This document shows, in pieces, positions 1 to 64,000 of a stretch of 64,000 nt of DNA. The stretch's first letter is position 1. The number at the start of each line of letters is the position of its first letter. Where the stretch lies: the IMG/VR virus record IMGVR_UViG_3300048997_000225, positions 1-64,000 of that record; one strand, given 5' to 3'. The stretch is from a virus. The position numbers were made by a program, and so were the translations under genes. The notes beneath the pieces were generated by a model. The model was not told where the DNA came from, did no database searches, and saw only the letters and a list, made by a program, of their open reading frames with translations.

Positions 1-80
1 GGAACCAATCAGTTCCAGAAATTAATTAATTATCGATACTTCTATCCCTTAAACACATTGAATTTAAGGGAGGTTTAATC

Positions 81-593
81 ATGGACTTTGAACAACATTT
101 ATCAGCCAATCGGAAATGGCTATTTTATGTCACTTTAAAAATGACTAAGAATTACGATGAAGCCGAAGATTTGGTTCAAGAGGTGATGCTCCAAGCTTTG
201 GAATATCGATCTGAATATGAAGAACATGGGAATATTCGTGCTTGGTTGGCACGAATCATGAAGAACCGGTTCATAAACAAATGTCGCAGGAATTCACTTC
301 ATAAGAAGATTTGTTCTCGGAACGATATTTCGGAACTTATCCATGAATGGAGTGGATCGTCTTCCATTGCACGAATGAACGGTGAACAAAGTGTATCTAA
401 TATTCAAACTTTGGAAGCATTGCAAAAATTACCCAAAGATTTTTGCATGGTTGTTGGATTAGTTGATCTGATTGGACTTAAATATGAAGAAGCCGCTTCA
501 GCGATAGGTTGTCCTCGAGGAACTATTATGAGTCGTCTTCATAGAGGTCGAAAAATGCTTGCTAATAACTTGGCAATACAGGAAGTTGCGTAA
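81..593 (+). CDS. ECF (group IV) sigma-70 factor, SigR/RpoE-like
   Basis: Region 2 'EAEDLVQEVML...RAWLARIMKNRFIN'; region 4 'YEEAASAIGCPRGTIMSRLHRGRKML'; GGAGG SD upstream. Confidence 0.93.
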   Translation: MDFEQHLSANRKWLFYVTLKMTKNYDEAEDLVQEVMLQALEYRSEYEEHGNIRAWLARIMKNRFINKCRRNSLHKKICSRNDISELIHEWSGSSSIARMNGEQSVSNIQTLEALQKLPKDFCMVVGLVDLIGLKYEEAASAIGCPRGTIMSRLHRGRKMLANNLAIQEVA

Positions 594-602
594 TGTATAG
601 AT

Positions 603-1229
603 ATGAATATTAATATTTCTGATAATAATGCATTGCGTAACGCTTTGATTCAATTATTTTTAGATAAATCAGTCAAATTCGGAGATTTCACATTGGCTTC
701 TGGAAAGAAAAGTGATTTCTTCGTCGATTGCAAACAGTCAATATTGAGTGCGGAAGGTCACTTCGTAACTGGTCATTTACTCATCAACGAGCTTATTCGA
801 CATTTCCCGACTGTCCAAGCTGTTGCTGGCGTAGCCTTAGGTGGTTGTTCTTTGGCTTCGGCAGTATCTCTTTTAAGTTTGGATGAATTCAATCCAGGTT
901 TGGGGGCTTTATATGTCCGGAAAGAACGAAAAGACCATGGAAGTACTCAACTTGTAGAAGGTATGGGTTCCGTACCATATGGAGCAAAAGTTGTACTTTT
1001 GGAAGATGTATGCACGACCGGCGGATCGTCTCTCAAGTCAATTGAAATCTTGCGTAGCGTTGGATATGAAGTACTCGGTGTCATTTCATTAGTGGATAGA
1101 CTCGACGGTGCCCAAGCAATATTTGATGCTGCTGCTGTTCAATATCATTCCATTATGACCAAAGATGATTTGCGCTTGCGTCATAATAATGGAAATATAG
1201 TAAATTTATTTGATACTCGAGATACATAA
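603..1229 (+). CDS. pyrE: orotate phosphoribosyltransferase
   Basis: 'FGDFTLASGKKSDFFVD', 'VRKERKDHG', PRPP-binding 'VVLLEDVCTTGGS'. Confidence 0.95.
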   Translation: MNINISDNNALRNALIQLFLDKSVKFGDFTLASGKKSDFFVDCKQSILSAEGHFVTGHLLINELIRHFPTVQAVAGVALGGCSLASAVSLLSLDEFNPGLGALYVRKERKDHGSTQLVEGMGSVPYGAKVVLLEDVCTTGGSSLKSIEILRSVGYEVLGVISLVDRLDGAQAIFDAAAVQYHSIMTKDDLRLRHNNGNIVNLFDTRDT

Positions 1230-1600
1230 TGTATTTTGCTGATTTAACTCACTACATTTATCATGGTAGTACTAATACCATCAAGATTTATAATATTGGT
1301 TGGCTCGTTAAAGGGAAACCATTCCCAACGGGCATAACAACTGATGAATTTCAGGCTAAACTCCATATTCTTAGTCAACATCGAGTCAATTTATGTCGTG
1401 GTTTTCACACATGTGAATTCTGCATTAAACATGATGCACAACGCGGTAATGGCGAGATTCGAGTATTTGGAAATGCAAACGATGGAATAATATATGTTGC
1501 TCCTATGATGATTCATCATTACGTTCAATGTCATGAATATAAACCGCCACAAGAATTTATAACAGCAGTAATGAATACTGACCAAAATAAAGTAATTTAA
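1229..1600 (+). CDS. conserved hypothetical protein with Cys/His metal-binding motif
   Basis: TAATG-coupled to pyrE; 'RGFHTCEFC', 'GNGEIRV', 'APMMIHHYV'. Confidence 0.7.
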   Translation: MYFADLTHYIYHGSTNTIKIYNIGWLVKGKPFPTGITTDEFQAKLHILSQHRVNLCRGFHTCEFCIKHDAQRGNGEIRVFGNANDGIIYVAPMMIHHYVQCHEYKPPQEFITAVMNTDQNKVI

Positions 1601-1623
1601 TTTATGTTTATCCAATGGATTTG

Positions 1624-1694
1624 GCTCCTATAGCTCAGTGGCAGAGCAACGAATTTTAACCTCGTGGATGAGAGTTCGATTCTCTCTAGGAGTT
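1624..1694 (+). tRNA. tRNA with anticodon UUA at canonical 34-36 position (ochre-suppressor type), no encoded CCA
   Basis: Acceptor GCTCCTA/TAGGAGT, D-arm GCTC-AGTGGCA-GAGC, anticodon arm ACGAA-TTTTAAC-CTCGT (A31.C39 mismatch), T-arm GAGAG-TTCGATT-CTCTC. Confidence 0.85.
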
Positions 1695-1702
1695 CTGGAG
1701 TT

Positions 1703-2110
1703 ATGTTCAGTTATAGTGAATTAGAAATATTCGGCAGATCAGAACTTGGTTTGTTGAAGGACGCGATTTTTATTGTTGCTAAATTGCCAGATATTCCTGG
1801 ACTACGTTGTCATGAACTTGCGCGGGTTGTGGGCAATATTCTAAATTTAGAAATTCAAGATGGATATTTTGGGATGGCCGAACATTCTTGGCTCTGGACC
1901 AGTCCTATGAAACATTCATACGAAAAGCGTCGATATCCAAATATTCTAGATGTTTATGCTGTAGGCTCGCTTCCTCAAGTCCAGTTAATTGATATGGGAC
2001 ATTGGTTGCCACATACTTCATCATATCGATTTGCTGGTAAACTTGGTCAACCACGAATTGATATCGATTATGATATAATCGATAAATTGGAATTTTTAAG
2101 CAAAGATTAA
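1703..2110 (+). CDS. hypothetical protein
   Basis: The ORF-track start (1664) lies inside the tRNA; in-frame ATG at 1703 preferred. Confidence 0.65.
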   Translation: MFSYSELEIFGRSELGLLKDAIFIVAKLPDIPGLRCHELARVVGNILNLEIQDGYFGMAEHSWLWTSPMKHSYEKRRYPNILDVYAVGSLPQVQLIDMGHWLPHTSSYRFAGKLGQPRIDIDYDIIDKLEFLSKD

Positions 2111-2153
2111 TTAATATTAATTCATTAGGCTTTATTGATCCATTTGTTATAAG

Positions 2154-2756
2154 ATGGATCCTCGACAAAATGCTACAGAATTATTATCTTTTGCTGGATT
2201 GTCGGAGACCGGACGTCCGTTTTCTGATCCAGTATATAAAGCAATTACTGAAGGCCGGCAAGATAGAGCCGTTCGGGCCAAACAATTTTATAGTTCATGT
2301 GGAGATTTAGCACATTGGTTATTTTTTCGGATGGGAGTCCGAATGCCATTTATTAATCGAGACGAACTCGATGGATGGTCATTTATGGGTACAAACAATA
2401 ATATTACGACGTTATATACTCATCCCAACGGTAAACATCCTGGACTGGATGCTAAGTTTGAAGCGGGTGATGTATTAATAGTTGCCGCTACTAATGTAAA
2501 TAAAACGCATGTGATATGTGTGATTGATCACGATCCTAATACTAATATTCTGCATTCAGCCGAATACGGTCAACCACACGGTGCGCTCCGGACTCGACAT
2601 ATCATTAAGAATATGGATAGTCATAAATTATATATTGGTGATAGATCAATTGATGTGCATTTACCGATATATGATGTGCTCAATTCCGCTGCAGCCGCTA
2701 ATAAATTAGTGGAGCCTATTACAGCTTATGAATATGGACTCCAGTTCAAAGCCTAG
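2154..2756 (+). CDS. putative NlpC/P60-CHAP-type cysteine hydrolase (possible peptidoglycan hydrolase)
   Basis: 'SSCGDLAHW' Cys, 'EAGDVLIV', 'THVICV' His, 'SAEYG'; spacing typical of CHAP/NlpC folds. Confidence 0.55.
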   Translation: MDPRQNATELLSFAGLSETGRPFSDPVYKAITEGRQDRAVRAKQFYSSCGDLAHWLFFRMGVRMPFINRDELDGWSFMGTNNNITTLYTHPNGKHPGLDAKFEAGDVLIVAATNVNKTHVICVIDHDPNTNILHSAEYGQPHGALRTRHIIKNMDSHKLYIGDRSIDVHLPIYDVLNSAAAANKLVEPITAYEYGLQFKA

Positions 2757-2777
2757 TTATTAAATAACTAGGCTTTT
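2748..2777 (+). terminator. intrinsic terminator-like hairpin
   Basis: AAAGCCTAGTTAT-TAA-ATAACTAGGCTTT at the stop of 2154..2756. Confidence 0.65.
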
Positions 2778-2795
2778 GTATTGTAAAGTGTGGAT

Positions 2796-3002
2796 ATGAT
2801 TGACAATATCATAGATTACAAAACATTGACTGAACCGCAACCGGGCGAAGTCGAGACTCCTGTATTAAATTATGAAGTTATGGTGATTCAAGCTCGTAAG
2901 ATCCTTATCGAAGGATTCAAGTTTGATGGACATACCGTCCCTAAATATATAGTACGTGCAGCTTTAGAAGCGCTTGGGATTCCAAAACAAGAACAACCGT
3001 AA
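2796..3002 (+). CDS. hypothetical protein
   Basis: ORF; ATG 2796 follows TAAAGT + 6 nt. Confidence 0.6.
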   Translation: MIDNIIDYKTLTEPQPGEVETPVLNYEVMVIQARKILIEGFKFDGHTVPKYIVRAALEALGIPKQEQP

Positions 3003-3031
3003 AAAACTCCGCCATTGGTAAATTAAAATTT

Positions 3032-3403
3032 ATGGATTTCATAGTTCTTAGTGGTAAATCAATCAATCGAGTGTCTGCCAACACTTTAGATAAAGCAATC
3101 TCAGGATTCCAGTTTGCACCAGAAGATAATTTATCAGGTTTTTTCTTGGTTTTTGAACAATCCAATGAAAAAGCAGGTATAATTAACGCTGTCATACGTG
3201 GTATGTTAGCTGTTAGTCAATATTTGGATAATTATAACAAATTAGCGGTTAGAGATATTTTATATCAATTGTTGATTGAAAATAAAGCATTATCTGCTAA
3301 TTTAACATCAGTCCAAACTCGCTGTACTGAATTGCTTACTCAAGCACGTGCTATGAGGAAAAATATTATTAGTCTTGGTGGTGATGATCCGGGCAATCCA
3401 TAG
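3032..3403 (+). CDS. hypothetical protein with C-terminal coiled coil
   Basis: 123-aa ORF co-oriented with neighbours. Confidence 0.65.
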   Translation: MDFIVLSGKSINRVSANTLDKAISGFQFAPEDNLSGFFLVFEQSNEKAGIINAVIRGMLAVSQYLDNYNKLAVRDILYQLLIENKALSANLTSVQTRCTELLTQARAMRKNIISLGGDDPGNP

Positions 3404-3480
3404 TTCATCATCATTTTGTTATATTGAATATTGAAATAGTTGGAATCATATTGCTATCATTGCATTTGGAGTAAATAGAA

Positions 3481-3948
3481 ATGGGTCGCAAGTTATATAT
3501 CGGGAATCTTTCATATACCCTTGTTGAAGAAGATGTCAAGCAAGCTTTTGAACGTAGTGGAAAAGTCATCAACGTCAAAATCATAACAGATAGAGAAACC
3601 GGTCAAAGTCGTGGATTCGCATTTGTTGAAATGGGATCTGATCAAGAAGCTAGTCAAGCGTTGTCTGATTGGGCAGGTAGCGAACTCGGTGGTCGAACAT
3701 TAGTAGTCAAAGAGGCCCAAGAAAGACGGAATAACAACGGATATCGTCCCAATGATTCCGATCGTGGAAATGGATACAGGCCAGATAATCGAGGTCCTGT
3801 TAGACCGAATTATGAATATGGAAGCGATCGGAATGTCGGTGGGAATCGGACTGGACCGAATCCCGATCCATATCGATCCAATCAGAATAATCCCGAGCGT
3901 CCGAGGCGTCCTGCAGGACGCGGGAATTATGATGATTATGATCGTTGA
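3481..3948 (+). CDS. RRM (RNP-1) RNA-binding protein with low-complexity R/N/G/D tail
   Basis: RNP2 'KLYIGNL', RNP1 'RGFAFVEM', 'DRETGQSRG'; GGAG SD. Confidence 0.95.
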   Translation: MGRKLYIGNLSYTLVEEDVKQAFERSGKVINVKIITDRETGQSRGFAFVEMGSDQEASQALSDWAGSELGGRTLVVKEAQERRNNNGYRPNDSDRGNGYRPDNRGPVRPNYEYGSDRNVGGNRTGPNPDPYRSNQNNPERPRRPAGRGNYDDYDR

Positions 3949-3971
3949 TTAGGACGTAAGTTTTTCGATTC

Positions 3972-4012
3972 CGAATTAATCCGGTCCAGTTGGACCGGAT
4001 TAATTCGTTTTT
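3972..4012 (+). terminator. 17-bp perfect inverted repeat followed by T-run
   Basis: CGAATTAATCCGGTCCA-GT-TGGACCGGATTAATTCG-TTTTT. Confidence 0.75.
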
Positions 4013-4022
4013 GGAGTATAAT

Positions 4023-4520
4023 ATGTTAATTTCAGCAGATCAATTATTGTGCCATATTATTGGTGATTATGTACTTCAATCCGATTATATGGCTCAGAAT
4101 AAAACTAATAAATCATGGATTGCTATGTTCCATGCATTCTCATATAGCATTCCATTTTGGTTTGTGGCTTCATGGCGAGCCCAAGTATTCATCATAATCA
4201 GCCATTTTGTAATTGACAGATGGAGATTGGCAAGATACGTGTGTTGGGCTAAGAATTTCTTGGCTCCGAAACACATTATGTTAGAATGCAATATAGGATC
4301 ATCTATTGCTAAGTATAAGAAATCCGATGAGAAAGCCAAAATAACATTTATCGATGTTGAAACTGTGAAATCAGTTAAAACTCGGAATTTACCGTGGGCA
4401 GATTGTTCAGTTACCGGCTATTCAAAAGATACGCCTGTCTGGATGGCTGTCTGGTTAATGATTATAGTAGATAACTGTATGCACACATTATGTAACGCAT
4501 TGGCTATCAAATATTTATAA
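4023..4520 (+). CDS. DUF3307-like membrane protein
   Basis: 'HIIGDYVLQSDYMA', 'HFVIDRW', 'VDNCMH'; ATG 4023 after GGAG preferred to the TTG inside the hairpin. Confidence 0.8.
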   Translation: MLISADQLLCHIIGDYVLQSDYMAQNKTNKSWIAMFHAFSYSIPFWFVASWRAQVFIIISHFVIDRWRLARYVCWAKNFLAPKHIMLECNIGSSIAKYKKSDEKAKITFIDVETVKSVKTRNLPWADCSVTGYSKDTPVWMAVWLMIIVDNCMHTLCNALAIKYL

Positions 4521-4569
4521 AATAGATCGAATCGGCCGGTCGTATTGTTATTCATATATTTTCTATTAC

Positions 4570-5088
4570 ATGGTGTCTAATAATATGGCCAAGCGACAAT
4601 CAGCTAAAGCTAAGAAACGTATATCTAAACCACGTATTAGAAAAATTTTGATTACATTGCCAGAACATCTAGTACAAGATTTACAAAAAGAAATAAAACG
4701 ACTAAGTCGGACTAAAGATGGTGTTCGATATAATAGAAATGCTTATATCAGAGATATAATCTATTTGAACCTATTGAAAAATCCTTATGTGGTATCTAAA
4801 CATAAACTGACTCGACTAGATGCTCGAAAAGCCTTGTTACATGCGGCTAATTCAACTAAAACAATAGCTAAAGAATCATTATTAGAAGGAAATTCCGAAG
4901 TCGCTAGCGCTTTGTTTTTGGCTGCGGCGGCTAAAGAACTGGAAGCTTTATCAGTATTGAGGAATCCAGACGAATCAACTATACGGAGCACCATAATTGA
5001 AGTACTCGTTTGTTTGAAAGCTGGAACTGGATATAATCATTTGCCAGAAGTCCCATTACCTAATATATTCAAATCTATTCCTTGTTAA
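4570..5088 (+). CDS. putative ribbon-helix-helix DNA-binding protein
   Basis: Basic N-terminus, 'KILITLPEHLVQDL...NRNAYIRDII'. Confidence 0.55.
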   Translation: MVSNNMAKRQSAKAKKRISKPRIRKILITLPEHLVQDLQKEIKRLSRTKDGVRYNRNAYIRDIIYLNLLKNPYVVSKHKLTRLDARKALLHAANSTKTIAKESLLEGNSEVASALFLAAAAKELEALSVLRNPDESTIRSTIIEVLVCLKAGTGYNHLPEVPLPNIFKSIPC

Positions 5089-5478
5089 TTATTCAGTCGG
5101 CAATGGAATAGAATTTAATGGAATACGTGGATTGAAATGAATAGTCCCTTCATTTTTCCCAACCCATTCCCACTGCCAGTCATCATTTAAATAATCATTC
5201 CTCCAGCACCATTCAATCAATAAGAACTGCGTGATTTTAGATAACGTAGAATTCTCTGTTAATGAATTTATATTCTTTATCAAATGTTCCAACAACGGAC
5301 TCGGGATTTTTTTAGTCAGATCGTACGGGTCTTCTTGGCCTGATCTGTAAAAACTGAATAAACATAACTGGACTACGGGTTCAATATCTGAATTAGATAT
5401 GTTGGGAGTCAATGATTTAGATAAAGTTTGATGTAAAATATTAGAAATCAATTGTTTAGTTATGTCAATATTATTCAT
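5089..5478 (-). CDS. hypothetical protein
   Basis: 129-aa ORF filling the gap between convergent/divergent genes. Confidence 0.6.
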   Translation of the reverse strand: MNNIDITKQLISNILHQTLSKSLTPNISNSDIEPVVQLCLFSFYRSGQEDPYDLTKKIPSPLLEHLIKNINSLTENSTLSKITQFLLIEWCWRNDYLNDDWQWEWVGKNEGTIHFNPRIPLNSIPLPTE

Positions 5479-5566
5479 TTCAACATGTACTGTACTAAAT
5501 ATTAATGATTTGGGGGACTAGAATTGAACGTTTGATTGTGTAATTTAAATATATAACGAGGAATTT

Positions 5567-6697
5567 GTGTCAGCAATAGCCTTAAATACTAATAAAGCTT
5601 CAAATGATTTCTATGACAGAGCATTGAAGGATTCCAATGTCTTAACTAGAGATGAGGAATCGTTGATTTTCCAGTCTAAATATGAACTGGAAGCGATTTT
5701 ATTCCAAAAATTATTTGATTCCAATGGTATTTTGGAAGCGTTATCTAGTTTGATACTAGATGCTATGGATTCCGAAGATAATGATAGGAAAGACCAAATC
5801 ACCGGCATTCTATCAGACATCAATAATAATATTTTTTCGATTCAAGATAAACTTACTCATTCGAAACTGCTTTGTATATGGGAGTCTATCTACGACGCTG
5901 TGCTTGCAACAGAATCGGACACTGAATTATATTATGCTAAGTTAAATTCATTAAAGAAAGATTTGAGTCAAATCAAAAATAAAATAGTCCAAGCGAATCT
6001 CCGATTAGTAGTTTCTTTAACTCGATTTTATAATAGGAAAAATCAATATACTAAGTTATCTGATTTGATCCAAGATGGAAATATCGGTCTGATTTTAGCT
6101 GTAGATAAATTCGACTGGACTTATGGCGTTAAGTTCGCTACTTATGCTGCATGGTGGATAAAACATGGGCTACGGGCTTCTCTTAAGCAACAAGAAAAAT
6201 TAGTCCGATTGCCTTCTCAAGTGATTGATAAACTATATAAAATCAATCAACTGAATACTAAGCACTTGGCTATGACAGGTGAAGATATGTCAATTCACCA
6301 GTTAGCAAAGACGCTCGACACCGAAGAAGTTCGAATGGAAGAACTTGTTCGAGTATCTAAATCAACTGTCGCGTCCATGGACGCGCCGGTCTATGCGGAT
6401 AATGATACTTCGACATTGCATGATTTATTGACTGATTCAGTTGCTTTATCTCAACATGATGTACTGCAACGCAATCAGCTCACTAAATTATTAAATAAGG
6501 CAATGGCTAAGTGTTTGAGATCAATAGAAAAAGAAATTATTATCGGCAGATTTGCTTTAGATGGTAATGAACCATTAACTCTTCAAGCTATTGCTGATAA
6601 ACATAAATTATCACGTGAACGGATTCGACAGTTAGAGAATTCTGCGCTTCGGAAATTGCGCAATGTAAGAGGGATTAATCTGAAGATTAATCTGTGA
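5567..6697 (+). CDS. RpoD/RpoS-like (group 1/2) sigma-70 factor
   Basis: 'ANLRLVVS', 'DLIQDGNIGLILAVDKFD', 'KFATYAAWWIK', 'VRLP', region 4 'LTLQAIADKHKLSRERIRQLE'. Confidence 0.95.
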   Translation: MSAIALNTNKASNDFYDRALKDSNVLTRDEESLIFQSKYELEAILFQKLFDSNGILEALSSLILDAMDSEDNDRKDQITGILSDINNNIFSIQDKLTHSKLLCIWESIYDAVLATESDTELYYAKLNSLKKDLSQIKNKIVQANLRLVVSLTRFYNRKNQYTKLSDLIQDGNIGLILAVDKFDWTYGVKFATYAAWWIKHGLRASLKQQEKLVRLPSQVIDKLYKINQLNTKHLAMTGEDMSIHQLAKTLDTEEVRMEELVRVSKSTVASMDAPVYADNDTSTLHDLLTDSVALSQHDVLQRNQLTKLLNKAMAKCLRSIEKEIIIGRFALDGNEPLTLQAIADKHKLSRERIRQLENSALRKLRNVRGINLKINL

Positions 6698-6724
6698 TGT
6701 ATTATTCCGTAGAATCAGGTGATT

Positions 6725-7042
6725 ATGTCCAATAATAACGATCGAGAATGTGATAGTGAAGATATCACATTCGTCGGAGCTGAAAATCCAGACGGTTCAT
6801 TGCCTTTCACAAGACATCGTGGAGATCACACCATTGAAAATGGTGTCATCCACCCATTGATTGAAGGCCAACCTATACTAGGAGAAGTAGTTAGTTTAAC
6901 GCCTCGAGAAGATGGTCAAGGATATAATACAGAGACTTTATACAGTCCTGACAAATCAGGACCTTGTATGTATAACAGTCAAGGATTCCAAAACGGCTGG
7001 GATGCAACTTTCGGCAACAAAGATAAATCGAAATTGAATTGA
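6725..7042 (+). CDS. hypothetical protein
   Basis: ORF in co-oriented run. Confidence 0.65.
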   Translation: MSNNNDRECDSEDITFVGAENPDGSLPFTRHRGDHTIENGVIHPLIEGQPILGEVVSLTPREDGQGYNTETLYSPDKSGPCMYNSQGFQNGWDATFGNKDKSKLN

Positions 7043-7046
7043 TTAT

Positions 7047-7541
7047 GTGATGGAAAATAATTATGATGATCCAGCATCGCCAGCTGCATATAATTTTGTA
7101 GGATATATTCAAAATCAGGATAAGCTGTGGCTCCAGAGTTTCCATGATAGACTATGGAGAAAGACTCTGCCTGATAGATTCCAACATGCAATGTTAGTCG
7201 AATCTGATGGAGTTCGACTAACGACCGAAGAACTCGATCGGATATTTAGTCTAATACGTTCCCATAAATTAATAACAGGAGTCGGATGTGGAACATTCGG
7301 GCTTCCTGGATACAGCTTCTTAATATATGATAATCCAGAAATTTGTGGATTTTTGATTCCAAAACCTGAATGTTTGTTCGTGATGACTCATAAACATCTA
7401 CCAGTTCAGTTGGATATTGGAGAATATCATCAAAAAGCTTGGGATTTGTTCTCACAATTTGCTTATTCAGATATCAATTCACAATTGCGAATATATCATG
7501 ATATGAAAAAATTGGAGAATCGTTCCTATTACGACTACTGA
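7047..7541 (+). CDS. hypothetical protein
   Basis: 164-aa ORF. Confidence 0.65.
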   Translation: MMENNYDDPASPAAYNFVGYIQNQDKLWLQSFHDRLWRKTLPDRFQHAMLVESDGVRLTTEELDRIFSLIRSHKLITGVGCGTFGLPGYSFLIYDNPEICGFLIPKPECLFVMTHKHLPVQLDIGEYHQKAWDLFSQFAYSDINSQLRIYHDMKKLENRSYYDY

Positions 7542-7576
7542 CATGTTCATTGAATCAGAGAATATGGAGATGCTAA

Positions 7577-7861
7577 ATGGAAATAATAATCAATCCTGAT
7601 GATCGGTTCCCGTGGGAAGATGAATATGGCAACGAATTTGCTACTATAGATGGTTCTCTAGCAAAATGGTCCAATCCGCCTGATTCTTGTCGAGCTTGTG
7701 TTGGCGCAATCCTCCCAGAGAATCGACGCATCGCTGATGGATGTCCATGTAATTCAGCACGCGGAATCAATCATGGTTTAGTACCAAAGAACACTTGCAC
7801 TTGTGTCGAATGCGATCCAGCTCAAACAGGTTCTACGCGCATCGGGCGTTTGAATAAATAA
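7577..7861 (+). CDS. Cys-rich hypothetical protein
   Basis: CRAC, CPC, CTCVEC; GGAG SD. Confidence 0.65.
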   Translation: MEIIINPDDRFPWEDEYGNEFATIDGSLAKWSNPPDSCRACVGAILPENRRIADGCPCNSARGINHGLVPKNTCTCVECDPAQTGSTRIGRLNK

Positions 7862-7907
7862 GCGTGATTGGTTCGTAAATCCATTAATATATTTTATACT
7901 AATTAGC

Positions 7908-8591
7908 ATGGAAAAATCACCAGACAACACTCATCCGTCCTACGGGATGATCGCGGTTAACCGGTTCACTATTGGAGGAACCAAGAAAACTCCATTTTTT
8001 GGTTCATCTTTGGATACTCACTATTCGGGAATTCGAATAGTTATAAAACGAGCTGTTTTGACGAAATATCCTGGCTCATCAAGAGTTGATCATCCATTCG
8101 CTCGCGAATCTTTGATTGAAGTTGATTTGACCGGAGCGCAGTTTGCTGAACTTATCACTGCGATGAATGTTGGTGATGGAGTTCCATGCACAATTAAACG
8201 AATCGGAGGAGAAGGGATTCCTGAACCACCTGCAATGGCAAACGAAGCTGAGAAAGTTCGCGAAGACATAAAGACAGATGTGGCTTCGTTGGCTGTAGAA
8301 GCCCGGGAACTGCTCACAGCACTTCGCTCCACTTTTGACGGGAAGAATATCAAAAAAGTGGATAGACAGGTTCTGATAAAGAAAACCGAAGCCGTGATTC
8401 AGAATCTTGAATCCAATCTCCCATACCTACTTACTCGTTTTGAAGAAGCCACTGAAAAGACTGTTGTTCGAGCTAAAGCTGAAATCGAAACGTTCATGCG
8501 TACCACACTCGAGCAAGCCGGACTCGAAGCTCTGAAATTAAATAGTCAGAATCTACTAGTCGACAAGACTCCATCGGATACTGTTGATTAG
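7908..8591 (+). CDS. conserved phage hypothetical protein (beta N-domain plus helical C-domain)
   Basis: 227-aa ORF; 'LIEVDLTGAQFAELITAMNVGDGVPCTI'. Confidence 0.7.
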   Translation: MEKSPDNTHPSYGMIAVNRFTIGGTKKTPFFGSSLDTHYSGIRIVIKRAVLTKYPGSSRVDHPFARESLIEVDLTGAQFAELITAMNVGDGVPCTIKRIGGEGIPEPPAMANEAEKVREDIKTDVASLAVEARELLTALRSTFDGKNIKKVDRQVLIKKTEAVIQNLESNLPYLLTRFEEATEKTVVRAKAEIETFMRTTLEQAGLEALKLNSQNLLVDKTPSDTVD

Positions 8592-8603
8592 TAAAATAAC
8601 TGA

Positions 8604-9857
8604 ATGTTAGAAATATTCAATCAATTTGCCCACAATGATGTATTTAGTGGAGTGGTCGGCGGATCGCTGCTCGTTAGCATCATTTATCTCTTTAAAAGCA
8701 TTCCAAGGAATCTATTGGATGCGTTTATGTGGCGATTCACTTCGGTGCTGATTGTTTTCAATGAAGATCCGGCATTTGATATTGTGAGTGAATGGTTATC
8801 ATCACTTGAATATTCCAAGAAGGCTCGTCGCCTCCGTTTAACATCCAATTATTCAGAATACGATCAAGCTAACGTTCCGAAATTTTCGCCGGGAATTGGT
8901 AAGCATCTGATTTGGTATAAACGAAATCCAGTTATCATAGAACGTTTTGTCCCACAAGAAGGACAAGGTTCCGGCGGATATAAACGGCGAGAAGACATAA
9001 GTATCCGGACGCTCGGGACTTCTCCAGCATTCATGCATCAGTTAATCGAGCAAATTACTCAAGCTCGGACAGCGACTAATAAGAAATATGTTGAAATATA
9101 TATGTTCCGTGGTTGTTGGCGTTTAGCTTGTCGAAAAATGAAACGATCTCTTGAATCAGTGATTCTTCCTGAAGATCAAAAAGAAAATATTACTATAGAT
9201 ATTCAAAAATTCCAGAAGTCACGATCTTGGTATGCACAGCGCGGGATTCCCTATCGACGCGGATTTTTATTATATGGTCCGCCTGGATGTGGTAAGACTA
9301 GTTTAATTTTGGCTATCGCTAGTCATTTTTCTAAATGCATATATTCTCTGAACTTAGGCAGCGTAATAAATGACGATCAACTTATTGATGCTATAACCAG
9401 TGTTCCAGAAGACGCTATTCTGCTAATAGAAGATATTGATGCTGCTCAAAATAAGAGAGAACTGGTTCAAGAGTCTCCTGTTCCCAGTTATAAATCCGAT
9501 ATTCCGATATCTCCAGAGGAAACTCGATCAATTTCATTGAGTGCATTGCTAAACTCGATTGATGGAGTATTCAGCAGAGATGGTCGGATTTTGTTTATGA
9601 CGACCAATCATGTAGAGAAAATCGATCCGGCTTTGATGCGGCCCGGTCGAGTGGATAGAAAAGAGTATATCGGAGCATTTTCAGATAAAGAAATCTTGAA
9701 AATGTGCGTCCAATATGTCCATAATGTAGAATATGCTAACCGGTTAGCCAAAACAATTCCCGGTCCAATCATGCCGGCAGAGCTCCAGCAGCTTTTGCTC
9801 ATTAAACGCAATCATTCCGAAAATCATAAACCAATAGATATTTCTCAATTATCATGA
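8604..9857 (+). CDS. BCS1-like membrane-anchored AAA+ ATPase
   Basis: N-terminal TM; BCS1_N-like 'FSPGIGKHLIWYK'; 'WYAQRGIPYRRGFLLYGPPGCGKTS'; Walker B 'LLIEDID'; 'LLNSIDG'; 'MTTNHVEKIDPALMRPGRVD'. Confidence 0.92.
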   Translation: MLEIFNQFAHNDVFSGVVGGSLLVSIIYLFKSIPRNLLDAFMWRFTSVLIVFNEDPAFDIVSEWLSSLEYSKKARRLRLTSNYSEYDQANVPKFSPGIGKHLIWYKRNPVIIERFVPQEGQGSGGYKRREDISIRTLGTSPAFMHQLIEQITQARTATNKKYVEIYMFRGCWRLACRKMKRSLESVILPEDQKENITIDIQKFQKSRSWYAQRGIPYRRGFLLYGPPGCGKTSLILAIASHFSKCIYSLNLGSVINDDQLIDAITSVPEDAILLIEDIDAAQNKRELVQESPVPSYKSDIPISPEETRSISLSALLNSIDGVFSRDGRILFMTTNHVEKIDPALMRPGRVDRKEYIGAFSDKEILKMCVQYVHNVEYANRLAKTIPGPIMPAELQQLLLIKRNHSENHKPIDISQLS

Positions 9858-10351
9858 ATAATTATATGTCAGTAATATTCCTTATATTTTATATTGTGTT
9901 GAGCACAATTATAATGTATTGCGTTATAACAATTATCTCAACGTTGTTGACTAAAATACTGAGACAATCACCAGAAATGAGTAAAGTCCCTAGCATAAAT
10001 TGTGAATTTAAAGATTTTTTCTCACATACAATTCCTAAAAACTTCACATTTTATTCATCATCTGATCTGCTATATATTGATAAAGATAGAAATCTTTATG
10101 TAAAGTATGGTCACGTCATTCAAAACATAGCAAATAGGAATACAGTTATTATTCGTAAAGATTCATTAAATAATCTACATGTAATCACTGAACATAATAT
10201 TCAATTTTCTCTAAATAAACGTGAGATGTCAGATGGTTGTTTTGTAACTACTATTCGATTCGTACCCGGATGGATGTTACCCCTAGTATTCAAAAAATGC
10301 AGGCGTGAAGACTACACTAATAAAATAGCCGAAATTGTTATGGAATCATGA
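9854..10351 (+). CDS. membrane-anchored protein, paralog family A (copy 1), C-terminus IVMES
   Basis: N-terminal TM; 'TIPKNF', 'VIIRKD'; ATGA overlap with the ATPase. Confidence 0.75.
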   Translation: MNNYMSVIFLIFYIVLSTIIMYCVITIISTLLTKILRQSPEMSKVPSINCEFKDFFSHTIPKNFTFYSSSDLLYIDKDRNLYVKYGHVIQNIANRNTVIIRKDSLNNLHVITEHNIQFSLNKREMSDGCFVTTIRFVPGWMLPLVFKKCRREDYTNKIAEIVMES

Positions 10352-10881
10352 AACACAGCTGGATTCATATAGTATGTTTCGTAATATCTTTCGTTCTATT
10401 TATGATGATAATAATGGGTGACGAATTTTTTAGATTATATAAAGAACGGCAATATAAAAATTATCTTTATCGGGTTCTTAAATTGGAACCGCCAAGCATC
10501 GATACAAGATTTATTAACATTGATACACTGCCTAGGAATTCGATTGCATATATATTTGTAGATTCTTGCCGTTTCCGCAAAATAGATTCTGCAACGCCAG
10601 TTTTGTTATTTATTTGGACCCGCGGCTCTGTAGTCGATTGGATACCGGTGCGATCTAATCGCATTATATTACATAAAGATCATGTTGGTGAATATAATGT
10701 CTATATTAATAATTGGGTAAAGCAAAACATAAAAGTCGAACGTTATCCGACATTTTTGGATGGACAAATTCAAGTGAAATCATATATGTATATTCCAACA
10801 CATCAGACGTATTATATATTTGATAAATTACGCAAACAATGCGAAGTCGATGCACTGATTTGTGATGTGATGGAATCTTGA
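10348..10881 (+). CDS. membrane-anchored protein, paralog family A (copy 2), C-terminus DVMES
   Basis: N-terminal TM; 'TLPRNSIAYI', 'RIILHKD'; ATGA overlap. Confidence 0.75.
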   Translation: MKHSWIHIVCFVISFVLFMMIIMGDEFFRLYKERQYKNYLYRVLKLEPPSIDTRFINIDTLPRNSIAYIFVDSCRFRKIDSATPVLLFIWTRGSVVDWIPVRSNRIILHKDHVGEYNVYINNWVKQNIKVERYPTFLDGQIQVKSYMYIPTHQTYYIFDKLRKQCEVDALICDVMES

Positions 10882-11411
10882 AACTCGATGCCGGAACTTT
10901 TTGGTTATTCTGTTTTGGTATTGAATTCACATATATCGCATTGGAATGGTTCCGATCAAAAGATTATCGGGATTACATATTTGGACTCCCATTCGATGGA
11001 TTTACGATATTGAAAGAATTGCCAGCAAATTCTGTTATCTATATTCCATGCAAGACGTTAGTTATTGACGTCGTTAATAACTATCGATTATGTATCGATA
11101 TCAGACGTCGAGCTTATATGAGACTGCCTTATGGATGGAATAAAATCATCTTACATAGAGATAACTCTGGAAGCTTCCATTTATATATAAATATATTGAT
11201 TATTAATCATTTTCCAAATTTACGTAAATTGGATTATCCATCTATCACCGATGATTTATCAACATCTTTAGTGCAAATTTTGCATTCTGACAGATATATT
11301 CATCCGACCAACATCAATTTCATTGATTCGCATCAGTTCGAGTCCAAATTTCAAGAATTGCAAGCTGAATGTTATGACTCACGATTCATCCATGATGTTA
11401 TGGTTAGTTAA
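10878..11411 (+). CDS. membrane-anchored protein, paralog family A (copy 3), C-terminus DVMVS
   Basis: N-terminal TM; 'ELPANSVIYI', 'KIILHRD'; TTGA overlap. Confidence 0.75.
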   Translation: MKLDAGTFWLFCFGIEFTYIALEWFRSKDYRDYIFGLPFDGFTILKELPANSVIYIPCKTLVIDVVNNYRLCIDIRRRAYMRLPYGWNKIILHRDNSGSFHLYINILIINHFPNLRKLDYPSITDDLSTSLVQILHSDRYIHPTNINFIDSHQFESKFQELQAECYDSRFIHDVMVS

Positions 11412-11812
11412 TGATTGAACATATTCGCCAACCCGGTGGATCAAAAGTATGTGGACACTCTTGTTTGGCTATGATTTTAGGCATTCCGCTTGAGCAAGCC
11501 ATTGGACTCATTGGGCATAGACATGGGACCAGGACTCGAGAACTTTTAAAACATCTTGGAACAAGAGCACTTGATTCTCGACTCCGAGTAATAACTAAAA
11601 AACTTATACTCCCAGATTTTGCGTTGCTTAAAGTCCGATGGGCTGATATTACGTTTGGTCATTATGTTTTAAAAATACATAAATTAGTGCATGATCCTGA
11701 ACTGCCTATCGGGGTCCCAATCGAAGATTGGAATCTTTGGATTATTTCAATGCATGGTAAGGTGACTTCGTATTTACCAGTGAGTCATTGTGGAAATCTA
11801 AATAATTCCTAA
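11411..11812 (+). CDS. C39-like cysteine peptidase
   Basis: 'IRQPGGSKVCGHSCLAMILG' (Q-x-C-G-x-x-C-L-A-M), 'GHYVL', 'HDP'. Confidence 0.75.
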   Translation: MIEHIRQPGGSKVCGHSCLAMILGIPLEQAIGLIGHRHGTRTRELLKHLGTRALDSRLRVITKKLILPDFALLKVRWADITFGHYVLKIHKLVHDPELPIGVPIEDWNLWIISMHGKVTSYLPVSHCGNLNNS

Positions 11813-11816
11813 TTAG

Positions 11817-12791
11817 TTGGATGCAGGACAGCCAATGCCAAACCTGAACCAACATCAAGATACAATTGACCGCGCTCTCCGCCCTCTCAATTTTAAGGAA
11901 TTCCTTGGCCAGGAAGAAGCCAAGGCAAATTTGCAAGTTTATGTGTGCTCTGCTAGAAATCGGAGAGAGCCTTTGGATCATGTGCTGTTGGCTGGACCGG
12001 CCGGTTTGGGAAAAACCACTCTTGCCGGAATTTTGGCTAACGAAATGGGTACTCGACTAGTGGTCGTCAATGCTCCTGCACTCAAAACTAAAGGAGAACT
12101 GGCTGCCCTTTTGACTAGTCTCCGTCGTAATGATATTTTGTTCATTGACGAAATTCATAGTTTGAATTCCAAAATTGAAGAAGTCTTGTATCCGGCCATG
12201 GAAGATTACAAACTCGAGATGGTTGCCGGAAATCGTGCTATCACTATTCCACTCGAACCTTTCACATTGATCGGTGCTACAACTCGTGCCGGCATGTTGC
12301 AGCGCCCATTGCGTGACCGTTTTGGGATCAAAGTCGAAATGCAGCCATATTCAACGGACGAACTTTCGCAGATTATTGCCAGTTCGGCACGCAAGCTCGG
12401 AATGGATTGTAGTATGCAAGGTGCGAATGAACTCGCTGGTCGTAGTCACGGTACGCCTCGAATCGCTATTTCGTTGCTCAAGCGAGTTCGAGATTTCACG
12501 AACGTCGCCAATACCAACACGGTTGATGCGGCGATAGTGCAGTTCACTTGTTCTAGACTTGGTATAGATAAACTTGGTCTAGATAAGACAGCTCAAAAAT
12601 ATCTTCAGATTCTGGCCGATAAACGCGCTCCAATTGCTCAGAAGACTTTAGCAGCGCTTCTTGGAGAATCACTCGATGTAGTAGAAGAAGTGATAGAACC
12701 AATTTTGTTGCGGCTTCAATTCATTGAAATCACGGCCAAAGGTCGAATGCTAACTAATGTTGGTGCCAATCATATTGCTCTTGTAAATTAA
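11817..12791 (+). CDS. ruvB: Holliday junction branch-migration ATPase RuvB
   Basis: 'LRPLNFKEFLGQ', 'LDHVLLAGPAGLGKTTLA', 'LFIDEIH', 'LYPAMED', 'FTLIGATTRAG', 'PLRDRFG', 'GTPRIA'. Confidence 0.96.
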   Translation: MDAGQPMPNLNQHQDTIDRALRPLNFKEFLGQEEAKANLQVYVCSARNRREPLDHVLLAGPAGLGKTTLAGILANEMGTRLVVVNAPALKTKGELAALLTSLRRNDILFIDEIHSLNSKIEEVLYPAMEDYKLEMVAGNRAITIPLEPFTLIGATTRAGMLQRPLRDRFGIKVEMQPYSTDELSQIIASSARKLGMDCSMQGANELAGRSHGTPRIAISLLKRVRDFTNVANTNTVDAAIVQFTCSRLGIDKLGLDKTAQKYLQILADKRAPIAQKTLAALLGESLDVVEEVIEPILLRLQFIEITAKGRMLTNVGANHIALVN

Positions 12792-12794
12792 AAT

Positions 12795-13190
12795 ATGGAA
12801 TTCTACCTAGCAGACATGATATTTTTTGTGTTTGGAATAATAACATCATTAATCTTGTTAGGAACGTCTTCTATACTAGATATTTGTGGTTATTCCAAGC
12901 CGATTACTGACGCCGTCCAGTTATTTGCTTTTATAATTGGGATTATGTTGTCAGTTGGAATAGCAACTTGGACGCTACGCCATGATTATTTTGTATATTA
13001 TGGTGCAGTCGGAACCGTATCAGCGACAATACTACACTGTAAAATTGGCCGTCGCTGGCAATGGTCAGATAAACAGATCATGTTCATGGGGTCATTGTGG
13101 CCAATGACCATATTATTTTCGCCATGGATTATTCACGGCAATGAACAAAAATATAAATTGCGAATAATCCAGGAAATTATGGAAGAATAA
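12795..13190 (+). CDS. multi-pass membrane protein, paralog family B (copy 1), C-terminus EIMEE
   Basis: Several TM segments; 'RRWQW...LWPMTIL'. Confidence 0.75.
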   Translation: MEFYLADMIFFVFGIITSLILLGTSSILDICGYSKPITDAVQLFAFIIGIMLSVGIATWTLRHDYFVYYGAVGTVSATILHCKIGRRWQWSDKQIMFMGSLWPMTILFSPWIIHGNEQKYKLRIIQEIMEE

Positions 13191-13192
13191 TT

Positions 13193-13513
13193 TTGTGTTC
13201 TAAATGCAGGAAACCGATACCATTCCAAAAACTAGGTAATATGATAATCCAAGGATTTTGTAATGGATTGAATTATCTAGTCTGGGATTTGAGTTTCCGA
13301 TTTGATATATTATTCTTATATATCCATCTTGTTGGCATAGTAATAATATATTTGATTTTGAGATATTTGAAAGTCAGATGGCATTTGAATGCTTCGATAA
13401 TATATCCTATGATTACGTTTTGGCCAATAACAATATTATTATCTTGGTTTGTAACATCGAAATTTGAACAATCGCGTAAGCAACGATTGATTTGCGACGT
13501 CATGGATAGTTAA
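13193..13513 (+). CDS. membrane protein, paralog family B (copy 2), C-terminus DVMDS
   Basis: 'VRWHL...FWPITIL'; start uncertain (TTG 13193 or ATG 13241). Confidence 0.7.
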   Translation: MCSKCRKPIPFQKLGNMIIQGFCNGLNYLVWDLSFRFDILFLYIHLVGIVIIYLILRYLKVRWHLNASIIYPMITFWPITILLSWFVTSKFEQSRKQRLICDVMDS

Positions 13514-13815
13514 TGTGGGTTCCAAACAATAATTCATTGAGTTGGCGAGATAAAGTATTTGACCATATTATCGCAGCAATGATGATAACGATGGTCGCCA
13601 ATGATTGGACTGGATCATATTATGTTAGTATACTATGGTTATTGGGCTTCGTGGTTTATGCAATTGTGCTATGGAAACTTAGGAATCGTTGGAAAATAGA
13701 ATGTGATTTCCAAATTTTCGGCATGGCTGTTTGGTGGTTTGTTTTTGTTTTTTGGATTCCGGAATTTGAACGCAATTACAAAGCTGATATTGTGAAAGAT
13801 ATTATGGATTTATAA
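13513..13815 (+). CDS. membrane protein, paralog family B (copy 3), C-terminus DIMDL
   Basis: 'NRWKI...VWWFVF'; TAATG coupling. Confidence 0.75.
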   Translation: MWVPNNNSLSWRDKVFDHIIAAMMITMVANDWTGSYYVSILWLLGFVVYAIVLWKLRNRWKIECDFQIFGMAVWWFVFVFWIPEFERNYKADIVKDIMDL

Positions 13816-13818
13816 CCG

Positions 13819-13837
13819 ATATATATATATATATATA
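13819..13837. repeat. (AT)9A dinucleotide microsatellite
   Basis: ATATATATATATATATATA immediately after the TAA of 13513..13815. Confidence 0.9.
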
Positions 13838-13875
13838 GTGCTTTTTGGATCTATAGATATAACGTTGATTTAGTA

Positions 13876-14055
13876 TTGATCATAGTAATTGATTCGATTC
13901 TATTTCCCTTCCAATCCCGCTGGAAGCTAAAGACGAATCATATAGTCATTTACGGAATAATCTGGCCATATATTCTAACAGCAGCGTATTGGCTAGTTCG
14001 GAATTGGGAAGCTGAACGCAACGCAAGAATCGTGACCAACGTAATGACGTCATGA
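13876..14055 (+). CDS. membrane protein, paralog family B (copy 4, absent from ORF track), C-terminus NVMTS
   Basis: Frame open from 13816; 'QSRWKLKTNHIVIYGIIWPYILTAAYWLVRNWEAERNARIVTNVMTS'; first standard start is TTG 13876; ATGA overlap with next gene. Confidence 0.7.
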   Translation: MIIVIDSILFPFQSRWKLKTNHIVIYGIIWPYILTAAYWLVRNWEAERNARIVTNVMTS

Positions 14056-14339
14056 ATAAAAAAGTTTTTCCAATCTTAAAAGTTTCTTCTGAACGTCCTC
14101 GAATAATTCATAAATCGGCGTGTGCGCATTGTCCGAGTGCACATTTCCCTCCAGATCCGGAAGCCGAAGACATAAAGTATGCTCCGAGAGCAATCCAAAT
14201 TGAATCATGTTTCCCATGTGGCTGGAGACCCAATAAACTATGTAAGGGATATTGTGATTATTTGAATATAACAGAACGAGATTTAGAATCTACAATTTAT
14301 ATTGTTGTCAATGTAAAATCGGAAAATGCAATTGTCTGA
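14052..14339 (+). CDS. Cys-rich hypothetical protein
   Basis: CAHC...CFPC...LCKGYC. Confidence 0.65.
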   Translation: MNKKVFPILKVSSERPRIIHKSACAHCPSAHFPPDPEAEDIKYAPRAIQIESCFPCGWRPNKLCKGYCDYLNITERDLESTIYIVVNVKSENAIV

Positions 14340-14706
14340 ACAAGATAAATTAGTTGGCGAAGAATTCCGAAGTCGATTGAAGCAGTTAACTGATTTGATG
14401 ACAGTTGATCAGTTAACGGTTTCACACTCATTCGACACATATCGATTCGGACAAAAACAATCTCACTTTTGTTCCATGAATTTCAAAATTCCGCCCAATT
14501 CAACACAGAGAGAAGTTGAAGCTTTGCATTTGCAAGCCGGATTATTCGTGGCTCGATGTACAATTCACGATGCATTGGCTCAAGGATCAATTTCTATAGA
14601 AGAAGCTAAAGAAAAATTGACAATGTCTCAGACTAATTATGATAACATATTGAATATATTAGTCAAGAAATATATCATGGAATCCACAGAAACTGTTGCT
14701 AGGTAA
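14326..14706 (+). CDS. hypothetical protein
   Basis: 126-aa ORF. Confidence 0.7.
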   Translation: MQLSEQDKLVGEEFRSRLKQLTDLMTVDQLTVSHSFDTYRFGQKQSHFCSMNFKIPPNSTQREVEALHLQAGLFVARCTIHDALAQGSISIEEAKEKLTMSQTNYDNILNILVKKYIMESTETVAR

Positions 14707-14718
14707 AGTCTAATATCT

Positions 14719-15567
14719 ATGACTGATCAATTATCCGAAGCTTTCCAATTCGATCCATCGAATATCTCTGGATATATTTCCTCTAATAAATTGGAAGATA
14801 TTCTTGAAGAAATTGCTGGATATGAAATCCAACTTCCAGATGATCCGACGTTGCCGGAGCTCGGAACTAAATTATTGAATTCCAATATTGCTAAATGCCG
14901 CAATTATATAAATCGAGTTCAATATTATTTGCAAATCACTCGACGCTATGAAAAAAATTTACGAACAGAAATTAGTTTTTCTACATTAGATTTGGAATTC
15001 AAAACTCAAAAATTGTTGGCGGATGATCCAATAGTTAAACAAGGGCCAGCACAGCAAGATAGATTAGCCATTGCTGCGATGAAACTCAATCTTGAACACA
15101 AAAAACTACATGTGCTTAAAGTCGAACATGTGAATGTTGAAGAGACTATCAAAATCATCAAACTCAAATATGATGATTTGAATCGCACATCTCAAGATAT
15201 TCGTTTGCAACGTCAAATTGTGAAAGATGATAAAGAAAGCTGGAGTAACGGAGGAGAAGGTTATATGCCTCCACAAACCAATAGAGATGGTACCATTCCC
15301 GGAGGAATGTCTCCGCATGTTCGTGAAAAAATTGTGAATCCGACAGATTTATTGGATGAATCGAAACGTCCGGAAGATTTGCCAGTTCCTGTAGATGCTG
15401 TACATGCACAGCAAATTGCTGATTTTTTTAATCAAGCTCCGATTTCTGATATTTCCACAGCTCAATCAGAAATCATTCGGTCAACTGAACCTGCTTTGGA
15501 CCCTGAGAATATTCCTAAAATTGCTAGTCAATCGGTAATGTCGTACGATGATTTGCTTGCTGATTGA
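14719..15567 (+). CDS. coiled-coil protein, possible UvsY-like recombination mediator
   Basis: Long helical region with 'LLADDPIV'; acidic tail 'SYDDLLAD'; lies upstream of SSB/ruvC/recA. Confidence 0.45.
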   Translation: MTDQLSEAFQFDPSNISGYISSNKLEDILEEIAGYEIQLPDDPTLPELGTKLLNSNIAKCRNYINRVQYYLQITRRYEKNLRTEISFSTLDLEFKTQKLLADDPIVKQGPAQQDRLAIAAMKLNLEHKKLHVLKVEHVNVEETIKIIKLKYDDLNRTSQDIRLQRQIVKDDKESWSNGGEGYMPPQTNRDGTIPGGMSPHVREKIVNPTDLLDESKRPEDLPVPVDAVHAQQIADFFNQAPISDISTAQSEIIRSTEPALDPENIPKIASQSVMSYDDLLAD

Positions 15568-15578
15568 GTTTTTAATTG

Positions 15579-15717
15579 TATAGTTATTCATAATGCCAGA
15601 GCAATCTGGCGGGTTCAACGGTTTAGTGATAGGTTAGTTCTGCGGTGTTTCGCAGAAATGTTCAACAAAATCCAAATATAATAACGACGGCTAATGCCAA
15701 ACGTCTAGGAGAAAAAC
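15579..15717 (+). promoter_or_regulatory. -10 box and structured 5' leader of the putative SSB gene
   Basis: TATAGT 15579-84; hairpins GCCAGA-GCAA-TCTGGC (15595-15610) and TTCTGCG-GTGTTT-CGCAGAA (15638-15657); AGGAG SD 15707-11. Confidence 0.5.
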
Positions 15718-16599
15718 ATGTCTGGAATTATTGAATTCGGTTTCGAAGAGTCCAAGGTTGTTAAACCCCAAGGTATTGATTCATTCAAACTCTCTCGTTC
15801 AGGAGAAGTCGCTCGGATTTCCATTATTATTTTTAAGTTATATCATGAGGTTATTTGGGCCCAAAAAGCTAAAGAAGCTGGCCGAGCGTTGACTGAAGAA
15901 GAAAAGCAAATGTATCTGACTAAGGTCAATTCCAAATTGGCTGAAAAATTGGGCAAGAAACCTGAAGAACTTACTGAATTTGATAGATTGGATATCAATT
16001 CGCCCAAATTTGGAACGGCGTTCACTCATTATAGAGACGGCATCGGCAGTATTCGATGTTTGAGCAAATATGAAGGCGGCAATTTAGTCAAACCCGAAAT
16101 TTGTTGCAATGATATCGGGGAAGCTGAACAGCAAGTTGCCACGTTGGTTTTGAAATATCCGGTCGAAAAAGATGGAAAAATCGATTTAGATTTGCTCAAA
16201 CAACGCAAATATACTGAAATCATGACTTGGCGTATGAGTGCAAAGCGCTTTAAGAAAATTGAAAGCACTTATACTGATGCGCGTAATAACAAGATGCCAG
16301 TTATCGATCTCAAGTTAACTTTGGATGGTGATCCAAAGTACAAGAAATTGGTTCCTGAAAACGGATATACAGCGGCTTGGGCACGTGAAGACGCAGATCC
16401 GGAGCTGCGTCGATGGGTACTGGAGAGCGGGCTCCGGAATGTTAAATACCTCAAGTCGGAGCTTGGTTTCGAAATGAGTAAAGAGAAGCTCACGGAACGT
16501 CTTCGAGGCGCTTCGGAAAGTGCAGCGGCTCTGTCTGGTGGTGAGGCTTCAGCGGCTTCTCCGCAGATTACTACGTCATACGACGCGCTTCTCGAATAA
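15718..16599 (+). CDS. putative single-stranded DNA-binding protein (gp32-like)
   Basis: His/Cys cluster 'HY...RC...ICC'; Ala/Ser linker; acidic-hydrophobic tail 'SYDALLE'; strong SD; directly upstream of ruvC-recA. Confidence 0.55.
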   Translation: MSGIIEFGFEESKVVKPQGIDSFKLSRSGEVARISIIIFKLYHEVIWAQKAKEAGRALTEEEKQMYLTKVNSKLAEKLGKKPEELTEFDRLDINSPKFGTAFTHYRDGIGSIRCLSKYEGGNLVKPEICCNDIGEAEQQVATLVLKYPVEKDGKIDLDLLKQRKYTEIMTWRMSAKRFKKIESTYTDARNNKMPVIDLKLTLDGDPKYKKLVPENGYTAAWAREDADPELRRWVLESGLRNVKYLKSELGFEMSKEKLTERLRGASESAAALSGGEASAASPQITTSYDALLE

Positions 16600-16612
16600 T
16601 AATATTCTAATA

Positions 16613-16657
16613 TAGAACTCGGTGACGCATTCACATCCAATGCGTCACCGAGTTCTA
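16613..16657. terminator. 19-bp perfect inverted repeat (terminator or processing hairpin)
   Basis: TAGAACTCGGTGACGCATT-CACATCC-AATGCGTCACCGAGTTCTA. Confidence 0.75.
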
Positions 16658-16667
16658 ATAAAATCAA

Positions 16668-17390
16668 ATGCGTGCTTTGGGCTTGGATCCGAGTCTATCT
16701 GGCTATGGATATTGTGTATATGACACTGATGCATCAGTGACTGCCGAACGATTAGTATTATCAGGCCATGAATGCACTTTAAATTCGATTGTGCCTGTTG
16801 CTAGATTCATGCACTTCCGAGCATTGGTCAGCGACTTGCTCAGAAGATTCCGTGTAGACGTTGTTGGAATTGAAAGCCCGGCTTATGGAGGAGGTCCATA
16901 CGACGTCATCCATCATGGACTCATGCTGTTTTCTCTCGAGGCCATTTTTATGGCTCGCAAAGATTGCGTATTGTTCGATCCTATCACTTTAAAAATCCTA
17001 GCAACAGGAAATAGCGCTGCAGATAAAACCGATATGCAGCGTTCGGTCCAAATTGATAGAATGTGCCCGGACTTGTTACAAGCGGACGAAGCCGACGCCT
17101 ATCATGCGAGTCGGTTTGCCGCTCGATTCAATCAGCTGCGTTTAGGACTTTTAGACCCAGAGCAACTGACTGGTGATGAACAGAAAGTGTTCCTGGAGCG
17201 CACGAAGAAAATCAAACGGCGTTCCACCGGCTTACCAGTTATTCGAAGAACAGCGCACGTATTTCGAGAAAATAATAGGTTTTTCTCATTCAGTAAGATC
17301 CCGGAAGGGTCGATAGATCTCCCATTCAAATCCAATATCGATCCGAATCTTCTTAAATGGCTAGAACGTGATCAACAGAATCAGGAGTAA
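16668..17390 (+). CDS. ruvC: RuvC-like Holliday junction resolvase
   Basis: 'ALGLDPSLSGYG', 'VGIES', 'GNSAADKTDM', 'DEADA'. Confidence 0.85.
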   Translation: MRALGLDPSLSGYGYCVYDTDASVTAERLVLSGHECTLNSIVPVARFMHFRALVSDLLRRFRVDVVGIESPAYGGGPYDVIHHGLMLFSLEAIFMARKDCVLFDPITLKILATGNSAADKTDMQRSVQIDRMCPDLLQADEADAYHASRFAARFNQLRLGLLDPEQLTGDEQKVFLERTKKIKRRSTGLPVIRRTAHVFRENNRFFSFSKIPEGSIDLPFKSNIDPNLLKWLERDQQNQE

Positions 17391-18730
17391 TGATGTCTAA
17401 GCAAATAATTAAATTACACAATAAATTGGCTCGATTTAAGGCTTCCGTTGATAAAAGAGCCGGTGCACTTGGTGATTTATTTGTTGAACCATCATTCAAA
17501 ATGGAGTATATTAATACTGGTAGCACAGTGCTCAATATGCTAATCGGCGGCTCTCGTTTGCCTGACGGAAATTTTGTGTGTCCCGGATATCCACGAGGTC
17601 GTATTTCTGAAGTATATGGACGGGAGAGCTCCGGAAAATCCACGCTAGCTTTGTCAGGAATGGCACAGGCCATTTTTAATGGAGGCAAAAATGATGGATG
17701 TGGATTCTATGTGGACTTGGAATGTGCAGTTGTAGATAAATATTCGATGTCCCTAGGAGTGGACTTTCGACCTGTTACTCAAAATGGATCTGGTCAGGCG
17801 CTCCGAGCTCAACCCCGGACTTTCGAAGAAGCCGAAGCTCTAGTAACTAATGCTGCACTTAACGGAGTGGATTTCATTGTTATTGACTCTGTTGCAGGTT
17901 TAATTTCCACTCGCGAAGTTAAACGCGATACTGTCGATGTCAAACAGAAACAAGGTGTAGCGGAAATTCCGAGACTCATGTCCAATTGGCTACCCAAGCT
18001 CCAGAATATTATTTCTAGGACTGGTAGTCATGTTATGTTCCTTAATCAAACACGCGATAAAATCGGGGCAATGGGTTACACCGAGGAAGCTTTAAAAAGC
18101 ACGACAGGTGGTAATGCCCTCAAATTCTGGGCTTCAATCAGATTGTTGCTCAAACCTAAAATGTCCACCAAAGCTAAACGTTATAATCCGATAATCAAGG
18201 CTTATGAAGAAGTACAAATAGCCACTGATATCGAAGTCAAGATGATTAAGAATAAGGTGGATGCCAAACAAGGGCATTCAGGGCTTATTACTATTCGTTA
18301 TGGAGTTGGTATTGATGAACTCCGAACTTTACTTAATGTCGCCGAAGCATATAATATTGCTAGACTTACTAAAAATGCGAAAAAGCAAGAAGTTTGGCAA
18401 TTCAAATCACAAAAGTCTGGCAAATTGATAGAGCAAGTCGGCATTGAAAAGTTTCGGCTTGCTCTAAAACAAATGGACGACGGAGCATTGTTGCAAGAAC
18501 TATCAGAACTTTGTATGAATAAAATCGTCGAAGGTTACGAACTTATCAGTGATGAAGAACTTGCTTCATTGGCTGAAGGAGCGGTCAGTAAGCGGAATGA
18601 TGATGACGATGATTATGAAGCGTCCGATGCTCCTGTCGTTGAAATAGATGAGCAGACTGATACTGACGACGCGGAATTACCAGATCCGGTCGGTGCTACG
18701 TCTGCGATGGAACTGTTGGACTCACCTTAA
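17390..18730 (+). CDS. recA: RecA/UvsX-family recombinase with acidic C-tail
   Basis: 'GYPRGRISEVYGRESSGKSTL', 'FIVIDSVAGL', 'FLNQTRDKIG', 'TTGGNALKFWASIRL', 'KNKV'. Confidence 0.95.
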   Translation: MMSKQIIKLHNKLARFKASVDKRAGALGDLFVEPSFKMEYINTGSTVLNMLIGGSRLPDGNFVCPGYPRGRISEVYGRESSGKSTLALSGMAQAIFNGGKNDGCGFYVDLECAVVDKYSMSLGVDFRPVTQNGSGQALRAQPRTFEEAEALVTNAALNGVDFIVIDSVAGLISTREVKRDTVDVKQKQGVAEIPRLMSNWLPKLQNIISRTGSHVMFLNQTRDKIGAMGYTEEALKSTTGGNALKFWASIRLLLKPKMSTKAKRYNPIIKAYEEVQIATDIEVKMIKNKVDAKQGHSGLITIRYGVGIDELRTLLNVAEAYNIARLTKNAKKQEVWQFKSQKSGKLIEQVGIEKFRLALKQMDDGALLQELSELCMNKIVEGYELISDEELASLAEGAVSKRNDDDDDYEASDAPVVEIDEQTDTDDAELPDPVGATSAMELLDSP

Positions 18731-18749
18731 TTCAAGCGTATTTTCTTAT

Positions 18750-19187
18750 ATGAATACTGAACAAGTTGTAGCTGAACGCCAACAACACAATAAATGCAGC
18801 ATCGGAGTCTATTGTTCAGAGCATAGCTTCATACCCATGAATGAAGCGGAAGAACTCCGGGATAAACTAGAAGTGGCGATCGACGGAGATCATCGGAATA
18901 TTAAAGAATTTCGAGACGCTTTGCGTACGTTATTAGAACAAGTGGATGCAAGAGATTCTTGTGCATATTTATCAGCTAATCGAGCGGCTAACGCTGAAGA
19001 TATACGAGCTCAAGGCTGGTCAGTAGCAGTACATAATGATTATAAGATAGACGGTGTTTCGCATACTTTTTGGCTATTTACCAAAAATGGACAAGCGATA
19101 AAAGGTGAGGGGCGAACCGACGCCGACGCATTATATGAAGTTCGGAAACTAATATCTAAAGGACCTATAAATGTCAGTCAAACGTGA
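18750..19187 (+). CDS. hypothetical protein
   Basis: In-frame ATG 18750 just after recA preferred to the ORF-track start. Confidence 0.6.
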   Translation: MNTEQVVAERQQHNKCSIGVYCSEHSFIPMNEAEELRDKLEVAIDGDHRNIKEFRDALRTLLEQVDARDSCAYLSANRAANAEDIRAQGWSVAVHNDYKIDGVSHTFWLFTKNGQAIKGEGRTDADALYEVRKLISKGPINVSQT

Positions 19188-20496
19188 GCTTTCACCTATT
19201 TCAGTCCAAATCACTAACTTTCAAAGTATCGGGAATCTCCAATTCGCTATTGAAGGTTTCACTTGTATCAAAGGCTCGACCAATCTTGGTAAGAGCGCAA
19301 TCATGCGAGCCATCGCAGGAGCGCTTCTTAACAAATCAGTTGTTGGATTGGTTCGGAAAGGTGAAAAATTTAGCACAGTTGATCTACAGTCCAGAACTTG
19401 GGGAATTAAATGGGAAAAGGGAGAAAAGGGTATAAACCGCTATTGGCTCCCTGGCGAAGATAAACCTAAAGATAAATTAGGTCAGGGTCAATCTGATATT
19501 ACGGTGCAGTTAGGATTCGGATCAGTCAAAATTGGAAAAGATGATTTATATCCATGGTATGCAGACCAGTTCCACCCGGTTTTTTTGCTTGATCAAACAG
19601 GACCATCGGTTACAGACTTCATATCTGAAGTCTCTCATTTAGAATTTTATCAAGATGCAATACTTATTAACGTAAGGAATCGATCTCGATTCCTACAAGA
19701 ATCTGGATTAAAAGAAGCTACCACCGTCCAATTACGGGAAGCAATATTGCATTTTGATCCTCTGGATAATATTTTAACAATCGAGAAAGAATTAATTGAT
19801 CAGTTAGATTCCATCAATAAATATCAAGATAAATTGATACTTGCAGAATCTTTATATAACAATCTAAATAACGAAGCAAGAGCTATTGAAAGATTCTTCT
19901 CTGTTAAAGATGTGAAGGTTCCGAATGATGATTTTGTGGAACCACTACATCGATTAACAATCGCTTGGAATTTGTCACAAATTTGTGATAGTATTGCAAA
20001 ATCGATTTTAACAATACGTGAAGTTAGTAATTTATCAATCCCCAATGATGTTATTGCTAACGATTTACAAAGATTGAACACTGCAGCACAATTCCTTGTG
20101 ATAGAAACATTACAAAATAATATTAATCATATTGATGTTATTCACGGAGTTCAGATTCCGAATCCAATACTCAATCAAGAATTAGAAGAAATCATGCGAC
20201 TCCATCAATTAGCGTCGAATTTGGAGACAGCATTAGCTTCTTATCATGACCTTGGAACTGAATTGCCTGAGATTCCAGATAATGATATTGACATTGCTAC
20301 AATCCAGTTAATGTCGGAAATATTAACTGGAGTCGAAAGTTGTGAATCTGATATTCAGCAATTTGAATCACAATTAATTATCATGGATTCTTCCATTAAA
20401 GATGTTGAATCTGAAATCGGAAAAATCCCGATTTGTCCAACTTGCCGTCAAGTTATCACTCCTCCAGTAGTCCATCAAACACATATCAATTCATAA
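19171..20496 (+). CDS. SbcC/Rad50-like ATPase, N-terminal half only
   Basis: 'ITNFQS', Walker A 'GSTNLGKSAIMRAI', Q-loop 'ADQF', coiled coil, Zn-hook 'CPTC' at the very C-terminus; no signature or Walker B. Confidence 0.8.
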   Translation: MSVKRELSPISVQITNFQSIGNLQFAIEGFTCIKGSTNLGKSAIMRAIAGALLNKSVVGLVRKGEKFSTVDLQSRTWGIKWEKGEKGINRYWLPGEDKPKDKLGQGQSDITVQLGFGSVKIGKDDLYPWYADQFHPVFLLDQTGPSVTDFISEVSHLEFYQDAILINVRNRSRFLQESGLKEATTVQLREAILHFDPLDNILTIEKELIDQLDSINKYQDKLILAESLYNNLNNEARAIERFFSVKDVKVPNDDFVEPLHRLTIAWNLSQICDSIAKSILTIREVSNLSIPNDVIANDLQRLNTAAQFLVIETLQNNINHIDVIHGVQIPNPILNQELEEIMRLHQLASNLETALASYHDLGTELPEIPDNDIDIATIQLMSEILTGVESCESDIQQFESQLIIMDSSIKDVESEIGKIPICPTCRQVITPPVVHQTHINS

Positions 20497-20499
20497 GTC

Positions 20500-20874
20500 A
20501 TGCCTCAAGATCAATCTAGTTTATTATTAATAGCAAGACTGAACGGAATCGCATCCGGCGTTCATAATGCCTCAACAGCTGAAATCCAAGCCATGGCTTA
20601 TTTACTCCTGAAGATGCATTATGAACGCGACAAATCATATGTCGCCCAAAAAGAATTCGCAGATGACTATGAACAAATTTGTTTGGAATTACGTGCTCAA
20701 AACACAAAACTTAGTTCAGCTAAGGAAGAAATCAATAGATTAAATACACTTATCGGAGCGCTAGCTTCAGATTGTGAATACTTGGCAGAACATTATCCTA
20801 AATTGGATCAAAATAAGATCAAAACACCGCACGGACAAGTATTATTTAATAATTTATTTCTAGCTTTGGTTTAA
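20500..20874 (+). CDS. coiled-coil hypothetical protein
   Basis: 124-aa ORF. Confidence 0.65.
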   Translation: MPQDQSSLLLIARLNGIASGVHNASTAEIQAMAYLLLKMHYERDKSYVAQKEFADDYEQICLELRAQNTKLSSAKEEINRLNTLIGALASDCEYLAEHYPKLDQNKIKTPHGQVLFNNLFLALV

Positions 20875-21416
20875 ATATCGTTGGCTTCGGGCGGTAAATC
20901 CGTTTTTTTACCGGTCAACACTGGGAACAAATCTGTTATATCATGTATCATCATTGCACCGGGTCCACCACCAGCAAGTATCAATGACTGCAACCATGGG
21001 ATTCCGAGCCCGATATTGGTAGCGATAAAAGCAATTAATCCAACTCCAATGGATATTACCTTTAACCAAGCTTTGCCTTTAACAGTCGTGAAATAACTCT
21101 TCCAAGACCGTAATAATGAAAGAATCCCTTTCAGTACGACTGCAAAAACAGCTGCAAACGCAATAGTCTTTGCAGTCGTTTCTTCATGTTTTTGATCTTC
21201 TTCAACTTTAACTTTTTCTATTGTTTTATCCTCATTTTTAGTAAATTTAGCTGTTACTTGTTTTTGTTCAGCCAGCTTTTGATTGAGATCCAAGATCTGC
21301 TGACATAAATCTTGAGGACCATCGCAGCCTTTAGGTTGAGCAACAACTAATTTGCTCAAAGATCCAAATAATGCTAATACGATTACAATGATCACAAAAT
21401 ATAGTCTATATTTCAT
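20871..21416 (-). CDS. membrane protein (signal/TM, coiled coil, 2-3 TMs; possibly holin-like)
   Basis: Hydropathy pattern. Confidence 0.55.
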   Translation of the reverse strand: MKYRLYFVIIVIVLALFGSLSKLVVAQPKGCDGPQDLCQQILDLNQKLAEQKQVTAKFTKNEDKTIEKVKVEEDQKHEETTAKTIAFAAVFAVVLKGILSLLRSWKSYFTTVKGKAWLKVISIGVGLIAFIATNIGLGIPWLQSLILAGGGPGAMMIHDITDLFPVLTGKKTDLPPEANDI

Positions 21417-21967
21417 GGTGAAATTTCTTTCCTTAATTTTTCAACAGTGGCGCCATACCACTTTTCAATCGATTTCGGAAATGGCCACATCCATAGATAA
21501 TCCGATGATGTGAAGTGCCCAGTTAATTGTTGTTTATATTTAATATCATCTAAAGCTGACATTCCATAAAATTCGGCTCGGGCTCGCATACTTTCTTCGT
21601 ATGCTTCTTTTTCAAATTTAGCTCGAAAATACGCCAAGCCGATTGGGAATATAATGAATAAATATAAAATCGAAAAAATAAACTGGCTATATTTCCGAGC
21701 TTGTCGCATATGAACAAGCTCGTGTCTAATTACTGCGACTCTTTCTAATTCGCTGGAATTATTGTAATTATTTGGAACATAAATAGTATGTCCAATAGTT
21801 GTATAATAATTGTCCATGAATTGAGTATTTTTACCGAACGTCAAAATTTTCAAGAATATTGAAATACTTTTCATGAATAAACTATTGGATTTGGGCCGGA
21901 TTTTGAAATCCGGGAATTCTTGAATTGCTGAATTCAATAGCACATTTAACTGTCGAATGCCATTCAT
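21413..21967 (-). CDS. HExxH zinc metallopeptidase-like membrane protein
   Basis: 'TTIGHTIY', 'RHELVHMRQ', 'FEKEAY'. Confidence 0.7.
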   Translation of the reverse strand: MNGIRQLNVLLNSAIQEFPDFKIRPKSNSLFMKSISIFLKILTFGKNTQFMDNYYTTIGHTIYVPNNYNNSSELERVAVIRHELVHMRQARKYSQFIFSILYLFIIFPIGLAYFRAKFEKEAYEESMRARAEFYGMSALDDIKYKQQLTGHFTSSDYLWMWPFPKSIEKWYGATVEKLRKEISP

Positions 21968-22557
21968 TGTAATACCTCATTCCCCATTCGCCTGAGATCG
22001 TCGATATGGTGAGAGTCCTTCAGCATCAAATCTTCCATCAAAACTCGCAATGCATCTTGCGTTCCTGCTAATTCAATGATTCGACGTTCGGTCTCAATTG
22101 CCTTCAACTCTAGATTGAGCAACACTGTGAAAAATCCAGTCAAATTAGCAGGACAAATTGGAACGTTTAACGTCGCAAGTATTGGGTCCCCACCAAATCC
22201 AATAATTTTCATTGCAATTGCATATGCATGTTCACGTTCATCTTTGGAATGTTCATACCAATGATCAACTAAAGAATCTCTCCAAGGCCCACGCGTTCTA
22301 TCAGAAAAACTCCTGTAAGTAGCATCTTTTTGATATTTTAAAGACAGCAACCCACTGAGTTCAGCAATTATTTGTCCAGAAGGAGCATTTAATATGCCTT
22401 CTGGACTAGATGTTATAGGAACGTCAGATTCGAGCGCTATTACTACTTTCCCAATTTCGATAGCTAATTTGGATTTGCTGGGATGTTGAGCTTTATTTAA
22501 TGCGTTAGCAATTCGTAAAATACGGCCTTGGAGATTGATATTAGAAGCTGACATCAA
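21964..22557 (-). CDS. ferritin/bacterioferritin-like di-iron protein
   Basis: 'EHSKDEREHAYAIAMKIIGFGGDP', 'ELKAIE', 'KDSHHIDDL'. Confidence 0.8.
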   Translation of the reverse strand: MMSASNINLQGRILRIANALNKAQHPSKSKLAIEIGKVVIALESDVPITSSPEGILNAPSGQIIAELSGLLSLKYQKDATYRSFSDRTRGPWRDSLVDHWYEHSKDEREHAYAIAMKIIGFGGDPILATLNVPICPANLTGFFTVLLNLELKAIETERRIIELAGTQDALRVLMEDLMLKDSHHIDDLRRMGNEVLQ

Positions 22558-22609
22558 TCTTATTATTGATTAAAAGTTGTTCCAATAAATAACTGAGTAG
22601 AGTTATATT

Positions 22610-22909
22610 GTGAAGAATATTGATTGGCAATTAATCGGGGATGATGGCCGATTGTTGCTTTTGACAGCAGAAGAAATAATTCTAAATGGACTGTTCTTTA
22701 TGGCAGATTTCCGAGACACTCATGCAGCATATTATAATGTAGTCCATAGATGGTTAGGTGTAGATAATACTGGAGTATGGTTTGGAGAAGGTCCTGCCAC
22801 GTTAATTAATGGCATATGGTACGTTCGTAAAGATTTGGAATTAATAATTAAATATCCGAACCATCAGCCCGATGTCAATCATATATCTTTAGAAATTATA
22901 TTACCGTAA
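22610..22909 (+). CDS. hypothetical protein
   Basis: 99-aa ORF. Confidence 0.6.
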   Translation: MKNIDWQLIGDDGRLLLLTAEEIILNGLFFMADFRDTHAAYYNVVHRWLGVDNTGVWFGEGPATLINGIWYVRKDLELIIKYPNHQPDVNHISLEIILP

Positions 22910-22938
22910 ATCTATATGTTGATATCATAAATCACTTT

Positions 22939-23517
22939 ATGAAAAGCCAAGATTATTTGACGTCCGATCATCCGTCGTTTAAATGTAAAAACGCTTGGTT
23001 TATGTTTGCTTGCAAAAATCCCAACGGTCCAGGTTTTAGTAAATTGCTACTGGTCGAAGCCGAAAATGAATGTGCGGTAGCTGCTATTGAACGCTTGGTT
23101 GCTGTAGATGGTTATGTCAATCCAAGTTGTGAACTGTTGTCAGTCCATAGACAGTGCGTTTCGATTGGTATTCGATCGGATATGGCAGATCAATTGTCAT
23201 ATATCGAATTCATGTCAGACGTCGTAGAATATTCTAGATATAAGAATGATAAGCTAGCCATGGAAGCTTTCCAAAATTCATTGTCTCCGAAAGATAGAGA
23301 ACTGGCTATTGATCGGCTCACACGCAAACCGACGAGTCGATTAGTTCAAACAATGAAACCTCGCTCCAGTTCAATGCAAGAAGCTGAAGCCATATTGATT
23401 GATCTTGGATATAAATCCAATCAAGTGCGCCGTATGATTCAGGAGCTTGATGCGGATACTATGGCGCTTCCATTGGAAGCACTTATTAAGGCAATTCTAC
23501 AAAAACAAGCCGCATGA
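22939..23517 (+). CDS. protein with C-terminal RuvA domain III-like module
   Basis: 'MQEAEAILIDLGYKSNQVRRMIQEL...LEALIKAILQ' matches the RuvA_C pattern EA..AL..LG[YF]...E.LI+.AL; no OB or HhH domains recognisable. Confidence 0.65.
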   Translation: MKSQDYLTSDHPSFKCKNAWFMFACKNPNGPGFSKLLLVEAENECAVAAIERLVAVDGYVNPSCELLSVHRQCVSIGIRSDMADQLSYIEFMSDVVEYSRYKNDKLAMEAFQNSLSPKDRELAIDRLTRKPTSRLVQTMKPRSSSMQEAEAILIDLGYKSNQVRRMIQELDADTMALPLEALIKAILQKQAA

Positions 23518-23777
23518 AGTATCTATCTGGAAAAAACCAAACAACCGATGATATTATGCAGAATTTAACTATTCAAACCGATTCAGTTAATGTGAATCTC
23601 GGAACAGTTAATAATGTTTATCAAGAAATCCCTGGACTAGAGCTCCAGTCAAATCCAACCAAGAGTCCGCATTTTAACGATTCAACGATTCAAATGTTGA
23701 ATATATTGTGTTGGGCAACACTCGTGTTGTTATTCGTCGGATTTTTAGGATTCATTATACTGGCTATTTCAATATAA
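23514..23777 (+). CDS. small protein with C-terminal TM
   Basis: Hydrophobic C-terminus; ATGA coupling. Confidence 0.65.
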   Translation: MKYLSGKNQTTDDIMQNLTIQTDSVNVNLGTVNNVYQEIPGLELQSNPTKSPHFNDSTIQMLNILCWATLVLLFVGFLGFIILAISI

Positions 23778-24193
23778 TGAATATATCCATAGCGTATGGT
23801 CCAGCTACAGGTTTGATTCCGGAGTACAGACCGTATGTTCCTGATAGATTAATTATTCAATCACAACATGGTTATCAAATCATTGGTCGAGACGTGACCA
23901 ACGCGGTAACTATATTATTAGATGATATGAATCAATTATTCCACAAGAATTGGTTCCGGCAGTGTGATATTTCTGGATTCACATTAGGAATACATTGGTT
24001 GTGTATCGAAGAAGACGTTATCCAGTTATTTGAATTGGATAACGAAGCCAAATGGCGTTCGCAACGGGCACAACAGTTATTATTAGATATCAATAACTGC
24101 AAAAACAATCCGTTACGAGCCATCAGTCTTATTCAAGCTTCGTCGGCTATGATAGCCATACCTTTTTCGGAATTAGTGAAGAAACTGGCTTAA
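23777..24193 (+). CDS. hypothetical protein
   Basis: TAATG-coupled start at 23777 preferred. Confidence 0.6.
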   Translation: MNISIAYGPATGLIPEYRPYVPDRLIIQSQHGYQIIGRDVTNAVTILLDDMNQLFHKNWFRQCDISGFTLGIHWLCIEEDVIQLFELDNEAKWRSQRAQQLLLDINNCKNNPLRAISLIQASSAMIAIPFSELVKKLA

Positions 24194-24433
24194 TCCGCAC
24201 ATACCAATATAAATTATACATAATATGGTTGCTAGTATTTGAATCGGTCTTCTAAATTTGGAATCCAATCCGGTTTCCAAGGTCCCGGTTTCTAACATTA
24301 TGGCCAAAATGAATATTGCCTCAATAATTAGGACTGCAATGTTCATGAGTGGTTGTAATCTTCCTCGGACAGGAAGATTAATAATCATTAGACTTATCCA
24401 CATTAAAGCAAATTGCGAAGCCGATGATCTCAC
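24173..24433 (-). CDS. small hydrophobic protein
   Basis: GTGA overlap with 24430..24678; TM-like segments. Confidence 0.45.
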   Translation of the reverse strand: MRSSASQFALMWISLMIINLPVRGRLQPLMNIAVLIIEAIFILAIMLETGTLETGLDSKFRRPIQILATILCIIYIGMCGLSQFLH

Positions 24434-24678
24434 GCAACGGCACCAAATTTTTCTATGAATTTTTGTTTTGCAAACGCTGTTTTGAGCGCTTCATAACACA
24501 TGCGTTTGAAATCAGGATCTTGGATTATCATTTGAATCCAAGCTCCACATTTCTCCCCATAGATAGAAATGCATTTAGAACATGCCATATTGGTTAGGGC
24601 TTGATGAGCTTGACATGAAATACATTTCCCTATAGTAACTACATTATTCATGTAAAGTAATACTTGAACATAATTCAT
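24430..24678 (-). CDS. small Zn-finger-like protein
   Basis: CISC...CSKC. Confidence 0.6.
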   Translation of the reverse strand: MNYVQVLLYMNNVVTIGKCISCQAHQALTNMACSKCISIYGEKCGAWIQMIIQDPDFKRMCYEALKTAFAKQKFIEKFGAVA

Positions 24679-24707
24679 ATTTACACATTTTATTCTGGTG
24701 TCTTAAT

Positions 24708-24932
24708 ATGAGTGACGATAATCGTACTCATTTTTATTCTATCGAATATATTGATGAAGAAGGTGATATCTGCATAAAACATGACTTGTTGACTCAAAGA
24801 CAAGTTGAAATGTTGATAAATACACTAGCTAGTAACGGCATATCTGCCACGTGTTATCGACTTAGTGGTCATATGGGTGTGATATCAGATGTAAATTCCT
24901 TAGAGAAATTGCTCGAATCTGAGCTCTTCTAA
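24708..24932 (+). CDS. hypothetical protein
   Basis: 74-aa ORF. Confidence 0.6.
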   Translation: MSDDNRTHFYSIEYIDEEGDICIKHDLLTQRQVEMLINTLASNGISATCYRLSGHMGVISDVNSLEKLLESELF

Positions 24933-24940
24933 GGATAAAT

Positions 24941-25603
24941 ATGACTAACTGGAACGATTTGATTTCCGTATCAAGCGGAGATATTCGAAGACTATCTCAT
25001 ACAATCCGCTTCAGCAGTATTCCCGTAACATATTCTGAATCTACTGCGGAACATACATTCTGGGTTGCATTGTATGCAGTTCTCATCCATAATAATTTGC
25101 AACAGAAACCAGACGGAATCCTGCCGTCATTACTTATTCATGCTCTGACGCATGATGCTCCTGAATGCGTCACGGGGGATGTGGTTCGGACTTTTAAATA
25201 TTCCAGTCCAGAACTTAAGAACCAAATTGATGAAGCGGAAAACCGATTAGTAGAAGATTTGTTTCCAATAGCTATCAAAGATTTGTTCAAAATGATTGAA
25301 CAAAATTTGCCGAGTCCAGAATCAGCCAAATATGTAAAAGATGTGGTGAAAGCAGCTGATTGGATGAGTTTATTCCAATTCATGCGCAGAGAAGCTGCAC
25401 GACATAATTTTGAGATTATTCCATATTTCAATGGAATGATAGAAGACTTGGATTCCACGGCAGAATCATTCGCGAATGCATCGGATCCATATAAATTCCA
25501 ATTAATGATATTTTATCAAACGTTGGCCTCTCGAGCTACTCAAATCAGAGCGGATTGTTTTAATAATGCATTCCAATTCAATGAATGGAATCGTAAAGTA
25601 TGA
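24941..25603 (+). CDS. HD-domain 5'-deoxynucleotidase (YfbR-like)
   Basis: 'RF...ESTAEHTFWVA', 'ALTHDAPECVTGDV', 'VKAADW'. Confidence 0.9.
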   Translation: MTNWNDLISVSSGDIRRLSHTIRFSSIPVTYSESTAEHTFWVALYAVLIHNNLQQKPDGILPSLLIHALTHDAPECVTGDVVRTFKYSSPELKNQIDEAENRLVEDLFPIAIKDLFKMIEQNLPSPESAKYVKDVVKAADWMSLFQFMRREAARHNFEIIPYFNGMIEDLDSTAESFANASDPYKFQLMIFYQTLASRATQIRADCFNNAFQFNEWNRKV

Positions 25604-25832
25604 TATGCGTGAAACTAAAAATGAAATCCGAGCAAGAATTGATGAACTCAAGACTTTGCGTGATTCAATAATTAAAAATCTTGAATCAGAAGCCATCATT
25701 GATGGCTCCGTAGATCCGTTTATGAATTTGCATCTGTTGACTGTTGATATCGGAAAACGCATAAATATTCTTGAGACCAATCTGATTGAAGCCACTGAAG
25801 ATTATATTATCATTTCTCCGGATTATAATTAA
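25600..25832 (+). CDS. hypothetical coiled-coil protein (start approximate; in-frame ATG 25605)
   Basis: ORF downstream of the HD gene. Confidence 0.5.
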
Positions 25833-25834
25833 TA

Positions 25835-26101
25835 ATGTCACAAAATATTAGTCCAGCCACCCGATTGAATAGAGATTCAATCCAATTTTGTCAGTCCATC
25901 ATTAAAGATGCTCTTGAACATATAGATATAAGAGCATTCTTAGAATGCAAGTTACAAGAATTGAATGATCAGGAGCCACTCCTCCATCCAGATATGATAA
26001 AGACCGTGTTGGCGGCTCATCAAGAACTGTGTCAAATCAAAGATATTAATGCACTTAAATTTATAGGATCAGATTCTTTCAACTTAACTAATATGTCGTA
26101 A
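25835..26101 (+). CDS. small helical protein, paralog of the N-domain of the adjacent MazG protein
   Basis: 'SIQFCQSIIKDAL...PDMIKTVLAAHQELC'. Confidence 0.7.
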   Translation: MSQNISPATRLNRDSIQFCQSIIKDALEHIDIRAFLECKLQELNDQEPLLHPDMIKTVLAAHQELCQIKDINALKFIGSDSFNLTNMS

Positions 26102-26119
26102 TCTAATGAAAAATTTATA

Positions 26120-26632
26120 TTGGTTTTTTTCCTCACATATCTAAAGGATAATAAAAAATTGGAACAAACTAAAAATTCAATACAATTTTGTAAGAAATTA
26201 ATCCAAGAGGCTCTCAATTCGGAGAATGTTGAGTTATTCCTTAAAAATAAAGTAGAAGAATTATCAAATTTAGAAGATCAAGCCATCCCTGATATGGTTT
26301 TTTCAGTCTTAGAAGCGCATGAATCTCTATGTGCTGTTAAAAAAATGGGACCGAAAGAAGCATTCGGACATAATCCAGCAGTTTTCTATGGATTAGCTTT
26401 GAATGGAGAGTGCGGGGAATTATCAGGTTCTCTGATTAAAGTTATACGATTGCATGGTACGAGGGATCAAGAAATAGCAGCCGTTCGAGCTGAAATAGCT
26501 GATATATTAATATATGCAATATTACTGGCATGGACTAATGACATTGATCCTAATAAAATAGTCAGTGAAAAATCAAAAATAGTCATAGAAAGAGCGATAT
26601 CTGGATACTATGGTGGAGCTTTACATGAATAA
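26120..26632 (+). CDS. MazG-like NTP pyrophosphohydrolase with N-terminal helical domain
   Basis: 'LNGECGEL', 'RAEIADILIY'; alternative start TTG 26159 has AAGGA SD. Confidence 0.8.
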   Translation: MVFFLTYLKDNKKLEQTKNSIQFCKKLIQEALNSENVELFLKNKVEELSNLEDQAIPDMVFSVLEAHESLCAVKKMGPKEAFGHNPAVFYGLALNGECGELSGSLIKVIRLHGTRDQEIAAVRAEIADILIYAILLAWTNDIDPNKIVSEKSKIVIERAISGYYGGALHE

Positions 26633-26704
26633 TCTGGATTATGTGAACACAATGTTCGGGCTATAGGTAAATACATATCAACAGAAATAAGATCTTAAGA
26701 CATT

Positions 26705-26989
26705 ATGACGCCTGATCATATTAACGCCCTTTTCGAAGCCGGTGGAGCTCTCTTGCTCACAATGAACGTAGTCCAACTTTATCGCGATCGGCGACTTGCT
26801 GGCGTACGGCTTGCGCCAGTGATTTGGTTTCAAGCTTGGGGAGCTTTCAATTTATGGTTTTACTGGCGGGTCGGACTAACCTCAAGCTGGTTCGCTGGTA
26901 TCGCCGTGTTTACAGCAAACACTGTGTGGGTTAGTATGGCGATTTGGTTTTCGCGGAATCGGGAGATACAAAATGAACGACAAGCTTAG
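26705..26989 (+). CDS. 3-TM small membrane protein (PQ-loop/SemiSWEET-like size and topology)
   Basis: Three hydrophobic helices; locally higher GC. Confidence 0.55.
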   Translation: MTPDHINALFEAGGALLLTMNVVQLYRDRRLAGVRLAPVIWFQAWGAFNLWFYWRVGLTSSWFAGIAVFTANTVWVSMAIWFSRNREIQNERQA

Positions 26990-27281
26990 TAAATTGCGTG
27001 AACTGATTGTGCGACTTGGCGATATACATAGTGACCACAACACCAGTCCAGACGATTCGGATATCGGACTCTTTCACGAAGTTCGGGAAACATGGACTGG
27101 CTACCTACCCACTGCTCCACGGCGTGTGCTCCGCTATGCTGGTAATGGGCGTTGGGAAGTCTTCCCTGGGACTAAGACATATACGCTTTGGCGTGAAGAT
27201 GGTGGTAGTGTTCACGATTGGAGAGACGTCTCCGAGTCGCTTCGAGAGCGTGCTTTAATATTGCTCGACTCGCTCCTTTAA
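26973..27281 (+). CDS. hypothetical protein
   Basis: GGGAG SD; 102 aa. Confidence 0.6.
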   Translation: MNDKLSKLRELIVRLGDIHSDHNTSPDDSDIGLFHEVRETWTGYLPTAPRRVLRYAGNGRWEVFPGTKTYTLWREDGGSVHDWRDVSESLRERALILLDSLL

Positions 27282-27326
27282 GCGCGAATTAGATAGTCCA
27301 CATTCATGGACGGTCCTATAAAAGGA

Positions 27327-27761
27327 CTACAAAATACTTCCATCGATATTTCCCCGGAAAATAGTATAATATGGTATATTCCTATTACCGAGCCGATCCA
27401 TGACTTGTTGATTTTGTTCTTGTTCAGGAACAATTAAACCAACTTTATTTGCCAGTTCCACTAAACACGGATCATTAGTGATTTTTAATAGATCTTTGCC
27501 GGCTCCAGGTACTCGCTCTAACACGCCAATGACTTGTTCATAAGTCAATGTATCGAGAATACATTGACCGGCATATCCCGGTGCGCCTTCTCTGAACCAC
27601 ATATTATTGGCAGTATTTCCATTACTGACAGTGGTTTCAGGATATGTAGGATTGACAGCATCTTCTAGACATAAATTACTACATAAATCAATCATGCATT
27701 CAGATAATTGACAACTACAAGGATCAGTATTGCATCCACAAGACATGAATTTAGACCTCAA
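27327..27761 (-). CDS. hypothetical protein with Cys-rich N-terminus
   Basis: 'MSCGCNTDPCSC'. Confidence 0.65.
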   Translation of the reverse strand: MRSKFMSCGCNTDPCSCQLSECMIDLCSNLCLEDAVNPTYPETTVSNGNTANNMWFREGAPGYAGQCILDTLTYEQVIGVLERVPGAGKDLLKITNDPCLVELANKVGLIVPEQEQNQQVMDRLGNRNIPYYTIFRGNIDGSIL

Positions 27762-28623
27762 TGGCAGCAGCTATTACACAATTCTCATTAAATATAAGTC
27801 CATTGATATGGACTTTTCCATTGGCTTCGATTATAGCTGAGCCGCCTTGATGAAAATCGGATGTGAACGTTCCATATTTGCCTTTATTGGTTTCTGTTCC
27901 CCAACGATTGGCAGCTACTAAAGTACACTGATTTTCTTCCGCAAAATCCATCCATGTAGTTGGTGGAAAAAATCCCTTTCCCCAGTTGGTAACTCCAGCT
28001 ACTATATCAACAGATTTTCCACCAAACACTCCAGAATTTTTAGTCACATATTTAGTATGCGGAGTTTTTTGATCACCACAAACTCCGCATGGATTGTTGA
28101 GATAATAATTAGATGGTATATCACATATTGAACAAGGAGATTTGGAACTAACAGCCTTATTAATCAAATCCCTGCAAACAATGGCAGATATCAATCCTAT
28201 ATCAGTCGCAGATATTTCAGGCTCCATATTTCCAGGAGCAGCCCATAAGAAATCACATCCAATAAGATTGGATTTCCGATTAATATGTAATAAATTCCCG
28301 TGCGGCCCAATTAATGCTGCTGAATTATATAACTCGCAATCTGAATCTTCTACGAATCCATATACTATGTAAGTTGATAATTTAATAGCGACCTTTTGCA
28401 AATATTTATAAGTGTGCCCATAAATTGGTTCAGCCACAGCTGCAGCTTCTTCTCGATTCAAAAATGAGTTGCCTACAAAAGACAACTCTGGGAATACTAT
28501 TAAAGAAGTCCTATATTCAAAAGCCTTCTGAATATATTGCTCTGAACGGATTATATTATTTTTAGTATCCGATGGACATTTAGCCAATAATGGACTAAAT
28601 TGAATCGCAGTAACTATATTCAT
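27751..28623 (-). CDS. carbon-nitrogen hydrolase (nitrilase superfamily) with CxxC-CxxC insertion
   Basis: Catalytic triad 'VFPEL' / 'YNSA...RKSNL' / 'IVCRD'; 'AANRWGTE', 'GGSAII'. Confidence 0.88.
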   Translation of the reverse strand: MNIVTAIQFSPLLAKCPSDTKNNIIRSEQYIQKAFEYRTSLIVFPELSFVGNSFLNREEAAAVAEPIYGHTYKYLQKVAIKLSTYIVYGFVEDSDCELYNSAALIGPHGNLLHINRKSNLIGCDFLWAAPGNMEPEISATDIGLISAIVCRDLINKAVSSKSPCSICDIPSNYYLNNPCGVCGDQKTPHTKYVTKNSGVFGGKSVDIVAGVTNWGKGFFPPTTWMDFAEENQCTLVAANRWGTETNKGKYGTFTSDFHQGGSAIIEANGKVHINGLIFNENCVIAAAIEV

Positions 28624-28943
28624 ATTTTAATAATTTTGATGAGAGTCCGAGTTTCATCATCATCTTGAATTTTATTAAGTTTTTCACGGAATTCTTTAGT
28701 ATTTTGTTCAATTATGGATAATGCTCGCTGGACTATTTGGAATCTTTCCTTAGCATTATCTATGTCATCTGGATTCTTGTCTGGATGATGCAGTCCGAGT
28801 AACTTCCTGGCTATCGAACGGGCTTGAACGAGTTCCTTTTCTAGAATTCGGAGTCGGAGTCCCTTATCTGATTCCGATTGAACATGAAGGAATATTCTGT
28901 TAGGATCTTGTCCTAATACCCACCATGCATCAGTCAATGTCAT
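28620..28943 (-). CDS. small J-domain protein
   Basis: 'AWWVLG', 'HHPDKNP', 'AKERFQIVQRA'. Confidence 0.75.
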   Translation of the reverse strand: MTLTDAWWVLGQDPNRIFLHVQSESDKGLRLRILEKELVQARSIARKLLGLHHPDKNPDDIDNAKERFQIVQRALSIIEQNTKEFREKLNKIQDDDETRTLIKIIKI

Positions 28944-28949
28944 TGATCC

Positions 28950-29120
28950 CTACATTCCGATATGTTTTAAAGATTTTAACGTTCTCCGGGGTTTACGTCC
29001 ATATTTTCGTTGTTTCAGGAATTCTTCGAGTTCTTGGATTGTTTTGATATCTCTATTATTCACTTGGTGGAATTCGGATTTATATTCATCTAATTTGAAC
29101 AGGAATTCATCATATTTCAT
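28950..29120 (-). CDS. small basic hypothetical protein (56 aa, below ORF-track cutoff)
   Basis: MKYDEFLFKLDEYKSEF...KHIGM-stop fills the gap upstream of the J-domain gene. Confidence 0.5.
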   Translation of the reverse strand: MKYDEFLFKLDEYKSEFHQVNNRDIKTIQELEEFLKQRKYGRKPRRTLKSLKHIGM

Positions 29121-29199
29121 ATTAGAACTGATTATTTAATGGTTATTATTACGAAAATAATTGCATGATCCACACAAATTGTTGTATTGTATTATATCC

Positions 29200-29412
29200 A
29201 TGATACCCAAACGGCCTATTCGTAAAATAGCTAACTGGACTATTTTATATGACCAATTACGGACTTTATATCGCAGCTATAATTTAGATAGGAAAGTTGC
29301 GATTCTAGATAATCATACCAATAAGAAAGAGATTATTTGTCGTAAATTGGGGGTTGTCTGCGCATCGGACATCGGACGTATTGAAAAAGATTTGAAATCG
29401 CGTAATATTTAA
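29200..29412 (+). CDS. small basic hypothetical protein
   Basis: In-frame ATG 29200. Confidence 0.55.
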   Translation: MIPKRPIRKIANWTILYDQLRTLYRSYNLDRKVAILDNHTNKKEIICRKLGVVCASDIGRIEKDLKSRNI

Positions 29413-29477
29413 CAATAATTGCATACGAGATTCCAAGGATTTAATATTTATCCCTGGAGGAAAAATTTAGGAGATAT

Positions 29478-30146
29478 GTGATAATGAAAAAAACTGAAAT
29501 CAAGAAAAATAAAACCACATCCAAAGACTTAACACCCAAACAAGCAGAAATTCGAGCTCACTCGTTGATGCGAGGAATAGATAATTCAATTGCGAAAGTA
29601 AAAAAGGAAGTCACTGCACTTGAAGCCATTAAGTTCCAATTTAATGGCGTCCTTCAAGGGCTTTCTAATTCTCCTCTCAAACCGGTGGTTAAGGCAGCTG
29701 TTAAAACCGCTGCTGTGAAAGCTCCAAAGGCTGTGAAAAAGCCTGTTCAGAAGGAACTGGAGAAGGCGGCTAAAACCCCCAAGGCGGCTAAAACCCCCAA
29801 GGCGGCTAAAGCCAAAGTTTCCAAGACAGATGAAGAAAACGAAGCCGCTAAAGCCAATCCTCCGAAGGATGGTCGTCCAGCGCTTCGCGAAGCGATGAAA
29901 GAAGTACTCCGTGAAAATGGAGGCCTGAGCAAGCGAGATTTATATACCAAGGTGACTGAGAAATATGGATATTGGTCACATCAGTCGGTATACAATATCT
30001 TGAAAAAGGACAATTCTTTCCAAGAGAATCCGCAAGGCGTTCAATATCATGATGCTCTTATCATGAAGAACAATAAAGATGATGCTGATGTGGATAAGTT
30101 TGTAGAATCAGTGGCTCAAGATACTACTATAGCCCATACTGCCTGA
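29478..30146 (+). CDS. histone H1-like Lys/Ala-rich DNA-binding protein with C-terminal winged-HTH-like domain
   Basis: KAAKTP repeats; 'LREAMKEVLRENGGLSKRDLY...WSHQSVYNIL'; GGAG SD. Confidence 0.65.
   Translation: MIMKKTEIKKNKTTSKDLTPKQAEIRAHSLMRGIDNSIAKVKKEVTALEAIKFQFNGVLQGLSNSPLKPVVKAAVKTAAVKAPKAVKKPVQKELEKAAKTPKAAKTPKAAKAKVSKTDEENEAAKANPPKDGRPALREAMKEVLRENGGLSKRDLYTKVTEKYGYWSHQSVYNILKKDNSFQENPQGVQYHDALIMKNNKDDADVDKFVESVAQDTTIAHTA
29763..29810 (+). repeat. 18-bp coding tandem repeat (about 2.7 copies, KAAKTP)
   Basis: AAGGCGGCTAAAACCCCC x2 plus AAGGCGGCTAAA. Confidence 0.9.
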
Positions 30147-30193
30147 TTTTATACATCGTCCAATTTTCAGACGCATTTCCAGTAACGTAATTT

Positions 30194-30550
30194 ATGTATA
30201 AAAGCGTAGATTATGTTAAATATGAACGTGCAGGCGAGGAGCATATTAAACTATATGCAAATCGTCTTGCACGTTTATTAATTTTCAACCATCATTGGAC
30301 TGTTGAAAATTCAATTATCCAAGCCGAATTGGAATTGATTGATAATGCGCATTCCATATTAAAAAGATTCTTAGTATCAATATTTGGAACGCATATTCCC
30401 GAATCTATGCGTTCCAAATTATGTATTCAAATCAGAGAATGTATATGGAAATACTTGCATTCTAAAATCCAAGATTTTGATTTATTAGGCAGTTTAATTG
30501 AAGATTCTAATAATATAAATCTCGACTCATTATTCCAACAGTCGAACTAA
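30194..30550 (+). CDS. hypothetical protein
   Basis: 118-aa ORF; its TAA is directly followed by the in-frame ATG of the next gene. Confidence 0.65.
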   Translation: MYKSVDYVKYERAGEEHIKLYANRLARLLIFNHHWTVENSIIQAELELIDNAHSILKRFLVSIFGTHIPESMRSKLCIQIRECIWKYLHSKIQDFDLLGSLIEDSNNINLDSLFQQSN

Positions 30551-31156
30551 ATGGATATTAATTTTCCAAGCGGTGTGGCTAATGTTAAACTAGCCATACT
30601 TAATACAGCTCAAAAATCTGAAAAACGACGACTCCAGCTAATTAAACAAAACATCCCTTGTAAATCAGGATGTTCTGCTTGTTGCAGTCGTTATATCTTA
30701 GTGAGTGTGGCCGAATCTTTAGTGATTTATCACGATTTGGTTCAAAAAGGGACCTGGGAATCTGTTCGAGTCCGAGCATCTCGACAAATCCAGTTGTTAA
30801 AAAATGCACAACCATTAGCTTGGTTCAAATTAAATCAAAAATGTCCAGTCCTAGATCCAGAATCTGAAAAATGCTTGGCGTGGGAAACCAGGCCTCCGGT
30901 ATGTTCTACGCATTTTGTGAGTTCAGATCCTAAATTATGTGATCCTTGGGGATCAGGATCCGGACAATACGTCCCGATAAATATGGATGATTTATATGAA
31001 GAATTCCAACGCAAATTAGCTTTGGAATTAGCAGAATTCGGAATCCTTAGTCTGCGCGTAGCACTTCCGATTGGATTACTGTTGGCCGAACGTATTAATG
31101 TTCGTTCCAGTCTCGACTTGGATAAAGTAATTTCTCTAATGTTCCATGAATTCTAA
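30551..31156 (+). CDS. YkgJ/CxxCxxCC-family Zn/Fe-S cluster protein
   Basis: 'CKSGCSACC', 'CPVLD...CLAWETRPPVC'. Confidence 0.85.
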   Translation: MDINFPSGVANVKLAILNTAQKSEKRRLQLIKQNIPCKSGCSACCSRYILVSVAESLVIYHDLVQKGTWESVRVRASRQIQLLKNAQPLAWFKLNQKCPVLDPESEKCLAWETRPPVCSTHFVSSDPKLCDPWGSGSGQYVPINMDDLYEEFQRKLALELAEFGILSLRVALPIGLLLAERINVRSSLDLDKVISLMFHEF

Positions 31157-31180
31157 TGTTCGGTATTTTTAGAATATCTA

Positions 31181-31477
31181 ATGAAACCTTGTCATTATTG
31201 TAATAATCCAGCGCCAATTTATGTGCACGCACAAGAAATACGCCAAACTCTTCAGTCAGCGTTAAAGAGGGATTTATCATCAACGGAGTCGGACTCCGTT
31301 GATGATATGCATGTGTGTGCTGGTTGTGTATATTTATTAAAAAATCCGATAGCTGGTCCGGCTTTAGTCCGTGGTGATATAAACATCGGTCTTAGAGGAA
31401 AAACATTAAATCGAGGTATGAAAAGCATGATAGATGGTTTCTTGAATAATATAACTAAGATCAAAAATCAAAATTAA
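31181..31477 (+). CDS. Zn-finger hypothetical protein
   Basis: CHYC...CAGC. Confidence 0.6.
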   Translation: MKPCHYCNNPAPIYVHAQEIRQTLQSALKRDLSSTESDSVDDMHVCAGCVYLLKNPIAGPALVRGDINIGLRGKTLNRGMKSMIDGFLNNITKIKNQN

Positions 31478-32124
31478 ATATCTTTGGCTTCGGTATTTGC
31501 AAAAGCCTTAACTCGCGATCTGAAGTCACGAACGACTTTCAAAGTCACGTTTTTATCGCCAAAACTCAATGCTTCACGGATTATGTCTGGAGAAGCACCA
31601 CTGCGAATGGCTCTCACGTAACGGGCCAAATCCCACATGCCCTTCTTTCGCATCGCGTTCTCAACTTCTTCTAGGCGTTCTTGCATTTGATCGTGATTAT
31701 TTTCAACTTCTATAGTATCTGCTAAAGTCCGTTTATCATCACTGCTATATGGAGCATCAAGCGAATCTTTTTCTAAAGAAAAACGTTTTTGCTTATGGAC
31801 TATATTTATACAAACGTTATTAGCTACCATCCACACATAATGACCGAAACTAGATTTCCTAGGATCATGAGCACTTCCTCCATGATTCTTATGGATTATA
31901 GCGAGAAAGACTTCTTGAAGAAGTTCTTCCATTGAAATCTCAACTACTTTAAAATGGGCATATACAAGTTTTACGATATCGGTACGTTTAGCAACTACAT
32001 CTACTCCAAGTGGAGTAATATTATCTTCGGCCATCCTAGGCCAAGAGAATCTTTTTGGTTCTTTTTTAATTGGTTCGTTAGAAAGTCGTACCTCACGCTT
32101 GCTTGTACCATTTTTCATATTCAA
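31474..32124 (-). CDS. divergent sigma-70-family factor (phage-type)
   Basis: 'EELLQEVFLAI', 'DPRKSSFGHYVWMVANNVCIN', 'SLDAP...TLADTI', degenerate region 4. Confidence 0.75.
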   Translation of the reverse strand: MNMKNGTSKREVRLSNEPIKKEPKRFSWPRMAEDNITPLGVDVVAKRTDIVKLVYAHFKVVEISMEELLQEVFLAIIHKNHGGSAHDPRKSSFGHYVWMVANNVCINIVHKQKRFSLEKDSLDAPYSSDDKRTLADTIEVENNHDQMQERLEEVENAMRKKGMWDLARYVRAIRSGASPDIIREALSFGDKNVTLKVVRDFRSRVKAFANTEAKDI

Positions 32125-32221
32125 GCCCCGGTTCTTCCTCTGTGTTAACTAACACAAGAGGAGTTTGAAATTTACCACATACGATTTAGTAAGACAAGTC
32201 TGCAACAATGACGTAACGTAA

Positions 32222-32770
32222 GTGAAAATGAGTAAAGACGATTTCTTGAAAGAGTGCATGTCAGATGTTGGATTACCTCCCGTAGACCAATTCAATGCAA
32301 CATATTGCATTGTATGTGCCAACCGTGAATGTAGTAGAAGCTCGCTAAACAATTCAACATTTGATAAACGAATGCGAAATTGGCAATCTACGCTCTTCAC
32401 TAATGTTCCTAGAGCCATTGAAGAAGATAAACGGTTTGATAATATCAGATCTAAGAAATTTTTACCGATGCAGAGTATGTATGAAGTCCAATCAATAAGC
32501 GAAGAGCCGGTAAAAATTCCAGATATTAACGCTACCGAATTTGTCAATATTTCAATAAATAATGTAAATGATGAACCAAAAAGCCCGATTGAATCTATTG
32601 TAATTGACACATCGCGTAGTCAAGAACATCCACTAGATATACCAGTCAAAAAATCGCCGCAGATATCGAATACTCCATTTGAACAAGGTACAATTCTTCA
32701 TAGTCCATCAACTGAATCCCAAGACGTAAAACTCGAATCAGGCGAAACCTATATACTTGAAGATGACTAA
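32222..32770 (+). CDS. hypothetical protein (CxxC-x-C motif)
   Basis: 'YCIVCANRECSRS'. Confidence 0.7.
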   Translation: MKMSKDDFLKECMSDVGLPPVDQFNATYCIVCANRECSRSSLNNSTFDKRMRNWQSTLFTNVPRAIEEDKRFDNIRSKKFLPMQSMYEVQSISEEPVKIPDINATEFVNISINNVNDEPKSPIESIVIDTSRSQEHPLDIPVKKSPQISNTPFEQGTILHSPSTESQDVKLESGETYILEDD

Positions 32771-33569
32771 TTTATCGAAATCAGGATCCGCTTCGTTAAA
32801 CGCTAAATACTTGTTGGCAATTCGGAAATTTATTCATGATAGTACGGAATTAGCGCAGCTGATTGCAGATTCCGATCCGGCCATCAGCTGCGCAGCTGAT
32901 GTCTACACTTTAATCGCGCATACAATATTGCCCGGGACTGAAGAGATTTTCAAATCTGCCATACACGAAATTTTAGAAGAACTCGATAGACATCGCCAGT
33001 TGCCTTCCAGTTTATATTTAATTGATCAGCATTCTGGAAAAGCTGTTATTCCAATCTCCGAAAGAGATATCTATCAACCGCCTGATTATATTGGAGAAGA
33101 TGGAAAACTTCAAAAGTCTAAGCCCATCGTTCATCCGAAAATAACTTCTTCTTTAGCTTTGGCTCAAGCCGAGCAGTATAACCGGCAAAAAATCCAGAAA
33201 CTAGCAGAACACCCGGTTCACGGCCTCTCGTACAGGCATTTGACAGAACCTGATCAAATATCCGAATTAATCCGTAGCAAACTCGAACATATCGGATTCC
33301 AATTCATTCCACAGTCAGAATCCAATGTTGTCGAAATGGAATTTGGTCGAGAAATTATCGAAGCTGATATGCAATCACATAATCACAGATTTAATCGAAT
33401 CCAGTCATATGCAGCGATCGTCGCCACTAAAATAGTCCGATTGAATGAAAATAAACATCCGATGTGGATGGGACCTATCAGTCTTCGGAAAAATTCTAAA
33501 ATGCGATGGTTTGTTATATCATTCCAATTCGGATCACAAACTATCCCAGCGCTTCAAGATACTAACTAA
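32757..33569 (+). CDS. hypothetical protein
   Basis: 270-aa ORF. Confidence 0.7.
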   Translation: MKMTNLSKSGSASLNAKYLLAIRKFIHDSTELAQLIADSDPAISCAADVYTLIAHTILPGTEEIFKSAIHEILEELDRHRQLPSSLYLIDQHSGKAVIPISERDIYQPPDYIGEDGKLQKSKPIVHPKITSSLALAQAEQYNRQKIQKLAEHPVHGLSYRHLTEPDQISELIRSKLEHIGFQFIPQSESNVVEMEFGREIIEADMQSHNHRFNRIQSYAAIVATKIVRLNENKHPMWMGPISLRKNSKMRWFVISFQFGSQTIPALQDTN

Positions 33570-34136
33570 TATTCCAGCCATTGCATATCGGAATTCAGGG
33601 ATTCCTGCAATATTGGATTCCGATATTTTCTCTAAAGTGATTGCCAATTTATCAATTGAACATCTATATTGGAATTCAATATAAGTGCCCATTGGTAACA
33701 ACGGGACTAAATCAGTCGGAAACTTTAGAATAGCAGAAGCTTCGCAGAAGAATTCCAATATTTGATGTGCTAAATTGATAGCGATCTTATTCACTCCACT
33801 ATCCAATTCAGATTGATTCTGGATAATATCTTCTTTGAAACCTTCACGAGCAATGGTTGGTATCCACGCCATCAATGGAGACACCATTTTATATTCATGA
33901 ATCAATCCGGATTCAAGAAGCAATGGTGTTACAGCTTGCATGACGCAAGCCGGCATAATGATTCGCAATTCGACTTGCCGAGCGTTCTGGTCTTCTAGAA
34001 TTAATTCAATTTTCCCATGTTGAAGAAATTGCCCTGTCGGGATTGATTTAGAAGCCAGTCCTCTATTATGATCGCGAGTAATTCTAGAAGATGGTTTTCT
34101 AGCTGCGAGATTTATTCGTTGGTCACGGCCGGCCAT
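33534..34136 (-). CDS. ThyX-fold-like protein, apparently degenerate
   Basis: 'DLVPLLPMGTYIEFQYRCSIDKL' resembles the ThyX C-terminal 'AR..LP..T.T.....N...L'; RHRx7S absent; ATG 34136 overlaps the dcd end. Confidence 0.4.
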   Translation of the reverse strand: MAGRDQRINLAARKPSSRITRDHNRGLASKSIPTGQFLQHGKIELILEDQNARQVELRIIMPACVMQAVTPLLLESGLIHEYKMVSPLMAWIPTIAREGFKEDIIQNQSELDSGVNKIAINLAHQILEFFCEASAILKFPTDLVPLLPMGTYIEFQYRCSIDKLAITLEKISESNIAGIPEFRYAMAGILVSILKRWDSL

Positions 34137-34773
34137 TTGCAAACGATTTCCAAATTCGAGACGGAACTGGTCCTTGCGCAAGTTGCCCTTGATAATGGCC
34201 GGTTTTCCTATAATTAAGTTTTTCTCCAACTAAAGTATGGAAACGCATTTGACAGAAGCGCATTCCTGGATAAACACGGATGGGGTGCGTGACAACCACT
34301 TCCAATGTATATTGACCGTCGAATCCGTAATCTCCAAACCCCGCTGTGATGTGGGCCGTTATAAATAGTCTTCCGATCGATGATTTTCCATCTAAAATAG
34401 GAACATAATTATCGGTAGTTATGACTTCTTGAGTATGCATCAGATACCCGACGCCCGGTTTTAAAATCCAACCGAGTTTAGGATCTATCTTGAACGTATG
34501 AACTTTAGGTTCGCATTTAACATCTAAATATCCATAATGGTTTGGACTAATCCCAGAGCCATCTTCAATCTTATCAGAATCAATATGTTGGCGATGATGG
34601 ACAACATCTGCATAGACGGCCACATACTCACCCAATGTTAAATCATATGAACTTGGATTTATTCTATCATCATTAACTTGGTCTTCATTCCATGGCGTTA
34701 TTTTTATATCTCCAGCTTCATATAATCTTTTGATTTCCGGGCCCGTTAAAATCCCGCCTATATCATTATTCAT
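34123..34773 (-). CDS. dcd: dCTP deaminase
   Basis: 'INPSSYDLTLG', 'GKSSIGRL', 'TAGFGDYGFDGQYTLE', 'YPGMRFCQM', 'YQGQ'. Confidence 0.93.
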   Translation of the reverse strand: MNNDIGGILTGPEIKRLYEAGDIKITPWNEDQVNDDRINPSSYDLTLGEYVAVYADVVHHRQHIDSDKIEDGSGISPNHYGYLDVKCEPKVHTFKIDPKLGWILKPGVGYLMHTQEVITTDNYVPILDGKSSIGRLFITAHITAGFGDYGFDGQYTLEVVVTHPIRVYPGMRFCQMRFHTLVGEKLNYRKTGHYQGQLAQGPVPSRIWKSFANGRP

Positions 34774-34809
34774 ATTAAAAACGACCTCAAATATCAAGTA
34801 CTGTACTCA

Positions 34810-35094
34810 ATGGCAGACAATAATCTTACTGATGGAGAAATGGATGATTTTCGTCAAAGAGCTTTTTTGATGCCTGATGATGAAATAGCGGAATTATTGG
34901 AGGAACTTGCTAAACGAGAACTCGGGCTTTTGGAATCTGACTCCATACAGCAAAATGAAGATTTCCGACAGCGAGTATTAAATAATGCGGCGGCTCTCAC
35001 TGCGGCGGCTGAAAGATTTCATCCAAAAGGTTGGAACATCAACCAAGTCCAAACAGAGAAGCCAGGAACTGAAACTTCTGAGGATGAACTTTAG
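34810..35094 (+). CDS. small acidic hypothetical protein
   Basis: 94-aa ORF overlapping the polA 3' end. Confidence 0.55.
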   Translation: MADNNLTDGEMDDFRQRAFLMPDDEIAELLEELAKRELGLLESDSIQQNEDFRQRVLNNAAALTAAAERFHPKGWNINQVQTEKPGTETSEDEL

Positions 35095-37945
35095 TCCCGA
35101 TAGACTCTGGAATCAAAATTTGACCTTTTAAATTCATTACGCGCAATGGAACATTTCCTTCAGCTAAAGTGCATACGGCTTTAAGCTTCCTTACCGTATC
35201 TTTTGAAGGGACAGCTTTAAATACCCATCTTAAGATCGCTCCTTCATCGGAAGCGGCAGTGATAACATCTGTGATTTCTGGTTTAACTGAACTGGAAGCA
35301 TCACTGGATTCTGGGATTGAATCTGTAGATGCACCAATATCAATTGATTCTATCTCAGATTCTGTTGATAAAACAGTAGTATCAAGCGAGATATCATCGA
35401 GGTTTAAATCAGAAACAGATATTGATGATTCGGATTGAATGGATATTGAATCTTGAGATATATTTTTAGAATCCGAAGAATTCTCCGATACTAATATCGG
35501 ACTAATATCTTGGATTATAACCGAAGGGGTAGAAGCGCTAGAAGCGCTAGAAGTTGGCATCTCCCACGGAATCCCTTCAAGTTGAGCTTGTTTAATAATA
35601 TCGCTTTGAGCCGGAGTCAGGCGCCAAATATATGACTCCAGAAAATCTGGGATTTTCTGATAAATCCGACCATCTGCAAAATATTGGTCTTTCTTCAATT
35701 TTCCTTTATAACTCCCGTCCGAATCCAAGTCCTTGGGATCGGGTTTTTTACCGTCAACCATTGCGAAATAATCGAATCGTGCTCGCCAATGAATATCAAT
35801 ACCGGGTTCGGTCTCGAGCGGCACCATCCATTGTTTACCATGGACTTTAGGGAGTCGCCATGGCGTGGTCATCCATTCATCCAATTTTCGGACAATTTCC
35901 ATTAAATATTCAGGCTTAATCTCAAATACTACTTCATCATGCACAGTCAATACATATCGAACTCTATCTTTCCATCCCAATTTACGAAGTTGTTTATCAA
36001 CATAACACATCGCTAGCTTCAGAATATCTGCTGAAGTAGCTTGAATCGTATAATTGATGGCGCAGCGTTCTGCTTTTTTCTGGATAGCCCTGATTGGAGA
36101 ATCAATAGTTGGGATAGGAATACGGCGACCAAATGCCGTGTAAATGCATTTATGTTTATGTGCAAATTTCTTTTGATGTTCAACATATCCCATGAGTACA
36201 GGTAAGCCGGATCGCATGTTTTCCATATGCCGGCCCCCATCTTCAATGGAACATCCAACATTCCGTGATATCGCTCCTGCACCCCCACCATAAATAATTG
36301 CAAAATTACTGCGTTTCCCACGATTTCGTTCGTCTTTACTAATTTCGGATTTTTCGTATAAAATCCTGGCAGTAATGGAATGCACATCTCCGTCTTTGTG
36401 CAGAAAAGATTCTGCCCACAGGGGATCGCCTGACATATTAGTAATCACTCGGAGTTCTTCCCCAGAATAATCAATTTTTACCAAAACCCAACCAGGACGG
36501 GGGATGATTACAGTCCTGATTTGTTTAAATAACTCTGGTTTATCATCATCTGAATCGCGTGGAATACCTTGAAAATTGACACCTGAGTATCCGTTTTCGA
36601 TTTTATCTGCTTTACAAGATAATCTTGTTGTATCAGTCCCCATTTGATTAAATGATGGACGTACGTCTCCGTATTTATCATGAGATTGGAAAAGCTTCTC
36701 TATATAAGATCCTTTCATTTTCTCATAATGTCTATATTCTAGAATGAGTTCAAAAATACTCTCGGCTTTAGGCTCTCCATCGGAGACTTCGCGTTTATGA
36801 AGGAATTTGCTGCCATAATGGCGATGCAATGCCTTCATAATTTCATCTTTCAATGAATATGTTTTCTCTTTCCCGTCTCCATCATCTTCATCTGAATCCG
36901 AAGAATCATTATCGAATGATCCTCCATCACCCATTCCAAACATGTCTTGAATGGGCTTTAATTTTATTCCTTCTTGATCTGTAAATAACGCGTCCGAAAG
37001 CTGCGAAGCGGAACCAACATTAAGTGATCGCCATTTGCCGGTTTTGCCAGTTTTAGATTCAATTATGCTCCGAACAATATCACCAGTTTGTTGTAATGCA
37101 GTTTTACATTCTTCATATAATTGAGTGACTCTAGTCACATCAGTATGGACGCGATTGCGTTCCATTTCTCGCATGATGTTACAAAATGATCTTTCGATAT
37201 CATAGATCTTTTCGTAACCTTTGAGCCGTTCAACTAATGCAAAGTATAATTTATATGTAAAAATCCCATCGGAGCAACCGTATTCGAGACCCTCGCGTGG
37301 ATGCAGTAATGAGAAGTTATAACGTTGTTTTTGGCGCTGGAGTTGTTCCTTCTTCTCATCTGTGAACAGTTCGTCGATTTCTATCATATCGACTCCAAAC
37401 AATTGTTTGGAGAGTGGTTTTAAACCAGCCGGAGAACTTTTCAAAGGGCTGATGACTTTAGCCATCAACATAGTATCTTCAAATTGCGAAAGCTTCCAGT
37501 ATTCACGACCAACCAATGGCATGATGAATTCTGCGTCGAATTTTTTGTTATGGAAAATGATTCGACAATTATCAACTAATCGAGTGAGTTCATCCCAAGC
37601 TGGATCCCATGCCAAATTCCCGGAATCTTCAGGTTCATGAGATAATGGAATATAATATCCATTAACCCCATCAAAAGATATGCAAACTCCAACTACTCTA
37701 TCAATTGTGCGGATCCCATTGCGAGTGACGATTCCATCATCAAAAAACTCATCCGAGTAAATTCTGTTATCTACTCCAGTAGTTTCCGTGTCGAGTGAAC
37801 AAATCCCTTTTTTGATGCATATACTAACAAGCCTTTGTAATTCTTCTATAGAATTTATTAAATGGAATTTATAGTCTTTAAACCATTCTCTATGAATGGT
37901 AACTCGATCGTCCATCTGACGGAGAGTTGTTAGTATGTTTAACAT
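35039..37945 (-). CDS. polA: family A DNA polymerase (3'-5' exonuclease plus polymerase, no 5' nuclease) with Ser/Asp-rich C-terminal extension
   Basis: ExoI 'LDTETTG', 'FHNKKFD'; motif A 'IDYSGEELR', motif B 'RNRGKRSNFAIIYG', motif C 'TVHDE'; 'NFQGIPR'. Confidence 0.96.
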   Translation of the reverse strand: MLNILTTLRQMDDRVTIHREWFKDYKFHLINSIEELQRLVSICIKKGICSLDTETTGVDNRIYSDEFFDDGIVTRNGIRTIDRVVGVCISFDGVNGYYIPLSHEPEDSGNLAWDPAWDELTRLVDNCRIIFHNKKFDAEFIMPLVGREYWKLSQFEDTMLMAKVISPLKSSPAGLKPLSKQLFGVDMIEIDELFTDEKKEQLQRQKQRYNFSLLHPREGLEYGCSDGIFTYKLYFALVERLKGYEKIYDIERSFCNIMREMERNRVHTDVTRVTQLYEECKTALQQTGDIVRSIIESKTGKTGKWRSLNVGSASQLSDALFTDQEGIKLKPIQDMFGMGDGGSFDNDSSDSDEDDGDGKEKTYSLKDEIMKALHRHYGSKFLHKREVSDGEPKAESIFELILEYRHYEKMKGSYIEKLFQSHDKYGDVRPSFNQMGTDTTRLSCKADKIENGYSGVNFQGIPRDSDDDKPELFKQIRTVIIPRPGWVLVKIDYSGEELRVITNMSGDPLWAESFLHKDGDVHSITARILYEKSEISKDERNRGKRSNFAIIYGGGAGAISRNVGCSIEDGGRHMENMRSGLPVLMGYVEHQKKFAHKHKCIYTAFGRRIPIPTIDSPIRAIQKKAERCAINYTIQATSADILKLAMCYVDKQLRKLGWKDRVRYVLTVHDEVVFEIKPEYLMEIVRKLDEWMTTPWRLPKVHGKQWMVPLETEPGIDIHWRARFDYFAMVDGKKPDPKDLDSDGSYKGKLKKDQYFADGRIYQKIPDFLESYIWRLTPAQSDIIKQAQLEGIPWEMPTSSASSASTPSVIIQDISPILVSENSSDSKNISQDSISIQSESSISVSDLNLDDISLDTTVLSTESEIESIDIGASTDSIPESSDASSSVKPEITDVITAASDEGAILRWVFKAVPSKDTVRKLKAVCTLAEGNVPLRVMNLKGQILIPESIGTKVHPQKFQFLASLFGLG
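37896..37921. repeat. 26-bp direct repeat, copy 1 (polA 5' end, RQMDDRVTI)
   Basis: ATGGTAACTCGATCGTCCATCTGACG; 25/26 identical to 39359-39384. Confidence 0.9.
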
Positions 37946-39378
37946 GAACTAATCATACAACGGAGTTTCTCGATGATTGCTTTTTTAGATAATTTCAATT
38001 CTTGTTCCGTAATGGTTAAGAATTGATAGCCATTCTTTTGCGCCACAAGAGATTTCCTTTCATCCAAGTTCTTTGCACCTGGCTTATCATGCCACCACTT
38101 ACCATTATATTCTATTAATAAATTTGCTTCAGGAACAAACAGATCATACGCATAACCATCCACTTTATGTTCAAAATATGATTTATATCCTAAATCAGAA
38201 ATAATGGACGCTAAATCACAATTCTTGGATGAAATACGCCATGATGTACATCCGCATGTTAGAGATAATCCTCGTTTTATATCGCTGAATCTTGGGAAAT
38301 ATATATTCTGACAGGCTGGACATATAGCGGCGGCAGGTTTATGATTATAAATCATAGATTCAAGGAAAGATATACCATCTTGTGGTATATCTTGAGTTTG
38401 AATTTTCCCACTCAAAGAACATAATTTATCTTTGTTTCTTATATACCATCCATATATGAGATGACGACATGCTCCACATGTTTTGGTTCGTCCGGCTGAT
38501 ATGGATTTTAGACTTATTGATTTAGATAGTTCACATCGACACTGGAACAAAAGTTTTTGTCTGTCCCATTTACTTATTTCTATATCAGATCCAAGATATA
38601 TGAACCCATTATAAGAATCACCAGTTTTTAAACAAATATAACTACATTTTCCACACCCATTAGCTGTTTGAGCATGACATACTTTCATTAATTTAAGTTT
38701 CCCGCATTTGCACATAAATGGCAGGATTTTATGACTACCGTAGCTTGTTATTATGGATTGACCGATATATCTAAATTCATTAATTGAGTCGCCCGGATTG
38801 AGAGTCAATTTATTGCATGAACCACATGTTACATTATGTCTTAATGTAACATTATTCATACTAATTTTCTTCTCTTTACCACAAGAACATTTGAATAATA
38901 ATTTGGTTGCACTATTAATTTGGATTTCCACAGGTTTTTTTCCAACATAGGAAAATCCCATATATTGTTGTCCAGAGATAAGATTTATGGAATTGCAAGA
39001 CCTGCATCGAACAGTTGATTCCCGTGTAACTGAATCCACTCTTATTGATTTAATTTTCCCGCATTGACATTTAAACAATTTTTTGCATGGTGTATTAGGG
39101 GATACAAATCCATCATCACCCATATATACAAAATTATGATATATTTCCCCATGTTTCAAGAAAATTTTCCTACAATCACCACATGTTTTGGATTTCCTGA
39201 TGGTGATTTGAGAAATATATATTTCTTTTAAATTCCCGCATTGACATTCAAAAAGGATTTTTCGCATGGCTCTGGGGCCAATCGATATCGGGGGTCCTCG
39301 ATAAACGAATCCAAAATAAATGGTTCCGGGAATAAGATTAATTTTCATGTACTCAATGATGGTAACTCTATCGTCCAT
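37939..39378 (-). mobile_element. free-standing putative homing endonuclease: five ~59-aa Zn-ribbon repeats plus C-terminal PD-(D/E)xK (Vsr/DUF559-like) nuclease
   Basis: Repeated 'G..Y..F.Y.G...LF.C.CG..K.I......TCG.C'; 'YDLFVPEANLLIEYNGKWWH'; flanked by a direct repeat. Confidence 0.8.
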
Positions 39379-39384
39379 CTGACG
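39359..39384. repeat. 26-bp direct repeat, copy 2 (endonuclease 5' end)
   Basis: ATGGTAACTCTATCGTCCATCTGACG. Confidence 0.9.
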
Positions 39385-39467
39385 AAGTACGGCGAGCAGT
39401 ATGATGGATCAGTACCCCCAGTCCAGTTAATATGTTATTTTGATCGTACAATTGTAAATTGAATATT

Positions 39468-40529
39468 ATGGACGAAAATCCCTACCATATCTTGGGAGTT
39501 GATAGATCAGCCACCAATGCAGAAATTAAAAAAGCGTTCCGGAGTTTATCATTAAAATATCATCCTGATAAACATAATGGCGACAAAGCGATTGAAAACC
39601 TGTTTAAACAAATTTTGCAAGCATATCAAATTTTGAACGATCCTGAAAAAAAGAAAAAATTTGATAAATCACATCCAAGCCACACATTTTCTGATGTAGA
39701 ATATATGACTAAAGATTATGTCGAACAAATCCTATATCAAACAGGAAGTTCGCAGCATAATAAAAAATCCACAGGGAACCCCAGCACGTATGATTCTACA
39801 ACCAGTATTCACAACGAATCTGGAGGAGATATTGAGCAAGAACTTACGATAACTATTGAAGAATCAATAAGCGGGACAAATCGAGACATCATAACGATGG
39901 GCGGAGACATAATTTGTTGCCTATGTCATGGAAGTCGTAAGGTACCTAATACAACAGTATATCCATGTTCCAGATGTTCAGGGTCTGGAACAACAATAAA
40001 TGTGGTTGGTCAACATGTAACATGTATAATTTGCAAAGGCCATGGTGATTTCCCAATGGTTCCATGTACTCGTTGCAATGGATGGGGTAAAATTCCGTCT
40101 GAAAAGATCGCAAGAATAAGAATCCCTGCTGGTATAGAAGAAAATCAAATACTACGTTTCCGCGGACATGGACATCGGTCAATCAATAGATCTCCTGGAG
40201 ATCTATTGATTACCGTAAGATTCGCTTTACATAATAAATATGTAAAAAACGGATTTGATTTGCATTGTAATTTAGAAATACCCCTTATAAAAGCAATGCA
40301 AAGAGAAGACATGATAATCCAGTCCATTACTGATGATATGATTATGATAGGGATGCCAGATATATTCCAACCCGGAATTACAACCACCAAAATAATAGGG
40401 AAAGGCCTGAAATCCAATAAAGGACAATGCGGTGATTTAATAATCCAATGGAATGTAAAAATCCCGTGCGTTAAAACTGAAAAGTCTAAATTATTATTGC
40501 AACTATTGATGGCTGAAGTTGAAGAATAA
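39468..40529 (+). CDS. dnaJ: DnaJ chaperone
   Basis: 'NPYHILGV', 'YHPDKH', four CxxCxGxG-type repeats, 'RIPAGI', 'PGDLLI'. Confidence 0.93.
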   Translation: MDENPYHILGVDRSATNAEIKKAFRSLSLKYHPDKHNGDKAIENLFKQILQAYQILNDPEKKKKFDKSHPSHTFSDVEYMTKDYVEQILYQTGSSQHNKKSTGNPSTYDSTTSIHNESGGDIEQELTITIEESISGTNRDIITMGGDIICCLCHGSRKVPNTTVYPCSRCSGSGTTINVVGQHVTCIICKGHGDFPMVPCTRCNGWGKIPSEKIARIRIPAGIEENQILRFRGHGHRSINRSPGDLLITVRFALHNKYVKNGFDLHCNLEIPLIKAMQREDMIIQSITDDMIMIGMPDIFQPGITTTKIIGKGLKSNKGQCGDLIIQWNVKIPCVKTEKSKLLLQLLMAEVEE

Positions 40530-40531
40530 TA

Positions 40532-40969
40532 TTAATATACAATAAATACGTATCTACCATCTTTCCATGCATGTACGATTGTGGTACCAATAGAACGTGA
40601 TAGTCCGTTTTCATGTTGAGACTGGGCCTGCCAACATCGCGGAATAGTTTTCTTTTTACGCTTAATGATAGTTGTTGAACATAATTGTCTGTCAGCTTTA
40701 GAACAACTCTGGAGTTCTGAACATGTTGAATAGACAAGTTTAACTAAGCAACCTTGTGGAGGCGTTCGTAATAATTTTTCAAGAGGCTTGGTTCCACCAA
40801 TTTTGGCATCTTGCAAAACATCATGTGGGACTCGAGTACAATGTTGAAGAATATCATCTAACACTATATCAGTCACATCAGATATCATAGTTTGTTGTAT
40901 TTCTGTTACCAGTAAAAGTTCTTGAGTACTTAAAATTAATGAATATTCGAGAACTTCAATCGGTCGCAT
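40532..40969 (-). CDS. hypothetical Cys-containing protein
   Basis: 145-aa ORF coupled to 40956..41597. Confidence 0.6.
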   Translation of the reverse strand: MRPIEVLEYSLILSTQELLLVTEIQQTMISDVTDIVLDDILQHCTRVPHDVLQDAKIGGTKPLEKLLRTPPQGCLVKLVYSTCSELQSCSKADRQLCSTTIIKRKKKTIPRCWQAQSQHENGLSRSIGTTIVHAWKDGRYVFIVY

Positions 40970-41597
40970 TTAAATCCTTTACTTCTTCAACTTCGTTCAT
41001 TAATGAACGAAGTTTATTCAAGATATTCATCATTGCAGGAGTGGATTGATTTTGTAATAAATTCAAATCGTGTTGGACATTATCCAATACTCGACAAAAT
41101 TTAACATATTCAGGCAATGATACTTTATTCCGGATTCGTAATAACTTGTTCTCTAAGATATTCAATACACGAGGTACATCCAACCAAGCTTCAGAAGCAT
41201 AATTCGAAGAACTTTTATCTTTAGGATCTTGAATAGGAGATCCTTCAGGCCGTTTTGGAATTCGTATTCTGAAGCGTCTTTCTAAATCTTTCAAGGCCTC
41301 CATAAATGGGAGGCCTTTTAACATCATATATAACTGAATACTATCCCAGTTAGTATGCTCTTTGAAGCAACGAACATAATCCGATCTTGCACCTTGAGCT
41401 GGATAATATCTAGCACTCGGTCTATTGTCTGGTCCATGTCCCGGATTTGGACATTGAATCTGAATAGCAGTGATTTCATCTACTAACATTCCTCCCAGTC
41501 CATGTTCATGGAGAAGCTGGAATGCAGATACATGATTACGGACTTCGTCAGCTCTCCTACGGATCCAATCTTTGTGAGACGGATTAAGTGGTTCCAT
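40956..41597 (-). CDS. primase CHC2-type zinc-binding domain protein (no TOPRIM domain)
   Basis: 'IQCPNPGH...RPSARYY...RCF...WDSIQLYM...LPFMEALKDL'. Confidence 0.7.
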   Translation of the reverse strand: MEPLNPSHKDWIRRRADEVRNHVSAFQLLHEHGLGGMLVDEITAIQIQCPNPGHGPDNRPSARYYPAQGARSDYVRCFKEHTNWDSIQLYMMLKGLPFMEALKDLERRFRIRIPKRPEGSPIQDPKDKSSSNYASEAWLDVPRVLNILENKLLRIRNKVSLPEYVKFCRVLDNVQHDLNLLQNQSTPAMMNILNKLRSLMNEVEEVKDLNATD

Positions 41598-41753
41598 TCA
41601 TTTTCTGATAGACTTGGACTTTGGTAATACAATAACTTCGACGGGTTTACCTCGAGTGGATTGTATAACTCGGTCTGCAGTTAATAAAGTTGTATGTTTC
41701 GGACTAGATTTATTGGACTCTAAGGATGGGAGTCCAAGATACTTCTTCTTCAT
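41598..41753 (-). CDS. small basic protein (51 aa, below ORF-track cutoff)
   Basis: TAATG-coupled to dnaB; MKKKYLGLPSL...KSIRK-stop directly before the 41597 ATG. Confidence 0.5.
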   Translation of the reverse strand: MKKKYLGLPSLESNKSSPKHTTLLTADRVIQSTRGKPVEVIVLPKSKSIRK

Positions 41754-44572
41754 TATGCTGCTTCTATAATATCGTCAATTCCAAGGGTAATTTGCCTAGC
41801 CGCAGATACCAATTGATCTGTATCCATATCTAACATTCCAGATTCAATGGCCCGCATACGCCGAGATTGCCATAAAATTTTACCTATCATGCGATCAAAT
41901 GGTGGGTTGTCTCGATTTTTGAGACAACCCAAATAAAATTTGCCTTCTTTTCGCAAATTATCATTTAAGTAGGTATATGTAATCACATCTGCTGATTTCT
42001 CACAGTTATGAGATAAGAATCCGCCAGTACAATACTCATGATCGCCTGTGACTTCTAAGTCCCATACCTTTTCATCAGTATATTCCTGGATTCCAGTCAC
42101 TGCAATAAATCGTGTAGTATCAAACCAATTTTTTAAAATATCATAATCATTATTAGTGCCAGCAATCATAGATAGCGTATCAATAATTTCTTGAATGCAT
42201 CCGGTCGTCAATGGTTCGTTATATTCAATATATCTTCCGATTGAATATCGGACTTTTCGAGACCAAGTAATACTTGAATATTCATCGCATAATCTTTTGG
42301 CAATGGAACCTAACGGCCATTGTGTGAAATCACCAGCCTTTTCTGAATCTTGCATGTGATTTACAATTTCACATAATCTTTGTTGTTTATATGGCTCAGT
42401 GAACCCAATTAAATCAAGAAATAGACTCCGAGATTCTCGAGAACGGATTCGTAACACCCAAGAAGGAAATAAATGATCATCCAATTTATTCCACTTCCAA
42501 TATAATGTTGAGTCTATCCCTAAATTAGATAGTAATAATTGGATTTGTCGCAATGTTTTTTCATTTTCGGCTTTCTGATTTACCGATATAATTCCTTGAT
42601 TATTGATACGTCCATTAGTATCAAAAAAGCCTTTCAGAAATGATACTATCATATTCCTTGGAGCAGATAATATACAATCCGGGAGTCCGGGATTTCTATC
42701 TATTCCGACGTCGTTAAACCATCTTGATAAAGCTTTATCAAGATGGTTTAAGTCTGTTGTAGATGATATAAAAGGTGGTTGAGCCACATAAAATGGACTA
42801 CCAAATGAATTTTCAAGAGAATTCTGTAATTTATCCAAAACATGAACTTCGTTGCGATTTAGTATAAATCCGATTAATGAAATGATATTAGTGTGTTTGC
42901 CATCTCCATAGAAAGCTCCTATGATATAGGATAGATCTTCCGTGAGATATTCAGGGACTCTTAGTTGAATCCCGTTCCCCATTATTGATTTTTCTCCTTT
43001 ACCAAAATCTAATTCTGGTAATCGAATCGAATCGACAGGGAATGGAGAAGTCCCGAAATCCGAAATCAAAAACATTCCGGGTTGGAGATCTTTCACATAT
43101 ATCCATTCTTCTTGACCATCACGCATAACTCGCAATCTATGCGAAGATGTTAGTCTGCATTCAATTCCTCTATCAGTTGTTACTCTAAACGTTCGCTTTG
43201 CTCCATTATCATATTTTCCGATCACGCCTTTCCAACCAGTTTTGCTCCATACTAAATCTTCACCTGGTTGAATATTTTCAATAGGAACAAGACCACGTTG
43301 GGTTTTTATCAATGTTCCTTCAGCACAGCATTCATTGGCGTAGGAAATTGCGGATATGTCATATCTCCCATCATTCTTATCAGCTCTCAATTTACCTTGT
43401 CGATTCATTTGAAATAATGCAAGCACTGGGACCGATCGACCTCGGCCGAAATTGAGAGCCATGAGTCTACCATCTCGGACAACATCATTTAAGCTGGATA
43501 CGGTATCCGTGTAACGACGTTTAGTTTTCACAAGTCCGAGATGATCAATAACTATTCCATCACATCCGTATTTGTTATGGAACATTTCAGCTTTGCGCCG
43601 AATATCTTCGATAGAAACATGGTCTGATGGCCGCCAAATATAAGGTTTCCCTCTGGCAGTCGCTTTGAAATCTTGAGCTACGATTTTAAAACGCTCCCGA
43701 TTTCTGGGAGAAAGCTCGCCATCGCGAACTTGTCTGTAATCCAATCCTGTATATCCGTCTTCACTATTCCATTCGGTTACAAATTTACCATGCGAAGAAT
43801 GTATTACATACAGTTGTCGGCGAAGTTGCGAATATGGCATTTCCAAAATGGCATAAAAAATATTCTTGCCATATACCATAATGTTGTTATACATATAATT
43901 CAATGACAAGGAAGTCTTAAGTTCACCTGGAAAAGCGCAATGGATCCAATATTCGCCTTTACGATGACCTTTACAAACTGCGTCAATTGGTTCTAGTCCA
44001 AATAAATTTCTATGCGAATATTTATTGGTCTTCTCAATGATGTCATATTCATTTATGATTTCATCTGCATCTTCTGATGAAACGCCTTCGAGTTTCTCGC
44101 CACCTTCTACCCAAGCAAATTCATGGAGCCGTTCATATAGAAAGTTAACTGCATCAGCCGCGCCACGTAAGCTGATTTTCTTCCCAAAACCTGCATCAAG
44201 CACACGCCCATGTTCAGCAATCGAAGAAGCATCTCTGCACAACAAAATCATGCGCTTGGTTTGTTGTTGTTCTTGTTCATGGCGAAGAATCGATAGATAG
44301 TTGGTACGAATATAAAATTGTGATTTGGAAATCTCAGTCAGTCGTTCTACAGTCTCAATATCATCTAATTTTTCAAAATAATCTTTGGCTAACCCCATAT
44401 CGGGCGGAGCCGACATTTGATTATAAAATGTCTCCAAATATTTATGGATTTTTTGATTTTCTTCGGTATAATACTCAAGCGGATATTCTTGTAATTTCAA
44501 CCAATTATTATATGCTTCTTCAGTTTCCGGTTGCCCACCGACTTGGAAGACGCTTCTTAAGATGCGATCCAT
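41753..44572 (-). CDS. dnaB: DnaB-like replicative helicase, intein-containing
   Basis: Walker A-like 'AFPGELKTS', 'LEMP', 'IVIDHLGL', 'FQMNRQG', 'EKSAD', 'KNRD'. Confidence 0.9.
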   Translation of the reverse strand: MDRILRSVFQVGGQPETEEAYNNWLKLQEYPLEYYTEENQKIHKYLETFYNQMSAPPDMGLAKDYFEKLDDIETVERLTEISKSQFYIRTNYLSILRHEQEQQQTKRMILLCRDASSIAEHGRVLDAGFGKKISLRGAADAVNFLYERLHEFAWVEGGEKLEGVSSEDADEIINEYDIIEKTNKYSHRNLFGLEPIDAVCKGHRKGEYWIHCAFPGELKTSLSLNYMYNNIMVYGKNIFYAILEMPYSQLRRQLYVIHSSHGKFVTEWNSEDGYTGLDYRQVRDGELSPRNRERFKIVAQDFKATARGKPYIWRPSDHVSIEDIRRKAEMFHNKYGCDGIVIDHLGLVKTKRRYTDTVSSLNDVVRDGRLMALNFGRGRSVPVLALFQMNRQGKLRADKNDGRYDISAISYANECCAEGTLIKTQRGLVPIENIQPGEDLVWSKTGWKGVIGKYDNGAKRTFRVTTDRGIECRLTSSHRLRVMRDGQEEWIYVKDLQPGMFLISDFGTSPFPVDSIRLPELDFGKGEKSIMGNGIQLRVPEYLTEDLSYIIGAFYGDGKHTNIISLIGFILNRNEVHVLDKLQNSLENSFGSPFYVAQPPFISSTTDLNHLDKALSRWFNDVGIDRNPGLPDCILSAPRNMIVSFLKGFFDTNGRINNQGIISVNQKAENEKTLRQIQLLLSNLGIDSTLYWKWNKLDDHLFPSWVLRIRSRESRSLFLDLIGFTEPYKQQRLCEIVNHMQDSEKAGDFTQWPLGSIAKRLCDEYSSITWSRKVRYSIGRYIEYNEPLTTGCIQEIIDTLSMIAGTNNDYDILKNWFDTTRFIAVTGIQEYTDEKVWDLEVTGDHEYCTGGFLSHNCEKSADVITYTYLNDNLRKEGKFYLGCLKNRDNPPFDRMIGKILWQSRRMRAIESGMLDMDTDQLVSAARQITLGIDDIIEAA
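42005..43330 (-). mobile_element. intein (442 aa) with LAGLIDADG homing endonuclease
   Basis: N-terminus 'CCAEGTLI', block B 'LTSSHRL', 'YIIGAFYGDG', 'FLKGFFDTNG', block F 'VWDLEV', C-terminus 'LSHN|C'. Confidence 0.93.
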
Positions 44573-44575
44573 GAC

Positions 44576-45370
44576 TTACTGCCTTTTCTTCCTAGAAACT
44601 GCTATTCCAGATCCATAAATATTCATCGGACTGGACTCGGAATCATCATCTGGAACGGATAGAATCTTCTTGGATGGAACCGAATCTTTAGATTGTATTG
44701 ATCTTTGTTTTTTAGCCGGTCTACTCTCTGGATCCATATATACTGGAGCGGCATCGATGTTGGATATTGTAGCATGTATAATCGGTGGAATAATCATTCG
44801 TTCCATCCCAGTACATAATAATTCCCATACTGAATCGGAATAAGCAAAACTGGCCGAATTGAATTGATTATTATTGTCGCTGATAGCCCATGTTACTTTA
44901 TCGTAATCTAGACGGTGTGAAAGAGCTTCTTCTAAAGCTCCAGCCGCCGCTTTATTTTTATATGATAATTTATTGAGCCTGATGATAACTATATCTGGAT
45001 TAAACATTAAATCATATACACTATTATATATATCACCAACAAAATCATCAGTGCGAGATGATTTGGATCGCTTACCTAAATATACATCAATAATATCTAA
45101 ATCACTGGTCAATTTGATGAATTTGGTCGGATATTTAATATATAATAATTTAAGAAAAGCTTTCATATCTTCCCAGTTCACTGTCAAGAACAATGACTGA
45201 TTGATTCTATTTATCAAATCATGCTGAGCATGTTTTTTATTTACAGTTGCCTTCCGAACATAAGGAGGCATAGCATTAGAAATGCGCCTTAAGAATGCAC
45301 ATTTGCATTCATATAATTTCCCATCTCGCTCAATAACTCCAACATCGGAGCATAATTTGCATTTGGTCAT
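44576..45370 (-). CDS. DnaC/DnaI-like helicase loader, degenerate ATPase
   Basis: N-terminal 'CKLCSDVG...ECKC'; 'LSHRLDYDKVTWAIS'; adjacent to dnaB; no GxxxxGKT. Confidence 0.55.
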   Translation of the reverse strand: MTKCKLCSDVGVIERDGKLYECKCAFLRRISNAMPPYVRKATVNKKHAQHDLINRINQSLFLTVNWEDMKAFLKLLYIKYPTKFIKLTSDLDIIDVYLGKRSKSSRTDDFVGDIYNSVYDLMFNPDIVIIRLNKLSYKNKAAAGALEEALSHRLDYDKVTWAISDNNNQFNSASFAYSDSVWELLCTGMERMIIPPIIHATISNIDAAPVYMDPESRPAKKQRSIQSKDSVPSKKILSVPDDDSESSPMNIYGSGIAVSRKKRQ

Positions 45371-47496
45371 ATATCAGAAAAATCTATATCATTATATAGG
45401 GCTGGAGCCACTACGTTATTTAAAATGCTGGCTGCAGATTTTTTACTAGCGGCTTTTTTATCGGACGTAGAACGGATACTTTTAATTGCAGATTTTTTAA
45501 TATTGGCTATCTTTAGTTTGATGTCTTCAGATTGTCCAGACGTATGACTCCGGATAAGATCCATAATTTCCATAACAGCTTCATGTTCAGTAAATTCCAG
45601 ACCGCCTTTTAGAGCTTCTCCGGCTACCGTATCAGCAAGTTTCTTTTTATTTCGCAAAATTTTTATAACATGATTATCAATTGTTTTATCACCATTCATG
45701 CGTTTAGCAACAAGATGAGTGGCTAAAACACTGATATGTTTGGATCCAATACGAATGGCTCGGCCTGTGAGTTGCACATATCTGCCCCAACTAAATGGAG
45801 AATCTATAAAAACAATATGTTCTGCGGATTGCAAGTTAATAGATTCCGAACCAGCGGTCGTAATCAATATTACATTCACGCCAGAATTCATATCACGAAA
45901 CTTCGCAGCATTTTCAAAACGAACTTTTGGATCGTTTTCTTTCCCGGTAATCCTAAGATATTTGATCTTTTCTTTTTTAAATCGAGTTTCAATTAATGAA
46001 ATCATTTTTTCGAATCGCGAGAAAACAATAGTCTTGATATTAGAATCTTCTTCCAAAATATCTATCAGAGTTTCTATTTTGGAAGATTCTCCTTCGAATG
46101 GATTTCCGTCTTCATCCATGAGAAGTTGAGGAGCATTGCATGCTTGCTGCACCATAACCATAGAAGTTATCATGCTGGCAGTATCAGTCTCTGAATTATT
46201 TCCTTCGTTCAATAAACCAAGTTCTGCTATATCATATAATTCTTCTTGTTCTCTAGTCAGAACGCAAGCAATTTCTTTAGTGATTAGTTCCGGGAGTTCT
46301 TTAGCTACTTGATGTTTTTGTCTGGATAAATAAAATGGTTCAATTTTATTTATAAACGATGTTAATTGATCTTTGGTATGTCCAATGACTATCGGGACTT
46401 TTCGTCCACCACCAATAGGTTGTAACTTAGTTAGACAATAATCAGTTTGGAAATGCGATATTTTAGGGAAAAGTTGTGGATAAATAATTCGAAATATACT
46501 AAAGAACTCCATGAGACGGTTTTCAACTGGGGTAGCTGTGAGTCCGATAACGCGTGAACTACAAGCGGCTAATTCTGCACACAACTCATGGATTTTAGAT
46601 TTATGACTCTTGAGCGTATGTATCTCGTCAAAAACGAATACTATTTTGGCTTTGGGATCTCGCTTAATTAATTCTTTGATATGATCCAATAGTCCAGTAG
46701 TTTGAACTGGAGGCTCGACTAAATCTCGAGCTCGATTGAGTTCGAGTTGAGTTTGATGCCATAAATTTCGTGCCGATTTTGCGGCTCGTAATCGTTTTTC
46801 ATCGCCTTCTGTCCAGTTCCCTGGAGGAGCCGGGAACGGAGCATCAGGATCCGACGGCTTCAATACAGCATTCAAATATTCGGAAAAATTCTCGCCCCGA
46901 TTGACAAAATAATCTTCGAACGCTTTTTTCTCTACTTTCAATGCATTTTTAGCAATAATAGCGGCTTTTTTTGCTTTATTTAATAATGATTTGATATTTT
47001 TGTTCGGTTTTTGTTTTTTATCTCGAATAACAGCTGTCTGACTATCCTTTATAATATTATCATAAGTTAGAATCAATAATTTTTTGCGATCGGGGGAATA
47101 ATTATCAAAAAAATCTTTGTAAATACTGGCTCTTTCATATGGTTCGCCGTAGACAACCATGGCTTCCATATTTTGCATGAATTTTTTGATTTCACCATCC
47201 CATTGAAAAATAGCTGATTTTTTAGCAACAACGATTGGTATATATTCGGGTTCAATCATCCAAATATATCCAAGAGTTGTTAAAGTGATGATGGTTTTGC
47301 CAAGTCCAGTTGCATCGGAATTCAAAGTCCGGGTGACTCGGAGCATATCCATGACTCCGATTTTTTGATAATTCCGGAGCTCTACTGGATGACTTTCTCC
47401 ATATTCATCAATATAAATGTTTCGAAGATATGGAGATGGCTTTAAAACCGGATTTTCTAACGTCCGAATTTTTCGTATTTTCTCAATGTCTATCAT
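45367..47496 (-). CDS. SNF2-family (SF2) helicase/translocase
   Basis: 'LRNYQ', 'DATGLGKT', 'FDEIH', 'LTATPVEN', 'GSESINLQSA', 'QLTGRAIRIG'. Confidence 0.93.
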   Translation of the reverse strand: MIDIEKIRKIRTLENPVLKPSPYLRNIYIDEYGESHPVELRNYQKIGVMDMLRVTRTLNSDATGLGKTIITLTTLGYIWMIEPEYIPIVVAKKSAIFQWDGEIKKFMQNMEAMVVYGEPYERASIYKDFFDNYSPDRKKLLILTYDNIIKDSQTAVIRDKKQKPNKNIKSLLNKAKKAAIIAKNALKVEKKAFEDYFVNRGENFSEYLNAVLKPSDPDAPFPAPPGNWTEGDEKRLRAAKSARNLWHQTQLELNRARDLVEPPVQTTGLLDHIKELIKRDPKAKIVFVFDEIHTLKSHKSKIHELCAELAACSSRVIGLTATPVENRLMEFFSIFRIIYPQLFPKISHFQTDYCLTKLQPIGGGRKVPIVIGHTKDQLTSFINKIEPFYLSRQKHQVAKELPELITKEIACVLTREQEELYDIAELGLLNEGNNSETDTASMITSMVMVQQACNAPQLLMDEDGNPFEGESSKIETLIDILEEDSNIKTIVFSRFEKMISLIETRFKKEKIKYLRITGKENDPKVRFENAAKFRDMNSGVNVILITTAGSESINLQSAEHIVFIDSPFSWGRYVQLTGRAIRIGSKHISVLATHLVAKRMNGDKTIDNHVIKILRNKKKLADTVAGEALKGGLEFTEHEAVMEIMDLIRSHTSGQSEDIKLKIANIKKSAIKSIRSTSDKKAASKKSAASILNNVVAPALYNDIDFSDI

Positions 47497-47515
47497 AATT
47501 ATAATGACAAATCAA

Positions 47516-48136
47516 TCAATTAAATGAAAAATACAATCCAGTTAATATACTAGACCGGACTCCATCATAAATTAACGCGTAGCCTGCAAATGGTCCAAAA
47601 TTCTTGGTGATATCTAATCCTACATTTAAACCAACACTCCGTATTCCGGCATGAACACTAGTATTAACTGGCCCTAAATGAAAAAAATCTACGCCAGCGC
47701 CGATATCAAGGAACTGTTGTGATTCTCCACCAAATGATTTAATAAGTTGTGGGACTAACACGCCAGATTCGGCTTTAATCCGAAGTCTAAACATAGGATC
47801 TGGAGGTTGTTCACGATAGGCGACTTGGATAGGCAATGTGGCCTCCATATCCCTTTCTATCGTGGTCCCAAGTTTTAATTTCAAACGTAATGGTTTTTTA
47901 TCTCCACCATCAATATATACTCTATCTTGCCAATCTCGTATAATAATTATCGGATCTTGGATTTCAAGAACGGCTTGGGAATCTTTGATATCCTTTAATT
48001 CTTGAACAGCTTTCGTGACTTCGTCACGTTGTGGCTCAGTTAAACAAACAACATATTGTGGCGGACAATCATTAATCAATAATGTAGTGGATGGTTGTAA
48101 AGCTAAAACTAAAGACGTCAAAAATAAAGGTGTCAT
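47516..48136 (-). CDS. secreted or outer-membrane protein (signal peptide, C-terminal amphipathic beta strands)
   Basis: N-terminal hydrophobic signal; C-terminus 'SILTGLYFSFN'. Confidence 0.55.
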   Translation of the reverse strand: MTPLFLTSLVLALQPSTTLLINDCPPQYVVCLTEPQRDEVTKAVQELKDIKDSQAVLEIQDPIIIIRDWQDRVYIDGGDKKPLRLKLKLGTTIERDMEATLPIQVAYREQPPDPMFRLRIKAESGVLVPQLIKSFGGESQQFLDIGAGVDFFHLGPVNTSVHAGIRSVGLNVGLDITKNFGPFAGYALIYDGVRSSILTGLYFSFN

Positions 48137-48645
48137 TTTTTCCCTTTCAAAATATCCAAAACGTTATCTGGATTCACTCCAGTGTCGTGATTTCGAACTT
48201 CATAAATATCGGGAGACACTTCAATCACTTCTTGGACGTCTTTATTTTTAACACCATTAGGTAACTGAACTGTTACGGTCCCTTTATCTGGATGAATGAT
48301 TTGAATAGTGTCTGGATTACTGAATATTCCGGGTTCTACAATAGTTGTAGCAACTGGAGCTTGAACATATCCTTTATCATCGGACATTCCGAGTGGAATC
48401 ATAGTTCCGTCAGGATTTTTCCTATCTGATGGAGGAATACCTCGAGCAGATGGTTTTTTGGAATCCCAAAGTTTACTCAAAAGCCCACCGATTTGAAATG
48501 TTTTCCCGCTAATAAGCATTGCCACCGCAACAACGATCAAAAGAATCGTCAGTGCAGTGGCTAATGGATATTTAAGAATTAAGTTGTAAAGATTGCGGAA
48601 AAAAACTACTATATATGACCAAATTATGTTGAAGAATTTTTTCAC
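48133..48645 (-). CDS. single-TM membrane protein
   Basis: 'ALTILLIVVAVAMLI'; ATGA-coupled to 47516..48136. Confidence 0.6.
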   Translation of the reverse strand: MKKFFNIIWSYIVVFFRNLYNLILKYPLATALTILLIVVAVAMLISGKTFQIGGLLSKLWDSKKPSARGIPPSDRKNPDGTMIPLGMSDDKGYVQAPVATTIVEPGIFSNPDTIQIIHPDKGTVTVQLPNGVKNKDVQEVIEVSPDIYEVRNHDTGVNPDNVLDILKGKK

Positions 48646-48673
48646 ATAAAGATCATACCAATTAGGATCTCAA

Positions 48674-49648
48674 TCAAATATTATCGTCCGAGCAACAGAA
48701 TTCACCAACTCTCAATTGAACGCATTTGCTCGGATTAGGGTTAGTCATATGAGTGAATTGAGGATTATTGGTGCAATCATACAGATTGGAATGTACAGGA
48801 TCTTTGCAGGAAGATGAGCTGTAAGTGAATTTGCATTGATTCACGTCCGTATCGCAACACCATACGTCAGGAATACCAGAGGATTTGCAAGTACTGGCCG
48901 GTGCCACAGGCACATTAGCAGGATTGGTCCCAGTATTCGGACATCGGTATTCAAGAGGATTGGACATGTTATATCCAGTGCAAGCCGCAGGAATAGTCTT
49001 ATCACGAACGCAACCTTGGCATTTATTAGATACGCAAGCTTGAAATAGCGGGCAAGCTTGAAGCTCGGTGAATACCGAACAATCGACAACTGTCGATCCG
49101 CCGCATCCTGTTGGAACATGTCCACATTCAGCATGAGCTGCTGCACAGGCATCTTTATCTGACAATGGAACACATTGTGCACATTTGTTAGGTTCATTCT
49201 TTCCACATAGACCGGGATCTTCTGCTCCCCAGAGTCCAGTGCATTTGGTGGAACATTGAACAAAATGTCCACATGAATCCGGAACCATTCCGCAGTATCC
49301 AGCGGGACAAGCTTGGGGAACGCATACGGAAGAACCGCCACTTCCACCGGTCCCGTTACCGCTTCCACCGCTACTTGTCGTGCCGCCGGTCCCTCCGGTA
49401 CTTCCGCCGGTCCATCCGGTACTTGTCGTGCCGCCGGTGCCGACGTCTGTACCACCGGTGCCAGCATCTCCTCCAGAGTTCTGGCCGGCATTTCCGCCGG
49501 TACCGGCGCTGCCTGCTGTTCCTACGATACGATTGTTAGATGCAGAGGAATCACTTCCTCCACAAGCGATGATGAAATGAGTTGATGAAATGAGAATGAT
49601 ACTGAAAAAATTTTTGAAATTGGTCATGATGCCAACTACATCACCCAT
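48674..49648 (-). CDS. Cys-rich lipoprotein with Gly/Thr/Ser linker (myxobacterial style)
   Basis: Lipobox-like 'IIA|CGG'; 'GTGGSGG' linker; repeats 'CVP..C....CG.VP..CG..V.C'. Confidence 0.8.
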   Translation of the reverse strand: MGDVVGIMTNFKNFFSIILISSTHFIIACGGSDSSASNNRIVGTAGSAGTGGNAGQNSGGDAGTGGTDVGTGGTTSTGWTGGSTGGTGGTTSSGGSGNGTGGSGGSSVCVPQACPAGYCGMVPDSCGHFVQCSTKCTGLWGAEDPGLCGKNEPNKCAQCVPLSDKDACAAAHAECGHVPTGCGGSTVVDCSVFTELQACPLFQACVSNKCQGCVRDKTIPAACTGYNMSNPLEYRCPNTGTNPANVPVAPASTCKSSGIPDVWCCDTDVNQCKFTYSSSSCKDPVHSNLYDCTNNPQFTHMTNPNPSKCVQLRVGEFCCSDDNI

Positions 49649-49656
49649 TCCAAGAT

Positions 49657-52600
49657 TTACGAGAAGTTAGCAACTGACGTAAACAATCCTTTATTATGTA
49701 TCATACTTCCGCCCAATGTAAATACTTTGCTAGTGGTTGCCGGATCATAATTGGTTTCCAATCCTAAGATCGGAATAGTGGTTGGCTGATTCCCTACCAA
49801 AGCAAGAGAAGTACCTATCCTGGTATTAAATTGTGCCGAAACCCCTGACCTATCTAGACAATTCCCATATGCATTAAGACGGGTCCCAGTTCCAAAATCT
49901 GAAGCCCTCCATATGTTGACTTGAATGCCTGTATCACTGGAATTATTGGAATATATAGTGTTTTTGAATACATTTATCGTCCCCAGCGATTGTCCAGTAA
50001 TACACAATAATCCACTAACTCCAGAAGAATTCCCACATAATGATATTACATTGGATTCAAATTCAATGATTCCAACGAAATTTCCAGGCAATATCGCAAT
50101 GCCTTGATGTTCCATTGCAGTGATTGTGTTGTTCCTCACGAATAAATTATCAGTGACTCCTGAAAATGATCCAATACCATGGCGATTAGTGAATGACCCA
50201 TCTAATTGACATAGTTCGATGATTATTCCAGAAAAACCAGTTGGAGCTGATGCCCAGCTAGTAAAATCAGATGATAACAATATCATTGCGGCGTTATTGG
50301 CCGTAGGAAACACCATGCCGTTGACTTGAACATTCCTGATTACGAGTCTTGGACTATTTAAATCATTGTCGCTATTGGGAGTTAATAATACAACAGCGTT
50401 CGCATACCAATCACCAACAGTAAAATCATTATTTAAACGAACATCATCAACGGTGATTTTAGTAAAAGAATTAAATGGTCTTAAGAATATTCTGGACACC
50501 GGTATTGCACCCGGAGTCAAAACAGTCCAATCTTCCATTATAATATGATTGATAAATGATTCTCCATAACCATTAATAAATATATCAGGAAAATCAGGTT
50601 GAGAAATCAAGTTGATAAATCGTATATCTCGGACAGTTACATCCCAACCTGATGCTACTAAAAAGCCACTGACATTCTCGGATATTCCTCCCGATCCATA
50701 ATTCTGCATGAATGACGCTCCGCATAACGTCATTGGACCATATTTAGATAGACCAGTATCAAATGTGATACCTTCTATGGTTAACTTTCCACGTGCTTTA
50801 AATGAATTATTGGATGAAGATCCAATTCCTACGCCAACAATCATTGCATGTGGTGAGGTTGTACTATCTGATGCATTAGTCCATGTACCGCCGCGAATAT
50901 GGACATTATCAATCGATACGACAGGATCTGTTCCATAATTGTATGCTAACGGACCATTGAAACCGGTTGGACAGATATGGAAGAAAATAGGGCTCCCTGA
51001 TCCAAGACTATTAGTTGATATATTGCAATCATATAGTCGTAATTTCCCAATTCTTAGACCAGCTCCGACATATGCTTCAGCTGTTCCAGGCAGAAAATCT
51101 ATAACTCCACCACCATTTTGAAGATTCCCACCAACATTATCAACACGTCCTGGAAAATAACTGCCGCCTTCAAATGTTATTTCATTCACAAATATGGAAC
51201 CAGGAGCACCTGTGAGTTCTAATCTGACAATCGGAGAATTGGCTTGGCTACCGATGAATGCGTCTTCAAATCTAATATAATCAACAAATGTTGTCGTATT
51301 CCAGATAAATCTTACAGAAGCCGGTGTGGAAGTACCAAAAGTACTTTCTACTGTTGTGACATTCTTAGCTGAGAATTTCAATGTAAGATTAGTGATTTCA
51401 ATATGACCATGTTGATAAAGAATATTTTCTAATTCAACGTGCGAAGCGCCAATAATTTGAATTATAGGTGAGTCTTGAGCAGCCGTGGACTTGATGTCAA
51501 GTCCTTTCAAAGTTATCATCCCGCCAACATTGGGCCCAGTCAAGATTGGGCCCGGGACCTGATTGATTAATCTGGCAAATCCTGCGAAATTGCTTTGTGG
51601 TACACAAGCACTGATGATTTCAATATGATCAAATGTCGAAAAGTTATATGGTGTGGTGTTAGTATAATCTCCTCGTTTAATTATGAAACGAGCAAAAGTG
51701 ATTCCTCGGAAATTGCAATAAGCGATGGCTTTACTGATCGCATCAGGACCTTCAAAATCTCCTTTGGAGAGAGTCCCATCACCACATACGATAGTGGTCT
51801 TTCCATCCTGAGACCGACCGGCATTGATAGATTGTAATAAACAATATGCTGATGTATTAGGAGCTCCTAAAAATGGGACATCACCAATTTGTAAATTAGG
51901 ATGCGAGACTGACGATATTCGTAAGTATTTATCACTGAAAAATGCGCTTCCGGCAGTTTCTGTGTTAGCGTCTGCCAAACGCAATGGACCGTTCGAATTA
52001 TATAATGGAGCATCTTTGATATTCAAATAATCAGATAGTCCAGGGTTTCCTGATTCATGAGCATATTCAAATGCATCAAATGTACTTCCAGTTTCACTTG
52101 CCCAGCGTGCTATAAAGTGCTTTGGAGCCCCGTTATAAAAATTATCAGGATCTAAGTCAAATAAGAATGTTGGCGAACGAGGGACAGGATTCCCGTCGTT
52201 ACCAGTGGAACGAATATTATTAGTGACTAATGCTATAGTATCTCGGGCCGAATTTAATCGAGTGGTTTGTCGAATAGTGTTATCAAACCAATCATAAATA
52301 GATTGGGCTACTGATTCAGGTAATACCCCCATCGGATCAGCCACCACACTGCGACCCGCAGAAAATATTCCATTAGTGACTATTCCTGAAGATGTGCCAG
52401 CACCTGAAGCTGGTTCAGCAAAATCCAAACCTCGAGTTATAGGTCCAGACGTCAGAGCTTTAGCCAGAAAACTCTGGACTCCCGATTCCATATCAGGTTT
52501 AATATCACCAAATTCTTGGACTTCTGGAAGCAGAGCTTGGACTTCATATGCACTTGCGTCCGATAACGCGGCTCGCATTCTGGGAGCTAAAACAGGATTG

Positions 52601-53958
52601 GGTAATGCTGCATTATCACCAGTTATTGTTGAAGCTACGAGCCCCATACGAATCAGAGTCGTTGGATTGCCAGTGACTATGATTTGGCTTGTAGAACCAC
52701 GAGTCCACGATCGAATCCGTATATCACTAGCACCATAAGGTTCCGCTATATATGCGCCTTTATAAATCCCGGGCATCAAACCAATCATGCGCAGGAATGT
52801 AGCTGACGGCATTTGTGTAAAGCCGATTGCTGCTGTTGAAATTTCGATCGATGAAGTCAATCCGTTAGCGTTGGATGACTGAATTGATATAAATTGTTTG
52901 GAGCCGATTATTATGGTTGTTGCAATGGCTCCGGTTAACTGCGATTGAATAGCTGCAGCTAAGTCCGTTGCTGAATGCGTGGATGCTCCAATGTTTATAA
53001 CTTGAGGAGCCCCGCCATCTACAGAAATACTAAACTGGCTTCCCGGACCATTATATGGTCCGGTCACAGTTGAAATCACCCTAGCATAACTAATTCCACC
53101 AACATTAGATGCATATTGTTGATTGATTCTATCAATAACTTGATCTCGAGTATATGGAGGAGATGGAAAACTGATAACAAATGAATTCCCATCAACATTG
53201 AATGTTATAGAGTCCGTTCCATCTAGTGCTGCAAAGTTACTGTTATATGTGTAAGCATATGCTGGAGATGGCAAATTTACATAATATTTAATGCGATAAT
53301 TAGTGCCGTCAAATATAATTCGGCCTCGAATGGCTAATCCGCCTGGTATATCAACTGTTCGAATTAATTTTCCGAACAATATTGCATGGACAGCATGGAC
53401 AGCTTCAGTGGTTAATGGTATACTATCGCGTGTTGTTAATAAAACTTCTCCTCCTTTTAAATCAGGAGTTTGAGTGAGAATCCCACGAGTGGGTCCATCA
53501 AATCCGGTATAAGTCCCGGCCACAAGTCCTAATTTTGCAAGAACTGAAGGACCGGCATCAGACAGAACAATAGATTGACTAGCTCCAGCTCCAGGAGTTC
53601 GAAGTTGTAACACTCCACCTAAGTCGAATGCGATATCTGATCCAATAACAGAATTGATTTTGGTGGCAACTCGTGACGTTATAATGTCAGTGCCAACAAA
53701 TGTGACAGTCTGAATCGGCCCACTATTAATTCGTATATTAATAGCATCGCCACCTAATATAGCATAAGGCGAATTATTACTACTTTTAACAGAAGCCGGA
53801 ACATCCAGTTCGGCGCCGTTGGGAATATCAGTGATAAAATAGGGATTTAAATCAGATGGTGAAAGAACAGTCTCAGATGTATGTGGGATGATTGAATATC
53901 CAGCAAGTACAAATTTAGTATTTGCTGAATGAATCTGCTCTTTGCGCGGCTGTGTCAT
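49657..53958 (-). CDS. large virion protein / tail fibre with C-terminal beta-helix (pectin-lyase-like) region
   Basis: 1433 aa, G/S/T/N-rich; repeated N-terminal modules; 'NNTI', 'SNVI', 'KNTI', 'GNCL' beta-helix turns. Confidence 0.7.
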   Translation of the reverse strand: MTQPRKEQIHSANTKFVLAGYSIIPHTSETVLSPSDLNPYFITDIPNGAELDVPASVKSSNNSPYAILGGDAINIRINSGPIQTVTFVGTDIITSRVATKINSVIGSDIAFDLGGVLQLRTPGAGASQSIVLSDAGPSVLAKLGLVAGTYTGFDGPTRGILTQTPDLKGGEVLLTTRDSIPLTTEAVHAVHAILFGKLIRTVDIPGGLAIRGRIIFDGTNYRIKYYVNLPSPAYAYTYNSNFAALDGTDSITFNVDGNSFVISFPSPPYTRDQVIDRINQQYASNVGGISYARVISTVTGPYNGPGSQFSISVDGGAPQVINIGASTHSATDLAAAIQSQLTGAIATTIIIGSKQFISIQSSNANGLTSSIEISTAAIGFTQMPSATFLRMIGLMPGIYKGAYIAEPYGASDIRIRSWTRGSTSQIIVTGNPTTLIRMGLVASTITGDNAALPNPVLAPRMRAALSDASAYEVQALLPEVQEFGDIKPDMESGVQSFLAKALTSGPITRGLDFAEPASGAGTSSGIVTNGIFSAGRSVVADPMGVLPESVAQSIYDWFDNTIRQTTRLNSARDTIALVTNNIRSTGNDGNPVPRSPTFLFDLDPDNFYNGAPKHFIARWASETGSTFDAFEYAHESGNPGLSDYLNIKDAPLYNSNGPLRLADANTETAGSAFFSDKYLRISSVSHPNLQIGDVPFLGAPNTSAYCLLQSINAGRSQDGKTTIVCGDGTLSKGDFEGPDAISKAIAYCNFRGITFARFIIKRGDYTNTTPYNFSTFDHIEIISACVPQSNFAGFARLINQVPGPILTGPNVGGMITLKGLDIKSTAAQDSPIIQIIGASHVELENILYQHGHIEITNLTLKFSAKNVTTVESTFGTSTPASVRFIWNTTTFVDYIRFEDAFIGSQANSPIVRLELTGAPGSIFVNEITFEGGSYFPGRVDNVGGNLQNGGGVIDFLPGTAEAYVGAGLRIGKLRLYDCNISTNSLGSGSPIFFHICPTGFNGPLAYNYGTDPVVSIDNVHIRGGTWTNASDSTTSPHAMIVGVGIGSSSNNSFKARGKLTIEGITFDTGLSKYGPMTLCGASFMQNYGSGGISENVSGFLVASGWDVTVRDIRFINLISQPDFPDIFINGYGESFINHIIMEDWTVLTPGAIPVSRIFLRPFNSFTKITVDDVRLNNDFTVGDWYANAVVLLTPNSDNDLNSPRLVIRNVQVNGMVFPTANNAAMILLSSDFTSWASAPTGFSGIIIELCQLDGSFTNRHGIGSFSGVTDNLFVRNNTITAMEHQGIAILPGNFVGIIEFESNVISLCGNSSGVSGLLCITGQSLGTINVFKNTIYSNNSSDTGIQVNIWRASDFGTGTRLNAYGNCLDRSGVSAQFNTRIGTSLALVGNQPTTIPILGLETNYDPATTSKVFTLGGSMIHNKGLFTSVANFS

Positions 53959-54034
53959 ATAAAATAAATCCTCTATTCCAGAAAAGATTAAAAGGGACGG
54001 GAATCTTTATGATTTAGACAGTAAGAACTATATA

Positions 54035-54070
54035 ATGATAATCCAGTCCAATATTGGACTGGATTATCAT
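54035..54070. repeat. perfect 36-bp palindrome (hairpin/terminator-like)
   Basis: ATGATAATCCAGTCCAAT|ATTGGACTGGATTATCAT. Confidence 0.85.
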
Positions 54071-54117
54071 CGGGTCCAGCAATCTTCCCGTATTGGACCG
54101 AATCTCATATAATCTCC

Positions 54118-57100
54118 CTAAAGTAAGACGTACCATATCTCGAGAGTATCATCGGTTTCCAATATTGGATTGGTCGTAGTTGCTATATAATTAAGTATTT
54201 GACCTGTGGGTCCTGTGATGGTGTAATCAGCCCCATAGGTCAATTTAATTCCACGCAAAAATGCCATAACAGTATTAGCTTGCAGAGGTCGTTCTGTTAA
54301 TGCAAAAGTCGTTTGTCCATTAACCGTAACAATAAGAACTTCCTGTTTAACTGAAGTTAAATTAATATCACTAGATCCAAAGAAAATAGGATCATCATAG
54401 ATGTTGTTTACAAACAAAGGAGGATCATTGAGTGGAGTATTGACTATGTCAACTTGCCCTTTACGTTTTTCAAGCGGTCTTCCCCAAATTCGGAATCTGT
54501 CAACTGCAGTAAATCCTTCATTGGTTCCATTGGCTGAATGAAGAACATCTGTATCTCGAAAATAAGCTGGGACTCCTTGAATCACAATTATCATTTGGAG
54601 TTCATTCCCAGAATGGACTTCAATAGATCCTATAAATTCTGGTTGTGATCGCACCAGATAAGCAGTGGCAGCAAGTACTGACCCGACTTCTGAATTGGGT
54701 CGAGCTTTTGGCATACGTGATGAAATGGCGCCACCAGGCCATGGATTTGTGGCTGACCAAGCTGCCCCACCACGTGCAGTCTTAAATCGAGTTATATCTG
54801 AAAAACTACCGGTGCCATCAATTTTAATAAGAGCTTCTCCGCCGACACCAACCGTGTTACTGGCTTGTCCACACACAAATTCGACTCCTTCCCAAGATGA
54901 GAATCCCGGGGGAGTCGGATTGGCTGAAGCCACGTAATCTGGAAAAAACATAGTTCCTACAGATATTGAGCCAACATTAGTGGAACTCCTTGTTTGATAT
55001 AAAGTTTTTCCAATAAAATCTTTGTCTCGGAGCCAAATTCCAAGAGGCAAATGCGAAATACATCCAGCAAATTCTGGATTAACATCGCGATCAAATACTT
55101 CTGATATTGCCCCGCGCCGCATTCCAGGACGAGCATTCAAAGATGCTGCTAAGACCGGAAACTTAGGAGTCGCCCAATCTTCAAATCCAACCCGGTTTAA
55201 TGAAAAACGTCGATTGAGATCTATTAATGTTCCTACGTAGTCATGGACTCCATCCGGATTCTGTTCAGGAGTCAGAAGTGGGATCGGATTCGATCCAGAG
55301 AATCGACCTGTTCCAAGTGAAGTCACAAAATTCATAGCTGCGAGTACTTCGAAGCCAGCTTTATTTGGCAGAGCTAAAGTATCGACCGATCCAAGTGGAT
55401 TCGCAGCAATGCTTTGTGCTTCAGATGGAGTTAATGGGCCAAGTCTTTGGACGTCGTCTGAATAAGCTGTCTGACTACCAAACACATCACCTTGATAAGG
55501 TTGCCGACTATAATAAACAGTAAGTTCATTATTAGTGGCATTTAAAGATAACGGAGCAGGAACTATTATTCCTATCTTATTATCAGCAGTATTAGTAAAT
55601 GTATTAATATTGCACGGAAGAGATCCTCCACCAGACGTTCGTGCTACAAGCACACGACCATTAGTCTGTAAGAAACCACGATCAAAACCAAATAAAGTGC
55701 ATTCAACTAAGAATTCGGAGTTATCCCAAGTTGTTCCGGTTGTTGCTTTGGAAAAATCTATGGCGTCTTTATTTAGAACGAATGATATATCACCATTAAT
55801 ATCTACATCAAGTAAAAATGTTGGACCGTCAAAAGTATCTTTTAATAGATTTACATCTGTCCCAATTCCTCCAACAAATACTCTATCAGAACTGAATGGA
55901 GAAGAAGCTGGAATAGTGGCAAATGGTGGTGATCCTGAAGTGTTACGTTTATATACACCAGTTATTCTGGCCGGACCATAAAATGGCGGGAATTGGATTC
56001 CTTCAAATGGACCTCCATCAATACTCCTGGCTTTAATATTGGAGTATTTGCGTCCGAACATTGAAGGCAAAGAACCTGTCCCATAGGTCTCGCCGACAAC
56101 CGGCGTTACGACATAATAACCGGCACCACTTGGATAACTTACTAAATTACGATTCCAATCAGAAGTATCGCTAGCTCCGAATGGACCTTCCTTGGCCATC
56201 AGTAAGAAGTTGATGCCCGAAGGGAATCTGGTTGTAGTAGCTGGGATAATCGGAGTATGATGGAATCCGGGCCTTGGAAGATATTCAACAGGAATTTCTA
56301 CATAACGAGCCAAAGCCCCGATATAAAACAATCCAAGAGGATCTACAGTGTCGTGAACAATATTAATTCCTTCTTGATCGGACTGTGGCATAGCCCCTTG
56401 AAATGTGACATCATCTATCCAGTTTAACTGGCTTCCATCACGGACCAATAATGATGGCACCAGCACATTGGAATAAGGCGCCACACATATGGTCTTAGAA
56501 CCGGGATCTACCATAACTTCAGACGTTATAGATAAATCTCGATTTTTGCCAGTTTGAACAAGTGGTGAATGCGGTAAATAAGTCGGAACCATTCTGTTGC
56601 GATCGGATAATCCTGATCGCAACATGATTTTGGATGAATTAGTCGGATCGCCACGATAGTGAACTGTATGGATATAATCAGGTTTATGTGATAAACCTCG
56701 GCCAGAACCGTATGTGACAGCAAATGATATATGCATTACTGTCTTATTAGCTAAGTCTTGTGTTATTGGAGTCGGAACCGCATCAGTAAACTCCTGGAAT
56801 AGACTATCCACAGCATCACTGGATAATTCTATCTCCATATTGCCATTCAAATCAAATGTAACTGTTAATCCGCTGCCATGCTTGAGAATCCGATATCCAC
56901 TTATTCCAACGCCAGCCGGATTAGTGGCTGAAGGCGATGTGGTAAATGGTTGAACTGACGGCTGACCACCATTAGGATCAGTAGTCATGCCTTCAAAATG
57001 GACCAATATTGCATCTGGATCTTCTTCCGGAGAGACAAATCGAACTTGATTCGAATCAGTTATAGGCAATCCAGCTTGGAACGAACCAATATTGACTCGG

Positions 57101-58758
57101 ATTTTATCCCCATTAAACCAGCGAGATACAGAACCACTTAATCTGAATCCAGGAGGATGAGCTGGCGCCGCGGTTATCCATTGCACATTTATAGTATATG
57201 GAGCAACCGCGATTTGTAAATTCGCATTTAGTGCAGTGGCATTGGACGGGACTTGAACCGGAACATTATAACGTTCTGTTATAACGGCATCAGACCAAGT
57301 CTTGCGATTACCGCTTGGTCCATCAAGTCTAGATAACCCTCCTACGAATATCGAGCCATCAGTAATCCTATCACCATAAAAAGTAACTACACCAGCTGAA
57401 TTGGTAGACCCATAACGTTTCCATGAAGTTCGAAGATTACCACGCAATAATTCTATGAGATTGGTTTTTAAAATAGATGAATAATCAAATTTATGAGCGA
57501 CTGAATGCCGCAGATCCATAATATCAGTTTTAGTTATTTGATCAGCATATAATCCATCAGGCCGAACAGTGTAAATATTGAGTGATGTGCCTGACGAATG
57601 AGCACGAATGATGGTTTGTAACTGACCTCTATCAAATGTCACAACAAACGCGGTGGGTCCTGTTTGTGTGATATTGTTGATTCGGATTATTTCATCATTG
57701 ATTTTGAAATATGCTTCACCGAAATCGACCATCCCATTAAGAATGGTGCCTGAAATACTGGTTAATGTGAATTGAACATCAGTTTCGGTGATATCATTCG
57801 GAAGTATAATCGAATTAATATAGATCCTGGAACCTGTACGATTGATAGCGATGCTATTTCGATTGAATGCACCAGCTAAATTCCCTATATCAGAAAACCC
57901 GGCACTATTCCTACGGAATATGGAACAAATCGGAATAGCATATACATAACCATCTACAGTTCCAAGTATAGATGGATCACCAGATCCAGATCTCCAAAGC
58001 CCGGGATCTCCTAATTCTTCTCTCATATTTTCGAAAACAAGAGAACTAGGAGTATTCAATGCTCCTTGCGCAAATACAAGAGTTGGATCAAATCCTTCTG
58101 GATACTGAGATATATTGATGTCAGAAACAACACGAATCCTATATTGAATTTGGATTCGTTTAGTAGTTTCAAAATTGACTTCCGGATCAATCAAGTCATC
58201 CGGTAAAAATGAAAAGCCGCTCTCGACATTACCATATTTATATACAAAGCCGCGTTGAGGTTTTCCCGGCGCGACGTTAGGAGGAGCCGGATCAACATCA
58301 ATTCGTTGTAACCAAACTTCGAGAAATATAAATTCTGCGCGATTCCCGCCTGTAGAAGTACTGGCGGGATTAAGAGCAATTTTATTCCAAGATACTGAAT
58401 TATTAGGAGAAAGTGGAGGTTCCCCGGTTCTAGTTCCAGCAACTGGAATGAGCCAACCGTTTACATTAGCCCATAACAAATCATGGACTTCGCCAGTAGT
58501 TTGGTTTCCGAAGAAGAATAAATTCGAATATGAAGGATCTGTATGATAGTCAGTAAGCGGCGATGATTCATTCATGAACCATCCCGAAGGGAATTGAGAA
58601 CGAACAATATCTGCTCGAGCTTCTAAATCGATTAGAGCTCCCAAATTCAGTTCGGAATCCAGCGGGGGCTTATTAGCTTCAAATAAGACAGCTCCGAACT
58701 GTCTATCTTTGCCGGTTATATATCGAGTCACACCGGCACCGAGAGGATTGGCAGCCAT
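54118..58758 (-). CDS. large virion structural protein (baseplate/tail-associated)
   Basis: 1546 aa; 'PLDSELN', 'FIFLEVW', 'YGNV', 'DDLIDP', 'QIQYRIRV', 'TVDGYVYAIP', 'RPDGLY'. Confidence 0.7.
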   Translation of the reverse strand: MAANPLGAGVTRYITGKDRQFGAVLFEANKPPLDSELNLGALIDLEARADIVRSQFPSGWFMNESSPLTDYHTDPSYSNLFFFGNQTTGEVHDLLWANVNGWLIPVAGTRTGEPPLSPNNSVSWNKIALNPASTSTGGNRAEFIFLEVWLQRIDVDPAPPNVAPGKPQRGFVYKYGNVESGFSFLPDDLIDPEVNFETTKRIQIQYRIRVVSDINISQYPEGFDPTLVFAQGALNTPSSLVFENMREELGDPGLWRSGSGDPSILGTVDGYVYAIPICSIFRRNSAGFSDIGNLAGAFNRNSIAINRTGSRIYINSIILPNDITETDVQFTLTSISGTILNGMVDFGEAYFKINDEIIRINNITQTGPTAFVVTFDRGQLQTIIRAHSSGTSLNIYTVRPDGLYADQITKTDIMDLRHSVAHKFDYSSILKTNLIELLRGNLRTSWKRYGSTNSAGVVTFYGDRITDGSIFVGGLSRLDGPSGNRKTWSDAVITERYNVPVQVPSNATALNANLQIAVAPYTINVQWITAAPAHPPGFRLSGSVSRWFNGDKIRVNIGSFQAGLPITDSNQVRFVSPEEDPDAILVHFEGMTTDPNGGQPSVQPFTTSPSATNPAGVGISGYRILKHGSGLTVTFDLNGNMEIELSSDAVDSLFQEFTDAVPTPITQDLANKTVMHISFAVTYGSGRGLSHKPDYIHTVHYRGDPTNSSKIMLRSGLSDRNRMVPTYLPHSPLVQTGKNRDLSITSEVMVDPGSKTICVAPYSNVLVPSLLVRDGSQLNWIDDVTFQGAMPQSDQEGINIVHDTVDPLGLFYIGALARYVEIPVEYLPRPGFHHTPIIPATTTRFPSGINFLLMAKEGPFGASDTSDWNRNLVSYPSGAGYYVVTPVVGETYGTGSLPSMFGRKYSNIKARSIDGGPFEGIQFPPFYGPARITGVYKRNTSGSPPFATIPASSPFSSDRVFVGGIGTDVNLLKDTFDGPTFLLDVDINGDISFVLNKDAIDFSKATTGTTWDNSEFLVECTLFGFDRGFLQTNGRVLVARTSGGGSLPCNINTFTNTADNKIGIIVPAPLSLNATNNELTVYYSRQPYQGDVFGSQTAYSDDVQRLGPLTPSEAQSIAANPLGSVDTLALPNKAGFEVLAAMNFVTSLGTGRFSGSNPIPLLTPEQNPDGVHDYVGTLIDLNRRFSLNRVGFEDWATPKFPVLAASLNARPGMRRGAISEVFDRDVNPEFAGCISHLPLGIWLRDKDFIGKTLYQTRSSTNVGSISVGTMFFPDYVASANPTPPGFSSWEGVEFVCGQASNTVGVGGEALIKIDGTGSFSDITRFKTARGGAAWSATNPWPGGAISSRMPKARPNSEVGSVLAATAYLVRSQPEFIGSIEVHSGNELQMIIVIQGVPAYFRDTDVLHSANGTNEGFTAVDRFRIWGRPLEKRKGQVDIVNTPLNDPPLFVNNIYDDPIFFGSSDINLTSVKQEVLIVTVNGQTTFALTERPLQANTVMAFLRGIKLTYGADYTITGPTGQILNYIATTTNPILETDDTLEIWYVLL

Positions 58759-58803
58759 TATTTAATCCTTGTCTCTATCATAAGGATAATCTGAAGATTA
58801 TCA

Positions 58804-59448
58804 TTAATCATGTAACCAAATCCAATCCGATAAAAAGTAGGTTTTATCTGAACTCGAATTAGTGAATCTTAATCTATAATTGGCTGCAGATAATGATACT
58901 GATTGTTCAATATCTGGGTTAACGGTAGCAATAGTACTCGAATTGGCTGAATTTCGAATAGCTACGATAAAAGCACTAGTTGGAAATTCTGAGAAATTAG
59001 TTAGTCCGATGTCATAATTATATAATACACGACTTGGATCGGGTTGACTGTTGTTCGGACCAGGATCTGAATAAATAGTGAATCCATACCAATGGATAAA
59101 GACTTTGGTGGCCGGAGATGTTAAATTAATTACATTGGTAACAATGGATCCACCAGGCAGTATTGCCGTGCGTTTTTCTTGACCAATGCTATATCGAGAA
59201 GATTGAGCAGTATCAACATTAGGTGAAGTGATTAACTCGTCGTGATGTTCATGGATTAATGCAGGATGCAATGCTTTATAAGCAGCAACTTTGGCTGTTA
59301 TTAAATCCGGCACATAATTGGAAAGTGGTTTAATTCCTAGCGATGTTGGAATGTCAACAATATATTTTCCAGATATAGAAAAATCCAAAGGGAAATCAAA
59401 AGTTCCGTTAATCACTCCAGTTGTTCTATCAACAAGCGCCTTAGACAT
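58804..59448 (-). CDS. virion structural protein (putative)
   Basis: Within the structural operon; ATG 59448 after GGAG. Confidence 0.6.
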   Translation of the reverse strand: MSKALVDRTTGVINGTFDFPLDFSISGKYIVDIPTSLGIKPLSNYVPDLITAKVAAYKALHPALIHEHHDELITSPNVDTAQSSRYSIGQEKRTAILPGGSIVTNVINLTSPATKVFIHWYGFTIYSDPGPNNSQPDPSRVLYNYDIGLTNFSEFPTSAFIVAIRNSANSSTIATVNPDIEQSVSLSAANYRLRFTNSSSDKTYFLSDWIWLHD

Positions 59449-59481
59449 TATTATCTCCAACCGACGCATTTATATGACGCA

Positions 59482-62085
59482 TTAATAATCTGGTCTCCTC
59501 GGATTTATCATACCACCTTTGATCCTATATACTGAAGCACCAGAGTTCCCTGGAGAAGAACTTAATTCAATACTATTGGCAGGATCAAAGTCGGACCATG
59601 ATATAAAAACTACTAGAATTAATGTACCTTTTTTACCAATACTAAGGAAGTCATCTTTAAGCTCCATGAGCACTGGCAACGCCACTTTATGGCGTTGCCC
59701 ATTGAGCAAAGGTTGAGCATGCGATGCTGGGCTCCGAACTCCCGAACCATTATTGGATTTCGGCCAAAAATTTCTACCTTCAGCATCAGTAACAGTATCT
59801 GGAGCTCCTCGATATAGAGTGACTTCAGCAGGATTAGGCATATATGGAACTAAAGCTGGTAACTGGACAAATCCTGTATCTGAACTAAAATTATTTAAAT
59901 TCAATAAAGCAGGCCCGTCCAAAACTGATTCCGGAAAATCAATAGTTGGTAATGATGGGACGGCTAATTGTGCACTTCCCATTGCAAATGGGATAGTATC
60001 ATCAGGACAACCTGATCCGCCTGTTAAAACATAAAGTTGTTTAGAAATTACTTTTGGAATCAAATTTAGAGTTTGATTCCCTGAAGGAGGTCGTAAAGAT
60101 TGGACTGCTCTGGATTTATAGAATATATTATATGAGTCCGAAGGCGGCGATGATGTTGGTTCAGCTGGCCTATATGCTGTATATGACACTGATACGGAAG
60201 TATTGGCAGATATTGGAGTTGCTCCCGTTAACTGCACAATAGTCATAGACGTATTGAACGTATAATTGGTAGTTGTATACGGGGAATTAATCCCATCAGT
60301 GATAGTGATGGGTCCAGTTAATCGTTCTCTTATCAATAATCGATCAATAGCTATTGTATAATATGTATCAGTTTGACTAGTTGTTATTAAACGAAGTGCA
60401 AATTCTCGGTGACCAATATTAGTCCACCAGTTCGGATCGCGCGGTAGTGATTTCCTGTTGACATCTGAAGTAGTTGTCCACGCAGTAGTATCAACCCATG
60501 CTGCTAATCCAGCAGCAGGCCCCCATACATCATAATCATTAACTATGTTCCTGGTTAAACCTACTCCGCGCGGATATTCAATTAATAATTCTACATAAAT
60601 TACGGTATTAGCTGTAGTAGTGTTGAACGTAATATCTACTTTATCGATATTAGGGCCACTAAAAACAGAGTAACTAATACTATTAATTTTAATAGGGTTG
60701 GAGTTATCGAACATGTCACGGTCGGTATTCCCCGAACTGTCGACAATTCTGACCGCGTTGACCGACGCAATGCACGCATCAGACAATGATACTAAATTGA
60801 CAGGACTAACTCTCCAAGGAAGCTTTAACGAGTTTAGGTTAATAGAAATAGAACTGACCGGCAATCCACCGATAGTCACTGCAGTGACTATCGTTTCGGT
60901 TATGCTGCGATCGCTGAAATATTTCCGAACTCCATCTGGATTTCCAGCATGAGTACCCAGTCCGATATCATCTTTATATAAGAATCCAGTCCCTGCAGTT
61001 CCTAAATTGGATAATTCAAATTGAGTTGTGAGTGAATTATCCAAGACTTGTTGAAATGCTTTATCTAAAATTTCATCTAGGAACTGAGCACGACCTTTTC
61101 GCAAATCACGAACATCATCCGAGACAATTTGATCAACATATAGTCCATCAGGACGAGTGGGAGTCCCAGAACTTATGATTGATCCCCCATTCATATTAGA
61201 GGATCTTTGGAACGTAGATAGATTGCGTCTATAGACTGCACAAACCGGGACAGAATACATATATCCATCTACTGTTCCAAGCGCAGTAGCACTTGTTGAG
61301 TCACCAGAACCGGCTCTCCAAAGTGATTTATCATTGGGAACAGTTGAATATGTATATAGAGTTGGAGTCCCATCAGCTCCAGGACCTGAAAAATTGGAAA
61401 CAGAATTGGCAACCACGGACGGGTCATCCAATCCGTCCGGATATGATGCTAGATTAACATTCGGAATGACACGCAGTCGATATTGGATTTGGACTCGAGC
61501 TGATGATTCGCTGAGAAAATTGGGATCTATCAAATCATCGGTTAAATTCACTCCGTCAGGAGCTTTTACATTCCCGAATCGACAGATAAGTCCACTTGTA
61601 CTCTTATTATCTACGCTCGGGAGAGCTCTCACTAAAGCTCTCCAAACTTCTAAGATTACAAAATCAATTCTAGTTCCAGATGCTGGCGGATTGGTCAGTA
61701 TTATATCATTGAATCCGACCGAAGTAGTATCTGAATACTCCACTCGAACATTCCATCCATTGATGGATGCATTACAAGCTTTGAGACGGAGTTTGTTCTC
61801 GTTACCAACTGTCGCCGCTAGAAATGCATACGAACCGGTTACGTCTGCATGCTCAAGGAAATCACCATCAAGAAAACATGATGGGAGTAATCTCTGAGCA
61901 TTTAATCGGAACCCTTGGTCATTATCAATATCTGTCCGAAGATTCATTTCCCAATCGATGATCGGGATGTTATCCTGAATAATTAATGATTCATATGATT
62001 TATCTTCACTTGCGAATTGCCCACCAGCACTTGTATCATGCGGGTTCTGACTGACCGAAATTCCGTAATCTTTGAATCCAGACAT
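59482..62085 (-). CDS. virion structural protein, paralog of the N-terminal part of 54118..58758
   Basis: 'FVILEVW', 'FGNV', 'DDLIDP', 'QIQYRLRV', 'TVDGYMYSVP', 'RPDGLY'. Confidence 0.72.
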   Translation of the reverse strand: MSGFKDYGISVSQNPHDTSAGGQFASEDKSYESLIIQDNIPIIDWEMNLRTDIDNDQGFRLNAQRLLPSCFLDGDFLEHADVTGSYAFLAATVGNENKLRLKACNASINGWNVRVEYSDTTSVGFNDIILTNPPASGTRIDFVILEVWRALVRALPSVDNKSTSGLICRFGNVKAPDGVNLTDDLIDPNFLSESSARVQIQYRLRVIPNVNLASYPDGLDDPSVVANSVSNFSGPGADGTPTLYTYSTVPNDKSLWRAGSGDSTSATALGTVDGYMYSVPVCAVYRRNLSTFQRSSNMNGGSIISSGTPTRPDGLYVDQIVSDDVRDLRKGRAQFLDEILDKAFQQVLDNSLTTQFELSNLGTAGTGFLYKDDIGLGTHAGNPDGVRKYFSDRSITETIVTAVTIGGLPVSSISINLNSLKLPWRVSPVNLVSLSDACIASVNAVRIVDSSGNTDRDMFDNSNPIKINSISYSVFSGPNIDKVDITFNTTTANTVIYVELLIEYPRGVGLTRNIVNDYDVWGPAAGLAAWVDTTAWTTTSDVNRKSLPRDPNWWTNIGHREFALRLITTSQTDTYYTIAIDRLLIRERLTGPITITDGINSPYTTTNYTFNTSMTIVQLTGATPISANTSVSVSYTAYRPAEPTSSPPSDSYNIFYKSRAVQSLRPPSGNQTLNLIPKVISKQLYVLTGGSGCPDDTIPFAMGSAQLAVPSLPTIDFPESVLDGPALLNLNNFSSDTGFVQLPALVPYMPNPAEVTLYRGAPDTVTDAEGRNFWPKSNNGSGVRSPASHAQPLLNGQRHKVALPVLMELKDDFLSIGKKGTLILVVFISWSDFDPANSIELSSSPGNSGASVYRIKGGMINPRRPDY

Positions 62086-62195
62086 TTCAAAATTCCGAAC
62101 AAATCGTATATATATTTAACATAATAGGTTGATTCATATAAAAAATCATACCAATACAGTTATTATTCCAATGAAGATTGTATTATCAGATACTT

Positions 62196-62879
62196 TCAAT
62201 ATGTAAGTCGCCACGTCCAAGAGAGAGAGCTCGTAGCTGGCTTATTGATTACTGGAAAGGTTAAATAATTAATAAGCATATCCAATCCCACTAAATCAAC
62301 CGTTGGATCATATATTCCATTGGCAGGCAATACAGGATTTCTGATAGCCATATTAGTATCCACATCTCCACCTAACAAACCCATTTCTGTGAGAGGACCA
62401 ACGGCTTCAGATTCAGCAAATATTGTAGTAAAGTCAACAATATTTGTAGGGATTCCGCTGACCGCTCCAGCACTAGTAATGAAGTTCGAAGAAGCAATTT
62501 GCTTCCGGGCGAGTTCATTATATAATGAACGCTGTGATATAGTAGCTATCGGTGGATTCATTGGATCCCATCCAATATCACCAGTCCCAACGGCCAATAC
62601 GAATACACCAAATTTTGATTCGGAAACGTTTGGGGTTGGAGGGCTCTTCATAAGCCTCGCTACTAATATACTAGCATCTAGTGTAACAATATTTGAATAA
62701 TGCCCGCTATCTTGCAATGCTCCGGTCTTCCCATCGCGGAGTTCCCAAAAAATTTCACCTGAATATGGAATTAATCTATCTTGATGATGTCCATTGAATC
62801 CCATGGACATCGATGGTTTTCGAATCCCATCATTTGCTTTATTTAATCGTTCTTTCCCACTTGGCATATTCATATCCAT
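62196..62879 (-). CDS. baseplate / tail-collar-type structural protein
   Basis: 'LAVGTG', 'LYNELARK', 'EAVGPLTEMGLLGG', 'FPVINKP...WRLTY'. Confidence 0.7.
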   Translation of the reverse strand: MDMNMPSGKERLNKANDGIRKPSMSMGFNGHHQDRLIPYSGEIFWELRDGKTGALQDSGHYSNIVTLDASILVARLMKSPPTPNVSESKFGVFVLAVGTGDIGWDPMNPPIATISQRSLYNELARKQIASSNFITSAGAVSGIPTNIVDFTTIFAESEAVGPLTEMGLLGGDVDTNMAIRNPVLPANGIYDPTVDLVGLDMLINYLTFPVINKPATSSLSWTWRLTY

Positions 62880-62884
62880 ATCTT

Positions 62885-62912
62885 ACCAATCAATGATCCA
62901 TTATTGATTGGT
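62885..62912. terminator. 10-bp inverted repeat between structural genes
   Basis: ACCAATCAAT-GATCCATT-ATTGATTGGT. Confidence 0.5.
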
Positions 62913-62918
62913 TGAAAA

Positions 62919-63359
62919 TTAAGTGATTCGAATAATTACTGTTGGACCTGGTGGTGTAGTCTGAATTAACGTAGCAATAGCTATATATTCTTTAGGTTGA
63001 GTCCTGTGTAGTGAATTATTAGTCCGAGACGTCCCAGTCGGACCACATCGAAAAACTCGACTCGATTGCTCTTGAGGACGAAAATATCTATCGCTAGCAA
63101 TAGTCGAAACTTCAATTAATACTATATCAATTTCGTTGATTGAACTTGGAGCAAGCAACGATGGAGAAAAAAATATCCCACCATTAAATCTGGCTAATGG
63201 CCCGCTAGTTGGTTCACCTGTAAATCGTTGCAAATCCGATCGGCCAAGAGGAACTCCAAGAGGTATTGGATATATCGGGGAAGGAGGTGGGGCCGGGTGA
63301 GGTCCGGGACCTCCCCAAATAATACTCCAACTTCTACCCCATCCACCACGGCTTGGCAT
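62919..63359 (-). CDS. hypothetical virion protein (Gly/Trp/Pro-rich N-terminus)
   Basis: 'GGWGRSWSIIWGG'; AGGA SD. Confidence 0.6.
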   Translation of the reverse strand: MPSRGGWGRSWSIIWGGPGPHPAPPPSPIYPIPLGVPLGRSDLQRFTGEPTSGPLARFNGGIFFSPSLLAPSSINEIDIVLIEVSTIASDRYFRPQEQSSRVFRCGPTGTSRTNNSLHRTQPKEYIAIATLIQTTPPGPTVIIRIT

Positions 63360-63367
63360 TCTATTCC

Positions 63368-64000
63368 TTAATTGTCAATAACAAGGCGGAAGGAATTAGT
63401 TAGATTATCTCGAACTAAACGATATGTGTGGAATTGACCGTCTGTCCATTCAAATGGTGCTCTGAATACCGGGACATTTGCGTTAACATCTTGAATTTTT
63501 ACATATGGTATCCCACTCAACGTATCGAAACCGATCGCTGCTGCAGCGCCAATGCCAGCGTTACTTAGCAATCCAACATAAATACCGGTATCAATATTAG
63601 GACCTGCGGTGAATTGATTCACTCGCATCGTCACTCGCATTTCAAATTTAAGTGATGGCGTGTCCGGTAGTCCGGTAGCTAATCTATATGCTGTTTGGAC
63701 GCCTGGCGCGGAAGTCCCGTATCTGAAAGCTGAAATAGGACCTTCAGTAATTAATGATTCAGTAACAGTTCCGAGTCCATTATTGTAAATAGTCCATCCA
63801 TTATTTTGGACAGGTGATGGATCTTCAGCATTCACAATATTGTGAATATCGGCCAATGGATGGAATTCGGCTGACGCTTCATGTGCTGTCAACTTTAAAC
63901 GAAGTTCAACCGCCAAAGACGTCGCGGTTTTAATTTCGGTAGGAATATTAACTACTGATTTATCTAGAGTATCATTGATGGTGTGGATTCCTAACGCAAC
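63368..64000 (-). CDS. partial virion protein, C-terminal beta-sandwich (lectin/LamG-like)
   Basis: Frame open to the window edge (VALGIHTINDTLDK...); 'WTDGQFHTYRLVR'. Confidence 0.6.
   Translation of the reverse strand, partial: VALGIHTINDTLDKSVVNIPTEIKTATSLAVELRLKLTAHEASAEFHPLADIHNIVNAEDPSPVQNNGWTIYNNGLGTVTESLITEGPISAFRYGTSAPGVQTAYRLATGLPDTPSLKFEMRVTMRVNQFTAGPNIDTGIYVGLLSNAGIGAAAAIGFDTLSGIPYVKIQDVNANVPVFRAPFEWTDGQFHTYRLVRDNLTNSFRLVIDN

Follow-up and report, generated by a model that had tools for sequence, protein, structure and literature searches.

A C-terminal tail on unrelated small proteins of huge phages is a candidate docking tag and is independent of a BCS1-like ATPase

Seven small proteins encoded between positions 9854 and 14055 of a 64,000-nucleotide stretch of viral DNA (the window) end in the same short peptide. 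We propose, with a probability of about 0.7, that the peptide is a portable address or docking tag, present here in seven local copies, that is read by one shared partner. The tag is common to a family of huge phages, in which up to a quarter of the genes carry it. Our comparisons show that it is selected at the protein level, portable, clade-wide, and independent of the BCS1-like ATPase encoded next to the seven genes. A literature search found no description of this tag.

The seven genes lie on the plus strand and form two families. Family A (20-26% identity) consists of A1 (9854..10351, 165 aa, tail KIAEIVMES), A2 (10348..10881, 177 aa, LICDVMES), and A3 (10878..11411, 177 aa, TTG start, FIHDVMVS). 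Family B (21-32% identity) consists of B1 (12795..13190, 131 aa, multi-pass, IIQEIMEE), B2 (13193..13513, 106 aa, LICDVMDS), B3 (13513..13815, 100 aa, IVKDIMDL), and B4 (13816..14055, IVTNVMTS). The first start codon of B4 is a TTG at 13876, and its similarity to the family already starts right after the TAA of B3. A sequence-only reading of this DNA had reported the shared tail, and we verified the end and the tail of all seven ORFs, whose common pattern is [V/I]-M-x-x-stop. The synonymous codon variation that it described was also confirmed at positions -4 (GTT/GTG/GTC/GTA/ATT) and -1 (TCA/TCT/AGT), and the two families are otherwise unrelated as claimed, with the last 14 columns being the sole aligned part in a profile-profile comparison. 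The description of all seven as small membrane proteins fits A1 and A2, which have an N-terminal membrane helix, and B1-B4, but not A3, which has a weakly hydrophobic N-terminus and no clear hydrophobic segment in a hydropathy scan. The positive-inside rule places the tail of family A in the cytoplasm, and the topology of family B is ambiguous. Searching 5.8 billion proteins with A2 returned no match except itself. In the AlphaFold2 model of A1, helix 2-36 is confident and overall confidence is low (pLDDT 54); as the sole model that bears on whether the tails are exposed, it gives a low-confidence prediction.

The tag comprises the last ~8 residues, with Val or Ile at -7 and -4, Met at -3, usually Glu or Asp at -2 and Ser at -1, and often Glu at -10. 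This spacing is the hydrophobic pattern of a short amphipathic helix that ends at the free carboxylate. The source contig is a piece of a huge phage, roughly 30% complete, and 14 of its 130 proteins have [IV]M at -4/-3 compared with 0.31 expected (binomial P 3e-19; 0-1 at neighbouring offsets). Denominators here and for the relatives are approximate because the genes were called with a crude in-house caller; on the contig it supplied 125 of the proteins (9 tagged), and the other five, all tail-bearing, were added by hand. The earlier statement that no gene outside the cluster ends this way is thus true only within the window; beyond it, seven further contig genes end in [IV]M-x-x (104836-105666, 110594-110944, 111185-111799, 115751-116296, 116336-116590, 122348-122590, and 122835-123083). 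Three of these seven were scanned by hydropathy (115751-116296, 116336-116590, and 122835-123083), and none had a membrane segment.

In a complete relative of 427 kb (G001), 155 of 614 predicted genes are tagged (2.0 expected). The tag is also present on 72 of 469 genes in the first 400 kb of a 436-kb relative (1.3 expected), on 30 of 440 genes in a 362-kb relative (1.2 expected), where Gln (17) and His (16) occur as variants at -3, and on 19 of 239 genes in a 241-kb relative; these three have a GC content of 0.42-0.57. We counted 0-2 tagged frames in each of 19 unrelated control loci and 12 of 90 in a related locus (L051). When 169 tagged proteins were clustered by BLASTP without their last 12 residues, they fell into 164 clusters, although small proteins diverge fast and BLASTP may miss the common ancestry of some of them. 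Of 66 reciprocal-best pairs that link the contig to the 427-kb relative, none carries the tag on both sides. About a third of the proteins shorter than 200 aa carry the tag, compared with none of the 55 of at least 400 aa, and tagged genes concentrate in an accessory region at 60-250 kb, outside the structural region. A membrane segment was predicted in 7 of 146 small tagged proteins of the complete 427-kb relative and in 19 of 283 untagged ones, which speaks against membrane effectors as the defining class of carriers.

Could the motif act in translation, as a nascent-chain element or in termination and re-initiation, or be an RNA or DNA signal at gene ends? It lies exactly in register with the stop codon, and there is a mild codon bias at -4 (GTG, 38 observed vs 11.9 expected; ATC, 31 vs 16.5) and -1 (TCA, 45 vs 21), for which overlapping ATGA starts account only in part. 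Overlaps with the next start are somewhat more common in tagged genes (73/131) than in untagged genes (89/204), which leaves some room for a role in translation. However, the same peptide occurs in genomes with a GC content of 0.40 to 0.57, and also in 20-kb flanks with a GC content of 0.68. The tag draws on every Val and Ser codon, the Val codons at -7 have genome-like frequencies (43/14/23/12 observed, 40/13.7/23.5/14.8 expected), and each of the three stop codons occurs after it. Moreover, the next gene lies on the opposite strand for 31 of 131 tagged genes (56 of 204 untagged ones), which leaves these without a co-directional downstream gene. The tag is without a tie to translational coupling, and we consider a function in translation or at the nucleic acid level very improbable.

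The sequence-only reading had linked the tails to the ATPase encoded directly upstream of A1 (8604..9857, plus strand, 417 aa). Its assignment as BCS1-like is borne out by Pfam matches to BCS1_N (E 1.4e-23) and AAA (E 6e-20); the protein also matches phrog_7485 (E 1e-91), and hydropathy places a hydrophobic helix near its N-terminus (about residues 12-33). It resembles mitochondrial Bcs1 in having BCS1_N and AAA domains together with such a helix. Phage BCS1 homologues have been proposed to be translocases of folded proteins, according to an excerpt of PMC7824862. In this model the ATPase, or else the peptidase encoded downstream of A3, would recognise the tail and sort, extract, or translocate tagged membrane proteins in the manner of Bcs1 and the Rieske protein. 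The ATGA overlap between the ATPase stop and the A1 start (9854/9857) is real, and the genes for the ATPase, A1, A2, A3, and the peptidase are adjacent and translationally coupled. A1 and A2 share with the known Bcs1 client, the Rieske protein Rip1, an N-terminal membrane helix followed by a C-terminal domain (PMC12219900, excerpt). The same excerpt attributes recognition of Rip1 to complementary charged surfaces within the vestibule, and not to a C-terminal tag.

The peptidase gene (11411..11812, plus strand) encodes a stand-alone protein of 133 aa without the tail. The protein had been called a C39 peptidase, which is supported by its homologues and its fold; the protein itself has no Pfam or PDB sequence match. 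Its homologues form 547 clusters, and 3 of 60 of them match PF03412. Among 60 sequences Q7 and H84 are invariant and C14 and D95 are at least 90% conserved. The structure model (pLDDT 95) has as its best PDB matches the peptidase domains of PCAT1 (Foldseek E 3.8e-4) and ComA, with which the protein shares the conserved Gln, Cys, His, and Asp, and by this predicted fold we classify it as a C39-like (papain-fold) cysteine peptidase. Unlike PCAT1 and ComA it is not fused to an ABC transporter, a feature of bacteriocin exporters, and no Gly-Gly site is present in the phage tails.

The distribution of the two genes does not agree with either product being the general reader of the tag. A BCS1_N search that recovered the source contig at E 1.2e-25 found no match in 11 related records with up to 155 tagged genes, so the co-occurrence check between tail and BCS1-like ATPase found them together in none of these records. 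Six of the 11 records are incomplete and their lack of BCS1_N weighs little, so it is the five complete genomes that carry the argument. The peptidase family is present in one of four complete relatives and absent from three, all of which are tagged. The block of ATPase, A1, A2, A3, and peptidase genes is an island specific to the contig, the two genes on either side of the block are adjacent in the 427-kb relative, and the ATPase belongs to this island and not to the general tag system. Some tagged proteins for which no membrane segment is predicted are encoded far from the block, and in 14 other phage loci with a BCS1 gene we saw no recurrent membrane-anchored gene downstream of the ATPase. 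Recognition by the ATPase or the peptidase is already contradicted as a general mechanism, and we give it very little credence, but there could be a local client relationship on top of the general tag. The earlier interpretation is therefore partly supported: a tail that is retained at the protein level, lies exactly at the C-terminus, and occurs on unrelated carriers is most naturally read as a signal for recognition or docking, whereas the links to BCS1, to the peptidase as reader, and to membrane effectors were not supported.

Families A and B lie in variable regions that flank ruvB, and the tag happens to mark both there. The RuvB homologue (11817..12791, plus strand, 324 aa, Pfam RuvB_N E 1e-61) is untagged and is 66% identical to the copy of the 427-kb relative; its gene is a conserved core gene and a synteny anchor with the relatives.

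Roughly one in three of the small accessory proteins of these phages, which evolve fast, carries the peptide whatever the fold and whether soluble or membrane-bound, and large core proteins lack it. As a docking tag, the peptide would be recognised post-translationally by a partner other than the BCS1-like ATPase and the C39-like peptidase; we infer that there is one single reader, which may be a host factor, as had also been suggested. As integral membrane proteins are tagged, the reader must reach tails at the membrane. AAA+ machines read several such tails, for example the ssrA tag (ClpXP, ClpAP, and FtsH), the MuA-type tail, the MIM helices of ESCRT-III (MIT domain of Vps4), and HbYX tails. 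These are likewise short peptides at the extreme C-terminus that are portable among unrelated proteins, with one shared reader, and the MIM is also a terminal amphipathic helix. The phage tag V-x-x-[V/I]-M-E-S matches none of these motifs and differs from them in that up to a quarter of the viral genes encode it. Our guess, which we hold to be rather doubtful, is that an AAA+ machine handles tagged proteins: a host protease such as FtsH, ClpXP, or Lon would turn them over, or they would dock on a conserved 499-aa AAA ATPase of the phages.

Short terminal peptides also send many unrelated, small proteins to one destination, as do the T4 capsid-targeting sequence, the cargo-loading peptides of encapsulins, and the peroxisomal PTS1. 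A signal for loading into the capsid or some other compartment would explain one peptide on many unrelated proteins, but the phage tag is present on the integral membrane proteins A1, A2, and B1-B4, marks 155 different proteins in one genome, concentrates in the accessory and not the structural region, and has no evident protease cutting site or receptor. We regard loading as quite unlikely.

Alternatively, the tail could be a degron, like the ssrA- and MuA-type tags, that delivers short-lived accessory proteins to an AAA+ protease of the host, FtsH or alternatively ClpXP or Lon. Its exact C-terminal position, its portability, and its presence on small accessory and never on large core proteins are consistent with this, and FtsH would reach both the soluble and the membrane-bound clients. 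Known bacterial C-degrons end in non-polar residues, whereas the phage tail ends in acidic residues and Ser. No genes for ClpP, Lon, FtsH-type protease, or Cpn60 were found in the four complete relatives, leaving no candidate for a phage-encoded protease or chaperonin as the reader. We view a degron function as possible but unlikely.

Docking on a phage-encoded hub, for which gene presence and position point to candidates, appears unlikely as well. One candidate is the conserved 499-aa AAA ATPase (contig 112363-113862); the other is an AAA_2-like ATPase of ~312-398 aa in the relatives, with a weak AAA_2 match in all four complete ones. At most of 23 viral loci that encode the 499-aa ATPase (40-63% identity) no tagged gene adjoins it, and where the two are neighbours, in four or five phages, a variable spot common to these phages may be the reason. 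Nevertheless, each of the four complete tagged genomes that were sampled (L096, L097, L100, and L104) encodes the 499-aa ATPase. In G001, L100, L104, and L106 tagged genes lie at most ~2.2 kb upstream of its gene in an otherwise tag-poor region, and on the source contig they flank it on both sides.

The window covers the first 64 kb of a single contig of 132,503 bases with a CheckV completeness of about 30%. Its genes between 8604 and 14055 all lie on the + strand and are tightly packed, with stop/start overlaps at most junctions. In 5' to 3' order they encode a 417-aa ATPase (8604-9857), three family A proteins of 165-177 aa (A1-A3, 9854-11411), a 133-aa protein (11411-11812), RuvB (between the 133-aa ORF and B1; an unambiguous RuvB_N match in Pfam, E 1e-61) and four family B proteins of 59-131 aa (B1-B4, 12795-14055). 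The sequence-only reading had proposed that A1-A3 and B1-B4 are seven membrane proteins from two otherwise unrelated families, which share a C-terminal tag and might be sorted or extracted by the ATPase. We found every one of the seven tails it quoted, with synonymous variation in their codons, and a profile-profile alignment of the two families joined the last 14 columns only, that is, the tail. Identity is 20-26% within family A and 21-32% within family B. A hydropathy scan detected membrane-length hydrophobic segments in A1, A2 and B1-B4, and the description as membrane proteins is supported by prediction for six of the seven tagged carriers and not for A3, in which the scan gave no such segment. 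The positive-inside rule predicts a cytoplasmic tail for family A and leaves the side ambiguous for family B, whose last hydrophobic segment is preceded by a loop more basic than the tail. AlphaFold2 modelled A1 too poorly (pLDDT 54) to place the tail. Searches for relatives of A2 gave no match in phages by tblastn and a self-match only in a word-based search of 5.8 billion proteins, megablast with the whole cluster as query found nothing in the phage collection, and a promoter and terminator scan of 6500-15000 was indistinguishable from shuffles.

Two genes at and just beyond the 3' end of the cluster deserve mention. B4 (13813-14055) lies in frame right after the TAA of B3 and an (AT)9 tract, and its similarity to family B begins upstream of its earliest possible start, a TTG at 13876. 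The sole tRNA that ARAGORN predicted in the window (1624-1695) has the anticodon TTA and would be an ochre suppressor. With such a tRNA a B3-B4 read-through product is conceivable, although TAA still serves as the stop of many genes, tagged ones included. The protein encoded at 14326-14706 has a tag-like KKYIMES six residues from its end (...STETVAR), which may be a decayed or extended tag; the orthologue in G001, a 427-kb relative, is without the motif.

The tag had been thought exclusive to the cluster, but further carriers are present at 104-123 kb of the contig. Three of these (181, 84 and 82 aa) had no hydrophobic segment in the hydropathy scan. Across the whole contig, 22 of the 1,961 stop-to-stop frames of at least 30 aa in all six frames end in [IV]M-x-x. 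Within a set of 130 proteins, 125 of them from a simple in-house gene caller and five tail-bearing ORFs added by hand, [IV]M occupies positions -4/-3 in 14 proteins, compared with 0.31 expected (P 3e-19), and neighbouring offsets gave counts of 0-1. A protein of the R2K-clade ATP-grasp family (104836-105666 on the - strand; PF14243, E 5e-20) ends in a tag-like VVMSY. Members of this clade probably attach amino acids to the C-terminal ends of proteins.

The tag is far more abundant in G001, a viral contig that was found via RuvB (66% identity). Eleven ORFs in the 17 kb around its ruvB have the same tail, and 155 of its 614 predicted genes end in [IV]M-x-x, compared with 2.0 expected and with 0-4 at other offsets. 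These 155 tails also share V or I at -7 (127 tails), E, D or N at -2 (99), S at -1 (92) and E at -10 (52). The tagged genes are concentrated at 60-250 kb and encode mainly small proteins: the tagged share is 32-37% below 200 aa, 7% at 200-400 aa and zero among the 55 proteins of at least 400 aa. Of the 20 longest tagged proteins, 18 matched no Pfam family, one is M16-like and one RuvC-like. Further relatives were located through a conserved AAA gene. Among them, G003 has the tag on 72 of 469 genes (first 400 kb, GC 0.50), G005 on 30 of 440 (GC 0.57), plus variants with Q and H at -3, and G007 on 19 of 239, and tails also occur in the 20-kb flanks of loci with a GC content of up to 0.68. By comparison, 19 unrelated control loci had 0-2 [IV]M-x-x frames each, and 50 kb sampled from an unrelated huge phage (LR745208.1) contained no such tails. 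In the related phage G008 (L171-L177, first 140 kb) the [IV]M tail is rare, with 1 of 182 genes tagged. The small proteins of this phage have an excess of E at -5, T at -7, E at -10 and D at -11, and it may use a different, lineage-specific tag.

We conclude that it is the amino acids of the tail that are under selection, because the same peptide is retained across GC contents of 0.40-0.57, every Val and Ser codon occurs in the tails, with Val usage at -7 equal to genome usage, and all three stop codons occur after it. A codon bias exists at -4 and -1, part of which is explained by ATGA overlaps. We considered translational coupling as the purpose of the tag and rejected it as the main reading: an overlap with the following start occurs in 73 of 131 tagged genes, compared with 89 of 204 untagged small genes, and for 31 of the 131 the downstream gene is on the opposite strand. 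When the last 12 residues were removed, 169 tagged proteins from two genomes fell into 164 BLASTP clusters, 159 of them singletons, and of the 66 reciprocal-best pairs that link this contig to G001, none is tagged in both members. Carriers turn over and the tail is retained, and the peptide, at the extreme C terminus and portable between unrelated proteins, has the features to be expected of a degron or docking tag. C-terminal degrons, docking tails and terminal cargo-address peptides are of the same kind, and the phage tag is set apart from them by its scale, its sequence and the lack of a known reader. A literature search aimed at such a C-terminal tag found no description of it.

The ATPase itself is BCS1-like, as had been proposed, with a BCS1_N middle domain (PF08740, E 1.4e-23, 84 bits, cut-off 28.1) followed by a classical AAA cassette (PF00004, E 6e-20), and it also matches phrog_7485. 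An N-terminal hydrophobic segment at residues 12-33, seen by hydropathy scan only, would provide the transmembrane helix of such a protein. A further hallmark of the BCS1 type is a heptameric ring that translocates a folded client. Phage BCS1 homologues have been viewed as possible folded-protein translocases (PMC7824862), and recognition of Rip1 by Bcs1 has been shown to work via charged surfaces and not via a tag (PMC12219900).

A dependence of the tag on BCS1 is not borne out by the related phages. BCS1_N was found in this contig (E 1.2e-25) and in none of the eleven related records searched, G001 and ten others, five of which are complete; tags are abundant there, and a search of G001 with the ATPase protein matched the AAA domain of RuvB only. 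A predicted membrane segment is present in 7 of 146 small tagged G001 proteins and in 19 of 283 untagged ones. Because BCS1_N is absent from tagged relatives and tagged proteins are not enriched in membrane segments, the tag is neither BCS1-dependent nor membrane-specific. The genes flanking 7047-11812, a block of three small genes, the BCS1-like gene, A1-A3 and the peptidase gene, are adjacent in G001, and the block is thus an insertion, an accessory island. Just 3' of ruvB, this contig and G001 each have a variable run of small tagged proteins that includes membrane proteins. The cluster represents one local instance of a portable C-terminal tag that is spread across the clade, beside an island with a BCS1-like ATPase and a C39-like peptidase. 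The attractive reading of a BCS1-centred membrane sorting system fails its own co-occurrence test, and the value of the finding is in this respect corrective.

We sought close relatives of the contig via the ATPase and found none; the BCS1-anchored loci of the viral and metagenome collections share only ~30-35% identity and contain no [IV]M tails. The proposed system would lead one to expect a conserved membrane-anchored client beside BCS1 in other phages, and this pattern is lacking in 14 other BCS1-bearing phage loci, where a crude scan found no recurring membrane-anchored downstream gene and a hydrophobic N-terminus in a downstream ORF at two of the 14. For the protein encoded 5' of the BCS1-like gene (7908-8591), a homologue close to BCS1 was seen at a single other locus. 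A client relationship between the ATPase and A1-A3 that is local to this phage is conceivable and has no comparative support. In a BCS1-bearing group of metagenome phages (L006, at 609-1001, 1271-1762, 4198-4521, 5502-5957 and 10554-11030, and L007), four or five proteins that otherwise differ share another recurrent C-terminal tail, T-L-W-D-x-L-x-x-D, which follows Pro-rich linkers.

The 133-aa ORF of the island had been called a C39 peptidase. Fold and homologues agree with this name, and a family-profile match of its own is missing: it had no Pfam match, PF03412 included, even at E up to 1, and no PDB sequence match. Its homologues form 547 clusters in a representative library. Among 60 of them that were aligned, Q7 and H84 never vary, and C14 and D95 reach a conservation of 90% or more; three of the 60 matched PF03412 (Peptidase_C39; best E 8.4e-5), and no other family was matched. 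The AlphaFold2 model (pLDDT 95) had the peptidase domains of PCAT1 and ComA as its top PDB structure matches (TM 0.53-0.67), and the ESM Atlas agrees with a C39-type assignment. On the grounds of the conserved Q/C/H/D, the PF03412 matches of homologues, the modelled fold and the ESM Atlas, a stand-alone, C39-like papain-fold cysteine peptidase is a fair prediction. C39 peptidases are usually fused to ABC exporters and cut a double-glycine leader, whereas this predicted peptidase stands alone; Gly-Gly is absent from all seven tails. The word-based search of 5.8 billion proteins returned a self-match only, a viral-contig scan found no relative, and searching solved structures with a profile built from the peptidase alignment yielded no meaningful match. 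The family is present in this contig and G003 and absent from the relatives G001, G004 and G005.

The presence of the gene-encoded tag on 10-25% of the genes of a virus, with carriers that are wholly different from one relative to the next, implies a single common partner, which would touch a large part of the accessory proteome of these huge phages. Searches in which the positive controls were detected found no ClpP, Lon_C, Peptidase_M41 or Cpn60 in this contig or in four complete relatives, which leaves a phage-encoded protease or chaperonin reader without a candidate. Two phage ATPases are common to the tagged genomes. One is an AAA_2-like protein (a weak match) of 312-398 aa, present in all four complete relatives. 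The other is a classical AAA ATPase of 499 aa (112363-113862 of the contig, - strand; Pfam AAA E 6e-21), and homologues at 23 viral loci share 40-63% identity with it. Tagged genes are directly upstream of it in G001 and at the viral loci L100, L104 and L106, and on both sides of it in this contig, which makes it a candidate reader as a lead, not as evidence. A complex prediction that paired this ATPase (20-row alignment) with part of the tagged protein encoded at 115751-116296 (residues 112-181) scored 0.06, below the mark of 0.32, and speaks neither for nor against the pair.

That integral membrane proteins carry the tag is new, and it narrows the possible readers, since the reader must be able to reach tails at the membrane. 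The tag could instead be a cargo-loading peptide for a capsid or compartment, of the kind found on soluble proteins that are packaged, and the predicted membrane segments in six of the seven carriers here argue against such packaging. A bolder reading, which we consider unlikely, is that the tag addresses proteins to a handling pathway that is encoded by the virus and spans the proteome. A third of the small accessory proteins would then be collected, sorted or disposed of by one reader, perhaps the 499-aa AAA ATPase, and in this phage the acquired BCS1-like translocase would in addition move the tagged, Rieske-like single-pass family A across the membrane. If true, this pathway would be a viral counterpart of ssrA or PTS1-type addressing. 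Identifying the partner would give a handle on the timing, destination and lifetime of hundreds of proteins of unknown function, and the peptide might yield a portable tag usable in the host.

A second shared tail is present next to the cluster. Two adjacent conserved proteins, encoded at 14719-15567 and 15718-16599, have low-complexity linkers followed by the terminal sequences SYDDLLAD and SYDALLE; in the G001 orthologues (L051, 13155-13919 and 13999-14886; 49-50% identity) the ends read ISYEDLLK and GYDDLL. This tail looks like an acidic docking tip, beside UvsX-like and RuvC-like genes.
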